This document shows, piece after piece, positions 1 to 64,000 of a stretch of DNA of 64,000 nt. Every line of letters starts with the position of its first letter. Positions within the stretch are counted from its first letter, which is position 1. The stretch lies in the IMG/VR virus record IMGVR_UViG_3300022745_000020, positions 83,903 to 147,902 of that record. One strand, given 5' to 3'. The position numbers were made by a program, and so were the translations under genes. Source of the DNA: a virus. The notes beneath the pieces were generated by a model. The model did no database searches and was not told the DNA's origin. It saw only the letters and a program-made list of their open reading frames with translations.

Positions 1-236
1 GCCAGCAGACGAGCCGTCTGAGCGTTGATGTCATTGGCCTTCTCATCGACTTTCATTCGCATACGACCTAAGCTCACCTTATCGTTGTCTGCGATGAATT
101 TCTGTAAAACCCCCAGCATCTTGACATCTTCGATCAGCTTGTCTTTGTCCTTGAGTAGCAAATCGATCAGATCGTCTCGGATCGTGCGCGAGCGCTGTAG
201 CTCCATGAGCAGTGGATCTTTATTTGCATCATCCAT
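1..236 (-). CDS. hypothetical protein, 3'-truncated by window edge (MDDANKDPLLMELQRSRTIRDDLIDLLLKD...)
   Basis: Manual translation of the minus strand; GGAGAATGAATC before ATG at 236; frame open to the window edge. Confidence 0.7.
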   Translation of the reverse strand, partial: MDDANKDPLLMELQRSRTIRDDLIDLLLKDKDKLIEDVKMLGVLQKFIADNDKVSLGRMRMKVDEKANDINAQTARLL

Positions 237-364
237 GATTCATTCTCCGTATATGACGTGTATCATTTAAGCGTTAAGTGGCTACTGGAGTGTACTCTCA
301 CAAATAAGATTTGTGAGATGTATCCGTTCACTACATGCGCATACACGAGTATCGGGTACATTGG

Positions 365-397
365 AAAAAATTACAGTCCTATATCATCTACTTGAGT
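365..397 (+). promoter_or_regulatory. putative early (virion RNAP) promoter
   Basis: AAAAAATTACAGTCCTATATCATCTACTTGAG; core TATATCAT at 380-387, member of the repeated motif resembling the phiKZ early TATATTAC box. Confidence 0.7.
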
Positions 398-451
398 CAA
401 ACCACTTAAAAGGAGTGATCTCTACTATCTTTTACCACTTACGAGGTAAGC

Positions 452-931
452 ATGAATCGTGACAATGACAGTGAACACCATCGAAGGATGGGCAGCGATC
501 GCAGGGGCTTCACAGAGTACTGTGGCCCTGGCGGTGCGCTCAAACTGCTTTGGGTGCGTGTGCTTTTCGCCGTCGGGCTGGACCTCACCAGCTTCAAGTC
601 CTTGCTCAACGAGTACGTCCACAAGACGTATGGTGCTGCTGCTTCACAACCTGGCAGTGCCAAAGTCTCCAACGGCAGGATCGATCAGATCCATACGCTG
701 CGAGCGAACTTGAGGAGATCCTTGACTCAGCATCAGGAGTTGACTTTTAAGAAGTTGATTCAAGGGCTGAAGATCTTGGGCATGGTGAAGTTAACGATCA
801 CGTTGGATGGGGAGTTCAAGCCCAGAGATGGTCATCCCCCCAGAAAGATCAGCGTGAGCATCCCGATGAATCTGGGTAAGGTCAGCATCGAGCCCAGCGA
901 TGAATCAACAGGAGAATCTGAAGATGCATGA
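452..931 (+). CDS. conserved hypothetical jumbo-phage protein
   Basis: 159-aa ORF with RBS GAGG, first gene after the early promoter motif. Confidence 0.75.
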   Translation: MNRDNDSEHHRRMGSDRRGFTEYCGPGGALKLLWVRVLFAVGLDLTSFKSLLNEYVHKTYGAAASQPGSAKVSNGRIDQIHTLRANLRRSLTQHQELTFKKLIQGLKILGMVKLTITLDGEFKPRDGHPPRKISVSIPMNLGKVSIEPSDESTGESEDA

Positions 932-1472
932 AGGTCAACCAGTGAAATCCCTCCTAGAGGTATTTCGTGACAACGTGAGCTACTGCCTGACAGAGCTCGA
1001 AGGCCCGGAGATCCGAGCAATCATTGACACCTGCTTGCGATGGGTGAAGATCCATCCGCAGCTCATGCTCAGTGATCCGGTCATCGAGCAGTTTCGCAGC
1101 GATTGCAACTTCACGCAGTTTGCACGTTTCGCATCGCGGGTATGCATGCTCAGTGAGGTGCAGCTGGACAAGAGCGTCTACGACGAACAGCTCATCGCCA
1201 TCGTCAGGGCACTGAACTGCCACGACGAGCACTACACCTTACCCGTGGGTGATGAGCCGGTGCTGGGTCTGCACTCCATGATCGATCGAGTGCTGGGTGA
1301 GCGACTACCTCTCCAAGTCGAGACGAAGTTGAGTGATGAACAAATCACCAGCGTGCTGATCACCATTGTCTTGGCCAACCGCTTCTTGCAATTCGCCTTG
1401 TTGCTGTCGTTTAGCCCATCGGTGATCGTTCTCAAGGAGATCAAGACTCTGATGGACAGGACCCCTGCGTGA
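924..1472 (+). CDS. hypothetical protein
   Basis: RBS GGAG before ATG 924; overlaps upstream stop. Confidence 0.75.
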   Translation: MHEGQPVKSLLEVFRDNVSYCLTELEGPEIRAIIDTCLRWVKIHPQLMLSDPVIEQFRSDCNFTQFARFASRVCMLSEVQLDKSVYDEQLIAIVRALNCHDEHYTLPVGDEPVLGLHSMIDRVLGERLPLQVETKLSDEQITSVLITIVLANRFLQFALLLSFSPSVIVLKEIKTLMDRTPA

Positions 1473-1555
1473 GCCAACGCACCAATCGCTCGTTACTCCC
1501 CCACAACGCGTTTTTTCTCCCTCAATCTCTTTTCTTCCCCCACAAAGGAATCATC

Positions 1556-2671
1556 ATGTCTGACAACGAACTCCACACCAGCGCCCAAATCGAAGCCCAA
1601 GCTGAAGCGGCTATCCAAGTCGAGACCATCGTCTATGAATCGGCTGAACTGACCACGCTGGAGCTGCCCGTGAACTTCCAGCCCATCGGCTCTGAAGGCT
1701 TCGACTTCTCCGACATCACTCTTCCCGATCCGATGAACACTGTCGCTGGCGACGCACTGAGCCAGACGCAACAGCAAGAGCCCCCGAGCGTGCCCGAGGT
1801 CACGTTCGACTACGAGTCCAGCGAAGACGATGTCCAAGAGCCCAAGCACACCAAGAAGGGCAAGAACAAGAACAAGAATCGCAAGGCTCACCGGGTGGAT
1901 GAGCCGCATGTGCTCAATGGTGAAGAAGCCGTCCACGCAGCAGGTGAACTTAAGCGCCACTTCCAAGAAGCCCCTCCGAAGAAGGTGGCTGCGCTGTTTC
2001 GCTCAGCAGATCTGCTGGGTGACATGATGAAGCAGCGCGGCATGGATGTCTGGCAACCCCCGAAGGAAGGAGTGGACTTCATCAACTTCTCCTCCCGATC
2101 CGCCACCCCCATGGGTAGGGTGTTCGACATCTACTCCCCCTTCAAGGCGTTCAACCCGAGCACCGACAAGGTCGAAATCACCCCAGTGACCATCCCCAAC
2201 TTGGGGAACTTCGTCACAGTGGCCGGCATCTTGTATGCCATCGCGGGTGTCTATCGCAGCGATGATACCGCTGCCTTGAGTGACGAGACTCAGCACGAGC
2301 TGCACACGTCCTACGCCGGACCGCTTAACGGCGTCACGTACGGGCTGCGACTGGTGGAGATGCCCGGGCTCAAGCGAGTGATGTGTGATGTGCTCTGGCT
2401 GGTGCTGAAAAGCAATCCGGTCATGGCCAACATGCTCAAGGAGTCGGGTGGCATCCAACTGCGCTCATTCTACGTCAATGACCAAGGTGTGGAGAAGAGC
2501 TCCATACATGAGGCCTGGCTGGTCGAGCTCTACTCGATCTGCCGCGTTTACTTGCAAAACGACGTGGAGGATCCGGAGTTCACCATCGGGGTCGACGAGC
2601 CGCTCCTGCCCGCACCGCGGCAGAGCTATAGCAAGCGCCAAGGCTATCGGGGTAATCGCAGCCGCGACTGA
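1556..2671 (+). CDS. protein with acidic/disordered N-terminus and degenerate NADAR-like (T4 gp30.3-like) C-terminal domain
   Basis: RBS AAAGGA; EGVDFINFSSRSATPMGRVFD and PNLGNFVTVAGILY resemble the recalled DG.DHIN.YS...T.LGR.L and G.F.SVEG.W.. pattern. Confidence 0.6.
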   Translation: MSDNELHTSAQIEAQAEAAIQVETIVYESAELTTLELPVNFQPIGSEGFDFSDITLPDPMNTVAGDALSQTQQQEPPSVPEVTFDYESSEDDVQEPKHTKKGKNKNKNRKAHRVDEPHVLNGEEAVHAAGELKRHFQEAPPKKVAALFRSADLLGDMMKQRGMDVWQPPKEGVDFINFSSRSATPMGRVFDIYSPFKAFNPSTDKVEITPVTIPNLGNFVTVAGILYAIAGVYRSDDTAALSDETQHELHTSYAGPLNGVTYGLRLVEMPGLKRVMCDVLWLVLKSNPVMANMLKESGGIQLRSFYVNDQGVEKSSIHEAWLVELYSICRVYLQNDVEDPEFTIGVDEPLLPAPRQSYSKRQGYRGNRSRD

Positions 2672-2692
2672 TCAATGCAACGCTGATCGATG

Positions 2693-2759
2693 AAGAGTCT
2701 GAGTGTGCTAGAGGGAGTCACATCCTTCTGGTCCACTCGGGCTCTTTTATTTTTTTTTT
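2693..2759 (+). terminator. long hairpin plus T-run
   Basis: AAGAGTCTGAGTG...CACTCGGGCTCTT followed by a long T tract. Confidence 0.8.
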
Positions 2760-2825
2760 CATATATCGACTTTTTTCAATCCAATGATTTACTCATATAA
2801 AAACCCCCTCTCATAGGTGCGTGGC

Positions 2826-3947
2826 ATGACTCTGGCTCAATCTACATTTCAAACCGGTGCGAGCGATGCACTGCAAGCCGTAGACGTCTACAATCAAACG
2901 GGTGCGGCTGTCATCAACACCATCCGCGATACGGCAGGTTATATCAAGAGTCTGGATAGGACGTTCAAATCCGCCACTGACTTGAGCATCAATGGCATCT
3001 CTGTAGACTCTATACTCAAGATCAATCAAGGCCAACTCATGGTCAATCCAGATGCGATGCTCAAAGCTGCATTGAGAGACGTGCCTGGGTTGATGTCGGC
3101 TTATCAGACACTGTCGGATGCTCGTAAAGTGACCTTCACGGCCATTGAAGATGCCATCAGCCTAGTCAAGGTCACCAAAGGTGCTGCTCAGTCGTTTTTA
3201 AAGTCAGCTCCAATCAACGATGTGCGAGCCATCATGGGCATGGTCATGGCCATGGCCGAGGGCTGCCCACTGTTTCCCAATATCGTCGTAGAAGATATCG
3301 GAGCACTTCGATTTTTATTGAAGAAACTCCTGCATGAGGCCACCACACTGGGGCTGACTGGACTATATGGGGCTTTCGTAGGCTGCCCTAAATTCACTGA
3401 GGATACTCATCGGGCTGTTACGCAGTCCATGTGCTCGACGCTGTATGGTACATGTAACAACGACTTGCTGCTGGAGATCGCTGAGAATGGTGGAGGCAGA
3501 TTCCTCCTAGAGGGCGATCCTAATTTCTTTAGGAACTACGTCTGTAAGTATCAGCTGGGATACAGCTCTGCATCCGAACTCTGGAGAGCTAAGCAATCCA
3601 CATTCGCAGATGACTTGAAGAAGATCATCCGAGCCTTCGGTCTGATCGATCCGATGTGGTTTGTCTCTAAACTCAACAAAGACATCCATGCCATCCATGC
3701 GTATGTATTTGATAAAGCCAGTGATGATATGTTTGAGCTGATGCGTCACGCTCAGATGCTCAACTGTCCCAGCTCTCGAGCTATGATTCGCCACTGTGAG
3801 TCCACTCACGACTGGAGCACATTCGATACCCGCCAGTACGTCATGCTCACCTATCACGCGAGCATGCTGCGGCGTCAAAAAGACGCCAAGAAAGGCTACG
3901 CCCTACTGCGAGCTGAGATGGCCAAGAGCTTTCATTTTCTTAAATAA
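2826..3947 (+). CDS. putative virion structural protein
   Basis: 373-aa ORF next to the tail/baseplate genes; function inferred from context only. Confidence 0.6.
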   Translation: MTLAQSTFQTGASDALQAVDVYNQTGAAVINTIRDTAGYIKSLDRTFKSATDLSINGISVDSILKINQGQLMVNPDAMLKAALRDVPGLMSAYQTLSDARKVTFTAIEDAISLVKVTKGAAQSFLKSAPINDVRAIMGMVMAMAEGCPLFPNIVVEDIGALRFLLKKLLHEATTLGLTGLYGAFVGCPKFTEDTHRAVTQSMCSTLYGTCNNDLLLEIAENGGGRFLLEGDPNFFRNYVCKYQLGYSSASELWRAKQSTFADDLKKIIRAFGLIDPMWFVSKLNKDIHAIHAYVFDKASDDMFELMRHAQMLNCPSSRAMIRHCESTHDWSTFDTRQYVMLTYHASMLRRQKDAKKGYALLRAEMAKSFHFLK

Positions 3948-3963
3948 AACATACATACACCCC

Positions 3964-4005
3964 CCACAGTAGTGCAGGTCAATCCAATGACCTGCACTAC
4001 TGTGG
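3964..4005. terminator. 18-bp perfect-stem hairpin
   Basis: CCACAGTAGTGCAGGTCA-atccaa-TGACCTGCACTACTGTGG. Confidence 0.75.
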
Positions 4006-4087
4006 TGTATAACTGTCTCTATTTTTACTCTATGCACTTCAGTAGTGCGCCAGCATCAGACACCCTGCGAAGAGGAATAAAACACCT

Positions 4088-6190
4088 ATGGCCACCACCT
4101 CCCCCATCGAGCAAGCCGCTCAGATTCGATTGGCTCAACGCAGCCTGATCAGCCCCAACGGAATGATCACTGATCGCTTATGGATACGTCAGGCGTTTTT
4201 GGTGCCTCCCACCCTAGGCTCCACAGGTGGACCCGCTTCTAGTCTAGACCCAGTGGATCAGGAAAACAGAGGCTACTCCAGTGCATCGTTTAAGTACACC
4301 GACTCTACTGTGGGTGGGAACTTCTGCATCAATCCACCTCCTCAGTTCACACCCTATGCGGATATCCCTGTTAAGGGGCTGAGTCGTCAAGCAGTGGATC
4401 AAGGCATCGCCTATTCAGCGGGCTTTACAGGCATGGGCAGGTACTACAGTGAAGCCATCGATGACAACAATCGCATCGTGCACTTGAGTTTTGGGTTTGT
4501 ATCGTACAACTCACTGACTCAGTTCTTCACAGGGTTTTACACGCCCTCACTGGCTACGCTGGCTCGCACGGGTAGATCGACCACTGGCTTCATTGATATG
4601 TTCTTGAAGACAGCTTTTGGTGTGATTAATCTAGCGGTACTGCCTCTGACGATCATCCCTATCTTGTTCATGACCATCGGTAATGCGATTCGGTTTATGT
4701 TCAAAATACCCGCTAGTAAGTTTTGCTATTTCAAAGAAGGTATGACCTCATACTGGAAGGTGGTGAACAACTTAGTCAACCAGCTAGCGGTCAATCGTCA
4801 GTTGATCACTTATACACAGTCCAGCGTGTTTGAATCGTTCATTGGTGAGAAACCTAAACTCGATAACGCTACAAAGACCATCTTTCATCAAATCTTTCCA
4901 GAGATGGCTGAAGATGGTATCATCGACGTCTATGCCATTGCTAACCGTGCTAAGCGCCTAGAGCAGCGTCACCGCAAGGAGATGTTCAAGCAACTGAGTG
5001 CCTTAGGAGATGAGGGTTGGTACGGTAAGGTCAGGAAAGTCTATAAGGAAAATGCAGGTCTGGAGCAAATCGATGCTCATGAGACCATGCCGTTTTCTCA
5101 AAAGACATTCTGGGAAAAGTTCTTCGCTGGAGCTGAGCTCAGTAAAGGCGATACTGAGGGCATCATCGAGCAGGATCTGCGCACTCGAAAAGACACTGCC
5201 AACGCAGCGACTGCCAGTGGAGGTAAGACACTCGAAGATCTAAAGACTCAGCCCTATGAGCCTAATGTCTCCGACGGATTTTTCGAATACTTCTTGGCAT
5301 CTGCTGCCGACGGCAGTTCTTGGGCATCGTTTCGGGTCGACGACACGGGATCCACCACTGAGACGTTCTCTAACTCTACTTCCCCGTCTTCTCTAGCGGA
5401 TAAACTCAACTCCGCTTCTAAGTCTGCACGAGAGACTCACATCAGCTTTGCTGAAGGTAATGTAGACAGTGCGGGGTTTGTCAAAGGTGTACTCGATGGG
5501 GCTGTGAGCATCCTCACCAACACGGCCGATTTGCTACATATCGGGGGGTTGGTGCAGTTTGCTGGTCGTGCATTTGTAGATATCCCTGAGCACTGGACAG
5601 ATCACGCCGCTAGTGTGGGGGAGACTTCTACGTACACCACCACACTCATCAGCCCCTATGGAAACGTAGTTTCGCAGATGATGCACATCTACATCCCGCT
5701 GTGTATGCTCCTAGCTGGAGCACTACCTTTAGCCACCGGTAAGCAGTCGTACACCAGTCCATTCGTGTGTCAGCTCTATGACAGAGGGCGAAGTATCACT
5801 CGCTTAGGTATGATCACATCACTCACCATCACTCGGGGTACGTCGAATATGGCCTGGGATAGAAACGGCAACGCCATGGCCATCGATGTGTCGTTTACGG
5901 TGAAGGATCTCTCCTCAGTGGTGAGTCTGCCTATCCATGAAGGCATGAGCATCATGCCCCTAGAAGGCGTCTTCGATAGTGAGAATAAATTCACAGATTA
6001 CATGATGGCGCTATCGGCCACGAGTCTGCCAGACGCTCATGATCGTCTACCCATCCTCAAGAGGCAGATGGATACCAAGATCGCTCAGATCAAACAGATC
6101 GCATCTCCTGCTATGTGGGGTATGCAGTTTGCGAATATGCTCCCAGGTCAGCTCATGAATATCTTTATGAGTCCGACTGATAAGCGTTGA
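4088..6190 (+). CDS. virion structural protein (phiKZ gp182-like, tail/baseplate region)
   Basis: 700 aa, RBS GAGGA; convergent with the giant tail hydrolase, neighbouring it as in phiKZ. Confidence 0.7.
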   Translation: MATTSPIEQAAQIRLAQRSLISPNGMITDRLWIRQAFLVPPTLGSTGGPASSLDPVDQENRGYSSASFKYTDSTVGGNFCINPPPQFTPYADIPVKGLSRQAVDQGIAYSAGFTGMGRYYSEAIDDNNRIVHLSFGFVSYNSLTQFFTGFYTPSLATLARTGRSTTGFIDMFLKTAFGVINLAVLPLTIIPILFMTIGNAIRFMFKIPASKFCYFKEGMTSYWKVVNNLVNQLAVNRQLITYTQSSVFESFIGEKPKLDNATKTIFHQIFPEMAEDGIIDVYAIANRAKRLEQRHRKEMFKQLSALGDEGWYGKVRKVYKENAGLEQIDAHETMPFSQKTFWEKFFAGAELSKGDTEGIIEQDLRTRKDTANAATASGGKTLEDLKTQPYEPNVSDGFFEYFLASAADGSSWASFRVDDTGSTTETFSNSTSPSSLADKLNSASKSARETHISFAEGNVDSAGFVKGVLDGAVSILTNTADLLHIGGLVQFAGRAFVDIPEHWTDHAASVGETSTYTTTLISPYGNVVSQMMHIYIPLCMLLAGALPLATGKQSYTSPFVCQLYDRGRSITRLGMITSLTITRGTSNMAWDRNGNAMAIDVSFTVKDLSSVVSLPIHEGMSIMPLEGVFDSENKFTDYMMALSATSLPDAHDRLPILKRQMDTKIAQIKQIASPAMWGMQFANMLPGQLMNIFMSPTDKR

Positions 6191-6204
6191 TACAGCATAG
6201 AGCC

Positions 6205-6241
6205 CACTCACCACCCTAGCGCATTGCCAGGGTGGTGAGTG
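6205..6241. terminator. bidirectional hairpin between convergent genes
   Basis: CACTCACCACCCT-11nt-AGGGTGGTGAGTG, flanked by AGCATA...TATGCT. Confidence 0.8.
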
Positions 6242-6250
6242 AGTATGCTT

Positions 6251-9200
6251 TTATGCTCTGCGTCTCATGGACACAGGAAGATCGGGGATATCATATCGAG
6301 CACTCATTGGCTTGGAGTTACTCCTCACAGCTGGAGTATCATTAGTCAATTCAGTCTCGGGTTTAGCTGAGGGGTCCTTAGCCTGCATAGACTCCACAGC
6401 AGCAGGGATATTGGGTTTATTAGCGATGATGGCCAGTAGTTGCTCCATGCGCTTTTGTACAACCAGACTCTCGCTCAAGATCCCTTCGGTCTTAAACATC
6501 AGGTTGGCACCTGGGCTGTTATCGACTGCGGGTTCGATGCGAGTGGGCTGGAGATTGCTCATGTCTAAGCCCAGACTAGCGCGAGCAAAGTCTGACTTTA
6601 TAGCCGCTCTGGAGGGCTTGGGAGTAGCTGTGGCTACCTCTGTATCCCCCGAGGGGGTTTGAGGCCTTGTAGAGGCCTTTAAAGCCCTCCAAGAGCTATC
6701 CTGAGATGCATTTTGTACAGCAGAGACTCGCGTGCGCTCGACAGGGACAGTATCACTGCCTAAATCGATCCCAAACGCAGCTGCAGTCTTCCTGAGCTTA
6801 GCATCGATGTAGTCCACCAGAGCCTGTACAGATCTGGGAGATCCATTGTCGTAGAAGATACTTTCATTAGCAGCAGCTGCCTTAGGCAGGATCTGAGCAG
6901 CTGGAGTCTGAGGGGCATTTTGGTACACCTCATACAGGCGCTTGGCTCCAGCCTTACCCAGGAAGTGAGCCATGTAGGCTTTGGTCACATCCTGAGTCTG
7001 ACCGTCGCTGTTGGCCTTGATGAGGTGTGCTCCCATGAGAGCGTTAGCACGAGCATCGTAGACTGAAGTGCTCTCGGGCATATAGCCGTATCTAGAGCCA
7101 TACTTAGAAACAGTTTCCTCCCAAGTGGCTTGAGTGAAACCGTTGAGTCCGGCAGCACTGCCGAGCTTAGCTCTGGCGTCTGGGTTAAAGCCAGACTCCA
7201 TAGCTGCAGTAGCCAGTGCCACCTTAGGGTCCACACCCACCGCCTGAGCAGCTGCGGTGATGGTGTCTTTGACCGATTGCTTATCTCGGCTCTTGGGCTC
7301 AGGGACTTTAGTCAGAGCACCTATGGTGGGTTTTTCTGGCAGAGCACCGAATTGAGCCTTGTTAGGTGCATCGGTAGACGCCACTGCGGGCTTACTCTCC
7401 GCATCAGGCAGAGGAGCAAACTTGGGCTGATTGCTCGCTTGCAGTGGGGCTTTACCTGGCTGAGATACAGGCCCCACGATACCCGTTTGCAGTGTAGGCT
7501 TCTTAGATTGAGTCCCCAGTGGATCGATCTTCTCCAGAGGACCAGAGGCTTTAGCATCGGCATTGATGCCAGATAGTTTCACATTGGGCTGGATGCTGGC
7601 AGCAAGGATCTGGCGAGCAAGCTCTGGATTGCGAGAGCCATCGGTGGCACCCTTTTGAGTGCCTAAGCCCCCACCTCCTCGACCGATGCCTTCTTCTATG
7701 GCTTTCATCGCCAGCTCAGGCTGCTGCTTATAGCGATCGATATCGAGCTGCACGCCCACTGGCTCGATGTGCCAGGGCTCACCTCCCACAGGTCGAATCA
7801 GTCCATACTTGCGCAGCAGCCCCAGATCATCCATCTCATCGAGGGCTTTAGAGTCAGCATCCAGCGCTAAGCCGTAGCCATGTAGACTCTGACCAGGAAC
7901 AGCAGCTTTAGTGCCAAACTTCTGCCGCATAGCGACTTGGTCTTCATAGCTGCGATAGGCATCGGTGACGGTGATGCGCTTACCAGTGAGTTGGTAGTAT
8001 TCCTCCACAGCGCCGAAGAAGCTCTTCATGAGTGCTGGGTTGACCTGATCCATCTTGAGCTTGCCATCCTGGCGGATAAGGCTATAGCCATTGCGACCAT
8101 CCAAGAGTGGCCCATCGGCAAACTTCAAGCCACTGGGATTGACCTTGGAGTCAATTACACTCACACTGCTGGTGGCAGTGGGGGGCTTTTCCACATCCAA
8201 GGAGAAGTTGGTCTTAGGCAGCTCAGGTGCTGCCTTGGTCAACGTATCTTGCTGCTGCTTTTGAGCATCGGCTACGAGCTGTATACCACGCTGCTCACGA
8301 GTGGGCTTGGTGGTATCTGCAGCAGCCTTATTAGGCTTAGACTTGATCTCATCGAGCTTATACTTGAGTCGGATGTCTTGGATGACAGCCTTCACATCTG
8401 TCGATGAGCAGGCCTTATACGCTGCGTCATGCAGCGGTAATACCCCGTAGCCGTAAGGGCCATCCATGTAGGAGGCTAAGCTCATATACGACTGCAGATC
8501 TGCACCCTCCAGAGAGCTGATCGAATCGATATCGAATTTCCCAGTGACTTGCTTGACAGCCAGAGCGTGTGTCAAAAACACAGGCTTGAACCTGGCACGA
8601 TACCACATGGTGAAGCGATTGACATCTTCTTTGCTCTGACTGTCGAGATCGAAGATGGACATGATGTCCTTGAGATTGACCTTACTCTCAATGATATCAG
8701 GGCCTTGATTGGTAAACTGCACCCGATCTTGTAAGATGCGCTCGAACTTCACCACCTTGACATAATTGACTTCATCATCGGGATGAAAACCATACTGCAC
8801 CAGGCGCAGCTTGTCGATATCGCCGAGCTTGTCTTTGTAGTGACGATAGACTTTCCATGCCCCATAGCCCACAGCAGCAGCCACAGCCGCACCGATGACC
8901 ACAGGAGAGCCCAGGAAGGCCCCTAGCGCAGTACCCAGTGTAGCCAGACCAGTGCCAGCTGCAGCCATCAAACCGCCTCCAGTGGCTGCTGCAGTAGCAG
9001 CACCACCAGCCGCAGCTGTGGTGGCACTGGCAGCGCCTACAGCAGTGGCAGTACCTGCTGCTGCAGTCGCACCAGTCGTCGCTGCTGCAGCAGTAGCAGC
9101 AGCTCCCCCTAGACCCAGAGCACCGGCTCCCCAGCCCATGAGTTTACCGATACTGCCTTTGCCCAGAGACAGCAGATTCTTGATACCATCGATGAGATCG

Positions 9201-12200
9201 CTGAGCTTACCCAGCAATCCACCAGAGTCTTTATCTGTAGAGTCTTTCTTCTGGAGTTTACTCTGTACAGACTCTTTGGCTTTCTCGATCTCCTTAGCAT
9301 CTTCTTGATGCTGCGCAGCCGATTGCTTTTGATTGCGCTTGAAGATAGACTTCAGACTCTTCAATGGAGAGACTCCTGAGGACTTAGAGCCATCTGTAGA
9401 TTTATCAGCAGTGGGCGTCTCCCCACTCGATCCATCTGTAGCAGGCAGTCGATCATCCAAGATATCACGGATCTCCTCGAGTACGGACAGAGACTTTTTA
9501 GAGGTGATGGCATCGCTGCCACCGAAGAGTCCGCCGATACCCCCAGTGAGTAGATTACCCACTGCGCCCAGTCCCTTCATGCCGGCTGTGGCGATTTTCT
9601 TAGTGGCCTCCCAGCCCAGCTTCATGCCCTTGTATGCGAGTTTGCCAGCACCCATGACCAGGGACTTAGCTGCATTAAAGACCTTACCCAGGCGAGTGCG
9701 CACGGGCCGGCCCTTGTTATCGTACAGCCCTTTTTGGAGCATCTCGAGCGTGACGACTTCATTACCATCCCCATCGAGCACAGGTCCATCGATATCGGAG
9801 TAGGAGCGAATAGCCTTGCCCGTACTCTTAGATGTATAATAGCCCTTGACCATGAGGTTGGCCAGCAGTACAGGATCTTTTACACCTGGGCTGTATAGAT
9901 CCACAGGCCTGCCTAGGAAGTTGTATCCTGCTTTGAGTGCACTGCCTATGAACGATCGAGCAGACTTGAGGATGGTCATCTCCAGATTCCACATGGCAGA
10001 CACGCCACCTGTGGCTAGCCAGCCCAGGCCCTTGACGATCTTCTTGGGGACGTAAGCCAAACCCCTGCCCACCAGTGAGGTGAGCCTGACCATGATCCCA
10101 CGAGGATCTGGACACACCAGTTGATCGAGCTCCTCATCCTTGATGAGGATATTCCCACTCTCATCGGTGATGGCTTGATTGATGTCTTTATGGGACTTCA
10201 GCACATCCTTGCTGTGTAGACGACGATACTTACCCGCATCGATTTGTACTCCATACAGGCGAGGTTTATTCTCCCCCTTGACATACACATCACGAGTTTG
10301 TTCTTTAAACTTACCCGGGATACTTGCAGCGGCTTTGGCTACATCCCACATCCCACTGGCGATCTTCCCACTGAGCTTGGCACTACCCATGAAGAGTCTA
10401 CCTGTACCACTGATCAGTCCGGATACCCCACCGATGGCTTTATCCTTAGCCCAAATGAGAGAGCGGTTAGTCATACTCAGCTTGGGTTTACCACCCAAGC
10501 CAGCGATAGCCACGTGCTCGACTCGATCGAGGATCTTATTCAAAGTCTCATTGATTCGATCGAGTTGCTGAGGGACACCTTCTCCAGGCAGAGCAGTCTG
10601 AGCCGATACTGTAGCACCTGCCTTATCTGAAGCGGAGAATTTAGATTTCAATGTATCCCAGCTGGGGATATTGACTTGCCTGATGCGCTCAGCTGCAGCG
10701 GTGAAAGCCGCAGTGGCTTTCTCCACCATGGTCTCTACAGACTGAGGATCGATCTTGAGCTTGTCTTTGAGTGTGGACAGTGATGGCCGATCGATGTGCT
10801 CAGGGGGTGGCTCGACTGTCTTAGCCTCGATGTCTTGCGCTTGAGAGTTGTCATACTTAGATGTATACCCCGAGCGCTGACCCCGATCCATGATGACACT
10901 AAGCCTATCGTCAGGGGCTCTGACCACAGGCAATAGGGATCTGCGAGATCCATCTGGATTGAGCAGCTGCACACCGCCGTCTCCGATGGGCATGATGGCT
11001 TCTTTGCCATCTTCCCCAGCTACTGCTTCTTGCACACCTTTCTTGCCAAAGAGCTTGAACTTGGTGGCCTTACTCAAGATTTTGTTGATGAACACGCCAC
11101 CTTTGGCGAACTTCTTAGTGGCTGGATCGTCTTGCTGGCCTAAGCCCGATGCAGGCTGCTCACTGCCCTTGTCGACATTGGGCACAGATTGCTCTTGCTT
11201 GATGTCTTCGGCTTGCGATGCGGCAGTCGGAGGCGTTTTGGTTTGACTGTCCTCATCCTTTTTCTCACCAGCCTCTTTGATCTCTTTCCAAGATTCAAGA
11301 AGTCCTTCCTTGATTTTGATCATGCGCTGCATGACTGCGACTCGGATCTTCTCTGGCAGTGCAGCGAGCTCCTTGAGTAAGAGCTCATAGTCGATCTCGC
11401 CGTCGACCGTGCAGCGCTCGAGCATAGACTCAGCTTGAGCATTGACATTCTTGATCTTAGAAGTTACTGTCTCAGTGGCTTGTTTGCCAGCATCGACTAA
11501 TGCACTCAGATGGACATTGCCAGAGACTTCCTTGCTGATGGCTTTGGAGACCTCGTCGAGTTTGGCTTTAGCAGCCTGACCTGATTTACTCTTAGAGGCA
11601 TCTTCCATAGCAGCTTTGAGGATATCGGAGGGCTTACCTTCCGAGCCCTCATCCAGGGTCTTTTCCAGACCGGTAGCTCCCATGGACTTGGCCATCTTGC
11701 GAGCTTGAGCAAAAGCTCCCTTCTTGGCTTTCTTGCCACGAGCTCTGAGATTTTCTTTAGTCTGCTCGTATTTGGCTTTGGCCTTCTGGACGGTCTCAGA
11801 CTCACTCATGGCTTTCTTGAGCTCTTCGGCCATGGTGGGCCGCTTGGGCTCAGCCTTCTGAGCCGATGGAGTCATCTTCAGATAGTGCTCGAGCATGGCT
11901 TTGGTGTCGACTCGTCGACTCAATCCCCCCTCGTAGCCATCTTCTTGCGAAGATACGATCCCATGCTCTCTGAGCAAATCGCTGTGACCTTGATCTGCCA
12001 GTCGTTGGATATTGGTGGTGGTATCCCCCAAGTCACTGGTTAGGTTTCTGTGGATATTTCGCAGATTCATCTGCTTTTGTATAGGGACTTTTTCGAAGAA
12101 CTCTCGCATGACGCGAGCGGCTTCTTCTGCACCAGCCTTGATCTCATAGCGGTTAACGTCACCCAAGGTCTGCTCATCGGCATACTCTTTGCTCGACGAT

Positions 12201-13843
12201 GCCATGCGGTGCTTGAGAGCTTCTTTGGCTTCATCGGAGAGTTTGTAGCCATCTTTTTCTAAGTTGGTGATGATCTCATTTAACTTAGAGTGTAAGGCAT
12301 TGGCTTTGTTTTGATCGTACACTCTAGACAGTACGCGCTTACTCATCTCCTTCTTAGCGATAAACTCAGAGCGCTGCATATCAAACACAGTCAGACCTGT
12401 GGAGGTGTCGCCTGTGCGAGTGATCTGGAGCTCTTGCAAGATACGGGCTAAGTATCCTGGCATGATTTCGGTGAGAGACTTCTCCGTGCGAGAGACTTCA
12501 CCATCGGGGCCCGATGAGAACGCAGAGCCTGGAGTGGCACTGCTGTCAGCGATTTCGTGAGCGCTGTCTTGAGAAGGCATCATCTCTGCTAAGAAACGCT
12601 TGAGATGATTAGTGATACCACCTTCGTAGTTGCCGATGTTATTGTCTCGAAATCTTGAGGCTAGGGCCCCTGCGTTTTGAACCAGGTTAGCTCCTTTTAG
12701 ACCCAAGCGCACGAAGCTCTTATTCGTAGCGAGTTTATTGTCCACCAGGGACTTAGCAGCTTGCCCAGCCAGGCCTTGGGAGACGGTAGTGCCCAGCTGA
12801 TCACCAGCCATGCCCGCTACCGTCATGCCCGCACTGCTCATCATCTCTTTGGTGTCTTGGAGCTGAGTGGCCATATCGGCCAAAGAGCTCATCGCATCCT
12901 TGGCTTTACCTTTGAGCTTATTGCCCACTTCAGCGACTGCTCTAGATAGGTACTGACCGCTGTGGCCGAATAGGCCATTGCCGATCAAGCTGGCCATGCG
13001 GCGCTTATTATACTCCAGCAAGAATTCACTGGTTTGAAACTTGACGTAGTCAGGCAAGCCCGTGTTCTTTTGGATAGCAGGCAGCACCTGTGAGTGCAGA
13101 TCGAATGTAGCCTGAGCGATCTTGACGATGTCTTGGATACCGAAGAGTTGTCGGTAGGAGACTTCCAAAGACTTCTTTTGAAACTCCAGATTGATCGTGC
13201 GATTGTACTGATCGAGTCTGGCCATGGAAGCTGCTGCATCACTGAGCACACCCATCGTGTCTCGGTGTTTGCGCATATCCAGGCCCTGAGCTACCGCGTC
13301 TTGAGTGCTCTGGCGATCGTGATTGGCCTGCTCTTGTTGCAGCTGGGCTTGGAAGATGCCCGTGAGTGTGCTGCCTAGAAACTCTTCTCTTTGATTGTCT
13401 TGGTTACCAGAAGCAGCTACTCGATCCTCATATTCCTCGTCTTTTCTCCACTGACCGAGTCGCTCTTGGATGCTCTTGGGGATATACCAAGCATCCTCGG
13501 GGATGGTCTTGGACAGAGCCTTTTTGATGAGCTTGACCTCGGGCTTGATCTCTCGCAGAGTCTGCTCATACGTCGAGGAGATACGCCCAGCCAGATTGCT
13601 GGTGAAATCGATGGTCTGACCATATCCAGGAGGCAGTATCTCCTTCATGGTCTCTTTGATGAAAGCCCCGTCACGAGGCCCAGTCTTTATCCCCTCGATG
13701 ACACCTTCTTTGAAGTCGGTGACGGGAGAGCGATCTTTCTTAGGGGCATCGAAATCGAAATCCAATTCCCCCATATCCAGTTCATCATCGAAATCAAACC
13801 CGTCGTTGATTTTCTCTTTCTTGATCTTATTTGGCTTGGTCAT
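6251..13843 (-). CDS. giant tail-associated peptidoglycan hydrolase / tape-measure-like protein (phiKZ gp181-like)
   Basis: 2530 aa, RBS AAGGAG; SLT motif AAMESGFNPDAR..SAAGLNGF..ATW...AHFLG; M15-type peptidase motif YRSYEDQ...SLHGYGLALD...EPWHIE; hydrophobic Ala/Gly segment; adjacent to virion RNAP genes. Confidence 0.88.
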   Translation of the reverse strand: MTKPNKIKKEKINDGFDFDDELDMGELDFDFDAPKKDRSPVTDFKEGVIEGIKTGPRDGAFIKETMKEILPPGYGQTIDFTSNLAGRISSTYEQTLREIKPEVKLIKKALSKTIPEDAWYIPKSIQERLGQWRKDEEYEDRVAASGNQDNQREEFLGSTLTGIFQAQLQQEQANHDRQSTQDAVAQGLDMRKHRDTMGVLSDAAASMARLDQYNRTINLEFQKKSLEVSYRQLFGIQDIVKIAQATFDLHSQVLPAIQKNTGLPDYVKFQTSEFLLEYNKRRMASLIGNGLFGHSGQYLSRAVAEVGNKLKGKAKDAMSSLADMATQLQDTKEMMSSAGMTVAGMAGDQLGTTVSQGLAGQAAKSLVDNKLATNKSFVRLGLKGANLVQNAGALASRFRDNNIGNYEGGITNHLKRFLAEMMPSQDSAHEIADSSATPGSAFSSGPDGEVSRTEKSLTEIMPGYLARILQELQITRTGDTSTGLTVFDMQRSEFIAKKEMSKRVLSRVYDQNKANALHSKLNEIITNLEKDGYKLSDEAKEALKHRMASSSKEYADEQTLGDVNRYEIKAGAEEAARVMREFFEKVPIQKQMNLRNIHRNLTSDLGDTTTNIQRLADQGHSDLLREHGIVSSQEDGYEGGLSRRVDTKAMLEHYLKMTPSAQKAEPKRPTMAEELKKAMSESETVQKAKAKYEQTKENLRARGKKAKKGAFAQARKMAKSMGATGLEKTLDEGSEGKPSDILKAAMEDASKSKSGQAAKAKLDEVSKAISKEVSGNVHLSALVDAGKQATETVTSKIKNVNAQAESMLERCTVDGEIDYELLLKELAALPEKIRVAVMQRMIKIKEGLLESWKEIKEAGEKKDEDSQTKTPPTAASQAEDIKQEQSVPNVDKGSEQPASGLGQQDDPATKKFAKGGVFINKILSKATKFKLFGKKGVQEAVAGEDGKEAIMPIGDGGVQLLNPDGSRRSLLPVVRAPDDRLSVIMDRGQRSGYTSKYDNSQAQDIEAKTVEPPPEHIDRPSLSTLKDKLKIDPQSVETMVEKATAAFTAAAERIRQVNIPSWDTLKSKFSASDKAGATVSAQTALPGEGVPQQLDRINETLNKILDRVEHVAIAGLGGKPKLSMTNRSLIWAKDKAIGGVSGLISGTGRLFMGSAKLSGKIASGMWDVAKAAASIPGKFKEQTRDVYVKGENKPRLYGVQIDAGKYRRLHSKDVLKSHKDINQAITDESGNILIKDEELDQLVCPDPRGIMVRLTSLVGRGLAYVPKKIVKGLGWLATGGVSAMWNLEMTILKSARSFIGSALKAGYNFLGRPVDLYSPGVKDPVLLANLMVKGYYTSKSTGKAIRSYSDIDGPVLDGDGNEVVTLEMLQKGLYDNKGRPVRTRLGKVFNAAKSLVMGAGKLAYKGMKLGWEATKKIATAGMKGLGAVGNLLTGGIGGLFGGSDAITSKKSLSVLEEIRDILDDRLPATDGSSGETPTADKSTDGSKSSGVSPLKSLKSIFKRNQKQSAAQHQEDAKEIEKAKESVQSKLQKKDSTDKDSGGLLGKLSDLIDGIKNLLSLGKGSIGKLMGWGAGALGLGGAAATAAAATTGATAAAGTATAVGAASATTAAAGGAATAAATGGGLMAAAGTGLATLGTALGAFLGSPVVIGAAVAAAVGYGAWKVYRHYKDKLGDIDKLRLVQYGFHPDDEVNYVKVVKFERILQDRVQFTNQGPDIIESKVNLKDIMSIFDLDSQSKEDVNRFTMWYRARFKPVFLTHALAVKQVTGKFDIDSISSLEGADLQSYMSLASYMDGPYGYGVLPLHDAAYKACSSTDVKAVIQDIRLKYKLDEIKSKPNKAAADTTKPTREQRGIQLVADAQKQQQDTLTKAAPELPKTNFSLDVEKPPTATSSVSVIDSKVNPSGLKFADGPLLDGRNGYSLIRQDGKLKMDQVNPALMKSFFGAVEEYYQLTGKRITVTDAYRSYEDQVAMRQKFGTKAAVPGQSLHGYGLALDADSKALDEMDDLGLLRKYGLIRPVGGEPWHIEPVGVQLDIDRYKQQPELAMKAIEEGIGRGGGGLGTQKGATDGSRNPELARQILAASIQPNVKLSGINADAKASGPLEKIDPLGTQSKKPTLQTGIVGPVSQPGKAPLQASNQPKFAPLPDAESKPAVASTDAPNKAQFGALPEKPTIGALTKVPEPKSRDKQSVKDTITAAAQAVGVDPKVALATAAMESGFNPDARAKLGSAAGLNGFTQATWEETVSKYGSRYGYMPESTSVYDARANALMGAHLIKANSDGQTQDVTKAYMAHFLGKAGAKRLYEVYQNAPQTPAAQILPKAAAANESIFYDNGSPRSVQALVDYIDAKLRKTAAAFGIDLGSDTVPVERTRVSAVQNASQDSSWRALKASTRPQTPSGDTEVATATPKPSRAAIKSDFARASLGLDMSNLQPTRIEPAVDNSPGANLMFKTEGILSESLVVQKRMEQLLAIIANKPNIPAAVESMQAKDPSAKPETELTNDTPAVRSNSKPMSARYDIPDLPVSMRRRA

Positions 13844-14098
13844 CACTTGCTCCTTACGTTTGGAGGGGTGTATGCGTATGGTCTATATAGGTAGAGTATA
13901 CCCATACACCTTAGAGTGTGCTCTGCGCTCCCATAGGGGGCTCTATAAAGCTCACTCGATGGACATGCATTGAATAATGACAGATACGGGCCATGAGGTG
14001 TGAGCTCTGAGCGAGAGATGAGCCTGTATTTTTGTCTGTGGTTTTACTTTGAATCATTTTTTCTTCTACTTCCCCCTTTGCAGCAGGAGAGTCTATTC

Positions 14099-15721
14099 AT
14101 GAGCAACTTGAATGTCCCCTTTAATATCGGTCTACTCAACCTTGATAAGAACCCTCAGTGGACGAACTCCGTCAAGCCAGTGACCAGTCAAGATGTCTTC
14201 GAGGGCATCACGCGCAATTTCCACCCAGCTGGGCTGTTCTCGACGGAGATCTTTGGCACACCTGGCACTCCCGGGAGGTTTCTCAAGGAGTCATGGATCG
14301 ACACCAAGATCCAGATCTTGCATCCTGCCATCTACAAGACACTGATCTCCCTGAAGGGGCTCTACGAGGGCATCATCACTGGAAAAGCCTACGGCAAGTG
14401 GGATGAGCTGCTGTGTGACTTCGTGGAGTCCGATGCGAGTGAAGGATCTACCGGCTATACGTTTTTTCTCAACCATTTCCGGCTGATCAAGCACATCCCC
14501 AGTGAGAGCCTACAGAGGCAAGAGAAAATCAAGCTCGTCACCTCTCGACAAGACCAGGCTTTGATGAGCAAGATCTATGTCTTGCCTGCTGGATACCGGG
14601 ATGTGGAGATCGACGATACGGGTCGAGTCACCAGCGATGAGATCAATGAGCTCTACAACTCACTGTTGAGTGTGGCCAACACCATCCCTGCTTTGGTGGT
14701 CAGAAACGATCTGTCGAACTGTGATCGCCAGCGCGTATCGCTGCAAAACACATTTAACGATCTGTATCAAAAAGCCATCGATATCATCCGAGGCAAGAAC
14801 AACCTCATGATGAGTAAGTGGGCAGGTCGAGCAGTCTTTGACTCCACTCGAAATGTGCTCACAGCCATGAACACCACCATGACGGACTTGGATGATCCCT
14901 ATGCACCCAAGCTCAACGATACGATGGTGGGACTGCTGCAGTTCATGAAGACGGCTCGTTTGAAGACGCTGCACTATTTAAAGACAGGCTTTCTCTCTGA
15001 GGTGTTTAGCTCGGCATCGGCTCCTGCTGTCTTGTGTGATATGCGCTCTCTCAAGAGTGTGCATGTGACTGTGAAGTCTCGCACCTATGACAAGTGGATG
15101 AGCAATGAAGGCTTAGAAAAAGTCATCAACAGCTACCGAGAGTCGTCCATTCGCTCCAACCCCATCACAGTCGAAGGTAAATACTTGGGATTGGTCTATA
15201 GGGGCGAGGACAGCACCTATCGACTCATCCATGGCGTCGATGACCTACCCGATCCTCAGATGGCCAAGTACTGCACACCGATCACTTACAACGATTTGTT
15301 CTACGTGGCGTGCTATCGCTGGGCAGCTGCAGTACCTCAGATCGTCACGCGCTATCCGATCGCCACAGGGCGCAGCACCTATCCATCGAGCACATACCTC
15401 ATGAGCACGATGCGCACAGAAAAGCGCCATGCGCTCGATGCTCAGTTTAATCTCATCGAGGGTGATATCGCCCCACGTTTTCCCATCACGGGTGAGCCCA
15501 CCTACGATTCACAATCACCTCACCCATCTCGACTGGAGAATCTAGGCGCTGACCACGACGGTGATACTGGATCATTGATCAGCTTGGTGACTCAAGAGGC
15601 TGTGCAGGAAATCGATGCAGTCATGCATGATAAATCCTTCTATCTGGGACCCGAAGGTAAGATGGTCGCCAACTGTAATACCTCCACGATCAATTATGTC
15701 GTGACCAACTTGACCATGTAA
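14099..15721 (+). CDS. virion RNA polymerase beta'-like subunit (phiKZ gp180-like)
   Basis: GLFSTEIFG, VLPAGYRD, TRNVLTA, TRYP and catalytic GADHDGD; RBS AGGAG. Confidence 0.92.
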   Translation: MSNLNVPFNIGLLNLDKNPQWTNSVKPVTSQDVFEGITRNFHPAGLFSTEIFGTPGTPGRFLKESWIDTKIQILHPAIYKTLISLKGLYEGIITGKAYGKWDELLCDFVESDASEGSTGYTFFLNHFRLIKHIPSESLQRQEKIKLVTSRQDQALMSKIYVLPAGYRDVEIDDTGRVTSDEINELYNSLLSVANTIPALVVRNDLSNCDRQRVSLQNTFNDLYQKAIDIIRGKNNLMMSKWAGRAVFDSTRNVLTAMNTTMTDLDDPYAPKLNDTMVGLLQFMKTARLKTLHYLKTGFLSEVFSSASAPAVLCDMRSLKSVHVTVKSRTYDKWMSNEGLEKVINSYRESSIRSNPITVEGKYLGLVYRGEDSTYRLIHGVDDLPDPQMAKYCTPITYNDLFYVACYRWAAAVPQIVTRYPIATGRSTYPSSTYLMSTMRTEKRHALDAQFNLIEGDIAPRFPITGEPTYDSQSPHPSRLENLGADHDGDTGSLISLVTQEAVQEIDAVMHDKSFYLGPEGKMVANCNTSTINYVVTNLTM

Positions 15722-15750
15722 ACTCCCTACAGAAGAAGGACCTCTTCACC

Positions 15751-18700
15751 ATGCTCTCACGTCTGGACAACACCCGATTCTATCGTGCGTACGGAATCTA
15801 TCGCACCTCCCAGCTCACGCAGCCTCATCTGGCTAACTCGAGCGCATTTGCTCTGCCGTACAACAGCATCTTTCACTACTGCAGCTGGGATGGGATCGGA
15901 TACGGCCCCATGGCCGATGACCCCATCTTCACGGGCATCAACAAGCCAGTGTACATCTTCAATATCCACATGCTCAACTCCTACGAGGGAGCTCCTCGCA
16001 GAGTCAGTGTGAACATCCCCGACATGGAAAGAGACCTGAGGGGGAAAAACCGAAGACTGCGCACGCTCAAAGACATCGCATCTTTGAATAACGACACGCA
16101 AACTCTGGTGGTGTACAACTACGACTTTATCCCTCACTGCTATCGATATACGAAGAACTTATACACGCGCTACTCCAAGTGGAGTAACTTGTATACTGAG
16201 ATCATCTCTCAGATCGCACGAGTGAGCCACAGCAGTGAGCATCACCAGTTCTTGAAGATCAATATCCCTCAGATCCTGCCGAGTCTGGCTCAGCTCAATA
16301 CAGCGGCTAAGGACACTCCGATCAAATCCTCTATGCTCAAGATCTTCACCGAAGAGAGAGCCTATACACTGCTGGACCTGTGGAAGTGGCTCAGTGCGGA
16401 TCGCCACACCAGCATCCTCTCACTGATCCCCAAGGAGAAGTTGCACCTGATCAACTTCATCGTTCAAGACGGCAGCGTCTGGTCGGTGTTGAATCTGGGG
16501 TTCTTGGACTCTGTGCGTGATGATGGGGAGAGTAAAGCTCAGAAGGCTGAAGATGTACCTGGTGCGATCGAGGAGAAAATATCTCCCATCCAGCTGCAAA
16601 AGCGTGTGCTGGTGTACCTCATGCGCATCATGGAATCACGCACCGTCACGGCCAACTTAAGTGATAAGCAAATCACAGAGCTGGAGCAAACTGGCTCCAT
16701 CGGCGATGATCAAGATGACACTCCTGGGTCTGAGGCGAGTGATCCTCAAAGCTCTGCTGCAGTGACAGTAGATGCTCCCAGTGACAGCAATGCCCCCATC
16801 GATCAGCGCATGATCCTCGATGAGGGAGAGGGTGATGAGGCGATGCTCAAGATGCTCGAAGATGAGCAAATCGATGAGAAGCTCAATCAACTCAATGCCA
16901 TCTCTGTCGATGAAAGTGAGGTCTCTGCAGGAGTCACTCTCAAGCACGTACTCTCCCAGAGTGCCCCGACTCCAGAGCAGGGGTTTGCTGTACACCTCAA
17001 TCACCTGGCTCAGACGGGCAATATCAGCGCAGCTGAGATGAGCCGCTTTAACAAGCTCAGCCAGCGATATAAGGAGCTGCCCTCACCAGATCCTAAAAAG
17101 ACACTGGATCAGTACACCCAGGTCAAGCATGAGGATCTGGCAGTCGATGCCAATACCCCAGTCTTCAAAGACAGCCAGAGTGTGCTGGATAAAAACATGC
17201 TCAAGGGCAGTCTGGAGAGCTTCGATAGCTCATATAGGCAAAAGGCTCTGAAGCAGCACACAGTGGCTATGGCGCTCGGTGTACAGCACGCTGGCGTGGC
17301 AGTGACCGACTACTCTGTGGAGCGCAATGAGTCCATACTGGGTAAGTATGATTTGCATGTGGTGCGCTTAGCACCTATCCAGGGCTCTCCGAGCACCATC
17401 TCTTTTCGAGTACCCCACTTAAATGACGACGGGACGTTTACTGCCAATGGAACCGATTACCGACTGCGTAAGCAATTCTCAGATATCCCACTGAGAAAGA
17501 TCGGCCCCGATGAGGTGGCGCTCACCAGCTACTACGGCAAGCTCTTTGTGCGCAGAGGTCTGAAGAAATCTCACGATCTCACAGCTTGGCTGCATGACGA
17601 GATCATGGCCAAGTACTACAGTGAGGATAAGTCCCCCATCGTGGAGATCAAGACCGCGTATACCTTCGACAATCTACCCAAACTACCTCGACTGTATACG
17701 GCTGCGGCTCACTCATTTCGAGAGATCCTCACCGATAAATACCGACTGATCTTCGATCGCGACAGCCTGATTAAGGAAGTCGATGGTCACACTCTGGGCG
17801 TGGAGACCACTCATGCTGGCATGACGCTGTGTGGGATGAGTCGCACTGAAGTCGTCCTCATGGATGAGTATGGTAATTTGTACACTATCCCTGCGAGTCA
17901 TCTGGAGGCTGAGCCTACATTGATTGGCTCTATGCTGAGCTATCTGGGGCTCAGTCAGAGCAGCTGCCCAGTAGAGTATGCTCAGCTGAGCATCTACGGA
18001 AAGGACATCCCCTTGGGGTTTGTGCTGGCGTACTACATGGGACTCAATGGACTGATCGATACTCTGAAGGTCGATGTGAGGAGAGTGCCAGCTGGCACTC
18101 GAGTCAAACTCGATGAGCTCACCGAGTACGCTGTGGCCTTCAGTGATGAGACGCTGGTCTTTCCCAAGGACAACACTCTGGCCAGTATGGTGCTGGCTGG
18201 ATTCAATCTGTACGCTAAAATCTTGAAACTCTATAGCGTCTACTCCTTCGATCAAAAGGCTGTCTACTTGAACATCCTCGAGGCAAACGCCATGAGCGTG
18301 AGGTATGTGCGGGAGATGGATCTGATTGAGCAGATGTTTATCGACCCGATCACTCTCATGAGGCTGAAGGCCCTAAAGCTGCCTCAGACACTCAAGGGGT
18401 TACTGTTTGAGTCGGCTCGGATGCTACTCACTGATCAGCATCCAGATGAGATGGATCTGAACTACATGAACATCAAAGGCTCTGAGCTGATCGCTGGAGC
18501 CGTCTACGCTGAGCTCGTGCAATCCCTGAGGGTACATAACGCCCAATACGGCAAGAGCAATCGCAAGATCGAGATGAATCCTCACGCCGTATGGACTCGC
18601 ATCGTCGATGACCCCGTCAAGATGCAAGAGTCACAGATCAACCCCCTGATGGAATTAAAGAGCATCGAAGCTGTGACGTTCTCAGGCACTGGTGGGCGCA

Positions 18701-20052
18701 ATCGCCGATCGATGACCAAGGACACTCGCATCATGCACCCCTCTCATCAGGGGGTGATCTCAGAGGCCACAGTCGATAGCTCCGATACTGGCATCAACGT
18801 CTTTTTGTCACCCAATGCAAAATTCAAAAATGCATTGGGTATGATTGATAAGTACGATTATAACAAAGACGGCATGCCCTCTACGCTGTCGAGCAGTGCA
18901 CTGGTGTGTGCAGCCAGCACCAACGACGATATGCGTCGAGTGGCATTCATCTCGATTCAGCAGGCTCATTCAGTGGCCTGTGCGGGCTATCACCAGTCGA
19001 CTGTGCGCACGGGTTATGAGGAGATCGTGCCTCAGCGCACAGGCTCGATGTATGCCATCACGGCTAAGAAGCCAGGTCGTGTCACCGATATCAATGAGCA
19101 CGGAGTCATCGTCACCTACGACGATGGTGAAATACTTGGCTATGAAACAGGTATTCGCTGTGGAAAGGCCGCTGGTTTGGTTATCCCACACCGCATCGTC
19201 TGTCCATTGAAGAAGGGCGATAAGCTGGAGGTGGGAGACCCCATCATCTACAACAGTGGGTTTTTTGAGCCTGACTTCTTCAATCCTAAAAAGATCGTCT
19301 GGAAGAACTCGATGGATGCGACCACAGTGCTGTGGGAGTCGGTGGACACTCACGATGACGCCTCATCCATCTCAGTGGAGTTTTCCAAGCGCATGCGCAC
19401 CACGGTTGCTAAGGTCAAGACAGTGGTCGTACCTTTTGACACAGTGGTCTCACGATTGATTTCAGTGGGCAAAGAGGTGGAGTTTGGCACGAGTGTGTGC
19501 GTGCTGCAAGACAGCGTCAGTGCCGCCTCGGGGGCGTTTGATGAGACGACTCTGGACTCCCTATCGGAGTTATCTACTCAGTCTCCTAAAGCAGGTGTCA
19601 AGGGCACAGTGGTCAATGTCGAGATCTACTACCACGGTGACTTAGACGATATGAGTGACTCGCTGAAGTCACTGGCCAGGGCCAGCGATAAACGACTAGC
19701 AGATAAGGCCAAGGCACTGGGTAAATCCATCTATACCGGACAAGTCGATTCTGGTTTTCGCATCGATGGAGATCCATTGGCGCTCGATCATGCGGCCATA
19801 CAGATCACCATCACTCAAGACGTCGGTATGGGTGTGGGCGATAAGGGCGTCTTCGGCGCTCAGCTCAAGAGCGTGATCTCCGCGACCATGAGCCAGCCCA
19901 TGACGACCAAGTCCGGTCGTCAAATCGACGCCATCTTTGGATACAAGAGCATCGATGATCGCATCGTCTTTAGCCCATACATCCTAGGCTCTACATCGAT
20001 GGTGCTAGAGGCCTTGGCTGAGAAGATGGTGCAGGAATATTACTCGTCTTGA
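15751..20052 (+). CDS. virion RNA polymerase beta-like subunit (phiKZ gp178-like)
   Basis: 1433 aa; GTGGR, EATVDSSDTG, QQAH, VRTGYE, GDKGVFGAQLKSVI beta motifs. Confidence 0.92.
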   Translation: MLSRLDNTRFYRAYGIYRTSQLTQPHLANSSAFALPYNSIFHYCSWDGIGYGPMADDPIFTGINKPVYIFNIHMLNSYEGAPRRVSVNIPDMERDLRGKNRRLRTLKDIASLNNDTQTLVVYNYDFIPHCYRYTKNLYTRYSKWSNLYTEIISQIARVSHSSEHHQFLKINIPQILPSLAQLNTAAKDTPIKSSMLKIFTEERAYTLLDLWKWLSADRHTSILSLIPKEKLHLINFIVQDGSVWSVLNLGFLDSVRDDGESKAQKAEDVPGAIEEKISPIQLQKRVLVYLMRIMESRTVTANLSDKQITELEQTGSIGDDQDDTPGSEASDPQSSAAVTVDAPSDSNAPIDQRMILDEGEGDEAMLKMLEDEQIDEKLNQLNAISVDESEVSAGVTLKHVLSQSAPTPEQGFAVHLNHLAQTGNISAAEMSRFNKLSQRYKELPSPDPKKTLDQYTQVKHEDLAVDANTPVFKDSQSVLDKNMLKGSLESFDSSYRQKALKQHTVAMALGVQHAGVAVTDYSVERNESILGKYDLHVVRLAPIQGSPSTISFRVPHLNDDGTFTANGTDYRLRKQFSDIPLRKIGPDEVALTSYYGKLFVRRGLKKSHDLTAWLHDEIMAKYYSEDKSPIVEIKTAYTFDNLPKLPRLYTAAAHSFREILTDKYRLIFDRDSLIKEVDGHTLGVETTHAGMTLCGMSRTEVVLMDEYGNLYTIPASHLEAEPTLIGSMLSYLGLSQSSCPVEYAQLSIYGKDIPLGFVLAYYMGLNGLIDTLKVDVRRVPAGTRVKLDELTEYAVAFSDETLVFPKDNTLASMVLAGFNLYAKILKLYSVYSFDQKAVYLNILEANAMSVRYVREMDLIEQMFIDPITLMRLKALKLPQTLKGLLFESARMLLTDQHPDEMDLNYMNIKGSELIAGAVYAELVQSLRVHNAQYGKSNRKIEMNPHAVWTRIVDDPVKMQESQINPLMELKSIEAVTFSGTGGRNRRSMTKDTRIMHPSHQGVISEATVDSSDTGINVFLSPNAKFKNALGMIDKYDYNKDGMPSTLSSSALVCAASTNDDMRRVAFISIQQAHSVACAGYHQSTVRTGYEEIVPQRTGSMYAITAKKPGRVTDINEHGVIVTYDDGEILGYETGIRCGKAAGLVIPHRIVCPLKKGDKLEVGDPIIYNSGFFEPDFFNPKKIVWKNSMDATTVLWESVDTHDDASSISVEFSKRMRTTVAKVKTVVVPFDTVVSRLISVGKEVEFGTSVCVLQDSVSAASGAFDETTLDSLSELSTQSPKAGVKGTVVNVEIYYHGDLDDMSDSLKSLARASDKRLADKAKALGKSIYTGQVDSGFRIDGDPLALDHAAIQITITQDVGMGVGDKGVFGAQLKSVISATMSQPMTTKSGRQIDAIFGYKSIDDRIVFSPYILGSTSMVLEALAEKMVQEYYSS

Positions 20053-20068
20053 TCCATGTATGTGGCAG

Positions 20069-20101
20069 GGATGCGGCTGGTGATGTGGAGCCGCATCCTT
20101 T
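20069..20101 (+). terminator. hairpin after virion RNAP beta gene
   Basis: GGATGCGGCT...AGCCGCATCC then TTT. Confidence 0.55.
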
Positions 20102-20167
20102 GACCACTGACTCACTCATGAGTAAATTCTCTATAGTTTTGACACACAAGAAAGGTTCTTTTGTAAC

Positions 20168-20374
20168 ATGAGCACTCCCATCGACAAGACCAGTGCAGTG
20201 GTGGCCGCAGTGGCCATCTCACTGGCACAAGAAATCATCGAACAGACCAGCGATGAGAATTTCTCCGATATGCTCCAGGGTAATGTCATCACTGGGGCGA
20301 TACTGGCTCAGATGGTGGCCACCTCTGCTGCTCAGCGTCTGAGCAGCAGCACCAAGCTCAATCAAGGGGCGTGA
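20168..20374 (+). CDS. small hypothetical protein
   Basis: 68 aa, RBS AAAGG, coupled to the next gene. Confidence 0.7.
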   Translation: MSTPIDKTSAVVAAVAISLAQEIIEQTSDENFSDMLQGNVITGAILAQMVATSAAQRLSSSTKLNQGA

Positions 20375-20375
20375 T

Positions 20376-21803
20376 ATGATCAGCTACAACGCGGCCAAAG
20401 AAGCCTACACCTTGGCCAGTGAAGCCGCTGCCAAGGGCCTGAAGCTCTCAGCTCAGAATGGCTCAGTCGTGGCCATCCTGGCCAATAAGCTCTATGGGGG
20501 ACTGAGCGTCCTCGAAGAAAAGCAAGACCTCACACCCGAGTATATCGCCTCGCTGGCTCAAAACGTGCAAGGTGGCACCTCTAACGAGACGTTCATCCAA
20601 GTGCTCGATAAGACCGCGACGAGTGTGGCCAAGGCCGTGCAATCACATCTGTCATATGCGCGCAATGTGGTCATGCCTGTGATCTCTGACTTGGTGGTGG
20701 CTCTGGAGCTCGTGCAAAAAGAACTCATGCAAGAGGCCAGCCGCGATCTCAAGATCGTGGTGCAATCCATCCCAGCTCCGCTGAAAGCTGCCAGTCTGCG
20801 AGAGCACCTGCAGAGCTATCGAGACGCCCGTGTCTATGATCGCAAGAGTCTGCGGGGCTCGGCTCGGGAGGCTGGTGATCTGCGTGAGACCGTGCGAGAG
20901 GCCATCCCGGGTCTGGAAGAAGAACTCACCGCCTGGGTCAACACCCTCGATGATGCGTTTATCTCTTCGGTGTGGAGTGAGCGATTCATGGCCAGTGGCA
21001 ACTGGACTGGTTATGAGCGCACGCTCGACTATGATCTGCTGGTGTATATCCTGGCCGGGCGAGTGGTGGATAACCCCAGTGAAGGCTCTGAAGTCTCCCT
21101 GTCTCAGTGGAACACCACTGCTAACGAGATCCACGTCGAAGCCGGACGCAATCTGTGTGCGGCATTGGCTCGCTACGATGCGGCTGTGCAGCTCGGCGAT
21201 ATGATCGTCGACTACAGCGATGACTCCATCACGGTCAATGAGCCGCTATACAAGCGCTGGATCGATGAAGGTGGGGACAACGCCTCAATCATGGGCGCTA
21301 CGGTTCAAGCCCGTGTGCCTACGAGCATCCACGTCATCGCTGAGAACCGCGTCAAGTACGCCACCGATTGGGCTCGTCACTTATCTATGCGTGCGAGCAC
21401 TGTAGCCACTCGACGCTTCATGATGCTGCGTGATCGTCTGAGTCTGCTGGTGCACACTGAAGTGCGCGATCACTACAAGCAGATCTATGCGGCTTGGAAT
21501 CCAGATGAGAACACGTATATCAAACTCGAGCCCTATGTGCGCTTTCAAGCGCTGCTCAAGGAGAAGGTGCAGACTCTGAAGTCTGTGGACTTCGATGACT
21601 TGTGGAAGCTCTCTCGCGATGTACTGTGCGATACGGTGTTTTACTTCACCGATGCAAAGTCCATCCTGGAGTATCGTGAGCATGCATTTGCGCTCAACCG
21701 AGACTTGAGCAGCGATGATGCCGATCTGCTGGCTCGCATCGAGTACGTGGTGGACTACGTCTTCGATCAAGTCAACGTGGTCGATGCATATTCGACTCGG
21801 TAA
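20376..21803 (+). CDS. conserved core protein (phiKZ gp177-like by synteny)
   Basis: 475 aa, follows the virion RNAP beta gene. Confidence 0.65.
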   Translation: MISYNAAKEAYTLASEAAAKGLKLSAQNGSVVAILANKLYGGLSVLEEKQDLTPEYIASLAQNVQGGTSNETFIQVLDKTATSVAKAVQSHLSYARNVVMPVISDLVVALELVQKELMQEASRDLKIVVQSIPAPLKAASLREHLQSYRDARVYDRKSLRGSAREAGDLRETVREAIPGLEEELTAWVNTLDDAFISSVWSERFMASGNWTGYERTLDYDLLVYILAGRVVDNPSEGSEVSLSQWNTTANEIHVEAGRNLCAALARYDAAVQLGDMIVDYSDDSITVNEPLYKRWIDEGGDNASIMGATVQARVPTSIHVIAENRVKYATDWARHLSMRASTVATRRFMMLRDRLSLLVHTEVRDHYKQIYAAWNPDENTYIKLEPYVRFQALLKEKVQTLKSVDFDDLWKLSRDVLCDTVFYFTDAKSILEYREHAFALNRDLSSDDADLLARIEYVVDYVFDQVNVVDAYSTR

Positions 21804-21816
21804 AGACAGCATATAG

Positions 21817-21858
21817 TGCCCCGATGCATACAGCAGTGACCGCTGTATGCATCGGGCA
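21817..21858. terminator. 15-bp stem hairpin
   Basis: CCCGATGCATACAGC-agtgacc-GCTGTATGCATCGGG. Confidence 0.7.
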
Positions 21859-21910
21859 TGTATGCCGGTGTCTATAGAGATACACAGCCAAGTGTAGGAG
21901 AGAAAAATAG

Positions 21911-22642
21911 ATGTCCATACAATCACTCAAATGGATCCGAGATCCTGAACGTGTGAGGGCCACACGAGTCAGGCTCGAAGACGGCAGTGTCATCACCAAG
22001 ACAGGATGCAAGATCATCTTGCCTGCCAGGTACGAGGAAAAGGGGCTGATCGTCATCGGCACAAACACCTCCATCGTGGGTCTGTTTGCCATGGTGCTCG
22101 ACGATGGTGCTTATGCCGTCAGTATGATCAACGCCATGATCAACATCGATCCAGTCTCACACCGTAAAATCAAAATTGGTGTAGAAGACTACTATGAATT
22201 CACCTTCAACAAAGGCGGTACTCTATATAAGAACACCACACTGGTGAAGTCTGCTAACGTGGTCTATCAGTTGTATGTGGAGTTGCTCAGTGGGGGAAAG
22301 ATCCCTTTCTATCTGGGCTATGAGGACATGGCTAGACTCTTTGATACCGCTAAGAAACACGCTGGCAGTGTGGTGGGCACCAATAGAGAAGTCACTGAGT
22401 TGATCGTATCGCTGATGGCTAGGCGCAAAGATGACCTGACCAAATACTACCGAGAGGGGATTAAATCTCGCAGTGAACTGGTGAGTAACCCCCCTACATT
22501 TGTGGCACTGAGAAACGTATCGTTTACTCCGAGCAACACCACCGATAGACTGGGTGGGTCGTATTTTGAAGTGGGTATGGTGGCTGCATTGAACAACCCC
22601 ACTGAGAGACCTGAGCGCATCGAGACGATACTGCGTAGGTGA
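21911..22642 (+). CDS. conserved core protein (phiKZ gp176-like by synteny)
   Basis: 243 aa, RBS AGGAG; C-terminal LGGSYF...ALNNPTERPERIETILR. Confidence 0.7.
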   Translation: MSIQSLKWIRDPERVRATRVRLEDGSVITKTGCKIILPARYEEKGLIVIGTNTSIVGLFAMVLDDGAYAVSMINAMINIDPVSHRKIKIGVEDYYEFTFNKGGTLYKNTTLVKSANVVYQLYVELLSGGKIPFYLGYEDMARLFDTAKKHAGSVVGTNREVTELIVSLMARRKDDLTKYYREGIKSRSELVSNPPTFVALRNVSFTPSNTTDRLGGSYFEVGMVAALNNPTERPERIETILRR

Positions 22643-22656
22643 CGATGTTGTGATAT

Positions 22657-22705
22657 ATACACTCCCTCTACTGGTGCACTGAATGCACCAGTAGAGGGAG
22701 TGTAT
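22657..22705. terminator. 22-bp perfect-stem hairpin at the left border of the accessory island
   Basis: ATACACTCCCTCTACTGGTGCA-ctgaa-TGCACCAGTAGAGGGAGTGTAT. Confidence 0.8.
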
Positions 22706-22711
22706 GTCTAC

Positions 22712-22747
22712 TGCATAAATTTATGACCCTATATTATCACATGGAGT
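22712..22747 (+). promoter_or_regulatory. putative early promoter
   Basis: TGCATAAATTTATGACCCTATATTATCACATGGAG; core at 22730-22737. Confidence 0.7.
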
Positions 22748-22795
22748 TCCCATTACTAAACACCCCCCTTCAACCTCACACAGGAGAATCTCATC

Positions 22796-23368
22796 ATGGC
22801 TTTCACTAAACTGTCCCCCTCACGCATCGCAGCACTTAACATCAAAGGCTTGACGTCTGATGTACCGATGGAGTGCCACGATGTCTGCAAGCTGATTGCG
22901 CACACCGAGCTTAACGCACTACTTTTTAGTGCGCTGCAATATCGCCCTTTGATGAAATCTGGAGTTCAGTTCCATAAGGAGATAGTGGAGCACATTCTCG
23001 GATTGGCTTTTAAAATCATCCACTCACCGGGGCTTTATGTCGATCAAGCTGTGATGAGTTACTCAAAACTCTTCTATGAGTCGGCTGTAGAGCTATCTTC
23101 TCGTAAAATCAACTTTGCTGAGTTTTACGAGATTATGAAAAAACTCAGTGTGATGTACATCGAGCAGCTTGGTGCAATGGAGGTGCAATATCTGGAGATG
23201 TGCGGGTGTATCTACAGAGGTGCTGTCGACGTCGCGGCGCTTCAGGTGGATCAGTTCATTCGAGCCGCGATCGATCGTGCTCATGAAAACAAGGCAGCCA
23301 TCAGCGCCATATCGGGCGAGATTGTGGTCTTTAAAGCTCAAGTGATCCAGTGGTTAGCCGATTGCTGA
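22796..23368 (+). CDS. hypothetical early protein
   Basis: 190 aa, RBS AGGAG. Confidence 0.8.
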   Translation: MAFTKLSPSRIAALNIKGLTSDVPMECHDVCKLIAHTELNALLFSALQYRPLMKSGVQFHKEIVEHILGLAFKIIHSPGLYVDQAVMSYSKLFYESAVELSSRKINFAEFYEIMKKLSVMYIEQLGAMEVQYLEMCGCIYRGAVDVAALQVDQFIRAAIDRAHENKAAISAISGEIVVFKAQVIQWLADC

Positions 23369-23406
23369 ACGGATATACCCCATACACCAATCCACAGGAG
23401 ACAGAG

Positions 23407-23988
23407 ATGTTTCTTATTCCCACATCGGTAGTGCATAACTACCTCTTCGATAACGGATACCATCACGAGCTATCGGAGTTAATTGCAAGGGCTAAGCTCA
23501 AGCCCGATACCCAAGTGCATCTCAGGGAGTTAAACAGATACCTCAGCACCGAGGTGATGTTGGAGTTGGCATCATTTATTCCTGAGTCCGATAAACTCTG
23601 GAATAAGTTCTTCCACGGACTTATCCAATATGTGACTCATACCGTGTTCGAGCTCAAGCACGATGAGTTCTGCGCCTGGTGGCTCGCCAGTATAACCATG
23701 ACTGAGTATGGCTCCACCTACTCAGCGGGTAAGTATTTATCTCAAGTGATCCCCCTGACAGAAGGGGAGATCAACCCTCACAATTACGCTCACATCTACG
23801 AGCTTTTGAAATTGGAGCTGCTGCACTATAGCATAGTTCCAGGTCCTGTCAAAAAGATCGATCATCGACAGGACCTGGAAGTCCTCAGTGTGAAGATGTT
23901 CAAGAAGATCTTCAGGATCGATCGCACTCGATCGATCCTTCGGGTGATCCATCACAAGACGCTCACACTCACCATCGGCTCTATCTGA
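23407..23988 (+). CDS. hypothetical early protein
   Basis: RBS AGGAG before ATG 23407. Confidence 0.8.
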   Translation: MFLIPTSVVHNYLFDNGYHHELSELIARAKLKPDTQVHLRELNRYLSTEVMLELASFIPESDKLWNKFFHGLIQYVTHTVFELKHDEFCAWWLASITMTEYGSTYSAGKYLSQVIPLTEGEINPHNYAHIYELLKLELLHYSIVPGPVKKIDHRQDLEVLSVKMFKKIFRIDRTRSILRVIHHKTLTLTIGSI

Positions 23989-24024
23989 GCCTAACTCCCA
24001 CAAACTGTGAAAAGGAACCCTACC

Positions 24025-24183
24025 ATGTCTGACATGACTAACTCTAACTCCTCACAATACGTCAATCTACTCCGCCAAGAGCTCATGCGAGCGCTGAAGA
24101 AAGCCGTGGATGCTCTGCCGTCCGATGAAGGTGCATCCGACGACTCCGACGCAGTCAGTGAAAAGGTGACTCGGGTATTCTAA
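24025..24183 (+). CDS. small hypothetical protein (52 aa, not in ORF track)
   Basis: RBS AAAGGA; MSDMTNSNSSQYVNLLRQELMRALKKAVDAL... Confidence 0.65.
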   Translation: MSDMTNSNSSQYVNLLRQELMRALKKAVDALPSDEGASDDSDAVSEKVTRVF

Positions 24184-24265
24184 ACGTCAGTCAGACCGAG
24201 GTAGGTACCTACAAATAAACAAGTACCTACTCGATAGCATAACGAACACACAGGAGAATGCAATC

Positions 24266-24508
24266 ATGAGTGAAGACCAAATCAAAGTCAACCACATCCG
24301 CAGGCTCTATGAGAATCGTCCTGCAGCGATGCAGCCCCTTCGTCTGGGGCAGTGGTTTGTCAACGGCATGACGATCTTCGATGATGCGAAATTGGCCAGC
24401 ATCGTCGAGCCCGAACGTGCTCTAGCACACATCATCACCAAGGGCTACTACAAGCTCGATCTGAGCGCGCTGGAGCGGCTCAATAGCGGCCAAGTCAAGA
24501 AGTTCTAA
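24266..24508 (+). CDS. small hypothetical protein
   Basis: 80 aa, RBS AGGAG. Confidence 0.75.
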   Translation: MSEDQIKVNHIRRLYENRPAAMQPLRLGQWFVNGMTIFDDAKLASIVEPERALAHIITKGYYKLDLSALERLNSGQVKKF

Positions 24509-24514
24509 TACGTG

Positions 24515-24549
24515 TCTGATCGTACTCGAGCTACTCGAGTACGATCAGA
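24515..24549. terminator. 16-bp perfect-stem hairpin
   Basis: TCTGATCGTACTCGAG-cta-CTCGAGTACGATCAGA. Confidence 0.65.
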
Positions 24550-24581
24550 TCGATCCAATTGGCACAAAAGGAGAATCCGGT

Positions 24582-25205
24582 ATGAATGAAGTAAACAAGA
24601 TCACGTTGGGTCAGCTCACCTGCCAAGCTACTCATCTGGGCTACCCAGACCCAGTGAGTCTTGAGCAGATACTGCGAGAAAAAGGCACTCTCACCTTCTT
24701 GTGCTTACTCGATCGCATCGAGGTGGCCAATGCACGACGTTGCCTCTCGTACAGGTTCTTACAAGTGCTGCTGTTCATTTACGTGGACAGCGCCATCTGT
24801 CTGAGTAAAGGTGTAGCCAAGATCTATAACGAGTTGGGGATTAATCAACTCGAGATCGATGGGAATGACTACACCGCTCCAGTGTTTGGACAGCAGTACC
24901 TCAAGACGCTGAGTGATCACTATTTGAGTGATCAATCCCCTTTGACCGTGTACGATAAAGCTCTGGTCAACGCTCTATCTCACTTCGATCACCCCTGGGT
25001 GATACACAGCTCCCTCACCACTCTAGGCGGAGTGAAGGGTCGTATCCTAGCTCAGAGCGGGTACATGCTCTGGCTAGGAGATGATGGTATGTTCTATGCA
25101 GGATGCAGAGGTCCTTGGACCAAAGAACAAGCACTAGCCCACTGGGGATCCCGTGAAGATGAACGTGCAGTCATCTTCACCAAAGCCATCAAAGAGCTGG
25201 AGTAA
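24582..25205 (+). CDS. hypothetical protein with C-terminal AGCR...EQALAHW module
   Basis: 207 aa, RBS AAGGAG. Confidence 0.8.
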   Translation: MNEVNKITLGQLTCQATHLGYPDPVSLEQILREKGTLTFLCLLDRIEVANARRCLSYRFLQVLLFIYVDSAICLSKGVAKIYNELGINQLEIDGNDYTAPVFGQQYLKTLSDHYLSDQSPLTVYDKALVNALSHFDHPWVIHSSLTTLGGVKGRILAQSGYMLWLGDDGMFYAGCRGPWTKEQALAHWGSREDERAVIFTKAIKELE

Positions 25206-25216
25206 GGTGTAAAGGA

Positions 25217-25271
25217 TAGATACAGTGGACTCCCCAGTCCACTGTATCTACTGATCTATTTTTTTATTTTT
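25217..25271 (+). terminator. hairpin plus T-run
   Basis: TAGATACAGTGGACT-cccc-AGTCCACTGTATCTA then T-rich tract. Confidence 0.8.
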
Positions 25272-25286
25272 CTCCTTACTACGTAA

Positions 25287-25323
25287 TGCATTTTTCTACA
25301 GTCGTATATTACTTAAGTGAGAG
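25287..25323 (+). promoter_or_regulatory. putative early promoter
   Basis: Exact TATATTAC at 25305-25312 in TGCATTTTTCTACAGTCGTATATTACTTAAGTGAG. Confidence 0.75.
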
Positions 25324-25376
25324 GAATTTCCTCATCAACCAATCAACCCTATCTTTACTCTACACAGGAGTACATC

Positions 25377-25610
25377 ATGCAAGAATACGCAGATCTGATC
25401 AAGTCCATCCAAGAAGCAACCGATGCCCACACGGCTCGTACAGGCATCGAGCAGCTGTACAAACTCTTTGATGACCCGGTGGCTATCGAGATGGCCATCG
25501 AGGTTGGTATCGTGGAGAAGTCAGATAACGGTCGATATTGGAGTATCGATGTGGCGCTGCAGTATGCGACCAGTAAAACATCGTCTCTGACCTATCTGAT
25601 CCCCCAGTGA
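25377..25610 (+). CDS. small hypothetical early protein
   Basis: RBS AGGAG, ATG 25377. Confidence 0.75.
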   Translation: MQEYADLIKSIQEATDAHTARTGIEQLYKLFDDPVAIEMAIEVGIVEKSDNGRYWSIDVALQYATSKTSSLTYLIPQ

Positions 25611-25677
25611 ATCCCCCACAGGTGAGGTGCTCTCGCACCTCACCTGTCTTATCCATCGCCTTGAAAGGGAATGAAAC

Positions 25678-26004
25678 ATGGCATCAGAAATCCGTAAGGT
25701 CTATGATGACATCTGCGCAGCATTGCGCATTGTTGCCCCGGCACTGCAACACTACATGGAACATAAGGGTCACTCATGCTCACTGATCCTGTATGTGGTG
25801 GCCAGTCATCTGCCACATACCCAGAAGTGTTTGAACGATTGCGTGGACCTAGCGACAGTGATGCTCAAAGTCCATGGATGTGAAGTGCTACAGCCCTGGA
25901 GAGGAAATCCTCAAAGCACTGAGAACTACTACGGGTATGAGGCAGTTTACCAAAACTGCGAAACGGGCGGTACATTTACTGTGCGCATCTCATCGCACCT
26001 CTGA
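25678..26004 (+). CDS. hypothetical protein
   Basis: 108 aa, RBS AAGGGA. Confidence 0.75.
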   Translation: MASEIRKVYDDICAALRIVAPALQHYMEHKGHSCSLILYVVASHLPHTQKCLNDCVDLATVMLKVHGCEVLQPWRGNPQSTENYYGYEAVYQNCETGGTFTVRISSHL

Positions 26005-26051
26005 CCCCCCTGCACACATAACGCGCTCACCAGCGCTAGGAGAATGACATC

Positions 26052-26291
26052 ATGACTTCACACCAAGAACAAATGGATGCATTGAGTGCTCGATTCATTG
26101 AGTTGCAAAAGGAACTCTGCCGCGTTCGCCTGAATGCTTGCCGAGCTGAGTTGCGCAACCCTCAGATCAACCACGTCGTGCGCAAGGAAGCGGAGAGTCG
26201 CATCCAAGCAGCTGCACGCAGCCTGAACACAGGTTCCCCCTGTGTGAGCCTGATTGTGCAGATCGAGCATTTGCTCGATCTGGATGAGTGA
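26052..26291 (+). CDS. small helical hypothetical protein
   Basis: 79 aa, RBS AGGAG. Confidence 0.75.
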   Translation: MTSHQEQMDALSARFIELQKELCRVRLNACRAELRNPQINHVVRKEAESRIQAAARSLNTGSPCVSLIVQIEHLLDLDE

Positions 26292-26363
26292 TACCCACCT
26301 CCATCATACGGGGGAGCCTAGACAACTCCCCCCTTTCATTTACTCTTTTTAGGAGAGAGCACC

Positions 26364-26663
26364 ATGATCGAATCGTTTCGTGACTTCGCCCCCACTGAGA
26401 CCGCCGATGACCATCGGACTCTGAGTGAGATGAACAAACCGCTCAAGACCTTCTACGTGAAGGATTTGATCTGCGCGCGCGATAGCGTGCTGGCCAACCC
26501 GTTCCTCGCCTACAATCACCTGAACATCGCCATGCTCAACATGCAAGTCTGTGCAGACATCACGCTGTGGAGTCGCACCAGTGAGATCCGTCACGATGTC
26601 TCTCGGGGTTTGCATCAGATGGCCCATCAAGCACTGGTCAATCTGTGTGATGAGTTGAGCTGA
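26364..26663 (+). CDS. hypothetical protein (probable paralog of the next gene)
   Basis: 99 aa, RBS AGGAG; shares D...GLH..A...L with 26692-26988. Confidence 0.75.
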   Translation: MIESFRDFAPTETADDHRTLSEMNKPLKTFYVKDLICARDSVLANPFLAYNHLNIAMLNMQVCADITLWSRTSEIRHDVSRGLHQMAHQALVNLCDELS

Positions 26664-26691
26664 ACGTTATCTTATCTGAAGGAGTATCGCC

Positions 26692-26988
26692 ATGATCGAC
26701 CTGACTGTCATTTTGCGTCGCCTGTTCGACAGCGCCCCTGTGGCGACTCAGGTGCTCGCGCAGCCCACCTTGTACGAGCGCGCTCAGTCTCACGCTCGCA
26801 GTGCTCTGGAGCATATTCTCAGTAACAACTTGCCTCATGCGCAACGTGACATCTACATCAGCAATCAGTTGTTCAAGCTGGTTGACGATATAGATACACT
26901 GTGTGTAATCGGTCAAGTCGAGCGGGATTTGATGATTGGTCTGCATCATCGAGCGGCTCACCGCTTGCAATCGATCGTACTCAATTGA
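26692..26988 (+). CDS. hypothetical protein (probable paralog of the previous gene)
   Basis: 98 aa, RBS AAGGAG. Confidence 0.75.
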   Translation: MIDLTVILRRLFDSAPVATQVLAQPTLYERAQSHARSALEHILSNNLPHAQRDIYISNQLFKLVDDIDTLCVIGQVERDLMIGLHHRAAHRLQSIVLN

Positions 26989-27010
26989 AACAACATAGAT
27001 ACAGTAAAAT

Positions 27011-27065
27011 CTACACCATTGAGGATCATCTCCTCAGTGGTGTAGAGTCTTTTTTTTTCTTTTTT
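27011..27065 (+). terminator. hairpin plus T-run
   Basis: CTACACCATTGAGGA-tcatc-TCCTCAGTGGTGTAG then T tract. Confidence 0.8.
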
Positions 27066-27074
27066 ACTACGAGT

Positions 27075-27110
27075 TCCAAAAATTTATGGTCATATATTAC
27101 TAATCTGAGT
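27075..27110 (+). promoter_or_regulatory. putative early promoter
   Basis: Exact TATATTAC at 27093-27100 with upstream AAAAATTTA and downstream TGAG. Confidence 0.78.
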
Positions 27111-27175
27111 AGGAAGTTGAATCTTCCTTCACCCAAGCAACCCAATCCTCAATCTTACTCTCACAGGAGTACACC

Positions 27176-27535
27176 ATGAACGCCATCACCACCTCTTGCA
27201 CCACCCTGTTCGCCTCCACCACTGGCGAATCCATCACCCGCCGTGTCAATGGCAACTACTTCGTGCGCGTCGCCTACCATTTCCGACACGCCCTGATGTC
27301 CGAAACCCATGCCCAGCTGCAGGGTGCTTGGTGTGCGATCACCATGTGCGACCGCACCATCGCGATCAAGCGCCTGCGCAATGCTCGTGCCGCCGCCGCG
27401 CTGGCCGGCATGACCATTGATGTCAAGGCCATCGGCGACGCCATCGAGCTGCTCGACCAAGTCAAGATCACCGAGGCGACGAAGGAAGTTGAACGCATCC
27501 ACGCAGCTCTCGAGCTGCGCATGCGTATTCAATAA
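27176..27535 (+). CDS. hypothetical early protein with strongly C-ending codon usage
   Basis: 119 aa, RBS AGGAG, followed by hairpin 27540-27570. Confidence 0.8.
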   Translation: MNAITTSCTTLFASTTGESITRRVNGNYFVRVAYHFRHALMSETHAQLQGAWCAITMCDRTIAIKRLRNARAAAALAGMTIDVKAIGDAIELLDQVKITEATKEVERIHAALELRMRIQ

Positions 27536-27609
27536 GCTCGTAGAGGTAGGGTGCTTCACCCTACCTCTACAGGCTCGCCTCATCATTTTTTTAGCTTTAG
27601 GAGCAAGTC

Positions 27610-27975
27610 ATGGAATTCGTCACCAAGTTCTTCGCGCAGTTGTACAACCCCATCGGCCTGTTCTTCGCACGCCGTCAAGTGCACGCCATCCAAAAATACC
27701 GTCAGGAGATTAATCGTCGAGTGGAGGATTCCCTAGTCGGGGCGACGCATGAACTGTACCTGGTTGAACGGGTGGTCATTTGCTTGGAGTGGGCCTTGGT
27801 CTATTTGAATCAATACAAATACGCCCAAGTCAACGATGAGCTTCATGTCTGCTACAAGACGTGCAAGTGCATCGACTGCCCCGAGTTGGGTGACTACATC
27901 GACTTCCTGATGTGCAAGATGGCGTCTGAGCAGTACGATGTTGTCAAACAGAGACTGAATCTGTTGACGCAGTGA
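27610..27975 (+). CDS. hypothetical protein
   Basis: 121 aa, RBS AGGAG; CKTCKCIDC motif; followed by hairpin 27985-28015 and T-run. Confidence 0.75.
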   Translation: MEFVTKFFAQLYNPIGLFFARRQVHAIQKYRQEINRRVEDSLVGATHELYLVERVVICLEWALVYLNQYKYAQVNDELHVCYKTCKCIDCPELGDYIDFLMCKMASEQYDVVKQRLNLLTQ

Positions 27976-28051
27976 TCGCGTCAGCTGCATGGGTGAGTAC
28001 ATCTCACCCATGCAGTCCTACTCTTTCTTTTTTTTTCTTTTTTCACGAGTG

Positions 28052-28088
28052 TTGCAATTTAATATGGGTACATATTATCCACTTGGAT
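28052..28088 (+). promoter_or_regulatory. putative early promoter
   Basis: TTGCAATTTAATATGGGTACATATTATCCACTTGGA; core CATATTAT at 28071-28078. Confidence 0.6.
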
Positions 28089-28129
28089 ACTGTTACGAGT
28101 ATTTTTCAACTCACCCAAAGGGGATCAAC

Positions 28130-28510
28130 ATGAATGACATCGAACGAACCTGGAAGCAGTCAGTATTTCGCAAGAGCATGATCGGCATGGGCTTTTTCAT
28201 CACCCACTGTGATGCGCAATCCATCATCATCTCTACGGATGTCGAGCAAGATGCAAAAGGCCCAGTACCTGCACTGTCGGTGATGACTATTCTGAACTCC
28301 ATCTACCGTCTACCCAACAGCTTCATCAAGAAGCTCGACATGATATTCCAGCCAAAGAGCGTGGTGATCTCGATAGAGTTCGAAGCTCAGGTGCAACTCT
28401 TCGATGAATACTTCGATGCTGCGCTGATGAAAGTGATCGAGGACTTTCGACACAGTCGAAGTGTACACGCAGTAGCTCATGAGCTGCACATGAACTATCT
28501 GGAAAACTGA
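28130..28510 (+). CDS. hypothetical early protein
   Basis: RBS AAGGGG before ATG 28130. Confidence 0.75.
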   Translation: MNDIERTWKQSVFRKSMIGMGFFITHCDAQSIIISTDVEQDAKGPVPALSVMTILNSIYRLPNSFIKKLDMIFQPKSVVISIEFEAQVQLFDEYFDAALMKVIEDFRHSRSVHAVAHELHMNYLEN

Positions 28511-28563
28511 TACCGTGTCAGCCGCTCACAATAAGGCACTCCACACCTACATGGAAAACCACC

Positions 28564-28977
28564 ATGTTCACAAACGCTTACAATGCATTTAAGAAGAAGC
28601 TCGACGCCACTGACATCGGTGACTGGTTCACAGCCTCATCTGAGTATGAATTGCAACAGTTCTACATTCACCGACTGGACGCACTGATAAAAGCAGGTCG
28701 TGAATGTGGTTACTGTATCTTACCTCATGGATCGCTATGCCGAGATTTGGATCTGGTTGCGCTACCTTGGGTGGAAGATGCGGTAGATAAAGATGAATTG
28801 TACTACCGTTTGGCGTTAGCTGCCAGTCCGGGTGTCCCCCGAAAGAAATATGCGGTATGGGAAGTCAAACCCCATGGACGCAGAGCCTGCTCTGTCCCCA
28901 TATGCATGATCGACTACTCCGATACCAGAGATGGAGTCGGGCATATCGATCTGAGTGTCATGGTGCAGGAGGTGTGA
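28564..28977 (+). CDS. minimal nucleotidyltransferase-like protein
   Basis: LPHGSLCRDLDLVALPW resembles the pol-beta superfamily GS...DxD motif; downstream HIDLSV supplies a possible third Asp. Confidence 0.6.
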   Translation: MFTNAYNAFKKKLDATDIGDWFTASSEYELQQFYIHRLDALIKAGRECGYCILPHGSLCRDLDLVALPWVEDAVDKDELYYRLALAASPGVPRKKYAVWEVKPHGRRACSVPICMIDYSDTRDGVGHIDLSVMVQEV

Positions 28978-28983
28978 CCTATC

Positions 28984-29421
28984 ATGGACGAGTTATCTCT
29001 TATCCGCAAATCTCTTCTCCACTGCCAAGCTGTTGCGCGCAGCGTACTGCCGGTGGTGGAGACTGTTTTGTATAGAGGCAGCACTGTACATATAGGCGCT
29101 CAGGTGATCTTGGATCATCGACTCTGCATGCCTGGATGGATAATGGGCAACGTGTGTACATCCATCTTGAATGGAGATGAGCAGACCGCAGATAGTCGAG
29201 TGGCTATCACTTATGTGAATGAAAAACCAGTGAGTGCCTGTCTGGCATTTTGCAGACCTGACGAAAAGGATCCAGAAGTCCATACGTTCACCAAGTGGGC
29301 ATACCGCAGATGCGGGTATGGTACACTGGCAGTGGTGGCCACTGGAGTGCAAGACTTCGACTACCGCATAGGTCGAAGTGAAGAGGAAACTGTAGGCTTT
29401 TACGAGAGCCTGTCCAACTGA
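28984..29421 (+). CDS. GNAT-family acetyltransferase-like protein
   Basis: VHTFTKWAYRRCGYGTLAV (acetyl-CoA-binding motif A, R/QxxGxG) and C-terminal GFYE. Confidence 0.65.
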   Translation: MDELSLIRKSLLHCQAVARSVLPVVETVLYRGSTVHIGAQVILDHRLCMPGWIMGNVCTSILNGDEQTADSRVAITYVNEKPVSACLAFCRPDEKDPEVHTFTKWAYRRCGYGTLAVVATGVQDFDYRIGRSEEETVGFYESLSN

Positions 29422-29451
29422 CCCTAACAAGCGAAAAAGGAACCAAAGATC

Positions 29452-30780
29452 ATGACTACCCACACACTCGAACAAAAGATCATCGACACCATCGAAGGTG
29501 GAACGAAGATTGCTGTAGGACGAATCCAGTCGCTGTCCAAGACGTATAATGATAATCTGACTGTATACGAGCTGAATGTGCACCTTAGACTGCGAAATGA
29601 CATCACGATACCAGATTGGTGCACACGCATGACTTCGAGGATTTCCGTGCTACTGCACAATCATGGTTACTCCGAATACAGCGGACCACTGACATACGGC
29701 ACAGCACCTACATTTGAACTAATGGCCATCGATCCGATCAATGGCGCTGGAGTGCATGTGATTGTGCGAGTCATGCATTCCGAACAGGCTGCAAAAGACC
29801 ACGTAAATGACAAAGATCTTAAGTCTCAGAAAAAGACCTGCTCCGGCCAATGTGGATCCTGCCAATGTAAGGATCCCTCGTCGCAAAGCTCCACTCCTGC
29901 TCAGCAAGTTCCCGAATGGCGCGGGATTCAAAGGTCGGATTTTCATTCCCATGAGCTGTCTATGATGAAAGCCAACTTTGCTACTGCGCGCACTTTAATC
30001 ACGGATAAGCAACCTGAGCTGAGGGCATTTTCCGACAATGTCATCTTGGATATCCTCAATGACAGCGGCATGCACCTGATCGAAGGTAACCGAGAGCTGG
30101 TTGCTGGTGTATTTGTACAAGCTGCTCGTAAGCTGATTGAAAGCTGTTACACCAAGTTCTCGTCAGTCAAACCGAATACCGACACCACCCCCACCACTGA
30201 AGAAAATCAAATGGTGCGAGTTTGCTCGGGTTGCCTGCGCACACAACAAGAAATGCTTACGGCTGGTGGGTGTGATAGTCAGCGATGTGGAAATATGGTC
30301 GATATGACCAGAGAGGCTCTGGAGTACAATAAGAAATCCAGGCGTGATCTTGATGACCGGTTGCGAGAGGCGGCTCAAAAGGCAGTCCAAGAGAAATCTG
30401 TGGACACGTCGAGTTCCAAAGATACGTCTCATGACAAGGATGGTGCTCAGAAGGAGACCATTAACATTTATCGTTTCACCATTCCTAGCGATGGTGGTCA
30501 GGTTCTCGCGGTGATCGGGGAGGCTGGCGGTGGTCAAGGTGCAGTTCCTCAGCCGACTGCGACTGATCGTCCCAGATTCGTGGCCAGTAGTTTTCACAAG
30601 ATCCAAACCGATGGGGTGGTCGTGCCAGACTCCCTGATTCGAGAGATTCTCATGAAACACGGATACACGATCAAAGAAGGTCAAACGGATCTGAAACCGT
30701 GCGTTTATGAAGGTGCGAGGGAGTTGATCGGACTGGTTTTGGAACAATGCGGATTGAAGTTGAATAAGATCCGTAACTAA
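29452..30780 (+). CDS. mosaic multi-module protein with two Cys clusters
   Basis: 442 aa; CSGQCGSCQC and CSGC..GCDSQRC; RBS AAGGA; followed by hairpin 30788-30827. Confidence 0.8.
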   Translation: MTTHTLEQKIIDTIEGGTKIAVGRIQSLSKTYNDNLTVYELNVHLRLRNDITIPDWCTRMTSRISVLLHNHGYSEYSGPLTYGTAPTFELMAIDPINGAGVHVIVRVMHSEQAAKDHVNDKDLKSQKKTCSGQCGSCQCKDPSSQSSTPAQQVPEWRGIQRSDFHSHELSMMKANFATARTLITDKQPELRAFSDNVILDILNDSGMHLIEGNRELVAGVFVQAARKLIESCYTKFSSVKPNTDTTPTTEENQMVRVCSGCLRTQQEMLTAGGCDSQRCGNMVDMTREALEYNKKSRRDLDDRLREAAQKAVQEKSVDTSSSKDTSHDKDGAQKETINIYRFTIPSDGGQVLAVIGEAGGGQGAVPQPTATDRPRFVASSFHKIQTDGVVVPDSLIREILMKHGYTIKEGQTDLKPCVYEGARELIGLVLEQCGLKLNKIRN

Positions 30781-30856
30781 AGTGTCACACATAGACCCCA
30801 GTGCATCGTCGCACTGGGGTCTATGTGCATCTATCTTTTTCTCCCCACCCTCACGA

Positions 30857-30892
30857 TTGCAAAATACTACAATCGCACATCATAAATTAGAG
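30857..30892 (+). promoter_or_regulatory. putative early promoter (degenerate)
   Basis: TTGCAAAATACTACAATCGCACATCATAAATTAGAG; core CACATCAT at 30876-30883. Confidence 0.5.
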
Positions 30893-30988
30893 CCGCTGCA
30901 TTCAACACTCTGTCGACTAGAGATTAATCGCGTCGCATAAAAGTGCAGATTTAGTTTATCAACGTACAAACCTACCGGAGAATCAAAC

Positions 30989-31240
30989 ATGACTACTATT
31001 GAGAAAGAGATCACCTTCTTCCTGAGACAACGCGGTCTTTGGGAAGAGGAGGCCAAGATCGTCATCGAAGAGATGAAGAATAAGGGGTCTGCAGTCCCAA
31101 CAGACTTGAAATGGGGATCAAATGTCGATGACTACCCCACTGGCGCGTTGCGCATCTTGAAGACGGCGGCCAAACGAGCTGCTCTGAATTACATCGACCA
31201 CAAAGCGCCGAAGCATTGGGCTCGCGGCAATTTCGAGTAA
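30989..31240 (+). CDS. small hypothetical phage protein
   Basis: 83 aa, RBS GGAG. Confidence 0.8.
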   Translation: MTTIEKEITFFLRQRGLWEEEAKIVIEEMKNKGSAVPTDLKWGSNVDDYPTGALRILKTAAKRAALNYIDHKAPKHWARGNFE

Positions 31241-31267
31241 ATCATTCATCATGCAGGAACTTCCATC

Positions 31268-31981
31268 ATGTCTACTCACAGTGGTAACACCAGTTTCATC
31301 GGGGTCTGCAGCCTGCTGGGCATTCACTGGGGGATGGGACAAGAGACCCTCAGTGCGAACGCCACCTACTATTCCCAACCGACCAACGCGAGACTGGTGC
31401 GGGCAGTGCATACCGTATTAATGACGTGCATCAATAACGAACGCGCTTCGCTCTCTCACCAATTCAGTTGTGCCCTGACCCAATCGGGCGCTAGTCTCAT
31501 GATGCTGATTTGGGTGTGCAATACTGACAGCCTGGATAAGATCCTGGAGCGTGCGCTGGTGAACGGAACTGACATTCCCTGGACCGTCACCTTCATGAAC
31601 GCGGTCAATGAAACCCTCATCGGTCGGGAGTTCAAGCTGAAGTCTCGACCCGTCTGTCCTACTCCCCCCAGTGTGCAAGCTGTGGATCCGAAATTGACGA
31701 TCCTTGAGGGAGACTACTCGCCCAGTCTTGTTGCTGAGGAGCTGGTGCGTGCCATCAAGCTCGCGCAATGGTGTTCTAAGCCTATGGATGACCCCTACAC
31801 GCGGGCGTTGATTGGTAAGCTGGTGCAGATGTATTTCTCTACCGACCACAACCATACAGTGCCAAGTGGTGAGTCCTATGTCCACACACCGTTGACCAAA
31901 GTCAGACAAGATTCAAAGATGGAGACTTCACATCCGCGATATAGTGAGGTTGAAAAGAAAGACTTCCTTGCTCACAAATAG
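31268..31981 (+). CDS. hypothetical protein
   Basis: 237 aa, RBS AGGA. Confidence 0.7.
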   Translation: MSTHSGNTSFIGVCSLLGIHWGMGQETLSANATYYSQPTNARLVRAVHTVLMTCINNERASLSHQFSCALTQSGASLMMLIWVCNTDSLDKILERALVNGTDIPWTVTFMNAVNETLIGREFKLKSRPVCPTPPSVQAVDPKLTILEGDYSPSLVAEELVRAIKLAQWCSKPMDDPYTRALIGKLVQMYFSTDHNHTVPSGESYVHTPLTKVRQDSKMETSHPRYSEVEKKDFLAHK

Positions 31982-32088
31982 GGCCCGAATGGGAAAGAGA
32001 ATATACCAACATCTGGGTCAAACAAGGAGATTGATCATGCACATGTCTCACGTCACCCGTTCTCATATACGTAACTTCCGGAGCGTAT

Positions 32089-32259
32089 ATGAGCAGGTCC
32101 AACAAGTCATACCTTCGCAGGAATCCTCCTAAGAGCCTGCGAAAGATTGCAAAGCGTCAAATTCGAGCAGTGGAGAAATCCCGTCTGCGCAGGATGGAAG
32201 AATACCAATCCATCTCCAACAAACTCTACAGCGACTTCATGGGGAGCTGGTGGTGGTGA
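32089..32259 (+). CDS. small highly basic protein (56 aa, not in ORF track)
   Basis: RBS GGAG; MSRSNKSYLRRNPPKSLRKIAKRQIRAVEKSRLRRMEEYQSISNKLYSDFMGSWWW. Confidence 0.65.
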   Translation: MSRSNKSYLRRNPPKSLRKIAKRQIRAVEKSRLRRMEEYQSISNKLYSDFMGSWWW

Positions 32260-32331
32260 GGTAATAGGTGAGTGCGGATATTGATATCCACACTCGTTGA
32301 TCATTCACACGAAAGACAGGAGAAAAGAATC

Positions 32332-32553
32332 ATGACCAAGAAAATCGTCAAAGAAGATGGTGACTGTTATTTCAATGACGAAATCACCATTGCACGGTAG
32401 TGGATAACCAGGACTCCCGGCGGGAATAGATTTAATGGACGCTGGGTCGCCCGCAATCCTCAAGGGGATATCCTTGACTTCGACACGTATGTCAACGACA
32501 TCCTCGAGAGATTGGGCTTAGAGGTCGAGAGGGCTCCGACCCTCCCCACGTAA
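32332..32553 (+). pseudogene. 73-codon gene interrupted by an in-frame TAG at 32398-32400
   Basis: RBS AGGAG; frame stays open and protein-like after the TAG (WITRTPGGNRFNGRWVARNPQGDILDFDTYVNDIL...) to TAA at 32553. Confidence 0.6.
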
Positions 32554-32586
32554 GCAACTTCACTTCAAAGTAAAGGAAACATAGTC

Positions 32587-33054
32587 ATGACCACGCAACA
32601 CATCACCCCCGAGCAGATCGAGCATGCCATCAAAATGTCCACTGTGGCCGATGGTATCGTTGATTTCAGTTATATCTTCGATGTGACTTATGGTGATGGA
32701 AATGAGATCCATTCATACTGGATTTGGTTGGAGTACATCGATCTGGATAAAAACTCAACGCGCATCCCCGGCGTGAACACTCGAGAAGCAATCTGTAAGC
32801 TTTTCGATGATGGATTCTACTACGTGGCAGCCAATTGCCGTAAACCGCCCTCCGAGCAAGGTGGAGAGATGATCGAACATATCAAATCCCATCCGTTGAG
32901 GACACAAAACCATTGCACTCAGTATATCATCCAACCCCAAGGTGCTGAGGGCACTCAGATCAATCTCATCTTCTCCAATCGCAATGCGAGTTCAGCAGTG
33001 GTGTGCACGAACGACGAGTATCCGGACTGGCTCACCAAGGTCGTTGCGATCTGA
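32587..33054 (+). CDS. hypothetical protein
   Basis: 155 aa, RBS AAAGGA. Confidence 0.75.
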   Translation: MTTQHITPEQIEHAIKMSTVADGIVDFSYIFDVTYGDGNEIHSYWIWLEYIDLDKNSTRIPGVNTREAICKLFDDGFYYVAANCRKPPSEQGGEMIEHIKSHPLRTQNHCTQYIIQPQGAEGTQINLIFSNRNASSAVVCTNDEYPDWLTKVVAI

Positions 33055-33101
33055 AGCGCAACTCATTGATCAAGAAACACTCCCTAAACGAAAGGTCAGT
33101 C

Positions 33102-33737
33102 ATGAGCACAAATGAAACTCTCCTCCAGAGCGATGGTAACATCAACTACAACGATCTCACAGATGCACTGGAGGAAGTGCATCAGTCTATGCGAGATCAT
33201 CACGCCCCAGATGACAAGCCGCAGCTGCAAGTCATCGACGTGCAAGCCACTGAAGTCCCTGAGCCGCCCGAGCGTGAGCTCACCGATGAGGAAAAAGAGC
33301 TTCAGGTCACTCAAGAAATCCTAAACATCTTCAACCCCCTGAAGGTGCTGCTCGAGCAAGTCGCTCACCTATCCAGTCTAGGCGAGGAAGGTAAGCTCTC
33401 CACTGAGCAAGCCATGCAGCTGGCTGAGCTGATCGGACACTACAATCAGTTCATCAACGAGGTGCAGTGGACTTCACCTAAGCCGATCCCTCCTTTTGAT
33501 TATGAATACTACCTCGTATCCAAGCGCTTGCTGTGGGTGAGTAAATCCACCCCGGAAAATACGCTGGTCATCGAGGTGATTCGAGTCTTCCTGATCAAAG
33601 GCATGTGTCTGATCTACGGACGACCTGCGGCCAGTGCCATCGAGTATTTCTCTAAGGCACCGCCTGCGCCTGCCCAACTCATCTTGGCGCCGCAGGACTT
33701 GGCTGGACTGGATTATACATTGGAATCGATTGACTGA
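33102..33737 (+). CDS. hypothetical acidic protein
   Basis: RBS GAAAGG before ATG 33102. Confidence 0.8.
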   Translation: MSTNETLLQSDGNINYNDLTDALEEVHQSMRDHHAPDDKPQLQVIDVQATEVPEPPERELTDEEKELQVTQEILNIFNPLKVLLEQVAHLSSLGEEGKLSTEQAMQLAELIGHYNQFINEVQWTSPKPIPPFDYEYYLVSKRLLWVSKSTPENTLVIEVIRVFLIKGMCLIYGRPAASAIEYFSKAPPAPAQLILAPQDLAGLDYTLESID

Positions 33738-33757
33738 TCTAGTCAAGGCATAACAGT

Positions 33758-33793
33758 CCCCTACACCACGGAGTAGTATCCGTGGTGTAGGGG
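33758..33793. terminator. bidirectional hairpin between convergent genes
   Basis: CCCCTACACCACGGA-gtagta-TCCGTGGTGTAGGGG. Confidence 0.8.
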
Positions 33794-33818
33794 GATCTGT
33801 TTCTTTTTTCTCTATTGT

Positions 33819-34586
33819 TTACCAACGAGCCCACTCAGGCTTATTGTCCTCAGTGAACTGCCACCCCAGAGCTTGGAAGAGCTCGATGCCTTGAGAGCGA
33901 ATGCTCTCCGTAGCGATATTGCGCACAGCGGGCTTGAGCACACCCTTGAAGTGCGCGGGCTTCAATTGCATCGCTTGGATCTCTCGATCACTCTCCAGAG
34001 TGGGAGAGTAGTACTTCTTAGCGAATTCAATACCGCTGTGCTGCACCCAATCAAACGTGACCACATGCTTGATGGTGCGATTCCACACACCTGCGATATT
34101 GACATCCTCAGTAGCACCACGCAGACTAAAGCACGTGTTCATGCGAGGATTCTTCAGTGCACTCTCGAGCGCTTGCTGGTAGGGGCCTTCTGGCTTGACC
34201 TTGGCCATGATGGTTATCTGGGGACTGCCATCGGGCTTTTTAACGCCATCGAAGTCTAACCAGAGCTCAGCGAAGTGGTGAGAGATGCGAGTCTCCTCGA
34301 TCATCATAAATCGCTCCGTATACGACTCCATCGACTGCCCAGGCAGAGGTTTGGGATGCCCGCATTCACCCGACAGAGTACTGGCCTTGACACGGCGCAT
34401 GAACAGGCTATTCGATTCGAACAGGTCCCGTGCTGCTTTATCAGCAGTGTAGTACTCACCCACGCTATTGACTGCATCGAGTGCACCGACGGGGTGAGTG
34501 TAGTAGCCGTCAGCATCGACGGGGAGTTCCCCCTTCTTATTGACGGGGAGGGTGGTGCAGGTAAACGAGATGGTGTTGTTGCTCAT
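33819..34586 (-). CDS. head maturation (prohead) serine protease (phiKZ gp175-like)
   Basis: LSGECGHP (His), ISHH, CFSLRG (Ser), VTFDWV (Asp): T4 gp21-type protease motifs. Confidence 0.88.
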   Translation of the reverse strand: MSNNTISFTCTTLPVNKKGELPVDADGYYTHPVGALDAVNSVGEYYTADKAARDLFESNSLFMRRVKASTLSGECGHPKPLPGQSMESYTERFMMIEETRISHHFAELWLDFDGVKKPDGSPQITIMAKVKPEGPYQQALESALKNPRMNTCFSLRGATEDVNIAGVWNRTIKHVVTFDWVQHSGIEFAKKYYSPTLESDREIQAMQLKPAHFKGVLKPAVRNIATESIRSQGIELFQALGWQFTEDNKPEWARW

Positions 34587-34704
34587 GGGGACTGCCTCTT
34601 TATAAAAGGGGGTATGTGGCTCGATGGATGGTGAGGTAGGGGTAGTATACCCCCAGTCAAATTAAACGTCTCTATACCATGTCCATGCGCCTGTATAGGG
34701 CGTA

Positions 34705-34741
34705 TTGCAGAAATATACAAGCATATATCATCACTACGAAT
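34705..34741 (+). promoter_or_regulatory. putative early promoter
   Basis: TTGCAGAAATATACAAGCATATATCATCACTACGAA; core TATATCAT at 34724-34731. Confidence 0.68.
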
Positions 34742-34798
34742 TGGGATAGCGAAACCCAATACACCGCTGAATCTTCAACTTCCATTGCGAGGTCAATC

Positions 34799-35029
34799 AT
34801 GTTCTCATCTGTTTTCAATTGGTCACTGGATCACTTCTCGATCGCGATGATCGGTGTGATCACCTTCTTGTTCACGATGTACATCGGGAGTGTGCTGATC
34901 CAAAAGTACCACTGCTGCGTCGGTGTCGATCAGCTGAACCTGGTGGACATCTACCGGAAGATCCTTCCGTTCATCGCGTTTTGCTCAGCCTGCGCTGGCA
35001 TGCTGATCGCACACCAGTGGGGATTGTAA
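34799..35029 (+). CDS. small membrane protein with two predicted TM helices
   Basis: RBS GAGG; hydrophobic FSIAMIGVITFLFTMYIGSVLI and ILPFIAFCSACAGMLIA. Confidence 0.7.
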   Translation: MFSSVFNWSLDHFSIAMIGVITFLFTMYIGSVLIQKYHCCVGVDQLNLVDIYRKILPFIAFCSACAGMLIAHQWGL

Positions 35030-35134
35030 GAAAATACCCACTGGTCGTATGTAGTAGATGGCTAAATCTACGAGACTCAAACCTCACACAAGGAGAGTGT
35101 ATGAAACACGATTCGGGCTGATCGAAGAGCTACC

Positions 35135-35274
35135 TTGATGTCACAGTAAGTGGAAATACCCTCCTCCGGTCCGGGAAGGGATCTTATACCCACTACAACT
35201 CCTAGATGACTGGAGTTTTTCGCTTACCAAAACCAGCTCTCGTATAGAAACAAACGGAACTGGCTGGACATCAA
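35135..35274 (+). ncRNA. candidate multibranched structured RNA or leader
   Basis: Nested helices TTGATGTC/GACATCAA, GTAAGTGGAA/TTTCGCTTAC, AACTCC/GGAGTT, CCCT/AGGG, CCAG/CTGG within a 290-nt gene-free gap. Confidence 0.5.
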
Positions 35275-35320
35275 AGTGCATACACACGTACATTTGAATA
35301 CCAACGAAAGGAAAATCCCA

Positions 35321-35794
35321 ATGAGCAAGACGAAAACCGCTGAAGGTCACGTGAGCGTGGCCGACATCTCCGCCAAGCTGCGCGACGAGGTCAAGGAAGT
35401 CGACGGCAAGCTGAACATCGACGGCGAACAGTACTACGTCCACGGCAACAACGAGGGGCTGAGTCGCCAGACACTCGACCACGTCGAGAACTACACCGGA
35501 CGCTACGCGGCTGCAGCTACTCTGGCCATCGGCAGCGCCGCGCACGACCTGATCGTCAACGGCGCCAGTGAGAGTGGAGTGGTCGAAGGTGCTGCCGAGA
35601 TCGGCCACAAGAGCCTGGAGGTGGTCTACAAGAAGGAACACTCCTTCACTCCCCCCGGTGGCGAAGCCCGTACCGTGCATGGTCACACCACTGTGCGAGT
35701 CGTGGACAAGCTCAAGGAAGTGCGTGCCGTTCGCAAGGAGCTGCAATCCGCAGCTGCTGCGGTGTGGGGAGCCCCCGAGGGCAACAACAGCTGA
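35321..35794 (+). CDS. hypothetical protein, codon bias suggests high expression
   Basis: 157 aa, RBS GAAAGGA, C/G-ending codons. Confidence 0.85.
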   Translation: MSKTKTAEGHVSVADISAKLRDEVKEVDGKLNIDGEQYYVHGNNEGLSRQTLDHVENYTGRYAAAATLAIGSAAHDLIVNGASESGVVEGAAEIGHKSLEVVYKKEHSFTPPGGEARTVHGHTTVRVVDKLKEVRAVRKELQSAAAAVWGAPEGNNS

Positions 35795-35823
35795 TCGAAA
35801 GATCAGTCGACAAACAGAGCATA

Positions 35824-35861
35824 CACCACCACACTGAGGATCACTCCTCAGTGTGGTGGTG
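35824..35861. terminator. bidirectional 17-bp stem hairpin
   Basis: CACCACCACACTGAGGA-tcac-TCCTCAGTGTGGTGGTG between convergent genes. Confidence 0.8.
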
Positions 35862-35890
35862 ATCATCTATCTATTTTTTTTTTCAGAATA

Positions 35891-36760
35891 TCACGAAGCG
35901 ATGACGGCTTGAGCCGCCAGAGACGCCGTCGAGCTGGCCAGGCCATTCATGTCAGGCTGGACCATATCGGCTTGGATACCCTTCAAGAAGGCACTGCGCA
36001 TCATCGGGTTGGCGTTGAGCTGGGAGATGTTGTTCATCACGGTCTGAGCCAGCAGCTCCACACCACGACCAGTCTGAGTCACGCCGGTCCATTGGATCGA
36101 GATCTCCAGATGTTCCATCCCGTTGGTGAGGTCACGCTTGCCCAGGATATCATTGGTGCCCTTTGGATACATACCAGCGGTCAGCCAGGCTTTGGAGACC
36201 TGGGTGTTGGTCGGATCGGGCTCCCAGCTCAGGATGGTCATGGAGTACATATCCAGCGTCATGGGGCCCACTGGTACACCGCTGACCGTGTTGATCATCG
36301 GAGTCTTGGTCTCCGGATCCATGATCAGATAGGTGATCCAGTCGTGCAGCATGTTCTGGAAAGGACGACCATACAGATCGACCACTGTGCACTGCGGATT
36401 GGTGCGCTCACGGGTGACGTTGGTGGGCGTCTCCAGGATCTCACCAGCCCCACCGACGGTGGACTCAGTGGTAGCCACAGTCAGGCCGCTGTTGAAGCCT
36501 TCCCAGGAGATGGCATGCAGCTCCACGAGGGACTTCAGTGCCGCCAGATAAAACTCACTGTTGGGCAGTTGCGAAAACCCCAGAGGGGCTTCCATGACCA
36601 TGTGGCGAGTGTGATTGCGCCGATACTTGGTCGAGCTGACCAGTTGCGACAGATCCACAGCGGTGCCATGCTGGCCACCGAAGCGTGGATCCAGGATGGG
36701 TTCTTGTCGACCATAGGCATAGGCCTTGTCGGTCATCAGAGCGTTGGGTAGACGAGCCAT
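35891..36760 (-). CDS. tail tube protein (phiKZ gp30-like)
   Basis: 289 aa directly downstream of the sheath; EPDP...KAWL...MYP motif; RBS AAGGAG. Confidence 0.85.
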   Translation of the reverse strand: MARLPNALMTDKAYAYGRQEPILDPRFGGQHGTAVDLSQLVSSTKYRRNHTRHMVMEAPLGFSQLPNSEFYLAALKSLVELHAISWEGFNSGLTVATTESTVGGAGEILETPTNVTRERTNPQCTVVDLYGRPFQNMLHDWITYLIMDPETKTPMINTVSGVPVGPMTLDMYSMTILSWEPDPTNTQVSKAWLTAGMYPKGTNDILGKRDLTNGMEHLEISIQWTGVTQTGRGVELLAQTVMNNISQLNANPMMRSAFLKGIQADMVQPDMNGLASSTASLAAQAVIAS

Positions 36761-36841
36761 ATAGACTCTCCTTTCGATGAGTAAAGTCGTGTGGTGAGGG
36801 TGTGGATGAGTGCTGTAACTCTACAGCACTCATCTCAGTGC

Positions 36842-38950
36842 TTAGGCAGCCAGATCGCTCATGCGACGACCGCGCACATCCAGGGTCATGACCGTCTTCA
36901 TGTTGTTGGCATACAGGGTGATCGGAAGCGACCAGCTGTAGCCACGCTGTGCATCGGCGTTGGTGATCTGGCACTCCGGGATGATCTTGTAGAGATCACA
37001 GAAGCGTCCGATCGTGCGTTCTTGCACGCGCTGATTCACCCGTTCGATGAACTGGGCATCGGTCAGACTGGTCTTGCCCGTGAATTCACGCCACACACGC
37101 TGACCCACCTTCTGCAGCTCTACAGCACAAGCCATGGTCAGGAAGGAGGTGAAGATAGAGGTGTCATCATCACACACCGTGTGGATGGCCGGGAAGAAGG
37201 TGTTTTGCGTGTCGTACGCTTGCACCCAGTTCAGCCCCAGAGCCCAGTCGGTGTTGCGGATGTGAGCGGGCATGAACGTGCTGTTGATGTTCTTAAACAT
37301 CGTCACACGGGTGTTGGGCCAGCTGTCCATCAGGGCAGTGGACTTCCACACACCGTTGCCAGCGCCCATCATCTTCGCAGCCATAGAGGCGACTTCGATG
37401 GTCAGGGGCAACTTACCCTTGTAGGCAGAGCCAATGAGCTCACCGTAGCGACCGACGATTGCACCACGGCGGATGCTCGTGCCGAAGTAGTCACTCTCCG
37501 GATACATCTGCAGATAGCCCAGCAGCACAGCTGCAATCGAGCTCTCCTGAGAGCGAGTAAGCTCAGGTCCGCCGACCGTATAAGTCGACAGCACCACGGC
37601 CGTGTCCTTGCGCTCAGAGATGAATTGGCACAGAGCACGCTTGGTCGTCAGCGGGAAGCCCGTGTCGTAGAGGAACGACTCGGGATACATCGCATCGTCT
37701 TGATACTTGTGATTGGGGTCGGCGTAGGCGGCCACAGCAGCACTCACTGCAGTGGCAAAAGCCGTATCATTCATCGTACCGTCAGAGCCACCGGCTGCGT
37801 AGAGGTTGGTGCTCTCGCTGGGCCAGATAGAGCCAGCCGACGCGGTATCGATCTGGAAGGTGTGATAGGGCTCACCCGTGCTGTAAGTGCCGCTGAGCAG
37901 GTTGACCAAGTACTTGGTGGCGCCCGCTACCTTGAGCTCGGAGCTCACAGCCACAGCCGCACTCTCATCGGCAAAGACCGTTTGCAGGATCTGCTCGATG
38001 TTGGCCGTGTACAGATGCATCTCCCCGAAGTCACCGAAGTTAATCGGAGCTGCGGCATTATCGATGTTACGATACGAATCCGGGAAGACCTTACCCAGGC
38101 TCACTTCGACGTTGGTGGTGGGGTCAATCGCGCCTGGCTTGAGCACGAATTCCACAAACTGATCGCCGCCTTGAGTCGATACAATCTTGGCCGTATCCTT
38201 GGAGGTGGCACGACGCGCCACAGCCAGACGGAACGGGTAAGCCCCCACCTTCTCCATGAGGGTGGAGTTGATTGCGTTGTTCGACAGGGCAGTGGGCGCC
38301 CACAGGCGCAGTGCAGCATCGTTGCCACGCTTACCGTAGCACGAAGCGCGGATCTCAGCGATCGGGTACTTGGTACCTTGCACGGGCGTGGCGTCCAGGC
38401 TCAGCAGAGTACCAGCACCAGAGCTCACTTGACCGAAATTGGCTTCATCGCTCAGGGCAGAGACGTTAGACAGGCTCCACTTGGCCAGATGACCTTGAGT
38501 CCATTGAGGAGCACCACCGGTGGTCGCTTGCACAGGCAAGCCGGTGATGGCGTCACGGGCATAGGTGCCATCGGAGTTGCGCTGATACACGGGCAGACGG
38601 CTGGCCACGATGTCCAAGCTGAGCAGCAAGTTAGAGCGAGGCCCCACATCAGCAGGCAAGATGCGCTCGATCATCTGGGCACTGCCAGCTGCCGAGAGGG
38701 TGTTGCTCAGCACGGTCTGGTGATTCGCATACTCGCTGCGCAGATCAAACGTGTCCAGGCCAAAGATATTGGTGCGCATGGCGCCCGCGACGAGTTGAGC
38801 GTCGGTGGGGCCCCATGCAGCGTAGATGTAGACCTTGGCCAGGTGGGTAGGCAGACCCACTTCATCGACCACGGGCGTGCGAGTGCTCAGGTCTTGGATA
38901 CCGCGCGCGATGACCATCGGCGCGGCGTTGACGATACGAGTAGATGCCAT
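36842..38950 (-). CDS. tail sheath protein (phiKZ gp29-like)
   Basis: 702 aa; NAAP..GIQDLS, GGSDGTM, YDTGF..TK, YPES.YFGT and C-terminal GYSW..ITLYANNMKTV. Confidence 0.9.
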   Translation of the reverse strand: MASTRIVNAAPMVIARGIQDLSTRTPVVDEVGLPTHLAKVYIYAAWGPTDAQLVAGAMRTNIFGLDTFDLRSEYANHQTVLSNTLSAAGSAQMIERILPADVGPRSNLLLSLDIVASRLPVYQRNSDGTYARDAITGLPVQATTGGAPQWTQGHLAKWSLSNVSALSDEANFGQVSSGAGTLLSLDATPVQGTKYPIAEIRASCYGKRGNDAALRLWAPTALSNNAINSTLMEKVGAYPFRLAVARRATSKDTAKIVSTQGGDQFVEFVLKPGAIDPTTNVEVSLGKVFPDSYRNIDNAAAPINFGDFGEMHLYTANIEQILQTVFADESAAVAVSSELKVAGATKYLVNLLSGTYSTGEPYHTFQIDTASAGSIWPSESTNLYAAGGSDGTMNDTAFATAVSAAVAAYADPNHKYQDDAMYPESFLYDTGFPLTTKRALCQFISERKDTAVVLSTYTVGGPELTRSQESSIAAVLLGYLQMYPESDYFGTSIRRGAIVGRYGELIGSAYKGKLPLTIEVASMAAKMMGAGNGVWKSTALMDSWPNTRVTMFKNINSTFMPAHIRNTDWALGLNWVQAYDTQNTFFPAIHTVCDDDTSIFTSFLTMACAVELQKVGQRVWREFTGKTSLTDAQFIERVNQRVQERTIGRFCDLYKIIPECQITNADAQRGYSWSLPITLYANNMKTVMTLDVRGRRMSDLAA

Positions 38951-39246
38951 GAAGGACTCCTTGTTTCGGGGACTGGAATGTGAGAAAAATAGTGTCTCAA
39001 ACGAACTGATTGCTCAGAAAAAGCCTCTTAAAGATGAAGGGGATCATTATGATTACCGCCCGTATGAGCACATGCAGAACCCTATCAATCGATTGATGTA
39101 TTTTATCACAGTGCCATATATAGATACCTCATTGATCTGACAGTCACAGGATCTCTATTTATATATGCACTACACCCGACGGATCTTATGATCACCCACT
39201 CAACCGATCTGTGGCCAGAGTCCACTTACATGGAGCACACCTCAAA

Positions 39247-40215
39247 ATGATCTTCGATACCGCCTACGATACGTCCAGTGCACCTTACAACTTGAAAACC
39301 ATCCTCAGCACACTGCAGTTGGCTATGGCAAGTTATGAGCTCAAGCTGCAGAACAACGAATGCCATACCACGGGTAAAGTCACCAACCTGTGGCTGTTGA
39401 TGGACACGGGTCTACACAGCAAGACCTGCCCTGTGTTCAACCACCCTGTGGTGATTTATACGCAGCGCGATGACAACTCTGCGATGGTGCTCGATGTCAG
39501 GCAATTTGGCTCTACCGATAAAGCCACTGGGGCATTTAAGTATCGCTCTGGCTCTGAGGTGAGCTGGGCACTGACTCGTGCATATCTTAATGGTATCTGG
39601 ATCGAAGAAGGTCCTAAGCTACTGCAAGATCTGAGCACCATCCCTATGTCAGCTTATAGTGCGATGATCTCTCAGACCATCACTCGGCGCTATAATCTAG
39701 AGCCTGCCGATCAGGTCAATATCGCCATCTTGGCAGGCTACTTCTATCTGGGGCTGTACGAGGATGCACCTGTAGCCGATGAGACCGACTTGATGAAGAC
39801 GGCAGTGAAGATCGCTCGAGCCACTCACTTGCCCACTGCCAAGGTCTTCGATCGCATCAAAGACTTAGGTGCTATTGATTCCATTGAGGAGTTCTGCCAT
39901 CGACTCAAGGACTTTGTGGGCAACATCCGCTTGAAGGATTTCAACACAGCTATGCTGCTGCAGATCACTTGTGGGAATTGGTTTGGCCCCAATGGCAGAG
40001 AGAATATGGCCATCTCTTTAGAGCATCCTCCGACGTGGCTGGCTATTTGCTATCACTGCCTGAGTGATGCGACTTCGATGCGCTCTCCTCTGGCTAAACT
40101 CGTGCAGCAGCAAGATCGCTCCGGTGAAGGCGAGCGCTTCATCAGAGCCATCGATGCACTGGTCAATCCTGAAGAGGTCAGCAAAGCCATCTCAGGTGAG
40201 CCCTACTCACGCTAA
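39247..40215 (+). CDS. virion structural protein (phiKZ gp28-like by synteny)
   Basis: Divergent from the sheath gene; RBS GGAG; WFG.N.RE....SLEHPPTW motif. Confidence 0.7.
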   Translation: MIFDTAYDTSSAPYNLKTILSTLQLAMASYELKLQNNECHTTGKVTNLWLLMDTGLHSKTCPVFNHPVVIYTQRDDNSAMVLDVRQFGSTDKATGAFKYRSGSEVSWALTRAYLNGIWIEEGPKLLQDLSTIPMSAYSAMISQTITRRYNLEPADQVNIAILAGYFYLGLYEDAPVADETDLMKTAVKIARATHLPTAKVFDRIKDLGAIDSIEEFCHRLKDFVGNIRLKDFNTAMLLQITCGNWFGPNGRENMAISLEHPPTWLAICYHCLSDATSMRSPLAKLVQQQDRSGEGERFIRAIDALVNPEEVSKAISGEPYSR

Positions 40216-40307
40216 CCAAGTCGCAGACATAAGAGTCAGACAGCGCTCTATATAGAGGCTGTCTGACTCGGGTCATTTTGCAACGCTTTCAAGAGGTACG
40301 AGCTTAT

Positions 40308-42890
40308 ATGAGCTACTTCGTCACACAAGCCATCCGAAATATCTGGTGCACTCCAGCTCAAGATGGACAGTATATCTTTAAGATGAAGAGGCAGACTGGC
40401 TATCTGGGTTTTTCCTCTCGCACTGAGGTGATGACCACTGCGATCAATCCCCCAGTGATAGGTACTCGCTTTCACTTGTTCAGCCTGAGCGCAGCATACC
40501 CGGATCTGTTGTCGATGATAAACTTTCCTCAGCACTGGGTGAAGTTCAGCGACTGCGCCATTCAGACCAGGCGAGTCGTAGATATCTACAATGCACTGGG
40601 TGTGCGTATCCCATTGAGTCATTGTTACTTCACCTACACGACAGAGCGCATGCTGCTGGTGGCTGTGCAGGAGTTGAATATCCTGGGCGTGATGGGCAAT
40701 GATCGACTGTTGAGTCTGCCAGTCGATGATCTGTACATCAGAATCTACAAGAACAGCTATTACAACAGCACTCGCTGGGTCGTGGATCAAACAGCTGCTC
40801 AGCAGAACATCACCAATCCCGTCTATGTCGAAGGTATGGTGGTCAAGACCATCAACGACATCGTAGCCTTGCAAAACAAGATCAGCACGTATGCCAGTAA
40901 ACTCGGTAAGAGTCTATTCTTCAAGAATGGTTTCGAAGTACCTAGCCTGACTCTGGTCAATGTCGGTATAGGCGATCAGATCGAATGGGTCTATGATGCC
41001 TCACTGACCACATACGAGGATCTGGGCTATATCGCAGATCTGCCCTCATTCACCTCCAGTCAGGACAATCGAGGTAAATACATCTTGCATATGACTGAAC
41101 ATCAAAGCAGCATCATCTACCAAGACGATGTGGTGCTGGTCATGAGAAATGGTGCAGTGGGTATCCAGATCCCGAGAAATGCCACATGGACTCTGAGGAA
41201 CTTGACCCATCAGGACTTTGCCCTGCGTGAGGATGTGATCGGCTCTATCTTACAGAGCTTTAGCTCTGGTTGGAGCGCGAGTAACACCAAGATTGGACTG
41301 TATGCTCGCAAGAGTGGCTATGAGCGTGCACTGGTAGATCAGCACACTCGCATCAAAGAGCTCTATCGCCTCAGCGATGATAAGATCTTAAAGGCCATGC
41401 AGGGCGTGGACTCCACCGTCTCTACGTGGAGTGCAGATGCGCTAGAGAGCGGAAGCTACGCTAAGATCATGTCCAGTGATTATCGAGACATCACACACGC
41501 TATGGTGATCGATGCACTCGGATACAATGCGATAGCCAACGATGTGGCCAAGCCCTCTCAGAAGCTGCTGGGTGGATCTACTGTCGTTAACATCCCTTCG
41601 GCCTATCAAGATGAATGCTCCTCATACTGGTACGATGCAGACGGGTATTTGCTGAGCTACCACAATCACAGTGGTGTGACGACGCTACAAGTTGACAACT
41701 CAGTGCGATATGTGGAATTTGTACGAGAGGCGTACACCGATCGATTTGAGGAGTACTTGAATGTATCGGGCTTGACACTGCGCAGTGATCGGGATTATCG
41801 GTACTTCATCCGCGAGGCTTCCAGCAATCCCCAGGAACATCTGTGGAGGCAGCTCGATCAGAGTGATCCGCGCATCTCCATCACTGGATCATCCATGACC
41901 TGGAATGGAGTAAGTGCCATGTATAACACTTTGATCCGCAGCACTCGAGGTGTGGTGATCAATGACTATACGCTACCAATCACAGATGGATTGCTGGCGT
42001 TTAATCTGACTCACAAGGTGGTAGTAGATGGACAGCTCATCTCTAAAGAGTTGGAAGTCCCCCCAGGTGAGCTCGACATCTGGCTCAATGGTCGATATCT
42101 CATCCGCAATCTAGACTATCACATCAAAGACAACGCGGTGGCGATCTGTGCCAAGCAGTACATCTCCACCGCAGGAGATCAGCATGTAGTCGTCCGCATG
42201 AAAGGTGTCTGCAATGTCGATATGGATTTCAGAGACAGCAGTGAATACGGCTTCGTTGTCGATGGGGTGTTATCCATCGACAACGAGTTCGACACCCGAG
42301 ATGACAAACCCACCACCATCTACATCGGCGGGGGTATGCGCACACGCGACGATGTCACCTACCAAGAAGACAGCTCTGCAGTCTACGTGCCCAACAGCGC
42401 ACTCAATGGTAAACCCTATATCACCAAAGACATCTATATCCGACTGAGTGATCTGATCTTGAGTGATACACTCAAGCTAAAGGATCGCTCGGCTGCTCTG
42501 GATAGAGAAATCTCCCAATACCTCAGCGTCCATTTGCCTGCAGCGCCTACTCCACCAGTAGGCACTAAGCAAGCCAATCATCTCCTGTACAGTCCACTGA
42601 TCTCCAAGGTGCTCAACGCTGTGGTCAACAAGGTCATCGATAACTCAATCATGACCTCCCAGTACAGTGACAATCAAGTGCTCGATCTGATCTCCCCATA
42701 CATCTACTTGTATGCACTGGATCCCATCCATCCGAACAACAGACTCACTGCTGGATTGGTGGATATCCACCCCACTCACTTGAGCACGGTACTCACAGTC
42801 AACATCTGGCAATACGCATTCGTCAATCGGGTCATCCGTCTGCTGGCCGGAGATCTTGTGACATTGTCCAATCACGTACAGATCTCTTAA
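40308..42890 (+). CDS. virion structural protein (phiKZ gp27-like by synteny)
   Basis: 860 aa; NIWCTPAQD N-terminus; beta-rich. Confidence 0.72.
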   Translation: MSYFVTQAIRNIWCTPAQDGQYIFKMKRQTGYLGFSSRTEVMTTAINPPVIGTRFHLFSLSAAYPDLLSMINFPQHWVKFSDCAIQTRRVVDIYNALGVRIPLSHCYFTYTTERMLLVAVQELNILGVMGNDRLLSLPVDDLYIRIYKNSYYNSTRWVVDQTAAQQNITNPVYVEGMVVKTINDIVALQNKISTYASKLGKSLFFKNGFEVPSLTLVNVGIGDQIEWVYDASLTTYEDLGYIADLPSFTSSQDNRGKYILHMTEHQSSIIYQDDVVLVMRNGAVGIQIPRNATWTLRNLTHQDFALREDVIGSILQSFSSGWSASNTKIGLYARKSGYERALVDQHTRIKELYRLSDDKILKAMQGVDSTVSTWSADALESGSYAKIMSSDYRDITHAMVIDALGYNAIANDVAKPSQKLLGGSTVVNIPSAYQDECSSYWYDADGYLLSYHNHSGVTTLQVDNSVRYVEFVREAYTDRFEEYLNVSGLTLRSDRDYRYFIREASSNPQEHLWRQLDQSDPRISITGSSMTWNGVSAMYNTLIRSTRGVVINDYTLPITDGLLAFNLTHKVVVDGQLISKELEVPPGELDIWLNGRYLIRNLDYHIKDNAVAICAKQYISTAGDQHVVVRMKGVCNVDMDFRDSSEYGFVVDGVLSIDNEFDTRDDKPTTIYIGGGMRTRDDVTYQEDSSAVYVPNSALNGKPYITKDIYIRLSDLILSDTLKLKDRSAALDREISQYLSVHLPAAPTPPVGTKQANHLLYSPLISKVLNAVVNKVIDNSIMTSQYSDNQVLDLISPYIYLYALDPIHPNNRLTAGLVDIHPTHLSTVLTVNIWQYAFVNRVIRLLAGDLVTLSNHVQIS

Positions 42891-42903
42891 AGAAGGAGTA
42901 TAT

Positions 42904-44619
42904 ATGCTCAATCCCATCAACGTGGGAGGTGTGGTCGGCACCGATAATGTGCAGCCCATCTACAACCCCAGTGCCCTGTGGCAAGAGTGGAACATCAACG
43001 ACATCTACCTCGGGGGAGTCGGTGCTAATAAACACGTCCCCAAGATCGGCGATGTGGTGGTCACCATCGCAGGAGCTCAGATCACCCGTCAGATCGTCAC
43101 CGATATCAACCCCACGACACTGGTGCCTACTCTGCACGAGGAGCTCCAAGGAGCACTGTCTGGCGATATGCCCGATGTGGACCTCCTGCTCAGTGTGAGT
43201 GTACCCCGGTACAGCGACACCTATCGAATGCTCATCGATAAGAGCGTGCAGCCCCATCGCATCTTGGTCGATGAGCGCTGTCGCATCGGTGTGGTCAACG
43301 CCACCGGGGTGAAGATCTATCGTGGCTCAGACATCTCATCGAGTGGCCAAGTCATCAGCCAGACCTATGACGCCAGTGGGAATTACACGGGTGACACGCT
43401 GGGCTTGAGTACTCTGGCTATGGAGAACTTGAGTAACATCGCCATCAAGAGTGTGGCCGAGGGCTACACCACAGCCAACTTACAAAACAACGAGCTGGTC
43501 ACAGCTGTAGTCTATGCAGCCAATAGCTCTGTGGTGAGCTATCGACAGCTCCTGGTGGAAAATACCAGCTACATCAAGCCCGTGGGAGCTCCCACGAAAT
43601 CCATCGTCGGCATCACCTTAGAGAGCCCATTCCTGTCTACGACCGATCAGGGACTGATCGAGGTACCGTATAACCTACCAGTGGCCAGTCTGGATATGGT
43701 GGGGGTCGTGCATTACTCCAATGGAGATAGCGTACGTTATCCGGCCGATGGGGTGAAGTTCACCCTCTATGGACTCGATGAATACGTCAGCACGCAGAGT
43801 GGTCAGATTCTCTACCCCGTACTCAAGTACACGCTTGACTCCACCGAGCGCAGTATCGTCTCTGCGGCTGCTGATGGAAAATCCATCACCAAGGCCTATC
43901 GCATCAAGACCCTGTCCGCTGATGGGACTTACGGGGTCAAACTCTATCCATATCCAGTCTGGGTGGACTTTGTCAACGGCTGGAGACTGCGCTGGTTCTT
44001 GCTGAACCTGTCTCGCAACATCTGGTATGATGTCACCTCCCATGTGATCATCAATGCTGACTATGCACCGTACAACCCGATTGCATATGGTCAGGTGCAA
44101 ACACTCAGTGTGAGCGTGAACATGAGTGCCGTCAACGGCATCTACCAGCCCTATATCCACACTCAGACTGTGGAGATCGTGCTGGCTCGTCAGGGCACTG
44201 AGCGACTGACGCCATGGATGATTGGCTTTACTGCGAATCAAAACCCCCGCTATGGCGAAGGTGTATACGCCAGTGCTAAGTTCATCAACACAGCCCGGTA
44301 TGAAGTGCGGGTGGACTTTGCTCAGGCTACTCAGACAGCCTGGTTGGATAAGCTGTACTACCAGACTAAGCCCCTGTATAATACAAGCACAGAGTCTACA
44401 GCGCCTGCACCTACTCACTTCGCTTTGATGATCGACACCGTCGAGACCATCTATGCGATCAGTCAGTGGAATCAGGCACTGACCATCAATCGCAATTTGA
44501 CCAATGGTGCTACGGTGTACGTGCGCTTCATGCGACAGCTGGGGCAGGAGATGCTGCAGCTGAGCGTGGCAGGTCTGCCACTGTGGTTTGTAAATTCTCA
44601 AGGTGCAATCATCGTTTAA
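42904..44619 (+). CDS. virion structural protein (phiKZ gp26-like by synteny)
   Basis: 571 aa, RBS AAGGAG; convergent with terminase. Confidence 0.72.
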   Translation: MLNPINVGGVVGTDNVQPIYNPSALWQEWNINDIYLGGVGANKHVPKIGDVVVTIAGAQITRQIVTDINPTTLVPTLHEELQGALSGDMPDVDLLLSVSVPRYSDTYRMLIDKSVQPHRILVDERCRIGVVNATGVKIYRGSDISSSGQVISQTYDASGNYTGDTLGLSTLAMENLSNIAIKSVAEGYTTANLQNNELVTAVVYAANSSVVSYRQLLVENTSYIKPVGAPTKSIVGITLESPFLSTTDQGLIEVPYNLPVASLDMVGVVHYSNGDSVRYPADGVKFTLYGLDEYVSTQSGQILYPVLKYTLDSTERSIVSAAADGKSITKAYRIKTLSADGTYGVKLYPYPVWVDFVNGWRLRWFLLNLSRNIWYDVTSHVIINADYAPYNPIAYGQVQTLSVSVNMSAVNGIYQPYIHTQTVEIVLARQGTERLTPWMIGFTANQNPRYGEGVYASAKFINTARYEVRVDFAQATQTAWLDKLYYQTKPLYNTSTESTAPAPTHFALMIDTVETIYAISQWNQALTINRNLTNGATVYVRFMRQLGQEMLQLSVAGLPLWFVNSQGAIIV

Positions 44620-44631
44620 TATGTAGATAGT

Positions 44632-44680
44632 ACAGCTCCCTCCTACTACAGGTATAGTGCCTGTAGTAGGAGGGAGCTGT
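44632..44680. terminator. bidirectional 21-bp stem hairpin
   Basis: ACAGCTCCCTCCTACTACAGG-tatagtg-CCTGTAGTAGGAGGGAGCTGT. Confidence 0.82.
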
Positions 44681-44685
44681 GTCTT

Positions 44686-46812
44686 TTACTCATTCATGAA
44701 GCGCTTGAGCTTGCGTTTTTTCTGCAGATCTTGCAAGATAGCGTCCAGTGCGAGAGTCTCATTGTCATGTAGCACGATGCGACTCGATAGCGTCCTGAAC
44801 TGATTCTCCAGTCGAGCGATCACCATGGGATCGCGTTCTGATTGCAGTGTCTCATAGAGCTCACTGAGGCGATGACGGATCTCATTTTGTTCTCTATTGA
44901 ACAGTAGATTTTCTGGCTCGATTTGAGTCTTCTCACGCTCATCGACAAAGACGTTGGTGACATCGATGCCGTAGTGAGACAGATTCTTACCATTGGCCAG
45001 TAGCCAGTGAGTCATCAAGAACGGAATGATCAAGTCATCGTGTCCACTGGTGGAGTGATCGATGCGATTGTTTCGAGTCGTCAAGGCTAAGAACTGCTCA
45101 ATGAGTGTGCGATCCAAGATGCGATCGGCGCAGCGCTTGAGAGAACTCATCAGCGTGGTCGAGTACAGAGAGTCTCGACTGGTCTGACCTGAGCCAGATG
45201 TAGAAAAACCAAACACTTTGGCTTGCTTGGCCTTGATGTAGACATCGCTGGCTCTGCGCCTCAGGGGCAGTTTGATCTCAGTGGCTAAGAGGGGGTATTC
45301 CATCGGGTCATTGACCACCCAATTGAAGATGCGGGTAAATGGATCGATCCCCATCTCGGGTAGGTAAAGCAGCAGATAGTCAATGATGGACACTGCAGAG
45401 GATCTGCGCTCAGGCATGAGCACCACTGTGCGATATCGCACCATGAATTCCCCGATGAACTGAGCAAATGAGTGCAGGTTAGTTAAATAGATATCGGTAG
45501 CGGCTACTGTAGCTCCAGTGCGACTATCGGTGAGGAGCAGGCCGATACCATCGTTGCCCACTGCATCGGAGGAGTCCAGTGCCAAGACACAATTACTCGT
45601 ACTGAGGTAGTGCTCGATGTCGCTCTCGGGGATATACCACCTCACCATGTATTTACCCACTCCCATGATCTTCGTGCATGTCTCTGGAGTCATGGACTTG
45701 GAGATGGTGTTGAGGATATCCGAGGGCAGTGGGTTGCCTGAGTTACCGGCTGTCCAGACGTTGAAGTAATCTCGGTTAGCCGCATCTGGGCTGGAGTTAT
45801 TGCGCTCGAGCTGGGACATCAGCCACTCGTCGGACTTACCGAGCTGCCTGTGGTTGAACGCCGCGTAGACTCTCAAGTATCCCTTCTTGGAATAGCCTCG
45901 AATCATCTTACCCAAATCGAACTCATCTTGAGCATCGTAGAACAAATCGGTCCACGGGGCGCTGTCGCTGACGTACTCGTGCACATAGCGCCCACTCTTA
46001 TCGTCGAGTTTACCCGCAGTGGTAGTCAGGATCAGACCATACGGCTCGTTATTGCGCTGAGCCGATTCGATCACAGCACCCATAGAGCCGGTGATGGCTT
46101 CCATGGCGATATCGATGTTGGGCTGGAAGGGGGCCTCATCGATGTGCAAGATGCCAGTACTCACACCACGACCGACTCGGTTAGCACCCACTACGGAGGC
46201 AGAAGGTACTCGTCCGTTATAGCGATTGCCTAAGGCATTGATCGTGATGGCCTCGTTGCTATTAGTATCATCGGGAGTCTTGAAATTTAGATAGGGGGGT
46301 AGTTCTGAGTAGATGTCCTTTAATCGAATCAGGTTCTCAGTGCGCAGGCCATCATCTTTGGTCAGCAAATTAATCTTGGTGTTTCTGCAGATGAAGCCCT
46401 TTAGCGCCACCATCAGTGCATCGGTGTTAAATGACTTACCGGTCTGTCGCGGTTGAGTTAAGATGGTGGTGATGTGGTTGAAGAACAGCCACCACAGTGC
46501 TAGGTTAGCACGATTAGCGATGATGGGTGATCCATAGTCACCCGACTGAGCAGGAGCTCGCAGCACATTACGTACGATATACCAGAAGTTTTGCCTACAC
46601 TCGATCAAGATAGCTGCTTTTTGATCCGCAGTCAGCTCTTCACTGTGAGGGTCCACCCCCAAGAGATCGGGGTTATGCAGCGCCAGCATGAAGTGGTGAT
46701 TCTTCACCACCGACTTGAGTTTATAGGCCATCTCGATGAACGAAGTGTTTTTCGTTTGCATATCGAGCACTGCCCTAGGGTGGCGTTTCCAGTCTTCTAA
46801 AAATAAGATCAT
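44686..46812 (-). CDS. terL: terminase large subunit
   Basis: Walker A QPRQTGKS, Walker B ILHIDE, TTTAG, nuclease LALDSSDAVGND and HDD; start MILFLEDW with RBS AAGGA. Confidence 0.93.
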   Translation of the reverse strand: MILFLEDWKRHPRAVLDMQTKNTSFIEMAYKLKSVVKNHHFMLALHNPDLLGVDPHSEELTADQKAAILIECRQNFWYIVRNVLRAPAQSGDYGSPIIANRANLALWWLFFNHITTILTQPRQTGKSFNTDALMVALKGFICRNTKINLLTKDDGLRTENLIRLKDIYSELPPYLNFKTPDDTNSNEAITINALGNRYNGRVPSASVVGANRVGRGVSTGILHIDEAPFQPNIDIAMEAITGSMGAVIESAQRNNEPYGLILTTTAGKLDDKSGRYVHEYVSDSAPWTDLFYDAQDEFDLGKMIRGYSKKGYLRVYAAFNHRQLGKSDEWLMSQLERNNSSPDAANRDYFNVWTAGNSGNPLPSDILNTISKSMTPETCTKIMGVGKYMVRWYIPESDIEHYLSTSNCVLALDSSDAVGNDGIGLLLTDSRTGATVAATDIYLTNLHSFAQFIGEFMVRYRTVVLMPERRSSAVSIIDYLLLYLPEMGIDPFTRIFNWVVNDPMEYPLLATEIKLPLRRRASDVYIKAKQAKVFGFSTSGSGQTSRDSLYSTTLMSSLKRCADRILDRTLIEQFLALTTRNNRIDHSTSGHDDLIIPFLMTHWLLANGKNLSHYGIDVTNVFVDEREKTQIEPENLLFNREQNEIRHRLSELYETLQSERDPMVIARLENQFRTLSSRIVLHDNETLALDAILQDLQKKRKLKRFMNE

Positions 46813-46845
46813 GATCTCGTCTTCTTCCTTATGCGTCAAATACAG

Positions 46846-46882
46846 CCTACACTACAGGGGATACGCTCCCCTGTAGTGTAGG
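46846..46882. terminator. 16-bp stem hairpin
   Basis: CCTACACTACAGGGGA-tacgc-TCCCCTGTAGTGTAGG. Confidence 0.7.
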
Positions 46883-46895
46883 TCACATGATATCC

Positions 46896-47294
46896 TTAGC
46901 GCAGTGTAGCCCCCCACATGGAGCGTACTTTGTTGGAGAATACGATCTCCTCATAGACTATATCCAGATACAGTGCCACTGCTCGCTTAGCGGATTTGGT
47001 GCGACTGAGCAGCGGTGGTGTTCTTAACTTCACATAACGAGGGTGCTTGAACACCTCAGCGAGCTTATAGCCCTCTTTGGCTTCGAATGTACACCAGACC
47101 TTGTAGAGTCTACTGCGTATGCCCAGCTTGGTCGTGATGTAGTTGTGTACGCCCGTATATGCTAGAGCCCTACAGTGGATGACCAGACGGCCTCCGTGTT
47201 TGAGGTGTGCTACATAGCGATAGCTCTTACCCCACTTATGCGCCGGAGGGCCAGTGGGGTATTTTTCATTGAGAAATGTCCAGTCCGTATCCAC
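46896..47294 (-). CDS. basic hypothetical protein
   Basis: 132 aa, GTG start, co-oriented in the operon. Confidence 0.6.
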   Translation of the reverse strand: MDTDWTFLNEKYPTGPPAHKWGKSYRYVAHLKHGGRLVIHCRALAYTGVHNYITTKLGIRSRLYKVWCTFEAKEGYKLAEVFKHPRYVKLRTPPLLSRTKSAKRAVALYLDIVYEEIVFSNKVRSMWGATLR

Positions 47295-47318
47295 GATTAC
47301 ACTCTACCCCGGAGTTGG

Positions 47319-48545
47319 TTATTGAGATTTGTAGTAGCCCATCGTGAACGTACGCAGTATCACGTAAAGGCAAAATGCAGTGCGTACACTGGCCACGAGT
47401 GTCTTCCCCTTGATGCCCAGTGCACTGGAGATGAGTTTCTCCGTATCGGTTTTGATCTGGTTGAGCAGCGGTGAGCTCTGCCTGGAGTTGGTGTAGGTGC
47501 CTCGCATCTTAGACATCACCTCGATGACATCGGGATTGTTCTTAAGCAGCCCCTTATTCTCACTGAGGTAGGCGAATGCGTGCTCCAGTATCAAATCGAT
47601 CAGCTTATCCAGAGAGCCATTTTTGATGTGGACATAGTTCACACTCACCCACTTGACCATCGCTTCGACTTGCTTAGGTGGTGCAGTAGGTACGACTCTG
47701 CAGATGTTATCGAGTAACTCCTGCTTCACAAATGAAGCCGGGTCTGGCAAGATCGTGTGGATGTAGTGGGCGTAGTTGGCTTGACCGCGAGTGCGATCTT
47801 TTAGAATCACCTCTCCATCGATCTCCACCATGGCTGTGCTCGAGGAGATGCGAGTGCCCTGCTGGTGAGTGGTGATAAAGACATCATAGATGTTCTTGAT
47901 GATGTCGTTGATCGCACCTTTGATGCTGTTGAGCATGAGCACCACATCGTAGTCGTGCTCGAGCTTGGAGAACTTCGGATAGAGGATGCCTTTAGGGTCG
48001 ATGATGGCCTCTGAGCGTATCCTCAGCAGAGCACTCCAGCTACCAGCGGCTTTCAGACCGAAGCGATACGATAGACGTGCATAGGTCGCACGAGCTACAT
48101 CTGGATCTGCTGGGTACTTGAAATACTTGAACAGTGTGCTGGTGAGGTATCGGTAGTTCAGGTACAGCGTGATGGACATCAAAGCGCCATGCTTTTGTTT
48201 GTCATCGAGGTACTTAGACTGCACGATCTTGTACATCACCCAGATGCAGGAGATGGCGAAGATATCACTGGAGACAGCAAACTCTGGATTGATATCGGGC
48301 AAGTTATGCACACGGCTGGTCAATCGACTCTCATCGGCATCGATGATGTCTGTGTATAATCGATCAAAATCATCAGTGGTGAATCTCACCACCTGTACAC
48401 CAGTGAGGTTGCCGCCAAAGAACTCAATATGGTCGGGATACTTATTGACGAATCCCGACTCCATGGCAGCCAGTCGTGCAGCGAATGCTTTATCGACTCT
48501 GAGATTAGGACTCTCTTCCTCGTAGATCTCACGAATCGATGACAT
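47319..48545 (-). CDS. conserved jumbo-phage core protein (putative virion)
   Basis: 408 aa; H..FFGGNLTGVQVVRFT motif; TGATG overlap with the upstream gene. Confidence 0.75.
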   Translation of the reverse strand: MSSIREIYEEESPNLRVDKAFAARLAAMESGFVNKYPDHIEFFGGNLTGVQVVRFTTDDFDRLYTDIIDADESRLTSRVHNLPDINPEFAVSSDIFAISCIWVMYKIVQSKYLDDKQKHGALMSITLYLNYRYLTSTLFKYFKYPADPDVARATYARLSYRFGLKAAGSWSALLRIRSEAIIDPKGILYPKFSKLEHDYDVVLMLNSIKGAINDIIKNIYDVFITTHQQGTRISSSTAMVEIDGEVILKDRTRGQANYAHYIHTILPDPASFVKQELLDNICRVVPTAPPKQVEAMVKWVSVNYVHIKNGSLDKLIDLILEHAFAYLSENKGLLKNNPDVIEVMSKMRGTYTNSRQSSPLLNQIKTDTEKLISSALGIKGKTLVASVRTAFCLYVILRTFTMGYYKSQ

Positions 48546-49015
48546 CACTTTGCCCCACGATAGTGCTCAGTGAGCTCTTGCAGATTGTGTATGACTTTGA
48601 CACCTCGGCTCTTGGCGAGCTTGAGCATCTCAGCGGCCATCACGTTAGGGCCGATCTCATCGTCGGCCATATACAACGTGGCTTGAGCATCCTCCATCGC
48701 ATCCAAAGCGGATGCGAATCTTAGGACATCGGACATTGTCACGTCACCTTGCCTGGCCGCGTAGAGGTAGTTGATGCGCTCTTGAGGATCACTGGGGATT
48801 TTGTTGGCTGCTCTGAGCCCATCCCAGACTCCGAGAGTGTTGACCAAATCGACCTCGTAGGACTCCAGGGTGATGCTCAGAGATTGATCTTGCTCCTGGG
48901 GGTAGAGCTCGATCAGTGCGTCTGTACACAGCTTGGATAAGCCACCATCGACTACCAGAGCTCCTTGACTGACTTGTACGATGAGCTCTTGTATACCTTG
49001 GGATTGCTGTTGCAT
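48545..49015 (-). CDS. hypothetical protein (possible head protein)
   Basis: 156 aa, RBS AAAGGA; SITLES resembles a protease site. Confidence 0.7.
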   Translation of the reverse strand: MQQQSQGIQELIVQVSQGALVVDGGLSKLCTDALIELYPQEQDQSLSITLESYEVDLVNTLGVWDGLRAANKIPSDPQERINYLYAARQGDVTMSDVLRFASALDAMEDAQATLYMADDEIGPNVMAAEMLKLAKSRGVKVIHNLQELTEHYRGAK

Positions 49016-49054
49016 GGGGTCTTTTTCCTTTTGTTTGGTTGGTGGGGATGGTCC

Positions 49055-49891
49055 TTAGCGATTACCGCCCACACTCATGCGTACGATGTTGCGCCAGCGC
49101 ACCTTGTCGTTCATCAGTGCGATCTTCTTCCACTTGTGATCTCGATAGTCTACGTATGCGGCGTCTGCATCGGAGTAGGTATCCAAGATGGATTTGAACA
49201 CACCGATTTGAAAGCCACCTTCGAGCTCTGCCATATCCATCTCTACGACCAGTGTATTATAGATGTAGGCTTTGGTCGCTAGCAGCACGAGTTCTGAAAA
49301 TGCTGGGATGCTGCGGGGGTTGATGTTGCCCATGTTGTCCTGGTTAGACAGCACACACATCAAAAAGCTATCACCGATGACTGCCAGGTTATCGCGTACG
49401 GCGATCACGTTCTCAGCGATGAGCTCCACCCCGGCTGTAGAGGTGATCGGGATGCGATCGAATGCATTCATGAGCGCATTCATGGCGTTACCTACGGCTG
49501 TCGAGCGCGTCGGGTAGGTGGAGATCGCGGTGCCACTGACCCCATTTGCGTAGGCCATAGCACCCAGTGACGATGGGCTGATGAAGCCCACCGTCACCAC
49601 TGAGGTGATGGACCTGCCTTGCGTGAGGGTCTTGGGGATTCGGATGACTGTGGTGTACGCATCAGGGTAAGATGTCTCTAGGCCTCTGAGGGGGATGACC
49701 ACTTGTGTGCCGCCCAGGAGATCACAGTCGGGCATGACACGTTGTTTGACGACGAGGTTTTCGATCTGAGCATCGATGTTGTTATCAATGGGCGAGTTCC
49801 ATCCCTGGAAGCGATTGATGAATGCTTTCTCAAGCAGCGCTTTAGGGATACGGGCTCGTACATCGGCAATGGCCTTACGGATTGCATCCAT
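49055..49891 (-). CDS. conserved virion structural protein
   Basis: MDAIRKAIADV..RIP..LL..AF start with RBS GGAG. Confidence 0.75.
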   Translation of the reverse strand: MDAIRKAIADVRARIPKALLEKAFINRFQGWNSPIDNNIDAQIENLVVKQRVMPDCDLLGGTQVVIPLRGLETSYPDAYTTVIRIPKTLTQGRSITSVVTVGFISPSSLGAMAYANGVSGTAISTYPTRSTAVGNAMNALMNAFDRIPITSTAGVELIAENVIAVRDNLAVIGDSFLMCVLSNQDNMGNINPRSIPAFSELVLLATKAYIYNTLVVEMDMAELEGGFQIGVFKSILDTYSDADAAYVDYRDHKWKKIALMNDKVRWRNIVRMSVGGNR

Positions 49892-49901
49892 GTGTACATT
49901 C

Positions 49902-49937
49902 TCCAACTATTTAAAGACCTACATTATCTTAACGAGA
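49902..49937 (+). promoter_or_regulatory. putative early promoter
   Basis: TCCAACTATTTAAAGACCTACATTATCTTAACGAG; core TACATTAT at 49920-49927. Confidence 0.55.
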
Positions 49938-50010
49938 ATCACTTCAGGCTGAATTAACCTATCAGATCATGCCCGCCGGGTCGGGGGCGATTTGATAGGA
50001 GCCATTTAAA

Positions 50011-50127
50011 ATGACACAGGTATATCTAGGTATGGACGATGATAAAAAATCACCGTATACGTCCATCTGGTGCGAAGTGATCATGTATCCTGGGGTAGGG
50101 GTTTGTATAACAAAGCTCTACCGGTGA
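50011..50127 (+). CDS. putative 38-aa mini-ORF
   Basis: RBS AGGAG at 49997-50001; MTQVYLGMDDDKKSPYTSIWCEVIMYPGVGVCITKLYR. Confidence 0.35.
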   Translation: MTQVYLGMDDDKKSPYTSIWCEVIMYPGVGVCITKLYR

Positions 50128-50160
50128 TCAAAATTACCAACGAACGAGGACGCAAAGAAG

Positions 50161-50904
50161 ATGAACAACCTGTTGAAGACCTACAAGTCGATGTGTATCA
50201 ACGTCGATGCCATCGCCGAGCTCATCGAGATGAGGTGTGGTCACTTCCTCACCCCAGCCCCTGAGGGTCTGTACTATGAGGGGATACTCAACCCCGTGAT
50301 CGTGCGAGGTGAGCAGTATGTCTACGTGACCGACTCCGGGCAAGTCAAGCCTCTGGAGCATATCGACCATCTCCCAGCCGATGCTGTATCAATCTATCGC
50401 CAGCTCTCCTACCCCAGCACACCCATAGTATCCCCCCAGATGCTTAAATCGCCTGGGCGTATGTGGAGCCCCATACCGACACTACCCTACCGGGGCATGT
50501 ACGCTATACTGGCTTGCGGTAGAGAGTATATCCAAGACATCACCAGTCATGGGGCATATGACGACAATGGTGATGTATGGGATACACTACTGGCTGTCGA
50601 TCAGCTCGAAGCAGTAGCCAGACAAAGCGATGTCCTTCGACTGGATCTGGATAAATTAACCAAATGGTCTCGCAGTGGAGCGGTCAACATCGGTGAGTAC
50701 ATCGGTGAGCGGGTCATCGGGATGATTCGTCGCCACACTCGACCTGTCTACGAGCGCATCTTGGACTTTGTAGGCCCTCACGTGGATAACATCTACACGG
50801 TGAATTTCAAGGGTGCTGAGTTGTTCATTGAGCAAAAAACAGATTGGAGAGCTATCGCATGGGAAACTCATCAGCTGCAACTACAAGCTCAACTACAGGA
50901 GTGA
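50161..50904 (+). CDS. conserved hypothetical protein
   Basis: 247 aa, RBS GAGGA; first large gene of the operon leading toward the DNA polymerase. Confidence 0.8.
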   Translation: MNNLLKTYKSMCINVDAIAELIEMRCGHFLTPAPEGLYYEGILNPVIVRGEQYVYVTDSGQVKPLEHIDHLPADAVSIYRQLSYPSTPIVSPQMLKSPGRMWSPIPTLPYRGMYAILACGREYIQDITSHGAYDDNGDVWDTLLAVDQLEAVARQSDVLRLDLDKLTKWSRSGAVNIGEYIGERVIGMIRRHTRPVYERILDFVGPHVDNIYTVNFKGAELFIEQKTDWRAIAWETHQLQLQAQLQE

Positions 50905-50912
50905 TCTCTACG

Positions 50913-51287
50913 ATGATCGTGGGTGTGCAGGTGTACTCCAGTATCCTCTTGCTCACCCAGAGCTTAAGGCTCAATGAGGTCATAGCCGACGACGATGCAC
51001 AAGAAGACGCGATGGTGGGAGGACTACTCTCATTCGTCAAAGACTTCTTGTGCCTGATGATCGCCCCTGGTACTGTAGCGGGTGATTACACGCGCTTTGT
51101 CTATGAGACTCTAGCCGATGCAGGATACACCAACTTCCCTTTGAGTGCGTTGGTGGATATGCTGCACACCAGGCTGAGTCGGTCTCTGCAGGAGTCGATC
51201 CCTATAGACATAGATCGAGTCAGGCAGCTGAGGTACATCGGTTTGTTTAGTAACGATCGCATCGCATTGGAGGTGAGTTATGTCTAG
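50913..51287 (+). CDS. hypothetical protein
   Basis: RBS AGGAG, ATG 50913. Confidence 0.7.
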   Translation: MIVGVQVYSSILLLTQSLRLNEVIADDDAQEDAMVGGLLSFVKDFLCLMIAPGTVAGDYTRFVYETLADAGYTNFPLSALVDMLHTRLSRSLQESIPIDIDRVRQLRYIGLFSNDRIALEVSYV

Positions 51288-51666
51288 TCGAGTGACCATC
51301 GCTTTCGATATGAGTCACTATCAGGATCAGTTGAGGATACACTGTACACACGGCCAGGACAGCGCTCAGGCGTTGGCCTGGTTCGTGCGTTGTTTGGTCT
51401 GTCGAGGCAACGCCACTGATTTCGACCCTAGAGATCTGCTGATGAGCTATATCTGTGACAATTTCGGAGAAGGTTTCATCTACCGAGACGATGCTGCTGA
51501 GATTTTCGAGGGAATCATCACCAATGTGAGGGCGAGATTGCCAGGCTTTAATCCCTACGAAGATGGACTCACTCATGTGAAGACCGGCGAGGTGGGGGTG
51601 ACCCGATTGGGGTATGTCTACATCAACATGTCCAGTGAAACGTTCACCAAGTGGGTGAGTGCATGA
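51280..51666 (+). CDS. hypothetical protein
   Basis: 128 aa, RBS GGAGG, overlaps upstream stop. Confidence 0.78.
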   Translation: MSSRVTIAFDMSHYQDQLRIHCTHGQDSAQALAWFVRCLVCRGNATDFDPRDLLMSYICDNFGEGFIYRDDAAEIFEGIITNVRARLPGFNPYEDGLTHVKTGEVGVTRLGYVYINMSSETFTKWVSA

Positions 51667-52172
51667 TCACTAGACACTACGCAGTGCACAGTGGACTCCT
51701 AGATGTACATCGCCACAACTTCGAGATGTGCTTGGGCGATATCATGACCATGAGTGATGATCTATTCCCCTACATCGTGGAGCTGCTGGTGGTGACTTGT
51801 CAGAGCTACAATGAGGGGGATTGGTATTTGCAATACGATCACTTCGACACATTTGTCGATGAGCTCACGAACAAGTGCGTCTGCATCGATGAGGCATTGG
51901 GGGTGTGCTTCATCGATAGTCGATCCGACATGCTGGAAAAAGCCATCGTCACAGGCACTCTGTGGAGAGCGTATGAGGCCCTGGCGCGATATATCTACAC
52001 GGTCTTGAGAGAGAGTATCCCTCGCTCGTACAAGAGCTTAGAGCTACCTTGCCTAGAGCCCAGCGGGTATCGGGATCGAATCGTGATCCAGGCCTATTTC
52101 CACTCTCAGGAGAACACCGATGCACCTACCCCTACACCGAGTCGATCTTACCCTGGCCTACAGCCATGGTGA
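51663..52172 (+). CDS. hypothetical acidic protein
   Basis: ATGA overlap with the upstream gene. Confidence 0.72.
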   Translation: MITRHYAVHSGLLDVHRHNFEMCLGDIMTMSDDLFPYIVELLVVTCQSYNEGDWYLQYDHFDTFVDELTNKCVCIDEALGVCFIDSRSDMLEKAIVTGTLWRAYEALARYIYTVLRESIPRSYKSLELPCLEPSGYRDRIVIQAYFHSQENTDAPTPTPSRSYPGLQPW

Positions 52173-52521
52173 GTACATTGAGTGGTGCGACAGGCTGCTC
52201 GATGCCCGCATCGACTTGGTCGATATTGAATCCATCCTGTACCACAGTTTGAACAGTGTGCTCAAGGGGGTGGATATCTCTCTGATCGTAGCGCACTGCT
52301 TAGACGCTTGCCCACGACTGAGGGACCTGGAGGAATTGAGCTTAGAGGAGAAGGTCATTCCACCGTCCGTGGAGTTGGATAATTTTATACGTAACATGAC
52401 TCATCGGCTGAACAAATTTATCGGCCGATATGTCATCGTAGGGACCACAGCCAATGAAAACAATTTCACCATCTCTTTGCAGGTCTCGATCATATCTACT
52501 GAGCTTGGACTGCTACGATGA
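52120..52521 (+). CDS. hypothetical acidic protein
   Basis: 133 aa, RBS AGGAG. Confidence 0.72.
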   Translation: MHLPLHRVDLTLAYSHGEYIEWCDRLLDARIDLVDIESILYHSLNSVLKGVDISLIVAHCLDACPRLRDLEELSLEEKVIPPSVELDNFIRNMTHRLNKFIGRYVIVGTTANENNFTISLQVSIISTELGLLR

Positions 52522-52840
52522 TCAGACTCAGTCTATCTTACTGGAGTATGCATTCGATGCTCTGAGTCAGGAGAGTTTCTCCAAGTACTTGGAGCTGCTG
52601 AGAAAGCACCGCAGTGATGCGCATGCTCTACAAGTCAGTCTGATGGCATATATCCTAGAGCAGATGCCTTGTTGTGATCGCTGGCAAGCCATCGATGTCT
52701 TCACTCTGGTGTATCGACTGACTTGTAAATTGGCCTCACTCATCGAGTGTGGAGGTCATACTCGCCTAGCCTGCGCTCATATCAACTACCTGGGCGTGAT
52801 GACCATAGAAGCGGATTTCGATGTCAGTATCGATGACTGA
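52454..52840 (+). CDS. hypothetical protein (start uncertain, possibly TTG 52505)
   Basis: Fills the gap in a co-oriented operon. Confidence 0.6.
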   Translation: MKTISPSLCRSRSYLLSLDCYDDQTQSILLEYAFDALSQESFSKYLELLRKHRSDAHALQVSLMAYILEQMPCCDRWQAIDVFTLVYRLTCKLASLIECGGHTRLACAHINYLGVMTIEADFDVSIDD

Positions 52841-52890
52841 CATCACACAGAGCACATGTGCTGTAGAGAGTCTAAACCAAAGGTGACATC

Positions 52891-53277
52891 ATGAGTCTGG
52901 CCATCAATTCTGAATACACATTCACCATGAGATCGCCTGCGATCTTGGGTGCATCGTACGACGCCACACTGCTGGCAGTCCTGGGCTGGGATACCGCTCG
53001 CGCACTGCAAAGTGATCTGGCATTTACCCATCAGGCTGTATTGCCCGATCTGCCAGCAGGCACTGCAATGAACGTGGCTGATCTGGAATTTTATCGCATC
53101 AAGACTGCGGTAGATACCCGAGTCATCTGTAAGGAGTGGCTTGCACGAGAGCCTGAGTTGATCGAGCGAAAGACCATCTCCATCATGATCCCCAATGCCT
53201 CTGCGGGATCTATCCCTTTGCTCCGAGAGCTACTCACTGCCAACGGCTTTGGTACGGTATATATCACCTCAGTGTGA
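52891..53277 (+). CDS. conserved core protein (phiKZ gp49-like by synteny)
   Basis: 128 aa, RBS AAGG, last gene before the DNA polymerase. Confidence 0.75.
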   Translation: MSLAINSEYTFTMRSPAILGASYDATLLAVLGWDTARALQSDLAFTHQAVLPDLPAGTAMNVADLEFYRIKTAVDTRVICKEWLAREPELIERKTISIMIPNASAGSIPLLRELLTANGFGTVYITSV

Positions 53278-53299
53278 TAACAGAAAAAATGTTTACACT

Positions 53300-53335
53300 C
53301 TCTACAGTGCTGAGTATATACTCAGCACTGTAGAG
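53300..53335. repeat. perfect 36-bp palindrome
   Basis: CTCTACAGTGCTGAGTAT|ATACTCAGCACTGTAGAG followed by a T-rich tract. Confidence 0.9.
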
Positions 53336-53368
53336 CTGTGTCTTTATTTATTTTTTATTACTTAATAG

Positions 53369-53493
53369 TATGGCCAAACATTCGGGCAAGGGTGGTTGGT
53401 TGCTGAAGGCCCTTAGGGGATGGTCGGCGTTTTCATGCTTTTCTTCCTTTCGCTATTAATACCACGGGGACTTCGGTCCTCGTGGTCTTTTTT
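53369..53493 (+). ncRNA. candidate small RNA or attenuator carrying a tract antisense to the DNA polymerase RBS and start codon
   Basis: TATG at 53369; stem AAGGG/CCCTT; C/U tract 53430-53453 complementary to 53552-53579; cUUCGg terminator. Confidence 0.55.
53461..53493 (+). terminator. classical intrinsic terminator with cUUCGg tetraloop
   Basis: ACCACGGGGAC-TTCG-GTCCTCGTGGT-CTTTTTT. Confidence 0.85.
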
Positions 53494-53570
53494 ATGCTCT
53501 CTATCTTTAAAAATAGAGTCGATCCATGAGGTGTTTCGATATAAGCGATGTGTGTGAAGGAAGATTAAAC

Positions 53571-55721
53571 ATGACAAAATTCGTAGATCCATTCGTGCTG
53601 CCTGTGGATCAGTATCGCAGGTGCATCAACCCGCTGGGTGACTACAAGGCAGATGCGGTGAGGTACCTGATGCTCATCAGCGGGGATGATGAGGCCTCTT
53701 GCACTCAGGCTGTGGAGCGCATGCTCGCTAAGGGTGGTGAGTTTGAGTTCAAAGATCCGAAGGTGGAGTACTTTGAGCGCGGTGAGAGTAGGGATCGTGA
53801 GCGCAAGGTGTCGAGCGCACTGAGGTACATCGGTGAGTCGATTAAAAGCGAAGACATCATCGCCCCTACGTTTACTACCTACATGCCTGCTAAGAGAAAG
53901 CGCTCTATCTTATCCATCGACGTGGATGAGAAGATCCGACTGCGCAGTGTGGCTAAGAAGGCTATGTTCAAAGCCCGTGCTCAGGGCGATACCTTCCATG
54001 CGAACTTCTACAAGAACGAACAAACGCAGCGCAAGCGCAGTAACAACTCACTGAGCGGGGCTGCTAACTCCACAGGTACTCCTTTAGCGAATAAGACGTC
54101 TCACAGCTCACTGACGAGCACGTGCCGCATCACCAGCGGCTACGGCAATGCTAACAACGAGAAGCTCCTCAGTGGCAATCGCCACTACTATCGCCACGAT
54201 CTGGTGATCAATAACATCATCTCGATCATCGGGCACACTGACTACGTGGCATTGAGTGCTGTGGTGGATAAGTACGCTCTACGCGTCCCTACTGTGGATG
54301 AAGTGATGAGCTGTATCACCTACTCTACAGATCTGTACTGGAAGTCGAGTCTGTGGTTAGAGCAAATCCGCACACTGGTGCAGAAGTTAAATGGACTGCA
54401 GCGTGCTGCATTTGTCTACACGGGTGATCTACACCAGGTGAGGATACTCAATCCGGATTTCATGAAGGTGTTTCTCGCTCAGCTGTGTAAGCGCTGTGAT
54501 TGCGATGATCTACCGGGTGCTCTCGATATCATCAAGTCCGCTATGGATAGTCACATCAACTTGGCTCATCAAATCTGCTCTGACTGCGTCAAGGGGCGTG
54601 GTAAGGAGTATGACAAGATGAGTCATACAGAGCTATCCACCATCGCAGCCACACTGAACAACATCGCTCAGGTGGTGATGAAGTACGCTGACTTTATCAA
54701 AGTCATCATGGTGAGTCCAAACATGCCCACCAATGTGGGGCAGTTTCCTCACTCCACTCGCAGGTCTGCAGTCACTTCCGATACCGACTCGACGATCTTT
54801 ACGGTGCAAGACTGGATCTCTTGGTATACAGGGGGTGAGTACTTTACGCCTGAGGGGATTGCTATCCAAGCAGGCATGACATTTCTGGCCAGCAGCGCAA
54901 TCACCCACTTGCTGGCGATGATGAGTGCGAACATCGGAGTGGAAAGAGATAAGCTCTTTCGTATTCAGATGAAGAGTGAATTCCGATTTGATGTGTTTGT
55001 GCCCACAGGGGTGGCGAAAACATACTTTGCATCGATTGCCTGTCAAGAAGGCGCTGTGTTCGAGCACAATGAACTCGAGATCAAGGGGGTGATGCTCAAA
55101 AACAGCAACAACCCAGCCGATATCAATGAGCAAACCAGTGACATGATCGAGCGCATCATGGAGACAGTCCGAGCGGGTAAGAAGATCCGTCTGCTGGACT
55201 ATATCCGCGAGGTCGCCGCTGTCGAGCAGCGCATCATGGCCTCAGTGCTCAAGGGTGAGACTCACTATCTGAAGTCGCTGAACATCAATTCAGATGAAGC
55301 TTATAGTGCCGATCCTGAGGATTCGCCGTTCCAAAACCATTTGTTCTGGGAACAGACATTCCAGGGCAGCTATGGGGTGATCAAACCGCCTCCATATAAG
55401 ACTTCGAAGATCTCACTGACACTGAAGAACGCGCAGTCGATCAAGAAGTGGCTCGATGAGATGGAGGACAAAGCTCTGGCTGAGAGACTGCGAGCATACC
55501 TCCTCAAGAAGAACAAGACATCATACTTGACCTTCTATGCTCCTGAGGAAGTGTTAGATAAGGCAGGAGTGCCCAAGGAAATTGCCTGTGTGGTCGATGT
55601 CAGAAAGATCGCCTCTCAGTTGTGCAAATCCTTCTATCTGATCCTAGAGACTCTGGGGGTGTATATCCACCAGAAGGATCTCAGGCGTCTGGCCAGTGAC
55701 TTGTTACAAGAATCCACTTGA
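53571..55721 (+). CDS. family B DNA polymerase, polymerase subunit (phiKZ gp50-like)
   Basis: Motif B KRSNNSLSG, motif C SDTDSTIF, KTY and EIKGV; RBS AAGGAAG. Confidence 0.9.
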   Translation: MTKFVDPFVLPVDQYRRCINPLGDYKADAVRYLMLISGDDEASCTQAVERMLAKGGEFEFKDPKVEYFERGESRDRERKVSSALRYIGESIKSEDIIAPTFTTYMPAKRKRSILSIDVDEKIRLRSVAKKAMFKARAQGDTFHANFYKNEQTQRKRSNNSLSGAANSTGTPLANKTSHSSLTSTCRITSGYGNANNEKLLSGNRHYYRHDLVINNIISIIGHTDYVALSAVVDKYALRVPTVDEVMSCITYSTDLYWKSSLWLEQIRTLVQKLNGLQRAAFVYTGDLHQVRILNPDFMKVFLAQLCKRCDCDDLPGALDIIKSAMDSHINLAHQICSDCVKGRGKEYDKMSHTELSTIAATLNNIAQVVMKYADFIKVIMVSPNMPTNVGQFPHSTRRSAVTSDTDSTIFTVQDWISWYTGGEYFTPEGIAIQAGMTFLASSAITHLLAMMSANIGVERDKLFRIQMKSEFRFDVFVPTGVAKTYFASIACQEGAVFEHNELEIKGVMLKNSNNPADINEQTSDMIERIMETVRAGKKIRLLDYIREVAAVEQRIMASVLKGETHYLKSLNINSDEAYSADPEDSPFQNHLFWEQTFQGSYGVIKPPPYKTSKISLTLKNAQSIKKWLDEMEDKALAERLRAYLLKKNKTSYLTFYAPEEVLDKAGVPKEIACVVDVRKIASQLCKSFYLILETLGVYIHQKDLRRLASDLLQEST

Positions 55722-55731
55722 TGCATCATAG

Positions 55732-55771
55732 CACTCATCCACCTCCCTGTCATAGGGGAGGTGGATGAGTG
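55732..55771. terminator. bidirectional hairpin between convergent genes
   Basis: CACTCATCCACCTCCC...GGGAGGTGGATGAGTG. Confidence 0.8.
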
Positions 55772-55786
55772 TATGTTCTTTTAGTT

Positions 55787-56881
55787 TTACTCTGTCAACA
55801 TAGCCAGTAGATCGGCGATCTTTAGCTGAGTGGAGATGAGTTGATCTCCATAGAGTTTACTCTCTAGAGTAGCAGGTACATGATACTGAGTCAGACTGCG
55901 TTTAAAGTCCGCGAGGTTCATTTTGTTGGTGGAGATCTTTACATCCTCAGGGCGCAGCTCGGTGAGCTTATAGAATTGATCTAGACGCGAGAGTACGAGT
56001 GACCACATCACCTGCTGGGTGTAGAGCATCTCAGGTAAGATCAATGCGTGATGCATCGTGGGTGAGTATAGGCTGGGGATGTTGCTCAGCAGGTGATGGT
56101 ATTCCCCATTGACCTTGGAGAGGTTATACAGGATGCGACTGAGCACTCGATCGAGTTGGGCTTCACAGTCCACCAGAGCCATCGGGGGCGGGTTCAGTAT
56201 CTCATAGTGGGAGATAGATCCATCGGACTTATCAAACAGGCGATTGAGCAGGGCGATCTCCATGTGACTGGGGATCATGTTTGGTAAGACGTACCTAGAT
56301 AGAAAGATCTGCTTACCCGTAGCGTCTTGATTGTGATCGACTGTGAGCATCTGCAAGTAGCAGTGATACTGAATCGCCAGTTTCAGCAAATCGACTGCGA
56401 TGACTGCCATACCCGACTGACTGGAGTGGTCTCTGCCATCGAGGATGGGGATAGAGATGTCGGATTTAGGATGAGTCAGCACAGTGGTGCTGTCGAGGTC
56501 TTGCCAGTGCTCGGCTGCATCGAGTTCATCGAAGCTGCCGATGTAGCCGATATACAGCTCAGTGATGTGGTGATCGTAGAAGTGAGCTGCGCTGGTGTGC
56601 CCAAAACTCACCGAGGTGCTCCACCCGAGTTGAGCAGCATACCTCAGTAGGGTAGGTTTGATGTTAGTGATGTACGCTTGCAGCGGGGCTTGTGCATCCA
56701 GATTCAGCTCACTGAGTAGTCTGATAAACGGATGAGTGGCTTTGACTGGCTTGACCTGATGACGTTGCCAGGCTTGTACCGTGCGTACGTTGTGCTGGAT
56801 GTTTCCACTGACTAAATCCCAGAGACTGGGCTTGAGGATGGCTACAGCCACAGGGCTGACGCTTTCGAACAGATTGATCAT
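55787..56881 (-). CDS. conserved core protein (phiKZ gp52-like by synteny)
   Basis: 364 aa on the opposite strand between DNA polymerase and chimallin. Confidence 0.72.
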   Translation of the reverse strand: MINLFESVSPVAVAILKPSLWDLVSGNIQHNVRTVQAWQRHQVKPVKATHPFIRLLSELNLDAQAPLQAYITNIKPTLLRYAAQLGWSTSVSFGHTSAAHFYDHHITELYIGYIGSFDELDAAEHWQDLDSTTVLTHPKSDISIPILDGRDHSSQSGMAVIAVDLLKLAIQYHCYLQMLTVDHNQDATGKQIFLSRYVLPNMIPSHMEIALLNRLFDKSDGSISHYEILNPPPMALVDCEAQLDRVLSRILYNLSKVNGEYHHLLSNIPSLYSPTMHHALILPEMLYTQQVMWSLVLSRLDQFYKLTELRPEDVKISTNKMNLADFKRSLTQYHVPATLESKLYGDQLISTQLKIADLLAMLTE

Positions 56882-57049
56882 GACTGTTTAAACCTTGTAT
56901 GCTCTTGGGGCCTTGCTACTCAATTCATGTCACAGTGGTAGTATGTATATATCTTATGTAGACGAGGTGTCACAGCCGAGTATGCCGTCAGGGCCTATAT
57001 GGGCTTCTGACGTAAACACCACATACGTCAGGTAGTTATGTCGGGTGTA

Positions 57050-57087
57050 TTGCAGAAATGTACACTCCTATATCATCTACTTGGACA
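57050..57087 (+). promoter_or_regulatory. putative early promoter
   Basis: TTGCAGAAATGTACACTCCTATATCATCTACTTGGA; shares TCCTATATCATCTACTTG exactly with the promoter at 365-397. Confidence 0.75.
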
Positions 57088-57129
57088 CCTACATGTGTAG
57101 AGTGATTCAGTCAATCAACAGGAGAGTAG

Positions 57130-57402
57130 ATGATGGGAATTCAAGCCTACATCACCATCGAAGACATGGTGAAAGCCGGATGTACAGTCACGACCACACA
57201 CCAGATCCATGAGGCTGGTATGGAGGATGAATGGGTGGATATCAATCATGAAGTCACCTTTCCCAATGGGGAGGTGCGCAGCTTTCACGGACTGATTCAT
57301 GACAAGTACACTTGCTGGATCGATGCGAACCACTGGGGTGAAAATCGACGCACGCACCTGAGTCTGCTCGATCAATACGGAATCAGCTATCGCGAGTGGT
57401 GA
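57130..57402 (+). CDS. small acidic hypothetical early protein
   Basis: 90 aa, RBS AGGAG. Confidence 0.78.
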   Translation: MMGIQAYITIEDMVKAGCTVTTTHQIHEAGMEDEWVDINHEVTFPNGEVRSFHGLIHDKYTCWIDANHWGENRRTHLSLLDQYGISYREW

Positions 57403-57496
57403 ACACCTCTGAACTGGACAAACCATGCTCTTGTACCATTACTCCAAAGAACAGTATGACCACCTTCTCACCCCTCACCCATAGGAGATGACGTAA

Positions 57497-57532
57497 TCTA
57501 AAAAATTACAGTCCCATATCATCATAGTGAGC
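57497..57532 (+). promoter_or_regulatory. putative early promoter of chimallin
   Basis: TCTAAAAAATTACAGTCCCATATCATCATAGTGAG; shares AAAAAATTACAGTCC with the promoter at 365. Confidence 0.78.
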
Positions 57533-57646
57533 AAGATCACAACTGTCCTTTAAACGGGATGGTCGAGCTTACTTGCTCTGACGTCAGAAAAAGTGTTTCC
57601 TCTAAGTGTTTGTTTTTCCCCTGTTCTACAGCGAAAGGTCATGACC

Positions 57647-59332
57647 ATGAATACCCCTTCGAACACCGCTCGTTCGTTCTCCACGACTCTGCCGGGCGCC
57701 ATCCTCAGCCTGGGTACTGTCTCGGGTTCCACCCAAGTCGCAGTCGATGCCATCACCAAGTGCATCAATGCCATCAAGCCCCAGATCCCGATGATGGATC
57801 TGGCTGTGGTCGGGCTCGACCGCGCTCAGACTCAACTATACTTCAGCAGCGTGGCCATCGTCGACAAGATCTCGCGCGCCGCGGTGGTCATCTTGCTGGC
57901 GGCTTCGAACAACCCGCTGCCCTGGGTCAACGAGACGGTGCCCAATGGCGTCATCTCCGTGCCGGTGACTCCGGCGGACTCCATCGATAGCCAGTTCTCC
58001 ATCACCGTCAGTCAGACCCTGGGCAACATGTTCGGTAAGGGTGAGGCTCTCACTCTGAACTACCTGGTGGCTCCGCGGGTGCTGCAAATCACCGAGGAGA
58101 CGATGGCTGCATACGTGGTGCAAGCCGCCACCATCATCTATCGCTGCGCCAACCAAGTCGAAGATCTGGATCTGTCGCGCTATGGTGCAGCATCCTTCCT
58201 GGCTGTGAACGCCAGCACCGCAGTGCGTGAAGAGATCGGACTGGATGGCCTGCCGCGCTTTTTCACCCACACCATCACGGTCTCGGGTGGGCAGCAAGCC
58301 GCCGGTGGCAAGAACCGCATCAACGACACCGCTCAGCGCACCATCGTCGAGGTCAACGCCTTTGTCGATGCAGCTTGGGCACCGGGCCCTCGCGGTGGTG
58401 TGCAAGGTGCGCCGATTGCCCACTATATCCCTCGCGCTATCTTGCGCCAAGGTCGCAACAACGCAGGCAACTCGATCGAGTCGCATCTGCTGGGACTGGC
58501 CGCAGCCACTTGCCTGGGTAACCAACAAGCTTGGGCTGCTCAGTATCTGGGACGTCACCCCCTGCTCAACGTCGGCGCGCTGCTGAGCGATCCGTCTATC
58601 GCGGGTAAGACCCTGGATACGACGGCGGCAGACGTCACCATCGAAGACATGTACAAGCTCATCGGTGAGCTGTTCCAGCCGACGATGGTGTACTCGATGG
58701 CGATCCCGCGCTACTCCATCACGGCCATCGGGCAAGAGGTCTTCGTTGCTGCATCTCGCGGTAACGCTGATGCGAATGCGGAAATCATCGCCTCAGCCAA
58801 CCGTCTGACGGGAGGCCACTTCGGTACATTCTTCCGTGGCACTCGCACGGTGGTGGTCAATGGCAGTCCTGATAACGGCAATGACGATGTCATGGCCGTG
58901 GGCACGTGGCTCGACAACGAGCAGCGCCTGAACAGCACTGGCAAGATCGACAACGTGGTGGGCTTCATGTGCCGAGCTGGTGATCAAGGCGCAGGTGCTT
59001 TGAGCGCCTACACCGAGACCAAGATGACCTCCAGTGGTCCGGCTCGCGTACGTCTGGCCAAGACGCAAGCGCTGCTTCATCAACTCACGGGCGGCTACCC
59101 CATCGAGATCCATGACGTCGAGCGTCTGGTGACCTTCACTCGTGAGTTCATCGACGCGCTGAGCCAAGCTGTGCAGGCTTGCACCATCAAGCTCAACGTC
59201 AATATCACCAACCCGATGACCAATGTCCAGATGCGTCCGTCGTTCACTCAGGCATTTGACCTGTCGGTCGTGGGCGTGAGTGGTGGTATGCAGCAGCGCG
59301 CTGCGAGCTACCAGGGCGGCGTGAGCTGGTAA
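57647..59332 (+). CDS. chmA: chimallin, major phage-nucleus shell protein
   Basis: Position between the DNA pol/gp52-like genes and the nvRNAP beta'; motif series VNAFVD..WAP, YIPR, LLGLAAATCL...AWA, NVGAL, ANRLTGGHF..FF, RLVTF..EFIDAL..A...C; early promoter; high-expression codon bias. Confidence 0.87.
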   Translation: MNTPSNTARSFSTTLPGAILSLGTVSGSTQVAVDAITKCINAIKPQIPMMDLAVVGLDRAQTQLYFSSVAIVDKISRAAVVILLAASNNPLPWVNETVPNGVISVPVTPADSIDSQFSITVSQTLGNMFGKGEALTLNYLVAPRVLQITEETMAAYVVQAATIIYRCANQVEDLDLSRYGAASFLAVNASTAVREEIGLDGLPRFFTHTITVSGGQQAAGGKNRINDTAQRTIVEVNAFVDAAWAPGPRGGVQGAPIAHYIPRAILRQGRNNAGNSIESHLLGLAAATCLGNQQAWAAQYLGRHPLLNVGALLSDPSIAGKTLDTTAADVTIEDMYKLIGELFQPTMVYSMAIPRYSITAIGQEVFVAASRGNADANAEIIASANRLTGGHFGTFFRGTRTVVVNGSPDNGNDDVMAVGTWLDNEQRLNSTGKIDNVVGFMCRAGDQGAGALSAYTETKMTSSGPARVRLAKTQALLHQLTGGYPIEIHDVERLVTFTREFIDALSQAVQACTIKLNVNITNPMTNVQMRPSFTQAFDLSVVGVSGGMQQRAASYQGGVSW

Positions 59333-59352
59333 GGTGATTTGAAAAGGGACGC

Positions 59353-59438
59353 AGTCACATCTTCACGGATGTGACTAGTCATAGCACAGTGAGTGTATGA
59401 GGGGATGACCCTCATACACTCACTATTCTTTTTTTTTT
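59353..59438 (+). terminator. two tandem hairpins plus T-run after chmA
   Basis: AGTCACATC/GATGTGACT and AGTGAGTGTATGAGGG/CCCTCATACACTCACT, then a T tract. Confidence 0.8.
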
Positions 59439-59492
59439 GTCACGTTTGAAAAAATAGAGTCTAGCTCAATAAGATACAATGGGTGTGGTCAC

Positions 59493-59528
59493 TGCAGAAA
59501 GTTTCAAACATATATTATCTATTTGCAG
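59493..59528 (+). promoter_or_regulatory. putative early promoter of the nvRNAP operon
   Basis: TGCAGAAAGTTTCAAACATATATTATCTATTTGCAG; core TATATTAT at 59511-59518. Confidence 0.72.
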
Positions 59529-59567
59529 TGCTGTGTAAGTGTCATCAACAAAAGGAGTACCCTTACT

Positions 59568-61082
59568 ATGGGAATCGGCATCGTACAGATCAATCAAGAG
59601 CGTGACATCTTCAACCACATCAAAGAACCTGTCATCTTCCTCAATGACATCCCAACGACCAATGAATCCGATCGAGAAGCTGGAGCTAAACTCACCAGCA
59701 TCACCTTTGCTCACGATGATAGCTTTGATGTAGTGCCCACTTGTGGGTGCGGGAAGTACAAAGGTGTGGTCTATATGGACGTGGTGTGTGAGCAATGTAA
59801 CACCAAAGTCACGGATCTGCTCAGTGAGGACCTCACGCCCAAGGTGTGGATCCGCACTCCCTTGAAGGTCAGTGGACTGATTAATCCACACGCACTGACT
59901 CTGATGCAGACGACCTTTAAGATCAAGACATTCAAGATCGTACAGTGGCTCATCGATACCACGTATAATCCGAGGAACGTAGCGGATTTGAACTTGAGGG
60001 CTTTCGAAGAGATGGGGGTCTCACGGGGATACAACTTCTTCTTCGAGAACTTCGAGTTGTGTATCCAAGCCATCCGTACGTTTTTATTTCGCTATCGGGG
60101 CGTGTTGCGCAAGCGTGAGCGCAATCCCAACTATATCCTGGAGAAAGCCGACCAGACCATCGATGATCTGGCTGAGCTGATGCTCCAAGATGCCAATACC
60201 GTACGCACTCAATATATCGCAGTGCCCAATAAGTCCATGATGATCATCGAGAGTACGGCCACAGGCACATACATCGACCCCATCGTCGTGGCAGCCAAAG
60301 ATGCCATCAACATGGTCACAGGCATAGATACTTCACTGTTTGTGAATCAATCTCAGCGCCTGCGCGAGAACCGAGTGGCTAAGATACTGCTGAAGTTGAG
60401 TGAATACTATTCAAGTTACATCTCGACGGCTTTGGTGAAAAAGGGCGGCGCGTTTCGCAGACAAGTCTATGGCTTTCGCACGCACATGTCCATGCGAGCG
60501 GTGATCACCGCACTGACTAAGCCGCATAAGTACAACGAGTTGCATCTGCCGTGGGGGCGCAGTCTGGTGACGTTCTATCTGCACATCTCCAACGAGTTGT
60601 TTCGCAGAGGTTATCAGGAAAACGAGATCCATGAGCGCATCAGCCGTGCTCACTTTCACTACGATCCGCTGATTCGGGAGATCTTCGATACCATCTTGGC
60701 TGACTACGGCGGTGAGATCCCTTTCTACTGGAATCGAAACCCCTCACTGCATCGAGGCTCGTGTGAGCTGATGATGGTCACTCAGATCAAATCCGATATC
60801 GATGACTACACCATCAGCCATCCAGCGACCAACGTGGCTGCATTCAATGCCGACTATGACGGCGACCAGATGACAGGTGTAGTGCTCGATAAGTACCAAG
60901 CCAGGCTGGCTGCTGGGCTCAGACCGCATCACTCTGTGGCCGATCTCAATAAGGTCAATAAGATCGGCAATCAGATCGCACTGCCTCGACCGTTCCTGTA
61001 CACGGTCTTTAAGTGGTGGCGCGATGCCGATCGCAATCGCACACCAGAGCAAGAGAAGTTCTTGCAAGCTCTGTACGATTGA
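59568..61082 (+). CDS. non-virion RNA polymerase beta'-like subunit (phiKZ gp55-like)
   Basis: Zn site CGCG...CEQC, KKGGAFR, RAVIT, NRNPSLHRGS and catalytic NADYDGD (60846-60866); RBS AAGGAG. Confidence 0.93.
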   Translation: MGIGIVQINQERDIFNHIKEPVIFLNDIPTTNESDREAGAKLTSITFAHDDSFDVVPTCGCGKYKGVVYMDVVCEQCNTKVTDLLSEDLTPKVWIRTPLKVSGLINPHALTLMQTTFKIKTFKIVQWLIDTTYNPRNVADLNLRAFEEMGVSRGYNFFFENFELCIQAIRTFLFRYRGVLRKRERNPNYILEKADQTIDDLAELMLQDANTVRTQYIAVPNKSMMIIESTATGTYIDPIVVAAKDAINMVTGIDTSLFVNQSQRLRENRVAKILLKLSEYYSSYISTALVKKGGAFRRQVYGFRTHMSMRAVITALTKPHKYNELHLPWGRSLVTFYLHISNELFRRGYQENEIHERISRAHFHYDPLIREIFDTILADYGGEIPFYWNRNPSLHRGSCELMMVTQIKSDIDDYTISHPATNVAAFNADYDGDQMTGVVLDKYQARLAAGLRPHHSVADLNKVNKIGNQIALPRPFLYTVFKWWRDADRNRTPEQEKFLQALYD

Positions 61083-61127
61083 TCTATCCCACACACACAT
61101 ACGAGCGAGAAAAGGAGAATCTCAAAA

Positions 61128-61715
61128 ATGAATCCTGCAGATGAACTAGCCGATGCATTGTTATTTCCCACGATGCTGCAAAGCAATGTGGATTATCTAC
61201 GTAGCCAGTTTGCACACATCTCCACCATCACCGATCCCGTGCAGCAGCAATTCCTGCAACAAGCACGCGCTGCGATGGAGGCCAATTACGGACTAGAGGC
61301 TCAGCTGCGCAAGCAACGCCTAGTCATGGAGAATCTAGGGTCTGGCTATGCCAGCAACAGCACCATCTTGCCGCTGCAAGACATCGACGACTTCCAAAAC
61401 GCCAGTCTGCTCATGCAGCAGTACATCATGGCGTGCCCCGCTGTGCATGAGAAGTACACCTCTCAGCAAATCGAGGGATACTATCAAACATACGTCGATC
61501 CCTGTATCGATATGCCACTGTGGAGCAATCCCTATCACCAGCAAATCGCTGATGGTCTGGTCATGGAAGATGGCACGGTATCTCACATCGCCGATGAAGA
61601 TATTCCCAAGCTCAGTATGGCTGAGTATATGACTGTACTCACTGTGTGGGACAACGCAGAGGCCCTACTGCAGGGTCAGTACGACCCCACCAGTCCCACT
61701 AATGCGCAGATCTAA
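61128..61715 (+). CDS. conserved core hypothetical protein
   Basis: 195 aa; MQQYIMACP..EGY and DPTS motifs; RBS AAGGAG. Confidence 0.8.
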   Translation: MNPADELADALLFPTMLQSNVDYLRSQFAHISTITDPVQQQFLQQARAAMEANYGLEAQLRKQRLVMENLGSGYASNSTILPLQDIDDFQNASLLMQQYIMACPAVHEKYTSQQIEGYYQTYVDPCIDMPLWSNPYHQQIADGLVMEDGTVSHIADEDIPKLSMAEYMTVLTVWDNAEALLQGQYDPTSPTNAQI

Positions 61716-61748
61716 ATACAGTGATCTGTCTTTTACTGAGAGTGAGTT

Positions 61749-62147
61749 ATGCGCAATGTACCTGTCCCATCGATGAGCACTGCTGGATGGATCAATGACC
61801 CCACCAGCAAGCTCGATCGACTGCTGTCGTATTACTTCACGAGTCTGCGAGACCAAGATGCACTGCATCGTGATGTGATCAAGTCTGCTCAGTATGACTT
61901 GGCTGTGAGCTCCTACAAGCCCAGCGCTGCTGTGGATACGATGGCTGACTCCATCAAGACACTGATGAGTCCATACTTCAGCAGTGTGACTGTCTCAGTC
62001 ACCACCAATGCTGATACAGTAGCCGACAGTCAAGCTACTGTCTTTATTGTGATTGAGTTCAGCGACACTGGCTACACCGACATGGTGTCGTATGTGTACG
62101 ATCCACGACTGATGAAATTCACCAAGGTGGTGGATCAGCTCCAGTAG
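61749..62147 (+). CDS. conserved core hypothetical protein
   Basis: 132 aa; PSMSTAGWI..P..K.D.LLSY N-terminus. Confidence 0.75.
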   Translation: MRNVPVPSMSTAGWINDPTSKLDRLLSYYFTSLRDQDALHRDVIKSAQYDLAVSSYKPSAAVDTMADSIKTLMSPYFSSVTVSVTTNADTVADSQATVFIVIEFSDTGYTDMVSYVYDPRLMKFTKVVDQLQ

Positions 62148-62190
62148 GATCGAGGAGAGTGAAAAAGCAAACTGTGAGCAAATGACATAG

Positions 62191-62240
62191 CACCTGACCT
62201 GAGGAGATACACTCCCTCAGGTCAGGTGATGTTTCTTTTT
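62191..62240 (+). terminator. hairpin plus T-run
   Basis: CACCTGACCTGAGG-agatacactc-CCTCAGGTCAGGTG. Confidence 0.75.
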
Positions 62241-62262
62241 GACTCTAAACATGAGGGTAGAC

Positions 62263-62796
62263 ATGGCCGATACCATCCGCGATATCAATCGCCGTAATTT
62301 GGATAAGCGCAACAGTGGGTTGCTCGAAGTCATCAAAGATAATAAGTATGTCAATGTGCGCACACTCACAGAGGCCAACTTCATCAAGTTCTTCTTACCT
62401 TACTTCAGTGGTAAGGTGGCAGTCACCAAAGAAGTGATCGATGCATGGGGCACCATCGCAGGAGAACTCGATCGCCCAGTCGATCTGATCGATGCAGCTG
62501 GGCAGATCATCGCTCGTGTACCTCCAGTAGTGAGTGTCGATGCGTATGTACCCATCGTCACTCGTCGTGTGGGTATCCACCATGAACTCGAGCTTTCCAC
62601 CAAAGGCTCTATGCCCATGGGGGAGAATTACATGTACGCTGCTCTGACTCAGCGCCTAAAGCAGATGTATAAGCAGGGTGATAAAAGCCAGCAAGAAAAG
62701 CAATGGGCAACATTTCTAAAGCGCTACGGCATCGATGTAGATACTGCGGCAGCACCGACTGGCAGCGATCCCGATGACCTCGAATATGAGTACTGA
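62263..62796 (+). CDS. conserved core hypothetical protein
   Basis: RBS GAGGG; E..F...FLP.F.G, W..IAG....PV, VPP motifs. Confidence 0.78.
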   Translation: MADTIRDINRRNLDKRNSGLLEVIKDNKYVNVRTLTEANFIKFFLPYFSGKVAVTKEVIDAWGTIAGELDRPVDLIDAAGQIIARVPPVVSVDAYVPIVTRRVGIHHELELSTKGSMPMGENYMYAALTQRLKQMYKQGDKSQQEKQWATFLKRYGIDVDTAAAPTGSDPDDLEYEY

Positions 62797-63961
62797 GTAT
62801 AGCCGACAGCCCAAGCATGATGGGTATATCCACGTGGCTTGTGTATCTGATATCCACCTGGAGAGTAAGCGCACACCCACGGACTTGATCATTCGAAACT
62901 TAAACACCTATTTGACCAACGATCGGGTGTTTAAAGACTTGGATGTGCTGTTCCTAGCAGGAGACGTGTTTGACAACAACATCGCCCTATCTAGACCTCA
63001 CTGCACATCGGTGATGTCATGGATGCAGCATCTGATCTTGTTGAGCATCAAGCACAAGGTGTGTGTGCGGGTGTTGGAGGGCACTCCCTCTCACGATCGC
63101 GCTCAGAGTAGGCACTTCATCACCAAGCGAGATGATATTTATCATGCCGTAGGTGTGAGGGCCGATATCGAGTACTTCGATACGCTCAGTGTAGAGGCTT
63201 TGGTGTTCACCAATCGCACTTTGCAAGTGCTCTATGTCCCCGATGAGTGGGGACCTGCTCAGTCTACGCTGGAGCAAGTCGATGAACTCATGCACTCCAG
63301 AGGTCTGAATCGATTCGATTTGGCTGTCATGCATGGGACTTTTGATTTTCAAAACCCCATCATTGCGCATCACGCGGGCACTCACAAGTCCGAGGAGTAC
63401 AGCAAGCGCGCTAAGTTGATATTCATTGGCCATGAGCACACTGCACGCACTCAGGGCAATATCATCGCTCAGGGCAGTTTCGATCGCCTAGAGCATGGTC
63501 AGGAGCAACCCAAGGGCTATATCCGAGTCAAGATCTTAGAAGACGACTCTTATATCGCTCAGAGGGTGGTGAATAAAACAGCCGCTGTCTTTAAGACGAT
63601 CATCTGTAAGAGCGATGATGTTGAGGCCATGTACGAGGATGTCCACGCCACAGCCAGGTCTTTGGAAGACGGCTCTCATGTGTGCATAGAGACATTCAAG
63701 TCCAGTGCGATGGCTCAGTCTCTGACTTATTTTGAGCGCAACTATCCCCAACATGTATGGAAGCTGTCTCTAAAGGACAGTAAAGCCTCTAAGGAGATAC
63801 TGGCTGACGCCACCCTCACTCAGATACCTTCTTCCATCGTTCTCAATGAGCATACCTTACTGGGGCTGTGCGAGCAGCAAGCAAAATTCAAGTGTGTGGC
63901 CGATGGTGATATCGCTGGGGTGTTAGATATCATCAAACAGGTCATGCAGACATCAAAATAA
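62786..63961 (+). CDS. SbcD/Mre11-like metallophosphoesterase nuclease
   Basis: SDIH, AGDVFD, GTPSHD, MHG, GHEH and GSFDRL motifs. Confidence 0.88.
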   Translation: MSTEYSRQPKHDGYIHVACVSDIHLESKRTPTDLIIRNLNTYLTNDRVFKDLDVLFLAGDVFDNNIALSRPHCTSVMSWMQHLILLSIKHKVCVRVLEGTPSHDRAQSRHFITKRDDIYHAVGVRADIEYFDTLSVEALVFTNRTLQVLYVPDEWGPAQSTLEQVDELMHSRGLNRFDLAVMHGTFDFQNPIIAHHAGTHKSEEYSKRAKLIFIGHEHTARTQGNIIAQGSFDRLEHGQEQPKGYIRVKILEDDSYIAQRVVNKTAAVFKTIICKSDDVEAMYEDVHATARSLEDGSHVCIETFKSSAMAQSLTYFERNYPQHVWKLSLKDSKASKEILADATLTQIPSSIVLNEHTLLGLCEQQAKFKCVADGDIAGVLDIIKQVMQTSK

Positions 63962-63988
63962 ACCCGATAGTCTCTCGAAAGGAGTATC

Positions 63989-64000
63989 ATGATCACCGAT
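63989..64000 (+). CDS. start of next gene (truncated by window edge)
   Basis: RBS AAAGGAG then ATG ATC ACC GAT. Confidence 0.5.

Follow-up and report, generated by a model that had tools for sequence, protein, structure and literature searches.

The 291-nt non-coding gap at positions 35030-35320 (+ strand) of the phage DNA analysed here is interpreted as the untranslated intercistronic spacer of an early two-gene transcript, that is, as a long leader of the cistron encoding a homologue of phiKZ gp186, a reading to which the arrangement of sequence signals leads us to assign a probability of about 0.5. This DNA, hereafter the window, comprises the final 64 kb of a 148-kb virus record, which is estimated to be 53% complete and whose contig is 92% coding. 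The unit is proposed to run from an early promoter at 34724 through the gene of a 76-aa predicted membrane protein, the 291-nt spacer and the gp186-like gene to a terminator at 35823-35883. In a preliminary description, the same gap had been regarded as a novel ncRNA or riboswitch-like leader controlling the strongly codon-biased gene at 35321. The position of a leader directly upstream of a real gene stands, but riboswitch-like control is unsupported, with neither a terminator nor a platform sequestering the ribosome-binding site predicted and with a fold that is not conserved.

A putative early two-gene transcription unit

The source is a phiKZ-like, nucleus-forming jumbo phage, because the gap is surrounded by the phiKZ-type genes of a Peptidase_S80 head protease (33819-34586), the tail tube (35891-36760) and the sheath (36842-38950), all on the minus strand, and by other phiKZ-type genes. 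Open reading frames on the + strand at 36791-38983 (730 aa) and 35909-36751 (280 aa) are antisense shadows of the sheath and the tube without family matches, and a naive longest-ORF annotation would mis-strand the tube/sheath block. In the collections searched, close relatives come from one lineage only, represented by the Logan contigs L004 (from SRR16308657) and L005, with positions 4078-5000 of L004 identical in L005; P0003 of this lineage is 50% identical to P0002, the gp186-like protein of the window.

Upstream of the first gene lies an early promoter of the virion-RNA-polymerase type (34702-34733, + strand), whose core TATATCAT occupies 34724-34731. Using a weight matrix built from 8 sites, 14 early-promoter sites were found in the 148-kb contig at a score of at least 10 bits and 12 at a score of at least 21 bits, all 14 of them on the + strand. 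The site at 34724 scores 42.3 bits, which makes it the third best of the 14, and is located 75 nt before the 76-aa gene; L004 carries the same early promoter with 42.1 bits. The early motif ends in TATATCAT or TATATTAC, recurs upstream of genes, and agrees in type with what has been reported of early promoters in phiKZ-like phages, where a conserved AT-rich stretch of about 10 nt lies near -10 (PMC7598289). An extended consensus, roughly attgca-aaa-ttaca-gtc-TATAT(C/T)A(T/C), is also present in L004 and in L021, a 731-nt contig of NCBI GCA_013565735.1. The 12 strong sites, all on the + strand, sit 40-85 nt ahead of gene starts, eight of them at window positions 380, 22730, 25305, 27093, 34724, 57069, 57515 and 59511 and four more on the contig upstream of the window.

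The gap itself contains no early promoter on either strand, the best weight-matrix score being below -5 bits, and no intrinsic-terminator-like site is called within it, nor is there any hairpin plus T-run between 34724 and 35823. A search for sigma-70 promoters gave one weak match, no more than in shuffles. The word CTCTATA is about 10-fold enriched in intergenic DNA, usually 30-60 nt before a start codon, and may represent a second (middle or late) promoter class, with copies at window positions 34670-34676, 13941, 20129 and 40246 and two more upstream of the window; the copy at 34670 is conserved in L004 and none lies in the gap. Late promoters of phiKZ have the form T(-3)ATG(+1) (PMC7598289), and TATG occurs in the gap at 35048-35051 and 35100-35103 on the + strand and at 35282-35279 on the minus strand. 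As a marker of late promoters TATG is not diagnostic here, its approximately 2.7-fold intergenic enrichment being equal to that of other TA-rich words. A middle or late promoter may nevertheless lie inside the gap, for example at the TATG of 35048-35051 or 35100-35103.

Downstream of the second gene, a terminator (35823-35883, + strand) consists of a 17-bp hairpin at 35823-35862, an 11-nt spacer and a run of ten T at 35874-35883, and its stem is nearly identical in L004. About 40 near-perfect intergenic hairpins of 13-23 bp are found across the contig, many with CTACAC/GTGTAG arms, and they usually precede a 5-12-nt spacer and a long T-run, constituting a phage-specific terminator family in which the T-run does not adjoin the stem; examples in the window are 3962-4007, 22655-22707, 27010-27046, 33757-33794, 35823-35862, 44632-44680, 46845-46883 and 59386-59426. 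In a catalogue of 52 long hairpins in the contig, the sole member from the gap is a 13-bp hairpin with one mismatch at 35013-35045 (+ strand), which holds the TAA stop codon of the 76-aa gene in its loop, forms with a pair probability of about 1.0 and is followed by no T-run. Since a 42-bit promoter lies upstream, none lies in the gap, no terminator separates the two genes and one follows the second gene, the two genes would form an operon and be co-transcribed; likewise, the gap would be an intercistronic leader because it has neither an early-promoter match nor a terminator of this phage's type.

Genes flanking the gap

The first cistron (34799-35029, + strand) encodes a predicted two-helix membrane protein of 76 aa, which shares 66% amino-acid identity with the product of a 76-aa gene at 3847-4077 of L004. 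A longer version beginning at the ORF start 34679 (116 aa) was rejected, the upstream 40 codons not being conserved as protein. Judged from this comparison, the membrane-protein gene is assigned a start at 34799, and the first 120 nt of the longer ORF would be the conserved promoter region.

The second cistron (35321-35794, + strand) encodes the 157-aa protein P0002, and its ribosome-binding site GAAAGGAA (35306-35313) with the ATG (together 35306-35323) is conserved in L004. That this is a real and strongly codon-biased gene, as had been stated, is borne out by codon log-odds per codon equal to those of the tail tube and sheath genes. P0002 matches phrog_9746 (E = 1.3e-5) and has 31 relatives at E <= 0.001 in a representative library, and a profile built from these relatives matches PHIKZ186 with E = 9.7e-9. 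A PDB profile search with the 157-aa protein returned nothing below E = 0.02, and an atlas search gave no usable lead, the model there having a pLDDT of 0.44. In phiKZ, phiKZ186 is an early transcript, and its knock-down by an antisense oligomer strongly lowers plaque counts (bioRxiv 10.1101/2024.07.31.605949). Assignment of the unit to the early class is suggested, since its second gene is homologous to gp186 and phiKZ186 is expressed early. In addition, five distant relatives carry the homologue with its own early-type motif 70-130 nt upstream, and therefore it appears to be an early gene throughout the clade. The gp186-like protein of 35321-35794 is 50% identical to that of L004 (5001-5477), as compared to 86-91% for the protease, tube and sheath, and such divergence would suit a rapidly evolving early gene, as one encoding a host-interaction factor should be.

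Folding of the gap on the two strands

The gap is indeed non-coding, as had been described, with no ORF of 40 aa or more that has coding support. ORFs of at most 38 aa, considered as hidden protein genes, lack ribosome-binding sites, and the sole long ORF touching the gap (35141-35866, minus strand) is an antisense shadow of the 157-aa gene with no family match. A scan for tRNA or tmRNA found none. A repeat or mobile element was likewise rejected, a second copy of the gap being absent from the 148-kb contig and from L004, and an internal duplication of the stop-codon hairpin, suggested by the short repeats ATACCCACT, AAATACCC and TAGATGRCT, is not significant by local alignment (p = 0.34). Elsewhere in the window, its longest gap (31982-32586) spans 605 nt without a codon-supported gene and has folding z-scores of -1.3 on the + strand and -2.5 on the minus strand.

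All helices and hairpins of the preliminary description, and the alternative pairing, can be read from the sequence at the positions given there. The outer helix pairs TTGATGTC (35135-35142) with GACATCAA (35267-35274) and, extended to 35129-35146/35264-35279, closes a multibranched domain of the + strand (35129-35279). Inside it, an inner helix with two G-U pairs joins GTAAGTGGAA (35146-35155) to TTTCGCTTAC (35218-35227), the hairpin AACTCC/GGAGTT is formed by 35197-35217, this weak 6-bp hairpin being followed by UUUUU (35197-35222), and a further hairpin is located at 35233-35263. Upstream, GTAGAT/ATCTAC forms a hairpin at 35054-35071 and GTGT/ACAC surrounds the start of a mini-ORF. Both long helices are present in the minimum-free-energy fold (ViennaRNA), and in longer transcript contexts they reach pair probabilities of 0.66-0.98 (outer) and 0.69-0.77 (inner).

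The strength of folding is less distinctive. On the sense strand the 291-nt gap folds with -72.1 kcal/mol and z = -1.58, 16 of 200 dinucleotide shuffles being equally good, and the core (35122-35290) folds with -46.1 kcal/mol and z = -2.32. Calibration with 91 random 169-nt windows of the same genome, taken on both strands, gave a mean z of -0.78 (sd 1.5), with 13% of them reaching -2.3, and the sense-strand folding of the gap is mid-rank among the 11 long gaps of the 64-kb window. The sense-strand fold is hence within the genome background and not convincingly beyond chance; most likely the helices are real, yet the folding is neither unusual nor conserved. Rfam did not lend the gap an identity either, as no match was obtained at gathering thresholds in the whole 64-kb window, nor on either strand of positions 34500-35500 at E <= 10. 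When known Rfam RNAs were sought in the window, L004 or L005 at both settings, the search yielded nothing or sub-threshold noise of the microRNA type.

These data bear on a sense-strand riboswitch or attenuator, in which pairing of GTAAGTGG with either TTTCGCTTAC or CCACTAC would set downstream expression. Both pairings exist, with the ensemble split about 3:1 in favour of TTTCGCTTAC and a pair probability of 0.23-0.31 for CCACTAC in longer transcript contexts; the weak hairpin within the domain, with UUUUU after it, is also consistent with such a device, as is the terminator-like hairpin with T5 immediately before the homologous gene of L004. However, neither pairing touches the main ribosome-binding site, which lies in an A-rich, largely unpaired stretch (mean unpaired probability 0.57-0.59), the internal hairpin is only 6 bp long, the gap is free of predicted terminator-like sites, the sense-strand z is unremarkable, Rfam is silent up to E = 10, and the fold is conserved in no relative. 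Because the ribosome-binding site is open, a terminator is lacking, the pairings miss the expression signals and no Rfam family matches, the riboswitch or attenuator is rejected as very improbable.

Folding is stronger on the antisense than on the sense strand, which counts against the leader reading. On the minus strand the core reaches -62.0 kcal/mol and z = -4.93, with none of 200 shuffles as good and a centroid close to the minimum-free-energy fold, and the whole gap reaches z = -3.67, while about 2% of background strand-windows attain -4.9. A minus-strand RNA could accordingly begin at TGTATG (35279-35284, minus strand) and give either a structured antisense RNA some 150 nt long, opposite the leader, or the beginning of a late transcript that crosses the early unit in antisense direction towards the protease gene (34586-33819). 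The minus-strand fold begins exactly with the G (35279) of TATG, the late start motif of phiKZ (PMC7598289), a coincidence that we treat as a lead only; intergenic DNA has a 5.6-fold higher density of TGTATG than coding DNA, a similar TGTATGCGC stands upstream of another minus-strand gene, and antisense RNAs are documented in phiKZ (PMC10914365). On the other hand, of the 57 pairs on the minus strand, 52 remain canonical when read on the + strand, so that the fold is nearly strand-symmetric and the minus preference rests on few G-U pairs. With 50 shuffles a weaker value was obtained (z = -3.66), the minus strand has no terminator beyond the fold, words containing TA are generally about 3-fold enriched in intergenic DNA, and L004 has neither the motif nor the minus preference, its + strand folding better across the gap. 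We consider such a minus-strand RNA unlikely.

Turnover of the gap among relatives

Synteny is kept in L004, with the protease, tube and sheath 91, 86 and 87% identical, and other intergenic regions of the two phages are 63-80% identical, a control intergenic alignment giving z = 32 against shuffles. The gap of L004, however, is 923 nt long and its flanks are unalignable to the gap of the window (z about -1 to 0). Common to both gaps are only a hairpin over the stop codon (9 bp in L004 and different in sequence), the main ribosome-binding site and a 34-nt island. A covariance model of the multibranch, built from the single sequence, found only itself in 133 kb of related loci from 12 sources, and a second copy is absent from L004, nine other related loci and the rest of the window. 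Among distant relatives, the homologue either adjoins the upstream gene directly (L006) or is preceded by 30-190 nt carrying neither the element nor the mini-ORF. Taken together with the window, the lengths upstream of the homologue range from an overlap through 30, 48, 71, 86, about 105, 146, 161, 162, 188 and 291 to 923 nt, phiKZ's own gp186 having just 30 nt. No closer relatives were found in viral and metagenome collections using protein and DNA patterns. Conservation among homologues, by which the proposed ncRNA was to be judged, is thus missing, the closest relative being unrelated in sequence and fold.

The 923-nt non-coding stretch of L004 (4078-5000, + strand) has about 60% G+C in its first half and is strongly structured on the sense strand, with z = -5.2 for 4078-4700 and z = -6.5 for 4690-5003. 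Rfam offers no match to it, and it ends with a terminator-like hairpin and T5 (about 4935-4982) directly before the gp186-like gene. Judging by these predicted folds, as a candidate novel large phage RNA it would rank above the gap of the window.

Such variability raises the question of whether the gap is a functionless spacer, that is, a scar left by recombination or indels in a hypervariable region of early genes, with the mini-ORF as the stump of a lost gene start and a fold expected from composition. The sense-strand z within the genome background is compatible with this, as are the failure of the gap to align with a close relative whose other intergenic DNA does align, and the variation of gap length from overlap to 923 nt. 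In L006, protein-coding genes occupy the position of the gap, and the gene just upstream of the homologue begins with AAAGGAGAC...ATGAAG, a gene start resembling the mini-ORF; moreover, the same 22-mer as at the mini-ORF start is found at ordinary gene starts of unrelated metagenome phages. Against it, the genes of L006 left no trace in the gap, since tblastn for a decayed copy gave nothing below E = 0.18, and the z-scores of the 923-nt gap on the sense strand would be unexpected for junk. The length, spacing and stop context of the mini-ORF are identical in both lineages, and in a genome as compact as this one 291 nt of junk within a strong early operon would be unusual. Weighing both sides, a functionless spacer appears doubtful, although it deserves serious consideration.

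The mini-ORF and the shared 34-nt island

The mini-ORF with a strong ribosome-binding site that had been described is present and has a counterpart in L004, so that both leaders carry a ribosome-binding site followed by a short ORF, as leader peptides and uORFs do. In the window (35090-35121, + strand), AAGGAGA at 35090-35096 precedes the reading frame ATG AAA CAC GAT TCG GGC TGA (35101-35121), encoding MKHDSG. In L004, AAAGGAGA is found at the same spacing of about 4-5 nt from ATGAA, six codons follow, and CTGATC lies at the same distance, with 24 of 34 bases identical. The island pattern AAGGAGA-N4-ATGAA-N12-CTGATC thus takes in the ribosome-binding site together with the whole mini-ORF, from its start through exactly six codons to its TGA stop. 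The encoded peptide is not conserved (MKHDSG as compared to MKKYLF in L004), and in both phages 7-10 nt lie between the stop and the base of a stable helix that follows it. MKHDSG is the only intergenic mini-ORF of the contig with AGGAG plus ATG outside a palindrome, and the mini-ORF is absent from more distant relatives.

Selection on the island is plausible but unproven, because the rate at which such a mini-ORF arises by chance in both gaps is 0.0001 (20,000 shuffles), whereas its identity of 71% is no more than that of ordinary intergenic DNA of the two phages, its local alignment score is reached by 15% of shuffles and is not significant alone, and its start is of a generic kind. The island may have been retained by descent and not by selection, and the mini-ORF could be the stump of a lost gene. 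Metagenome matches to the mini-ORF pattern were discarded as relatives, being chance matches or ordinary gene starts of unrelated phages. In L021 (positions 100-115), TGAAACACGAATCGGG lies upstream of a distant gp186 homologue and matches the mini-ORF body in 15 of 16 positions, reading V-K-H-E-S-G in an open frame as compared to M-K-H-D-S-G in the window; with E = 0.027 in a tiny search space and seven regions examined, this match is unproven and could be chance.

Proposed role and significance

Under the preferred reading as an intercistronic leader, the spacer would be a region of fast turnover whose multibranched fold is lineage-specific, selection on it being not demonstrable. Ribosomes would load on and cycle through the mini-ORF beside the helix, and occupancy of the mini-ORF together with the stem-loops might insulate and stabilise the mRNA of the downstream cistron. 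The gp186-like gene would thereby be expressed more strongly than the membrane-protein gene. We infer this stabiliser role of the mini-ORF from its position. When 35086-35133 was forced to be single-stranded in silico, the main initiation region was as accessible as before (0.62 versus 0.61). According to the predictions, the main ribosome-binding site stays open constitutively, with no ligand- or signal-dependent switch seen, and no expression platform is recognised because this site is predicted to be largely open.

Another proposal would give the sequence a product of its own: a fast-evolving, lineage-specific structured RNA before the gp186-like gene (291 nt in the window; 923 nt with z of about -5 to -6.5 in L004) could act in trans, for instance as a decoy or regulator of host RNA-directed defence or translation, or else ribosomes could be carried over the structure to the start codon downstream by the mini-ORF and the helix, working as a termination-reinitiation or shunt-like device. 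We regard this proposal as very unlikely.

If the intercistronic leader reading holds, the gain lies mainly in annotation: for an uncultured phiKZ-like phage it defines an early operon together with its promoter consensus, its terminator type and a corrected start of a small gene, and it removes a riboswitch candidate. The gene so served corresponds by homology to phiKZ gp186; this early gene is uncharacterised, and phiKZ is crippled when it is knocked down. To our knowledge, jumbo phages have hardly been explored for large structured RNAs, and the corresponding locus of L004, approximately 900 nt of non-coding RNA with strong structure, makes a better target than the window.

Comparison with known systems

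The nearest comparison is with structured 5'UTR RNAs of phiKZ itself (5'UTR_gp40 and the 5'UTRs of PHIKZ221 and PHIKZ302), which were identified using ONT-cappable-seq, grad-seq and northern blots (PMC10914365). They come from the same phage group and share with the gap a long structured stretch between a phage promoter and a gene, without an Rfam family or a known ligand. They differ in having mapped starts and premature termination inside the 5'UTR, whereas the gap is known from sequence alone and has no terminator-like element. A promoter upstream is present here (34724) but the internal terminator is absent, L004 having a hairpin with T5. The gap is not a conserved homologue of these RNAs, because phiKZ gp186 has only 30 nt upstream.

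Terminators of this phage resemble the gap structures in being intergenic hairpins, placed in cassettes of promoter, genes and hairpin. They are near-perfect, with a T-run after a spacer, in contrast to the helices of the gap, which are imperfect, branched and G-U-containing and lack a T-run, a distinction that the preliminary description had drawn correctly. With metabolite riboswitches and attenuators, the gap has in common the leader position, nested imperfect helices and two mutually exclusive pairings, but it has no conserved aptamer or expression platform and no conservation even at about 90% identity of core proteins.

Short reading frames in leaders and ribosome-dependent 5' stabilisers of mRNA are known from the ermC and ermA leaders and the STAB-SD of Bacillus cryIIIA, and lambda has the bar minigenes. 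These are alike to the mini-ORF in form only, that is, in having a strong ribosome-binding site before a very short ORF within a leader, a peptide of unconserved sequence and a stable helix starting just past the stop; the mini-ORF of the window differs in showing no regulatory codons, no stalling motif and no overlap with an alternative terminator or anti-terminator. Set against these systems, the gap is probably another example of the structured and variable leaders that phages are known to have, rather than a riboswitch.

Follow-up and report, generated by a model that had tools for sequence, protein, structure and literature searches.

A folded, gene-free gap with a conserved six-codon minigene ahead of a possible nucleoid protein gene in a chimallin-encoding jumbo phage

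The window, a stretch of 64,000 nucleotides, lies within a 148-kb virus record from an uncultured, phiKZ-like jumbo phage. A Pfam match to chimallin among the genome's proteins exceeds the cutoff and, on the evidence of this encoded protein, the source of the gap described here is a nucleus-forming giant phage. As listed in Table 1, a small plus-strand unit is set between the minus-strand genes for the prohead protease and the tail tube. It consists of a promoter motif, a membrane gene, a gap spanning 35030-35320, the gene at 35321 (gene X), and a terminator. The promoter motif occurs in about 10 copies in the genome, every one on the plus strand and upstream of small genes, and the copy at 34706-34732 is kept in L001, a locus from a related phage clade. 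In loci L004 and L005 a similar motif stands directly ahead of gene X. We assigned its putative role on the model of the early promoters of phiKZ and 201phi2-1 (PMC11512511). Since the gap lies between this motif and the terminator, it most likely falls within an early plus-strand transcript. Back to back with the early promoter motif, at 34666-34681 on the minus strand upstream of the protease gene, GACAT, two bases and TATAG form a motif common to the window, L001 and L003, a possible late promoter. At L004:323-344, an SD and an MKY-stop frame, possibly a chance occurrence, overlap the stop codon of the gene that precedes the gene X promoter.

Table 1. Features of the plus-strand unit and its flanks; z values compare folding energy with shuffled sequences.
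Feature	Position	Strand	Remarks
Prohead protease, phiKZ type	33819-34586	-	
Early promoter motif (virion RNA polymerase type), putative	34706..34732	+	heads membrane gene, gap and gene X
Probable membrane protein gene, hydrophobic, 76 aa	34799..35029	+	called as a gene in relatives
Hairpin across the stop codon of the membrane gene	35012..35045	+	z -3.7
Conserved block: C/A-rich run, strong SD (35090-95), mini-ORF MKHDSG (35101-35121), TGA then TC	35078..35123	+	
Multibranched folding domain, closing helix 35135-42/35267-74	35129..35279		z -2.9 (+), -5.0 (-)
Hairpin then five-T run, weakly terminator-like	35197..35221	+	
Hairpin with G-U pairs, then four T, weak reverse terminator-like	35229..35264	-	z -5.0 (-), -2.2 (+)
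TATG, located precisely where the reverse-strand fold has its 5' end	35279..35282	-	4-mer; weak
Gene X, 157 aa, PHROG 9746	35321..35794	+	PHROG E 1.3e-5
Long hairpin and T run (terminator) ending the early unit and facing the tail-tube gene	35824..35884	+	
Tail tube	35891-36760	-	
Sheath	36842-38950	-	

The 76-aa hydrophobic protein returned no Pfam match and no family. Its gene is 74% identical in DNA to that of L001, where a hairpin of different sequence occupies the equivalent stop-codon site; the spacer at the terminator is 82-85% identical to that of L001. Gene X is a candidate for a weakly HU/IHF-like DNA-binding, nucleoid-type protein. PF00216 matched 3 of 11 members of its family (best E 0.021) but not X itself, and a structure model (pLDDT 80) has an element order, helices, three strands and a helix, that resembles HU. 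IHF ranked second in a Foldseek search (E 0.044) and IHF/HU entries fell at E 0.04-0.4, which is not significant; VIA-align gave no clear fold for the protein and did not list HU/IHF. The hbs gene encodes an HU protein, and gene X may likewise be of HU type. Relatives in PHROG 9746, found close to the tail-tube gene in several jumbo phages, also look weakly HU/IHF-like, with the arm motif clearest in P0004, P0005 and P0007, and in two related jumbo phages (L020:1005-1958 and L021:1319-2395) an OmpA-domain gene lies just upstream of gene X. Strong codon bias had been ascribed to gene X; its GC3 is indeed high (0.77) but not exceptional beside the tail tube (0.73) and the upstream membrane gene (0.78). 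The gap itself is gene-free overall; the exception is a shadow ORF antisense to gene X (35141-35866), the ends of which differ in the relative.

Every helix described in the initial annotation of the gap, together with the mini-ORF, was recovered by sequence and fold checks. On the plus strand the outer helix (35135-42/35267-74) has a predicted pair probability of 0.95-0.99, and within it lie a helix with two G-U pairs (35146-56/35217-27, 0.70) and hairpins at 35159-80 (0.57), 35197-217 (0.67) and 35233-63 (0.96). A small hairpin upstream, at 35054-71, reaches 0.99. The proposed alternative pairing, 35149-53/35190-94, was also predicted (0.23), and the two plus-strand pairings are nearly isoenergetic (constrained energies of -45.6 vs -45.4 kcal/mol). 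Measured against shuffles, the plus-strand fold is weaker than that annotation suggested: the whole gap is not significantly folded on this strand (z -1.58; 16 of 200 shuffles as good), its 5' third, 35030-35130, is at chance level (z -0.3), and the core, 35130-35280, has z -2.9 on the plus strand (6 of 600 shuffles) and -5.0 on the minus strand (0 of 600).

The initial annotation had considered the plus strand and not the reverse. The core is predicted to fold better on the minus strand (p ~0.02 for the difference between strands), where one four-way fold dominates, so the folded RNA could come from either strand. Genome-wide, 38 of 1970 150-nt segments had z < -5 and 111 had z < -3 on the plus strand, placing the minus-strand core value in the top 2%. 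The top-ranked segments that could be matched were long single terminator hairpins, so a multi-helix domain is uncommon here, though not unique, and no second copy of it was found in the genome or in relatives. The 35197-35221 hairpin and its T run were not called by a terminator scan and had no counterpart in L001; the T run can alternatively pair with the SD of gene X (duplex -8.9 kcal/mol). L001 carries a minus-strand hairpin with five T at a distance from gene X similar to that of the 35229..35264 hairpin. The TATG at 35279..35282 matches the phiKZ late-promoter consensus and was not found at the equivalent position in L001.

Only one other lineage was found for comparison, a sister clade comprising L001, L008-L011, L013 and L014; L012, being 100% identical to the window, adds no information, and scans of viral, metagenome and genome collections returned no third lineage with a spacer of this type. 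Gene order is the same in the two clades, the tube genes are 86% identical and the gene X homologs 50%. The sister-clade gap measures 902-923 nt, against 290 nt in the window, and is packed with hairpins. Neighboring non-coding spacers are 67-85% identical between clades. No conserved core with covariation emerged from the two lineages available: aligned to the sister clade, the multibranched domain scores at the level of shuffled sequence, and a covariance model built on the minus-strand fold retrieved only the query across the loci tried, sister clade included, the phage's own genome and five related records.

Most 140-nt segments of the sister-clade gap fold better on the plus strand. In L001 a 16-bp stem, with no counterpart in the window, encloses the minigene, and two strain substitutions in it are G-U/Watson-Crick swaps on the plus strand that would break pairs on the minus strand; two further substitutions in the 5' part of the gap fit the minus strand better. 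The sister-clade strains are 98% identical across the gap apart from one structure-preserving change, in which one hairpin has given way to another, unrelated one on an unchanged basal stem; this identity is about that of coding genes and indicates no extra constraint. In phages at a greater distance, gene X is preceded by accessory ORFs or by folded spacers of 105-187 nt, the latter with plus-strand z of -2.1 to -4.1 in 4 of 5. The long spacer of the sister clade (L001:3078-4000; also L008:2099-3000), at 900-920 nt, non-coding and hairpin-packed, may surpass the window gap as an ncRNA candidate; it had no Rfam match beyond chance miRNA-like ones and no blastn match among phages. Within it, at L001:3463-3493, a second strong SD precedes another six-codon frame, MSPPFK, the ATG of which lies in the loop of a hairpin; this frame may be due to chance.

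The evidence of conservation, as read from the aligned sequences, sits on the minigene and not on the multibranched fold. The 35078..35123 block is identical to L001 at 32 of 46 positions (70%), comparable to the flanking genes. The sister-clade counterpart of MKHDSG is MKKYLF, with the same start, length and stop context and with codons 3-6 different; in both blocks an SD leads to an ATG and a lysine codon, after which come four codons that are free to vary and a TGA stop with TC behind it. When all SD-preceded ATG contexts of the genome, 504 in number, are compared with the sister block, that of the mini-ORF matches best (24/35, against a mean of 11.6 +/- 2.6), and it remains first when only the bases after the ATG are counted; six-codon ORFs open at 11 of the 504. 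A local alignment of the whole gap to the sister clade is by itself marginal (42 of 1000 shuffles), and the case for a minigene therefore rests on the ranked block together with synteny. What characterizes minigene or uORF leaders, an SD and a very short ORF conserved in start and length, was found in two lineages, on what is probably a shared transcript. In both clades a stable helix starts 10-11 nt past the stop codon which, from typical footprint size, would be about where a terminating ribosome ends. The distance from mini-ORF to gene X, start to start, is 220 nt in the window vs 293 nt in the sister clade, and the frame differs too. Pattern scans of IMG/VR and related genomes gave no match to the motif, and more distant relatives are without it. 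Recoding into gene X was rejected: by inspection, readthrough stops after 27 codons here and after 2 in L001, there is no slippery heptamer and no matched landing codon in the frame of gene X, which is preceded by an SD of its own and whose N-terminus is conserved.

The gap had been proposed to be a novel ncRNA or riboswitch-like leader. A structured, non-coding mRNA element ahead of gene X is plausible because the gap lies between the early promoter motif and the plus-strand terminator and its mini-ORF is kept in the sister clade; regulation by a riboswitch or attenuator is unsupported. The Rfam search suggested at the outset gave no match, at the gathering threshold for the window or at E up to 10 for the gap, and neither the fold nor the alternative pairing is conserved in the only other lineage. 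That a riboswitch or leader-peptide attenuator toggles the two plus-strand pairings to control gene X is accordingly very improbable, even though the conformers are nearly isoenergetic, the T5 hairpin and the early conformer appear first in prefix folding, and the T run could pair with the SD of gene X. There is no conserved aptamer-like core between the two lineages, and the mini-ORF holds no run of sensor codons; MKHDSG and MKKYLF share no residue after K2. Masking the mini-ORF with a ribosome left the predicted access of the gene X SD at 0.49-0.56 and the fold essentially unchanged. In chimalliviruses transcription is uncoupled from translation: a vesicle houses the transcription of early genes and the nucleus that of later ones, both separate from ribosomes (PMC12908238). 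With chimallin encoded, ribosome-coupled transcription attenuation would not be expected, and together with the lack of effect of masking this makes a riboswitch or attenuator unlikely.

Other searches were likewise negative. Blastn of both gaps against cultured phages gave chance matches only, ARAGORN detected no tRNA or tmRNA in the window or L001, and cores of hammerhead ribozymes, group I/II introns, SRP and RNase P were not found by eye or with Rfam. The gap resembles several described systems in part. The two-codon axe-txe minigene, which acts in cis to raise downstream expression (PMC8708949), has in common with it a very short upstream ORF, the translation of which, rather than the peptide, appears to matter, and a proposed protection of the mRNA; the phage frame differs in having six codons and in lying in an intercistronic spacer 200-270 nt from the next start, at a distance and in a frame that are not conserved, with a large folded domain after it. 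In Bacilli, 5' SDs or stalled ribosomes stabilize mRNA, as in the ermC, cryIIIA and atpE leaders and in hbs (PMC3997798), and what they have in common with the gap is that a highly expressed gene is preceded by a strong SD or a bound ribosome. The gap differs in being internal to a polycistronic unit, and stabilization here is putative. The UTR-derived and intergenic small RNAs of phiKZ and 201phi2-1 (PMC10914365, PMC11512511) come from the same phage group and are short, structured boundary RNAs, some of them antisense; their transcripts have been mapped and mostly lie between a promoter and a terminator close by, whereas the gap has no promoter directly ahead of the fold on the plus strand and blastn matched it to no cultured phage. 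Small mRNAs with an extended SD, rreB and rreR (PMC5711450), are also small structured RNAs with a short ORF and a strong ribosome site. In rreB a 17-nt SD and a 14-aa ORF lie on a transcript of their own, compared with an SD of 6 nt in the gap. An rreB-like mRNA was rejected, as complementarity to the 16S 3' end of at least 16 nt was not found: the best 14-nt stretch has 8 matches in the gap and 9 in L001, against a generic tail.

Our preferred, though tentative, reading is that the gap is a cis-acting leader or spacer on the early plus-strand mRNA that acts post-transcriptionally and combines a translated minigene with fast-evolving stem-loops. Host ribosomes would load on the minigene, cycle through its six codons and be released where the folded domain begins. 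Protection of the message downstream could then come from the stem-loops and the bound ribosome, or these could mark a 5' end made by processing, and the gene X mRNA would be long-lived, allowing X, a probable abundant nucleoid-type protein, to be made in quantity. The peptide would be immaterial, and the stem-loops would need only stability, free to turn over between forms of 290 nt and ~920 nt. That start, length and stop are fixed while the residues are free and one hairpin can stand in for another fits an element that relies on ribosome loading and general stability. By analogy with the SD-type 5' stabilizers (PMC3997798) and the axe-txe minigene (PMC8708949), such a role is quite possible. 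It is favored by the operon context, the first rank of the minigene block among 504, the better plus-strand folding of the sister gap, its hairpin swap and the stem substitutions tolerated on the plus strand, and the folded spacers before gene X in distant relatives. Counting against it, the window core is clearly better folded on the reverse strand, conservation comes from two lineages only, the frame and distance to gene X differ when both mattered in axe-txe, the L001 minigene stem is without a counterpart in the window, two 5' substitutions fit the minus strand, the motif is absent from more distant relatives, and SD-only stabilizers are best documented in Bacilli, to which the host may not belong.

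The reverse-strand signal could instead reflect a discrete late RNA of ~150 nt, antisense or trans-acting, running from 35279 to 35129 and folded into a four-way junction. It may continue past 35129 and take in the anti-SD (35095-35090), and its effect could be to dampen the early unit or mRNAs that bear an SD. Its z of -5.0 and single dominant fold, the G-U pairs gained by most helices on the minus strand, the position of TATG right at the 5' terminus of the closing stem, the display of the anti-SD in a loop, and the antisense and UTR-derived small RNAs of phiKZ (PMC10914365) speak for this RNA. We nevertheless consider it unlikely: the minus strand is richer in G and T, which favors G-U pairs, the strand difference reaches only p ~0.02, the sister clade folds better on the plus strand and has no TATG there, the covariance model has no homolog, and the conserved ORF length and stop are left unexplained. 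Nor is it likely that the gap is a spacer, neutral or in decay, at a site prone to insertions, its SD and ATG the stub of a lost accessory gene and its fold made up of small hairpins and weak terminators clustered by chance. Variable accessory ORFs do occur at this position in relatives, the whole gap on the plus strand is not significant, and the domain aligns like shuffled DNA; yet tblastn and tblastx found no protein remnants, strong folding z-scores occur in both clades, and a stub would have to retain identical length and stop context while its surroundings were replaced.

It is more doubtful still that the gap yields a stand-alone structured plus-strand RNA with an internal six-codon frame, cut from the early transcript to act in trans by binding ribosomes or proteins, with a short form of 290 nt and a long one of 920 nt. 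The 920-nt version is hairpin-packed, with 98% strain identity bar the structure-preserving swap, and carries the second SD and six-codon frame (MSPPFK); processed UTR-derived RNAs are moreover common in phiKZ (PMC10914365). The clades share no fold, however, strain-level identity is about that of coding genes with no extra constraint, and the SD is of ordinary length, unlike that of rreB. A variant without a described counterpart, in which a folded RNA of variable length (~300-900 nt) around a six-codon frame is released from the early operon and binds or cycles ribosomes in trans, is a long shot.

We consider the feature to be real and undescribed in the libraries searched, and best filed with uORF or minigene leaders. 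Because chimalliviruses transcribe in a vesicle or nucleus and translate outside it, classic attenuation should fail, and control would have to act on mRNA export, stability and initiation. Little is known of such cis elements in chimalliviruses, and the combination seen here, a conserved minigene and interchangeable stem-loops ahead of what may be a nucleoid protein gene, offers a concrete, testable candidate, of limited general weight with two uncultured clades so far and a fold that is not conserved. Elsewhere in the window, the spacer upstream of the tail sheath gene (38951-39210) is 81-84% identical to that of L001, more than nearby coding genes, and is a candidate conserved leader or late promoter region. 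At 53413-53450 on the minus strand, an SD and a short frame that also starts with MK (MKTPTIP, 7 codons) lie in a structured gap before the DNA polymerase gene. Outside the window, the same genome has two more gene-free, hairpin-rich regions of 350-500 nt, at G000:C1:3398-3754 and C1:12980-13480.

Follow-up and report, generated by a model that had tools for sequence, protein, structure and literature searches.

The DNA polymerase locus and its upstream non-coding unit

What does the intergenic DNA directly ahead of the DNA polymerase gene do in this phage? The window analysed here is a 64,000-nucleotide stretch of viral DNA (IMG/VR record IMGVR_UViG_3300022745_000020), and an earlier note had placed at this locus a candidate antisense or attenuator RNA able to occlude the ribosome-binding site and start codon of the polymerase. 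The source phage is an uncultured nucleus-forming giant phage. We have found, directly ahead of the polymerase gene, a discrete non-coding unit at 53372–53493 on the plus strand with a predicted RNA of ~122 nt, laid out as a start motif, ATAGTATG, two 5' hairpins, an unpaired CU-rich tract and a cUUCGg terminator (Table 1). The start motif lies 199 nt upstream of the polymerase ATG and the terminator, a GC-rich hairpin, ends 78 nt before it. The predicted RNA, at less than 250 nt, folds with a z-score of -2.5. The gene downstream is identified as a polymerase by phrog_2927 (4.5e-236), by PF20286 and by homology to PhiPA3 gp047 and PHIKZ050. The coordinates given in the earlier note are all correct (TATG at 53369–53372, the tract TTTTCATGCTTTTCTTCCTTTCGC at 53430–53453, the hairpin at 53461–53486 and the polymerase SD and ATG at 53552–53579, with the ATG at 53571); the upstream palindrome that it described is real (53300–53335), and the only long cUUCGg hairpin with a T-run within the window is indeed that at 53461–53493.

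Table 1 Features of the unit, its flanking genes and its predicted partner sites (window coordinates)
Feature	Position	Strand	Remarks
Terminator-like palindrome, 16-bp stem	53300..53335	+	Closes the upstream operon and insulates the unit
Promoter-like region: T-rich block, then ATAGTATG	53340..53372	+	Predicted transcription start at G53372, the final base of TATG
Predicted non-coding RNA, ~122 nt (small RNA or polymerase 5' leader)	53372..53493	+	CM/HMM; fold z-score
Stem-loop 1, at the 5' end	53372..53401	+	RNAalifold helix 1: 89% of cells paired, 1 compensatory pair
Stem-loop 2, GGGGAU in the loop	53404..53429	+	RNAalifold helix 2: 89% paired, 2 compensatory pairs
Unpaired CU-rich "anti-TIR" tract	53430..53460	+	Reverse complement of SD, spacer and AUG (GCGAAAGGAAGAAAAGCAUGAA)
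Intrinsic terminator: 11-bp stem, UUCG loop, U6 tail	53461..53493	+	Hairpin 53461–53486, T6 to 53493
Second TATG, immediately 3' of the terminator	53491..53494	+	Candidate proximal polymerase promoter, or TTAT element of a phiKZ-type terminator
Polymerase translation-initiation region (TIR): GCGAU ... GAAGGAAG ... CAUGA	53544..53576	+	Predicted to pair with the tract
Divergent family-B DNA polymerase, phiKZ gp050-like	53571..55721	+	Downstream gene
chmA initiation region, AGCGAAAGG-UCAUGA	57630..57646	+	Second candidate target: 9-nt exact complement plus CAUGA

The earlier note had also taken TATG to be the late-promoter motif of phiKZ, in agreement with the literature, in which the motif is that of the nvRNAP and the G of TATG is the transcription start (PMC4666361). 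Of the 10 loci at which the unit was found, 8 share the identical sequence (A)TAGTATG, L253 having ATAATATG and L005 ATACTGTG, and the same promoter-like motif also stands on a second unit of the same genome; TATG is enriched only 1.6-fold in the intergenic DNA of this genome. The TATG that follows the terminator may belong to the terminator motif instead of a promoter; the terminator motif of phiKZ is a hairpin followed by TTAT (PMC10914365).

Conservation of the unit among relatives

The unit occurs at 10 loci, comprising seven distinct sequences in five lineages, and every one of them is syntenic, with the gp049-like SH3DP gene on one side and the gp050-like DNA polymerase on the other. The polymerases of the five lineages are 66–100% identical; the flanking intergenic DNA and the polymerase leader diverge, and at the position of the palindrome in the window L003 and L004 have hairpins of differing sequence. 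The unit running from promoter-like motif to terminator, as the earlier note drew it from sequence, is real and conserved in relatives. No CM or HMM match was found beyond the 10 syntenic loci, and a CM search of the phage's own 148-kb record gave one copy only.

The consensus structure has 94% of its cells paired and 10 compensatory pairs, values equalled by none of 500 shuffles. The terminator is paired in 100% of cells, with both sides changed at 7 of its 11 pairs across the relatives. The tract, to which the consensus structure assigns no pairs, is the most conserved part of the unit: all seven distinct sequences have UUCAUGCUU...UUCCUUUC unchanged or almost unchanged. The TATG after the terminator is present in the window, L004 and the L251 group, that is, in three of the five lineages, and absent in L003, L005 and L254.

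Wider searches gave no further members. Rfam over 52800–54000 returned sub-threshold chance matches only (miRNA models on the palindrome, and STnc480 at 19 bits against a gathering threshold of 72), and BLASTN of the region against 50,697 phage records gave no match. Two degenerate pattern scans of IMG/VR returned more than 115 matches each, which we dismissed as chance, the family HMM (nhmmer) recognising none of them. A protein-anchored scan of JGI metagenomes found only relatives of at most 44% identity, all of them lacking the element. At the same position more distant relatives have non-coding units of 400–730 nt that end in a hairpin and TTATG, and phiKZ, PhiPA3 and PA1C have a short terminated unit of unrelated sequence at the gp049–gp050 position.

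Predicted pairing of the tract with the polymerase initiation region in the read-through transcript

That the tract can pair with the polymerase SD and start codon, as had been claimed from pairing by hand, was confirmed by RNAduplex at ~22 bp, and this pairing is included in both the MFE and the centroid structure of 53369–53600. We folded read-through transcripts of four lineages, and in all four the MFE structure places the tract on the polymerase SD and AUG in spite of their differing SD regions. The ensemble probability that the TIR is paired with the tract is 0.76, 0.70, 0.73 and 0.47 in the four, and at the SD and AUG themselves the probability of being paired with the tract is 0.8–1.0. 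When 91 other good TIRs were swapped into the same leaders, 3, 5, 2 and 21 of them were sequestered at least as well as the native polymerase TIR, which therefore beats 94–98% of the swapped-in TIRs in three of the four lineages. The proposal that read-through transcripts are occluded in cis is thus upheld as a prediction for all four lineages, three of which exceed ~95% of other TIRs, but in the fourth 21 of 91 are as occluded. These folds predict a sequestration of SD and AUG by upstream sequence in the long transcript like that of the T4 gene e-type leaders. In a short transcript beginning after the terminator the TIR is open in the window and L004 (mean paired probability 0.32 and 0.16, respectively); that of L003 and L005 is not.

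Predicted pairing in trans and target specificity

The duplex of the tract with the polymerase TIR has an energy of -19.9 to -20.6 kcal/mol and consists of 8 bp at GAAGGAAG, 5 at GCGAU and 5–6 at CAUGA. Only 2.0% of composition-matched shuffled tracts and 1.9% of shuffled polymerase TIRs pair equally well, and the site is in the top 1% of all 45-nt windows of the genome. Among the TIRs of the phage the polymerase ranks 8–9 of 142 by duplex energy and at 11–12% by cofold ddG, the background set being gene starts from a crude ORF caller, which mis-called chmA. The expectation that the polymerase would stand above both shuffles and other regions is partly borne out: the pairing moderately exceeds the shuffles (~2%), but in trans the polymerase is not outstanding.

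Across the five lineages the native duplexes are -20.6, -19.2, -24.6, -21.8 and -8.7 kcal/mol (TIR background -13, sd 4), so that four of the five are at or below -19 kcal/mol; the percentiles are 6%, 7%, <1% and 93%, and by cofold ddG 11–65%. The polymerase TIR stands at the 6–12% level in three lineages and at 65–93% in L005, where it is poorer than the average TIR. Within the syntenic neighbourhood of 9–15 genes it is among the top two or three TIRs in three lineages. Exchanging tracts and polymerase TIRs between lineages showed no preference for native over foreign partners, and there is therefore no strict covariation between them; of what had been anticipated in relatives, the conservation of the unit and the compensatory changes in its terminator are found and covariation of the tract with the polymerase TIR is not.

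The tract pairs with the whole set of TIRs better than do 99% of composition-matched shuffles. With the real tract 20 TIRs are at or below -18 kcal/mol where 7.7 are expected, a count reached by none of 200 shuffles. The TIRs of the phage have the consensus AAAGGAGAA...CAUGA, 53% of genes having C at -1, and since the tract mirrors this consensus much complementarity is expected with any well-formed TIR. The tract is a generic anti-TIR and is not specific to the polymerase. The 9-nt matches listed in the earlier note are real, at chmA (57630), the 35321 gene and a 708-aa minus-strand gene, and the tract also has a perfect 13-nt match ahead of the 69-aa ORF at G000:C1:1073. At chmA the match is retained in two of three lineages, its duplex being -21.7 kcal/mol here and -23.3 in L249, which keeps AGCGAAAGGA, but only -13.2 in L251. 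A duplexfold test with the whole small RNA was dropped as uninformative because, with intramolecular structure left out of account, spurious duplexes of its GC-rich hairpin arms prevail.

Leader–TIR pairing as a general feature of chimalliviruses is unsupported. None is seen for the short leader at gp049–gp050 of phiKZ, with which 23 of 51 control TIRs pair equally well. In PhiPA3 the result is suggestive, the duplex between the tract of the gp046–gp047 leader and the polymerase TIR being the second best of 55, but this tract is not conserved in PA1C.

Alternative explanations

The generic character of the tract raises the alternative, which we consider somewhat unlikely, that the unit is an anti-SD small RNA acting in trans on multiple targets, so as to slow translation of phage (or host) messages in general or to switch it in time. 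Its position beside the polymerase would then be incidental, and the polymerase would be one target among many or no relevant target at all. The excess of pairing over the whole TIR set, the match of the tract's complement to the phage consensus TIR, the 13-nt match, the 9-nt matches at two other genes and the conservation of AGCGAAAGG at chmA in the L003 and L249 lineage would all fit with this, as would an architecture of 5' hairpins and an unpaired conserved seed beside a U-tailed terminator that is classical for base-pairing small RNAs; L005, moreover, retains the RNA though its polymerase pairing is weak. Against it, synteny with the polymerase is strict in 10 of 10 loci, the polymerase is among the best local TIRs in four of the five lineages, chmA drops out in L251, and the predicted targets share no temporal or functional class. 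L003 and L005 also lack a TATG between terminator and polymerase, and there the unit is therefore probably physically part of the polymerase mRNA. In a further explanation, unlikely in our view, the unit is a transcriptional attenuator or leader: conditional termination would set the amount of polymerase mRNA, the short RNA would be a by-product, and the CU-rich tract would bind a protein (Hfq, S1 or a phage factor, for example) or act as an element near the terminator, its complementarity to the TIR being incidental. The phiKZ 5'UTRs have 42 terminators, of which 34 yield either mainly a short RNA or read-through mRNA, termination at T102 being above 90% (PMC10914365), and the unrelated terminated units at the same position in phiKZ (where leader–TIR pairing is absent), PhiPA3 and PA1C, like the 400–730 nt units of distant relatives, are consistent with attenuation. 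By inspection, however, no antiterminator fold competing with the terminator is seen, the unpaired tract is more conserved than the terminator sequence, and its match to the TIR spans SD and AUG at the right spacing and beats composition-matched shuffles.

It is scarcely credible that the unit is instead a small protein gene, either a 29-codon ORF (53370–53459) or a hydrophobic 45-codon ORF (53420–53557) that ends at the polymerase SD. Both frames are open in the window, and an ORF from the conserved AUG of the tract is open for 16–40 codons in all four lineages. Yet the predicted transcription start, G53372, falls within the first ATG, and neither ORF has an SD. In the loop of stem-loop 2 the window and L003 differ by a 1-nt indel that shifts the 29-codon frame, and in L005 this frame meets a stop after 14 codons; the second frame crosses the terminator, with its compensatory arm changes and a 2-nt loop indel, so that the peptides downstream are unrelated, and in L004 it stops within the hairpin. 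With no reading frame conserved among the relatives, both the 29-aa and the 45-aa coding readings were rejected. Three other candidates were put aside. The reverse complement of the tract resembles an SD and ATG, but the length of the minus-strand ORF varies among relatives (7, 29 and 3 codons); stem-loop 2 has a GGA loop motif of the CsrA/RsmA type that L005 does not retain; and a role as an R-loop or replication origin was dropped because the transcript is pyrimidine-rich and there is nothing in its support.

Proposed mechanism

The explanation that we tentatively prefer is that of a leader or small RNA repressing translation of the polymerase in cis on read-through transcripts, and possibly in trans. 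By analogy with the nvRNAP promoters of phiKZ, transcription would start at G53372 of ATAGTATG. We infer not only transcription but also its timing, the efficiency of termination and any effect on translation: most transcripts would be expected to end at the cUUCGg/U6 terminator, giving an RNA of ~122 nt with two 5' hairpins and an exposed CU-rich tract of 30 nt. On read-through the tract would reach across the terminator hairpin to pair with the polymerase SD and AUG ~100 nt downstream and, these being closed, the read-through messages would be poorly translated. Transcripts starting from the TATG at 53491–53494, where it is present, would be without the tract, with an open initiation region; in L003 and L005, which have no TATG between terminator and polymerase, read-through therefore looks to be the sole TATG-driven route to the polymerase. 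The terminated small RNA might form the same duplex in trans with the polymerase mRNA and with messages sharing the motif, notably chmA. Antisense oligomers on the SD and AUG of phiKZ mRNAs block translation, and knock-down of PHIKZ050 impairs the phage (PMC12571901).

We give little credence to a bolder version, in which the unit would be an "antisense oligomer" encoded by the jumbo phage itself: an abundant small RNA, mirroring the consensus RBS and start codon, that gates DNA polymerase, ChmA and other exported messages in the cytoplasm as a timer or dosage control of the replication programme, with cis action on the read-through polymerase mRNA as well.

Comparison with known systems

In phiKZ, abundant short RNAs arise by premature termination in 5'UTRs beside read-through mRNAs (PMC10914365), examples being an RNA of ~71 nt ahead of PHIKZ221 and one of 141 nt, TU237, ahead of PHIKZ302 (Putzeys et al. 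2024, PMC10914365). As there, the unit is found in a chimallivirus, and in the 5'UTR of a gene an intrinsic hairpin terminator lies less than 250 nt after a promoter or promoter-like motif; the unit contains no SD-preceded ORF of 10 or more codons, is conserved in sequence in close relatives and ends in a hairpin plus TTAT. The phiKZ RNAs were seen by ONT-cappable-seq and northern blot, whereas ours is predicted from sequence alone; they share no sequence similarity with the unit, and neither a function nor an anti-TIR tract has been reported for them.

In genes e, soc and 49 of T4, upstream sequence in long transcripts sequesters the SD and AUG and promoter-proximal transcripts are translated (PMC3014915). 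As in these leaders and that of I-TevI, in which the arm blocks 30S binding (PMC3014915), the proposed inhibitory arm would be present only in longer transcripts, and the T4 geometry of a promoter between the arms is mirrored in the window by the order of tract, terminator, TATG and TIR. The T4 arms, however, form local hairpins with no intervening terminator and no stable small RNA, whereas a terminator lies between the arms here, and the proximal promoter present in T4 is matched by a candidate TATG in only three of the five lineages.

With trans-acting C/U-rich anti-SD small RNAs (PMC12197685) the unit appears from its sequence to share a promoter or promoter-like motif, 5' hairpins, an unpaired pyrimidine-rich seed, a Rho-independent terminator with a U tail and complementarity to SD and AUG; it differs in that it may be physically part of its target's mRNA and in that its targets are predicted. 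We found no RNA-level control of a replicase described in the literature for a jumbo phage, as the earlier note had supposed, but such control of a phage replicase is not without precedent in general because of the gp43 operator of T4 (PMC3014915). The gp43 systems of T4 and RB69 resemble the proposal in that the replicative DNA polymerase is controlled post-transcriptionally by way of an RNA element containing its RBS (PMC3014915); there the repressor is the polymerase protein acting on a hairpin operator, and here it is proposed to be an RNA tract.

Significance

We place the candidate with the short 5'UTR RNAs and inhibitory leaders of phages, those of phiKZ and of the T4 gene e type, respectively, being the nearest. 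We know of no assigned function for almost any small RNA of virulent or jumbo phages, and phiKZ alone has 17 unexplained candidates derived from 5'UTRs. The unit offers a concrete hypothesis that mutations could test, with the seed defined and likewise its partner sites, on the gene for the essential replicative polymerase and on chmA. If it is true, translational control by RNA would be described for a chimallivirus replicase for the first time, and the unit would be nature's parallel to the knock-downs by antisense oligomers that are already effective in chimalliviruses.

Anatomy and conservation of the element upstream of the polymerase gene

The 64-kb window forms the right-hand end of an IMG/VR contig (147.9 kb, about 53% complete) that belongs to an uncultured chimallivirus-like jumbo phage. 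Its DNA polymerase (pol) is a divergent family-B enzyme matching phrog_2927 (4.5e-236) and PF20286, and the closest polymerase of a named phage is at most 43.5% identical. A predicted non-coding RNA (the unit, 53372-53493, + strand) lies between this gene and a gp049-like SH3DP gene. The coordinates proposed for its parts in the earlier note were all correct, as was the description of its cUUCGg hairpin as the sole example in the window, where no other long cUUCGg stem is followed by a T-run.

Features of the SH3DP–polymerase gap and of related positions (window coordinates unless a locus is named)
Feature	Position	Remarks
gp049-like SH3DP gene	52891-53277	293-nt gap to pol
Palindromic terminator, 16 bp	53300-53335	First element in gap
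T-rich block ending ATAGTATG	TATG 53369-53372	Second element in gap
Structured stretch, about 90 nt		Between TATG and tract
Tract TTTTCATGCTTTTCTTCCTTTCGC	53430-53453	CU-rich
cUUCGg hairpin, 11 bp, then T6	53461-53486 (hairpin)
pol ATG, preceded by GAAGGAAG		Further 78 nt past hairpin and T6
pol gene	53571-55721
chmA initiation region AGCGAAAGG-UCAUGA	57630-57646
Gene-free SH3DP–pol stretches, distant relatives	L121:1878-2500, L122:548-1275, L123:2100-2500, L124:1924-2500
Leader in cultured phiKZ-like phages	L247:1296-1479 (PhiPA3), L248:485-685 (phiKZ), L258:252-432 (PA1C)	gp049–gp050 position

A search for relatives anchored on pol gave nine syntenic loci from other metagenome assemblies, made up of loci with pol 66–87% identical and of members of their 90% clusters. 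The unit is found between the SH3DP and pol genes in all of them, as in the window (10 loci, 7 distinct sequences, 5 lineages), and is more conserved than the DNA on both flanks. In its consensus fold a pair of 5' hairpins is followed by a CU-rich tract left unpaired and then by the terminator. Standard pairs occupy 94% of the pair cells and 10 pairs have changed on both sides, which was matched by none of 500 shuffles; the terminator helix is 100% paired, with compensatory pairs at 7 of its 11 positions. Searched with a covariance model and an HMM, the record of the phage itself contains a single copy and about 240 further fetched loci contain none; there is no match in Rfam. The unit is a real and conserved RNA family, not described before but of a familiar kind.

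Two open reading frames overlapping the unit (29 codons from 53370 and 45 codons from 53420) were rejected, having neither a Shine–Dalgarno (SD) sequence nor conservation. Between the window and its closest relative there are indels in two loops, of 1 nt in stem-loop 2 and of 2 nt in the terminator, and stops fall after 14 codons in one relative (L005) and within the hairpin in another (L004). In phiKZ late promoters TATG is needed for transcription by the nvRNAP and its G is the start site (PMC4666361); if this rule applies here, the first ATG is outside the transcript. A small protein gene is, on these grounds, a very improbable reading of the unit.

Pairing of the tract with initiation regions

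The pairing of the tract with the pol translation-initiation region (TIR) described in the earlier note is present and moderately above chance. The duplex predicted by RNAduplex has about 22 bp and an energy of −19.9 to −20.6 kcal/mol; shuffling gives an equal or better duplex for 2.0% of composition-matched tracts and 1.9% of pol TIRs, and the site lies within the top 1% among all 45-nt windows of the genome; the observation therefore stands. Its specificity for pol does not stand in full: pol ranks 8–9 of 142 initiation regions (crudely called starts) and is at the 11% percentile by cofold ddG, in which the intrinsic structure of sRNA and TIR is charged. The site is not unique because the tract reads, in reverse complement, as an idealised initiation region, GCGAAAGGAAGAAAAGCAUGAA; the phage consensus is an extended AAAGGAGAA...CAUGA, and 53% of 92 good TIRs carry C at −1 (CAUG). 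For the TIR set as a whole, the real tract pairs better than 99% of shuffled tracts, and the number of TIRs at −18 kcal/mol or better is 20, where 7.7 would be expected and none of 200 shuffles gets as high. The chmA region pairs at −21.7 kcal/mol, and the 9-nt matches listed earlier are present among other good tract sites. The longest perfect complement in the genome (13 nt, CGAAAGGAAGAAA, G000:C1:1073-1085, + strand, outside the window) is followed 5 nt later by the start ATG of an ORF of 69 codons, in a region that the crude gene caller had given to a minus-strand gene.

Across the lineages, with a background of −13 kcal/mol (sd 4), each tract pairs with its own pol TIR at −20.6 (window), −19.2 (L003 group), −24.6 (L004 group), −21.8 (L251 group) and −8.7 kcal/mol (L005). 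The pol SD regions are widely different (UGAAGGAAGAUUAAACAUGA, AGCGAGUGAGAGCAUGA, GAGGAAAAAGAAGCAUGA, GGGGAAGAUGGAGCAUGA, CCUGGAGAUCGCCCAUGA), so the good pairing in four of the five is not simple inheritance. Strict covariation is not seen, since the register shifts and a cross-matrix of tracts and pol TIRs shows no native-over-foreign preference. Within syntenic neighbourhoods pol ranks second of 9, third of 15 and second of 14; chmA is first in two lineages and poor in the third.

The evidence is most convincing in cis. When the folded transcript ran from its predicted start across the terminator and on into pol, the minimum-energy structure paired the tract with the pol SD and AUG in all four lineages folded, with ensemble probabilities of 0.8–1.0 at the SD core and AUG. 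A control independent of the choice of tract, which had been defined by conservation and by being unpaired, placed 91 other good phage TIRs in each leader; 3, 5, 2 and 21 were sequestered as strongly as the native TIR (Fisher-combined p about 0.003, which ignores lineage relatedness, and with all control TIRs taken from the genome of the window). Transcripts that begin past the terminator are predicted to leave the TIR open in the window (0.32) and L004 (0.16) and not in L003 or L005.

Other motifs and units

The commonest start context in the whole genome is CAUGA, and ACTTAA(A), about 6-fold enriched 5' of genes, may be part of another promoter class. The chmA initiation region retains CAG(C/U)GAAAGG in three lineages (the window; L003:8820-8860; L251:9925-9965), which can pair with CCUUUCGCU in the 3' portion of the tract; in L251 each partner has changed and the result is G-U wobbles. 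About 190 nt 5' of chmA (57455-57500), a TATG (AGTATGACCACC) resembling the sRNA 5' end in L004 is followed by CU-rich CCUUCUCACCCCUCACCC, and may be the start of a chmA leader.

Another non-coding unit running from promoter to terminator, about 300 nt long (G000:C1:3392-3700, outside the window, in window coordinates about −80510 to −80200), lies 3' of a 643-aa gene. It opens with the same motif as the pol unit (ACTAATAGTATG), contains CU-rich CCCUUCUUC and ends in a strong hairpin and CTTATGCTG; BLASTN comparison with other intergenic units showed no similarity. More distant relatives (pol 49–53% identical) have 400–730 gene-free nt between the SH3DP gene and pol, opening with (A)TAGTATGC-like motifs in three of four (L121, L122, L124) and ending in a long hairpin and TTATG in all four (CTATG in L123). 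L121 and L122 share 84% identity across 336 nt. The position may thus be held in these relatives by a non-coding RNA of larger size.

Comparison with known phages and proposed role

Premature termination in 5'UTRs yields many short RNAs in phiKZ (17 candidates, two northern-confirmed, functions unknown), with >90% termination at one site (PMC10914365). The unit, known here from prediction, is alike in architecture and unrelated in sequence. The cultured phages phiKZ, PhiPA3 and PA1C also carry a short terminated leader between gp049 and gp050, of a type of their own and homologous among the three, in which an upstream terminator hairpin and TATG precede a conserved core (AUGUGAAUGUAAKUUGAUGUG) and a second hairpin with a U-run. 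In PhiPA3 the SD and start of pol are paired by a leader tract, GCGUGCUUCUCCCU (second best of 55 TIRs). Since that tract is not conserved in PA1C, and the phiKZ leader has no special pairing with its pol TIR (23 of 51 control TIRs pair as well), the anti-TIR logic is not demonstrated as a chimallivirus-wide rule.

The analysis establishes the anatomy, conservation, structure and predicted thermodynamics of the unit; its transcription, termination efficiency, temporal class and any effect on translation are inferred. The main rival to a role at pol, which we regard as unlikely, is an anti-SD sRNA with many targets among which pol has no special place. Rather less probable again is an attenuator that works through transcription alone, its complementarity being incidental. 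That the unit has no function at all is allowed for in the probability left after the named readings.

Our tentative preference, somewhat short of an even chance, is for a leader or small RNA that represses initiation at pol. The tract would act in cis on read-through transcripts, and the terminated RNA possibly in trans too; chmA and a small number of further messages may be additional targets. A TATG directly 3' of the terminator is present in the window, L004 and the L251 group and absent from L003, L005 and L254; where it is absent, terminator read-through is seemingly the sole TATG-driven route to pol, which makes the unit a pol leader. Where present, it could be a proximal promoter or could equally be the TTAT element that follows terminator hairpins in phiKZ (PMC10914365). 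The inhibitory leaders of T4 genes e, soc and 49 have the same geometry as the unit in cis, and T4 gp43 is a replicase translationally controlled through its leader, with gp43 protein itself as repressor (PMC3014915). In phiKZ, antisense oligomers on the SD and AUG block translation and knock-down of PHIKZ050 impairs the phage (PMC12571901); antisense occlusion thus works on such messages.
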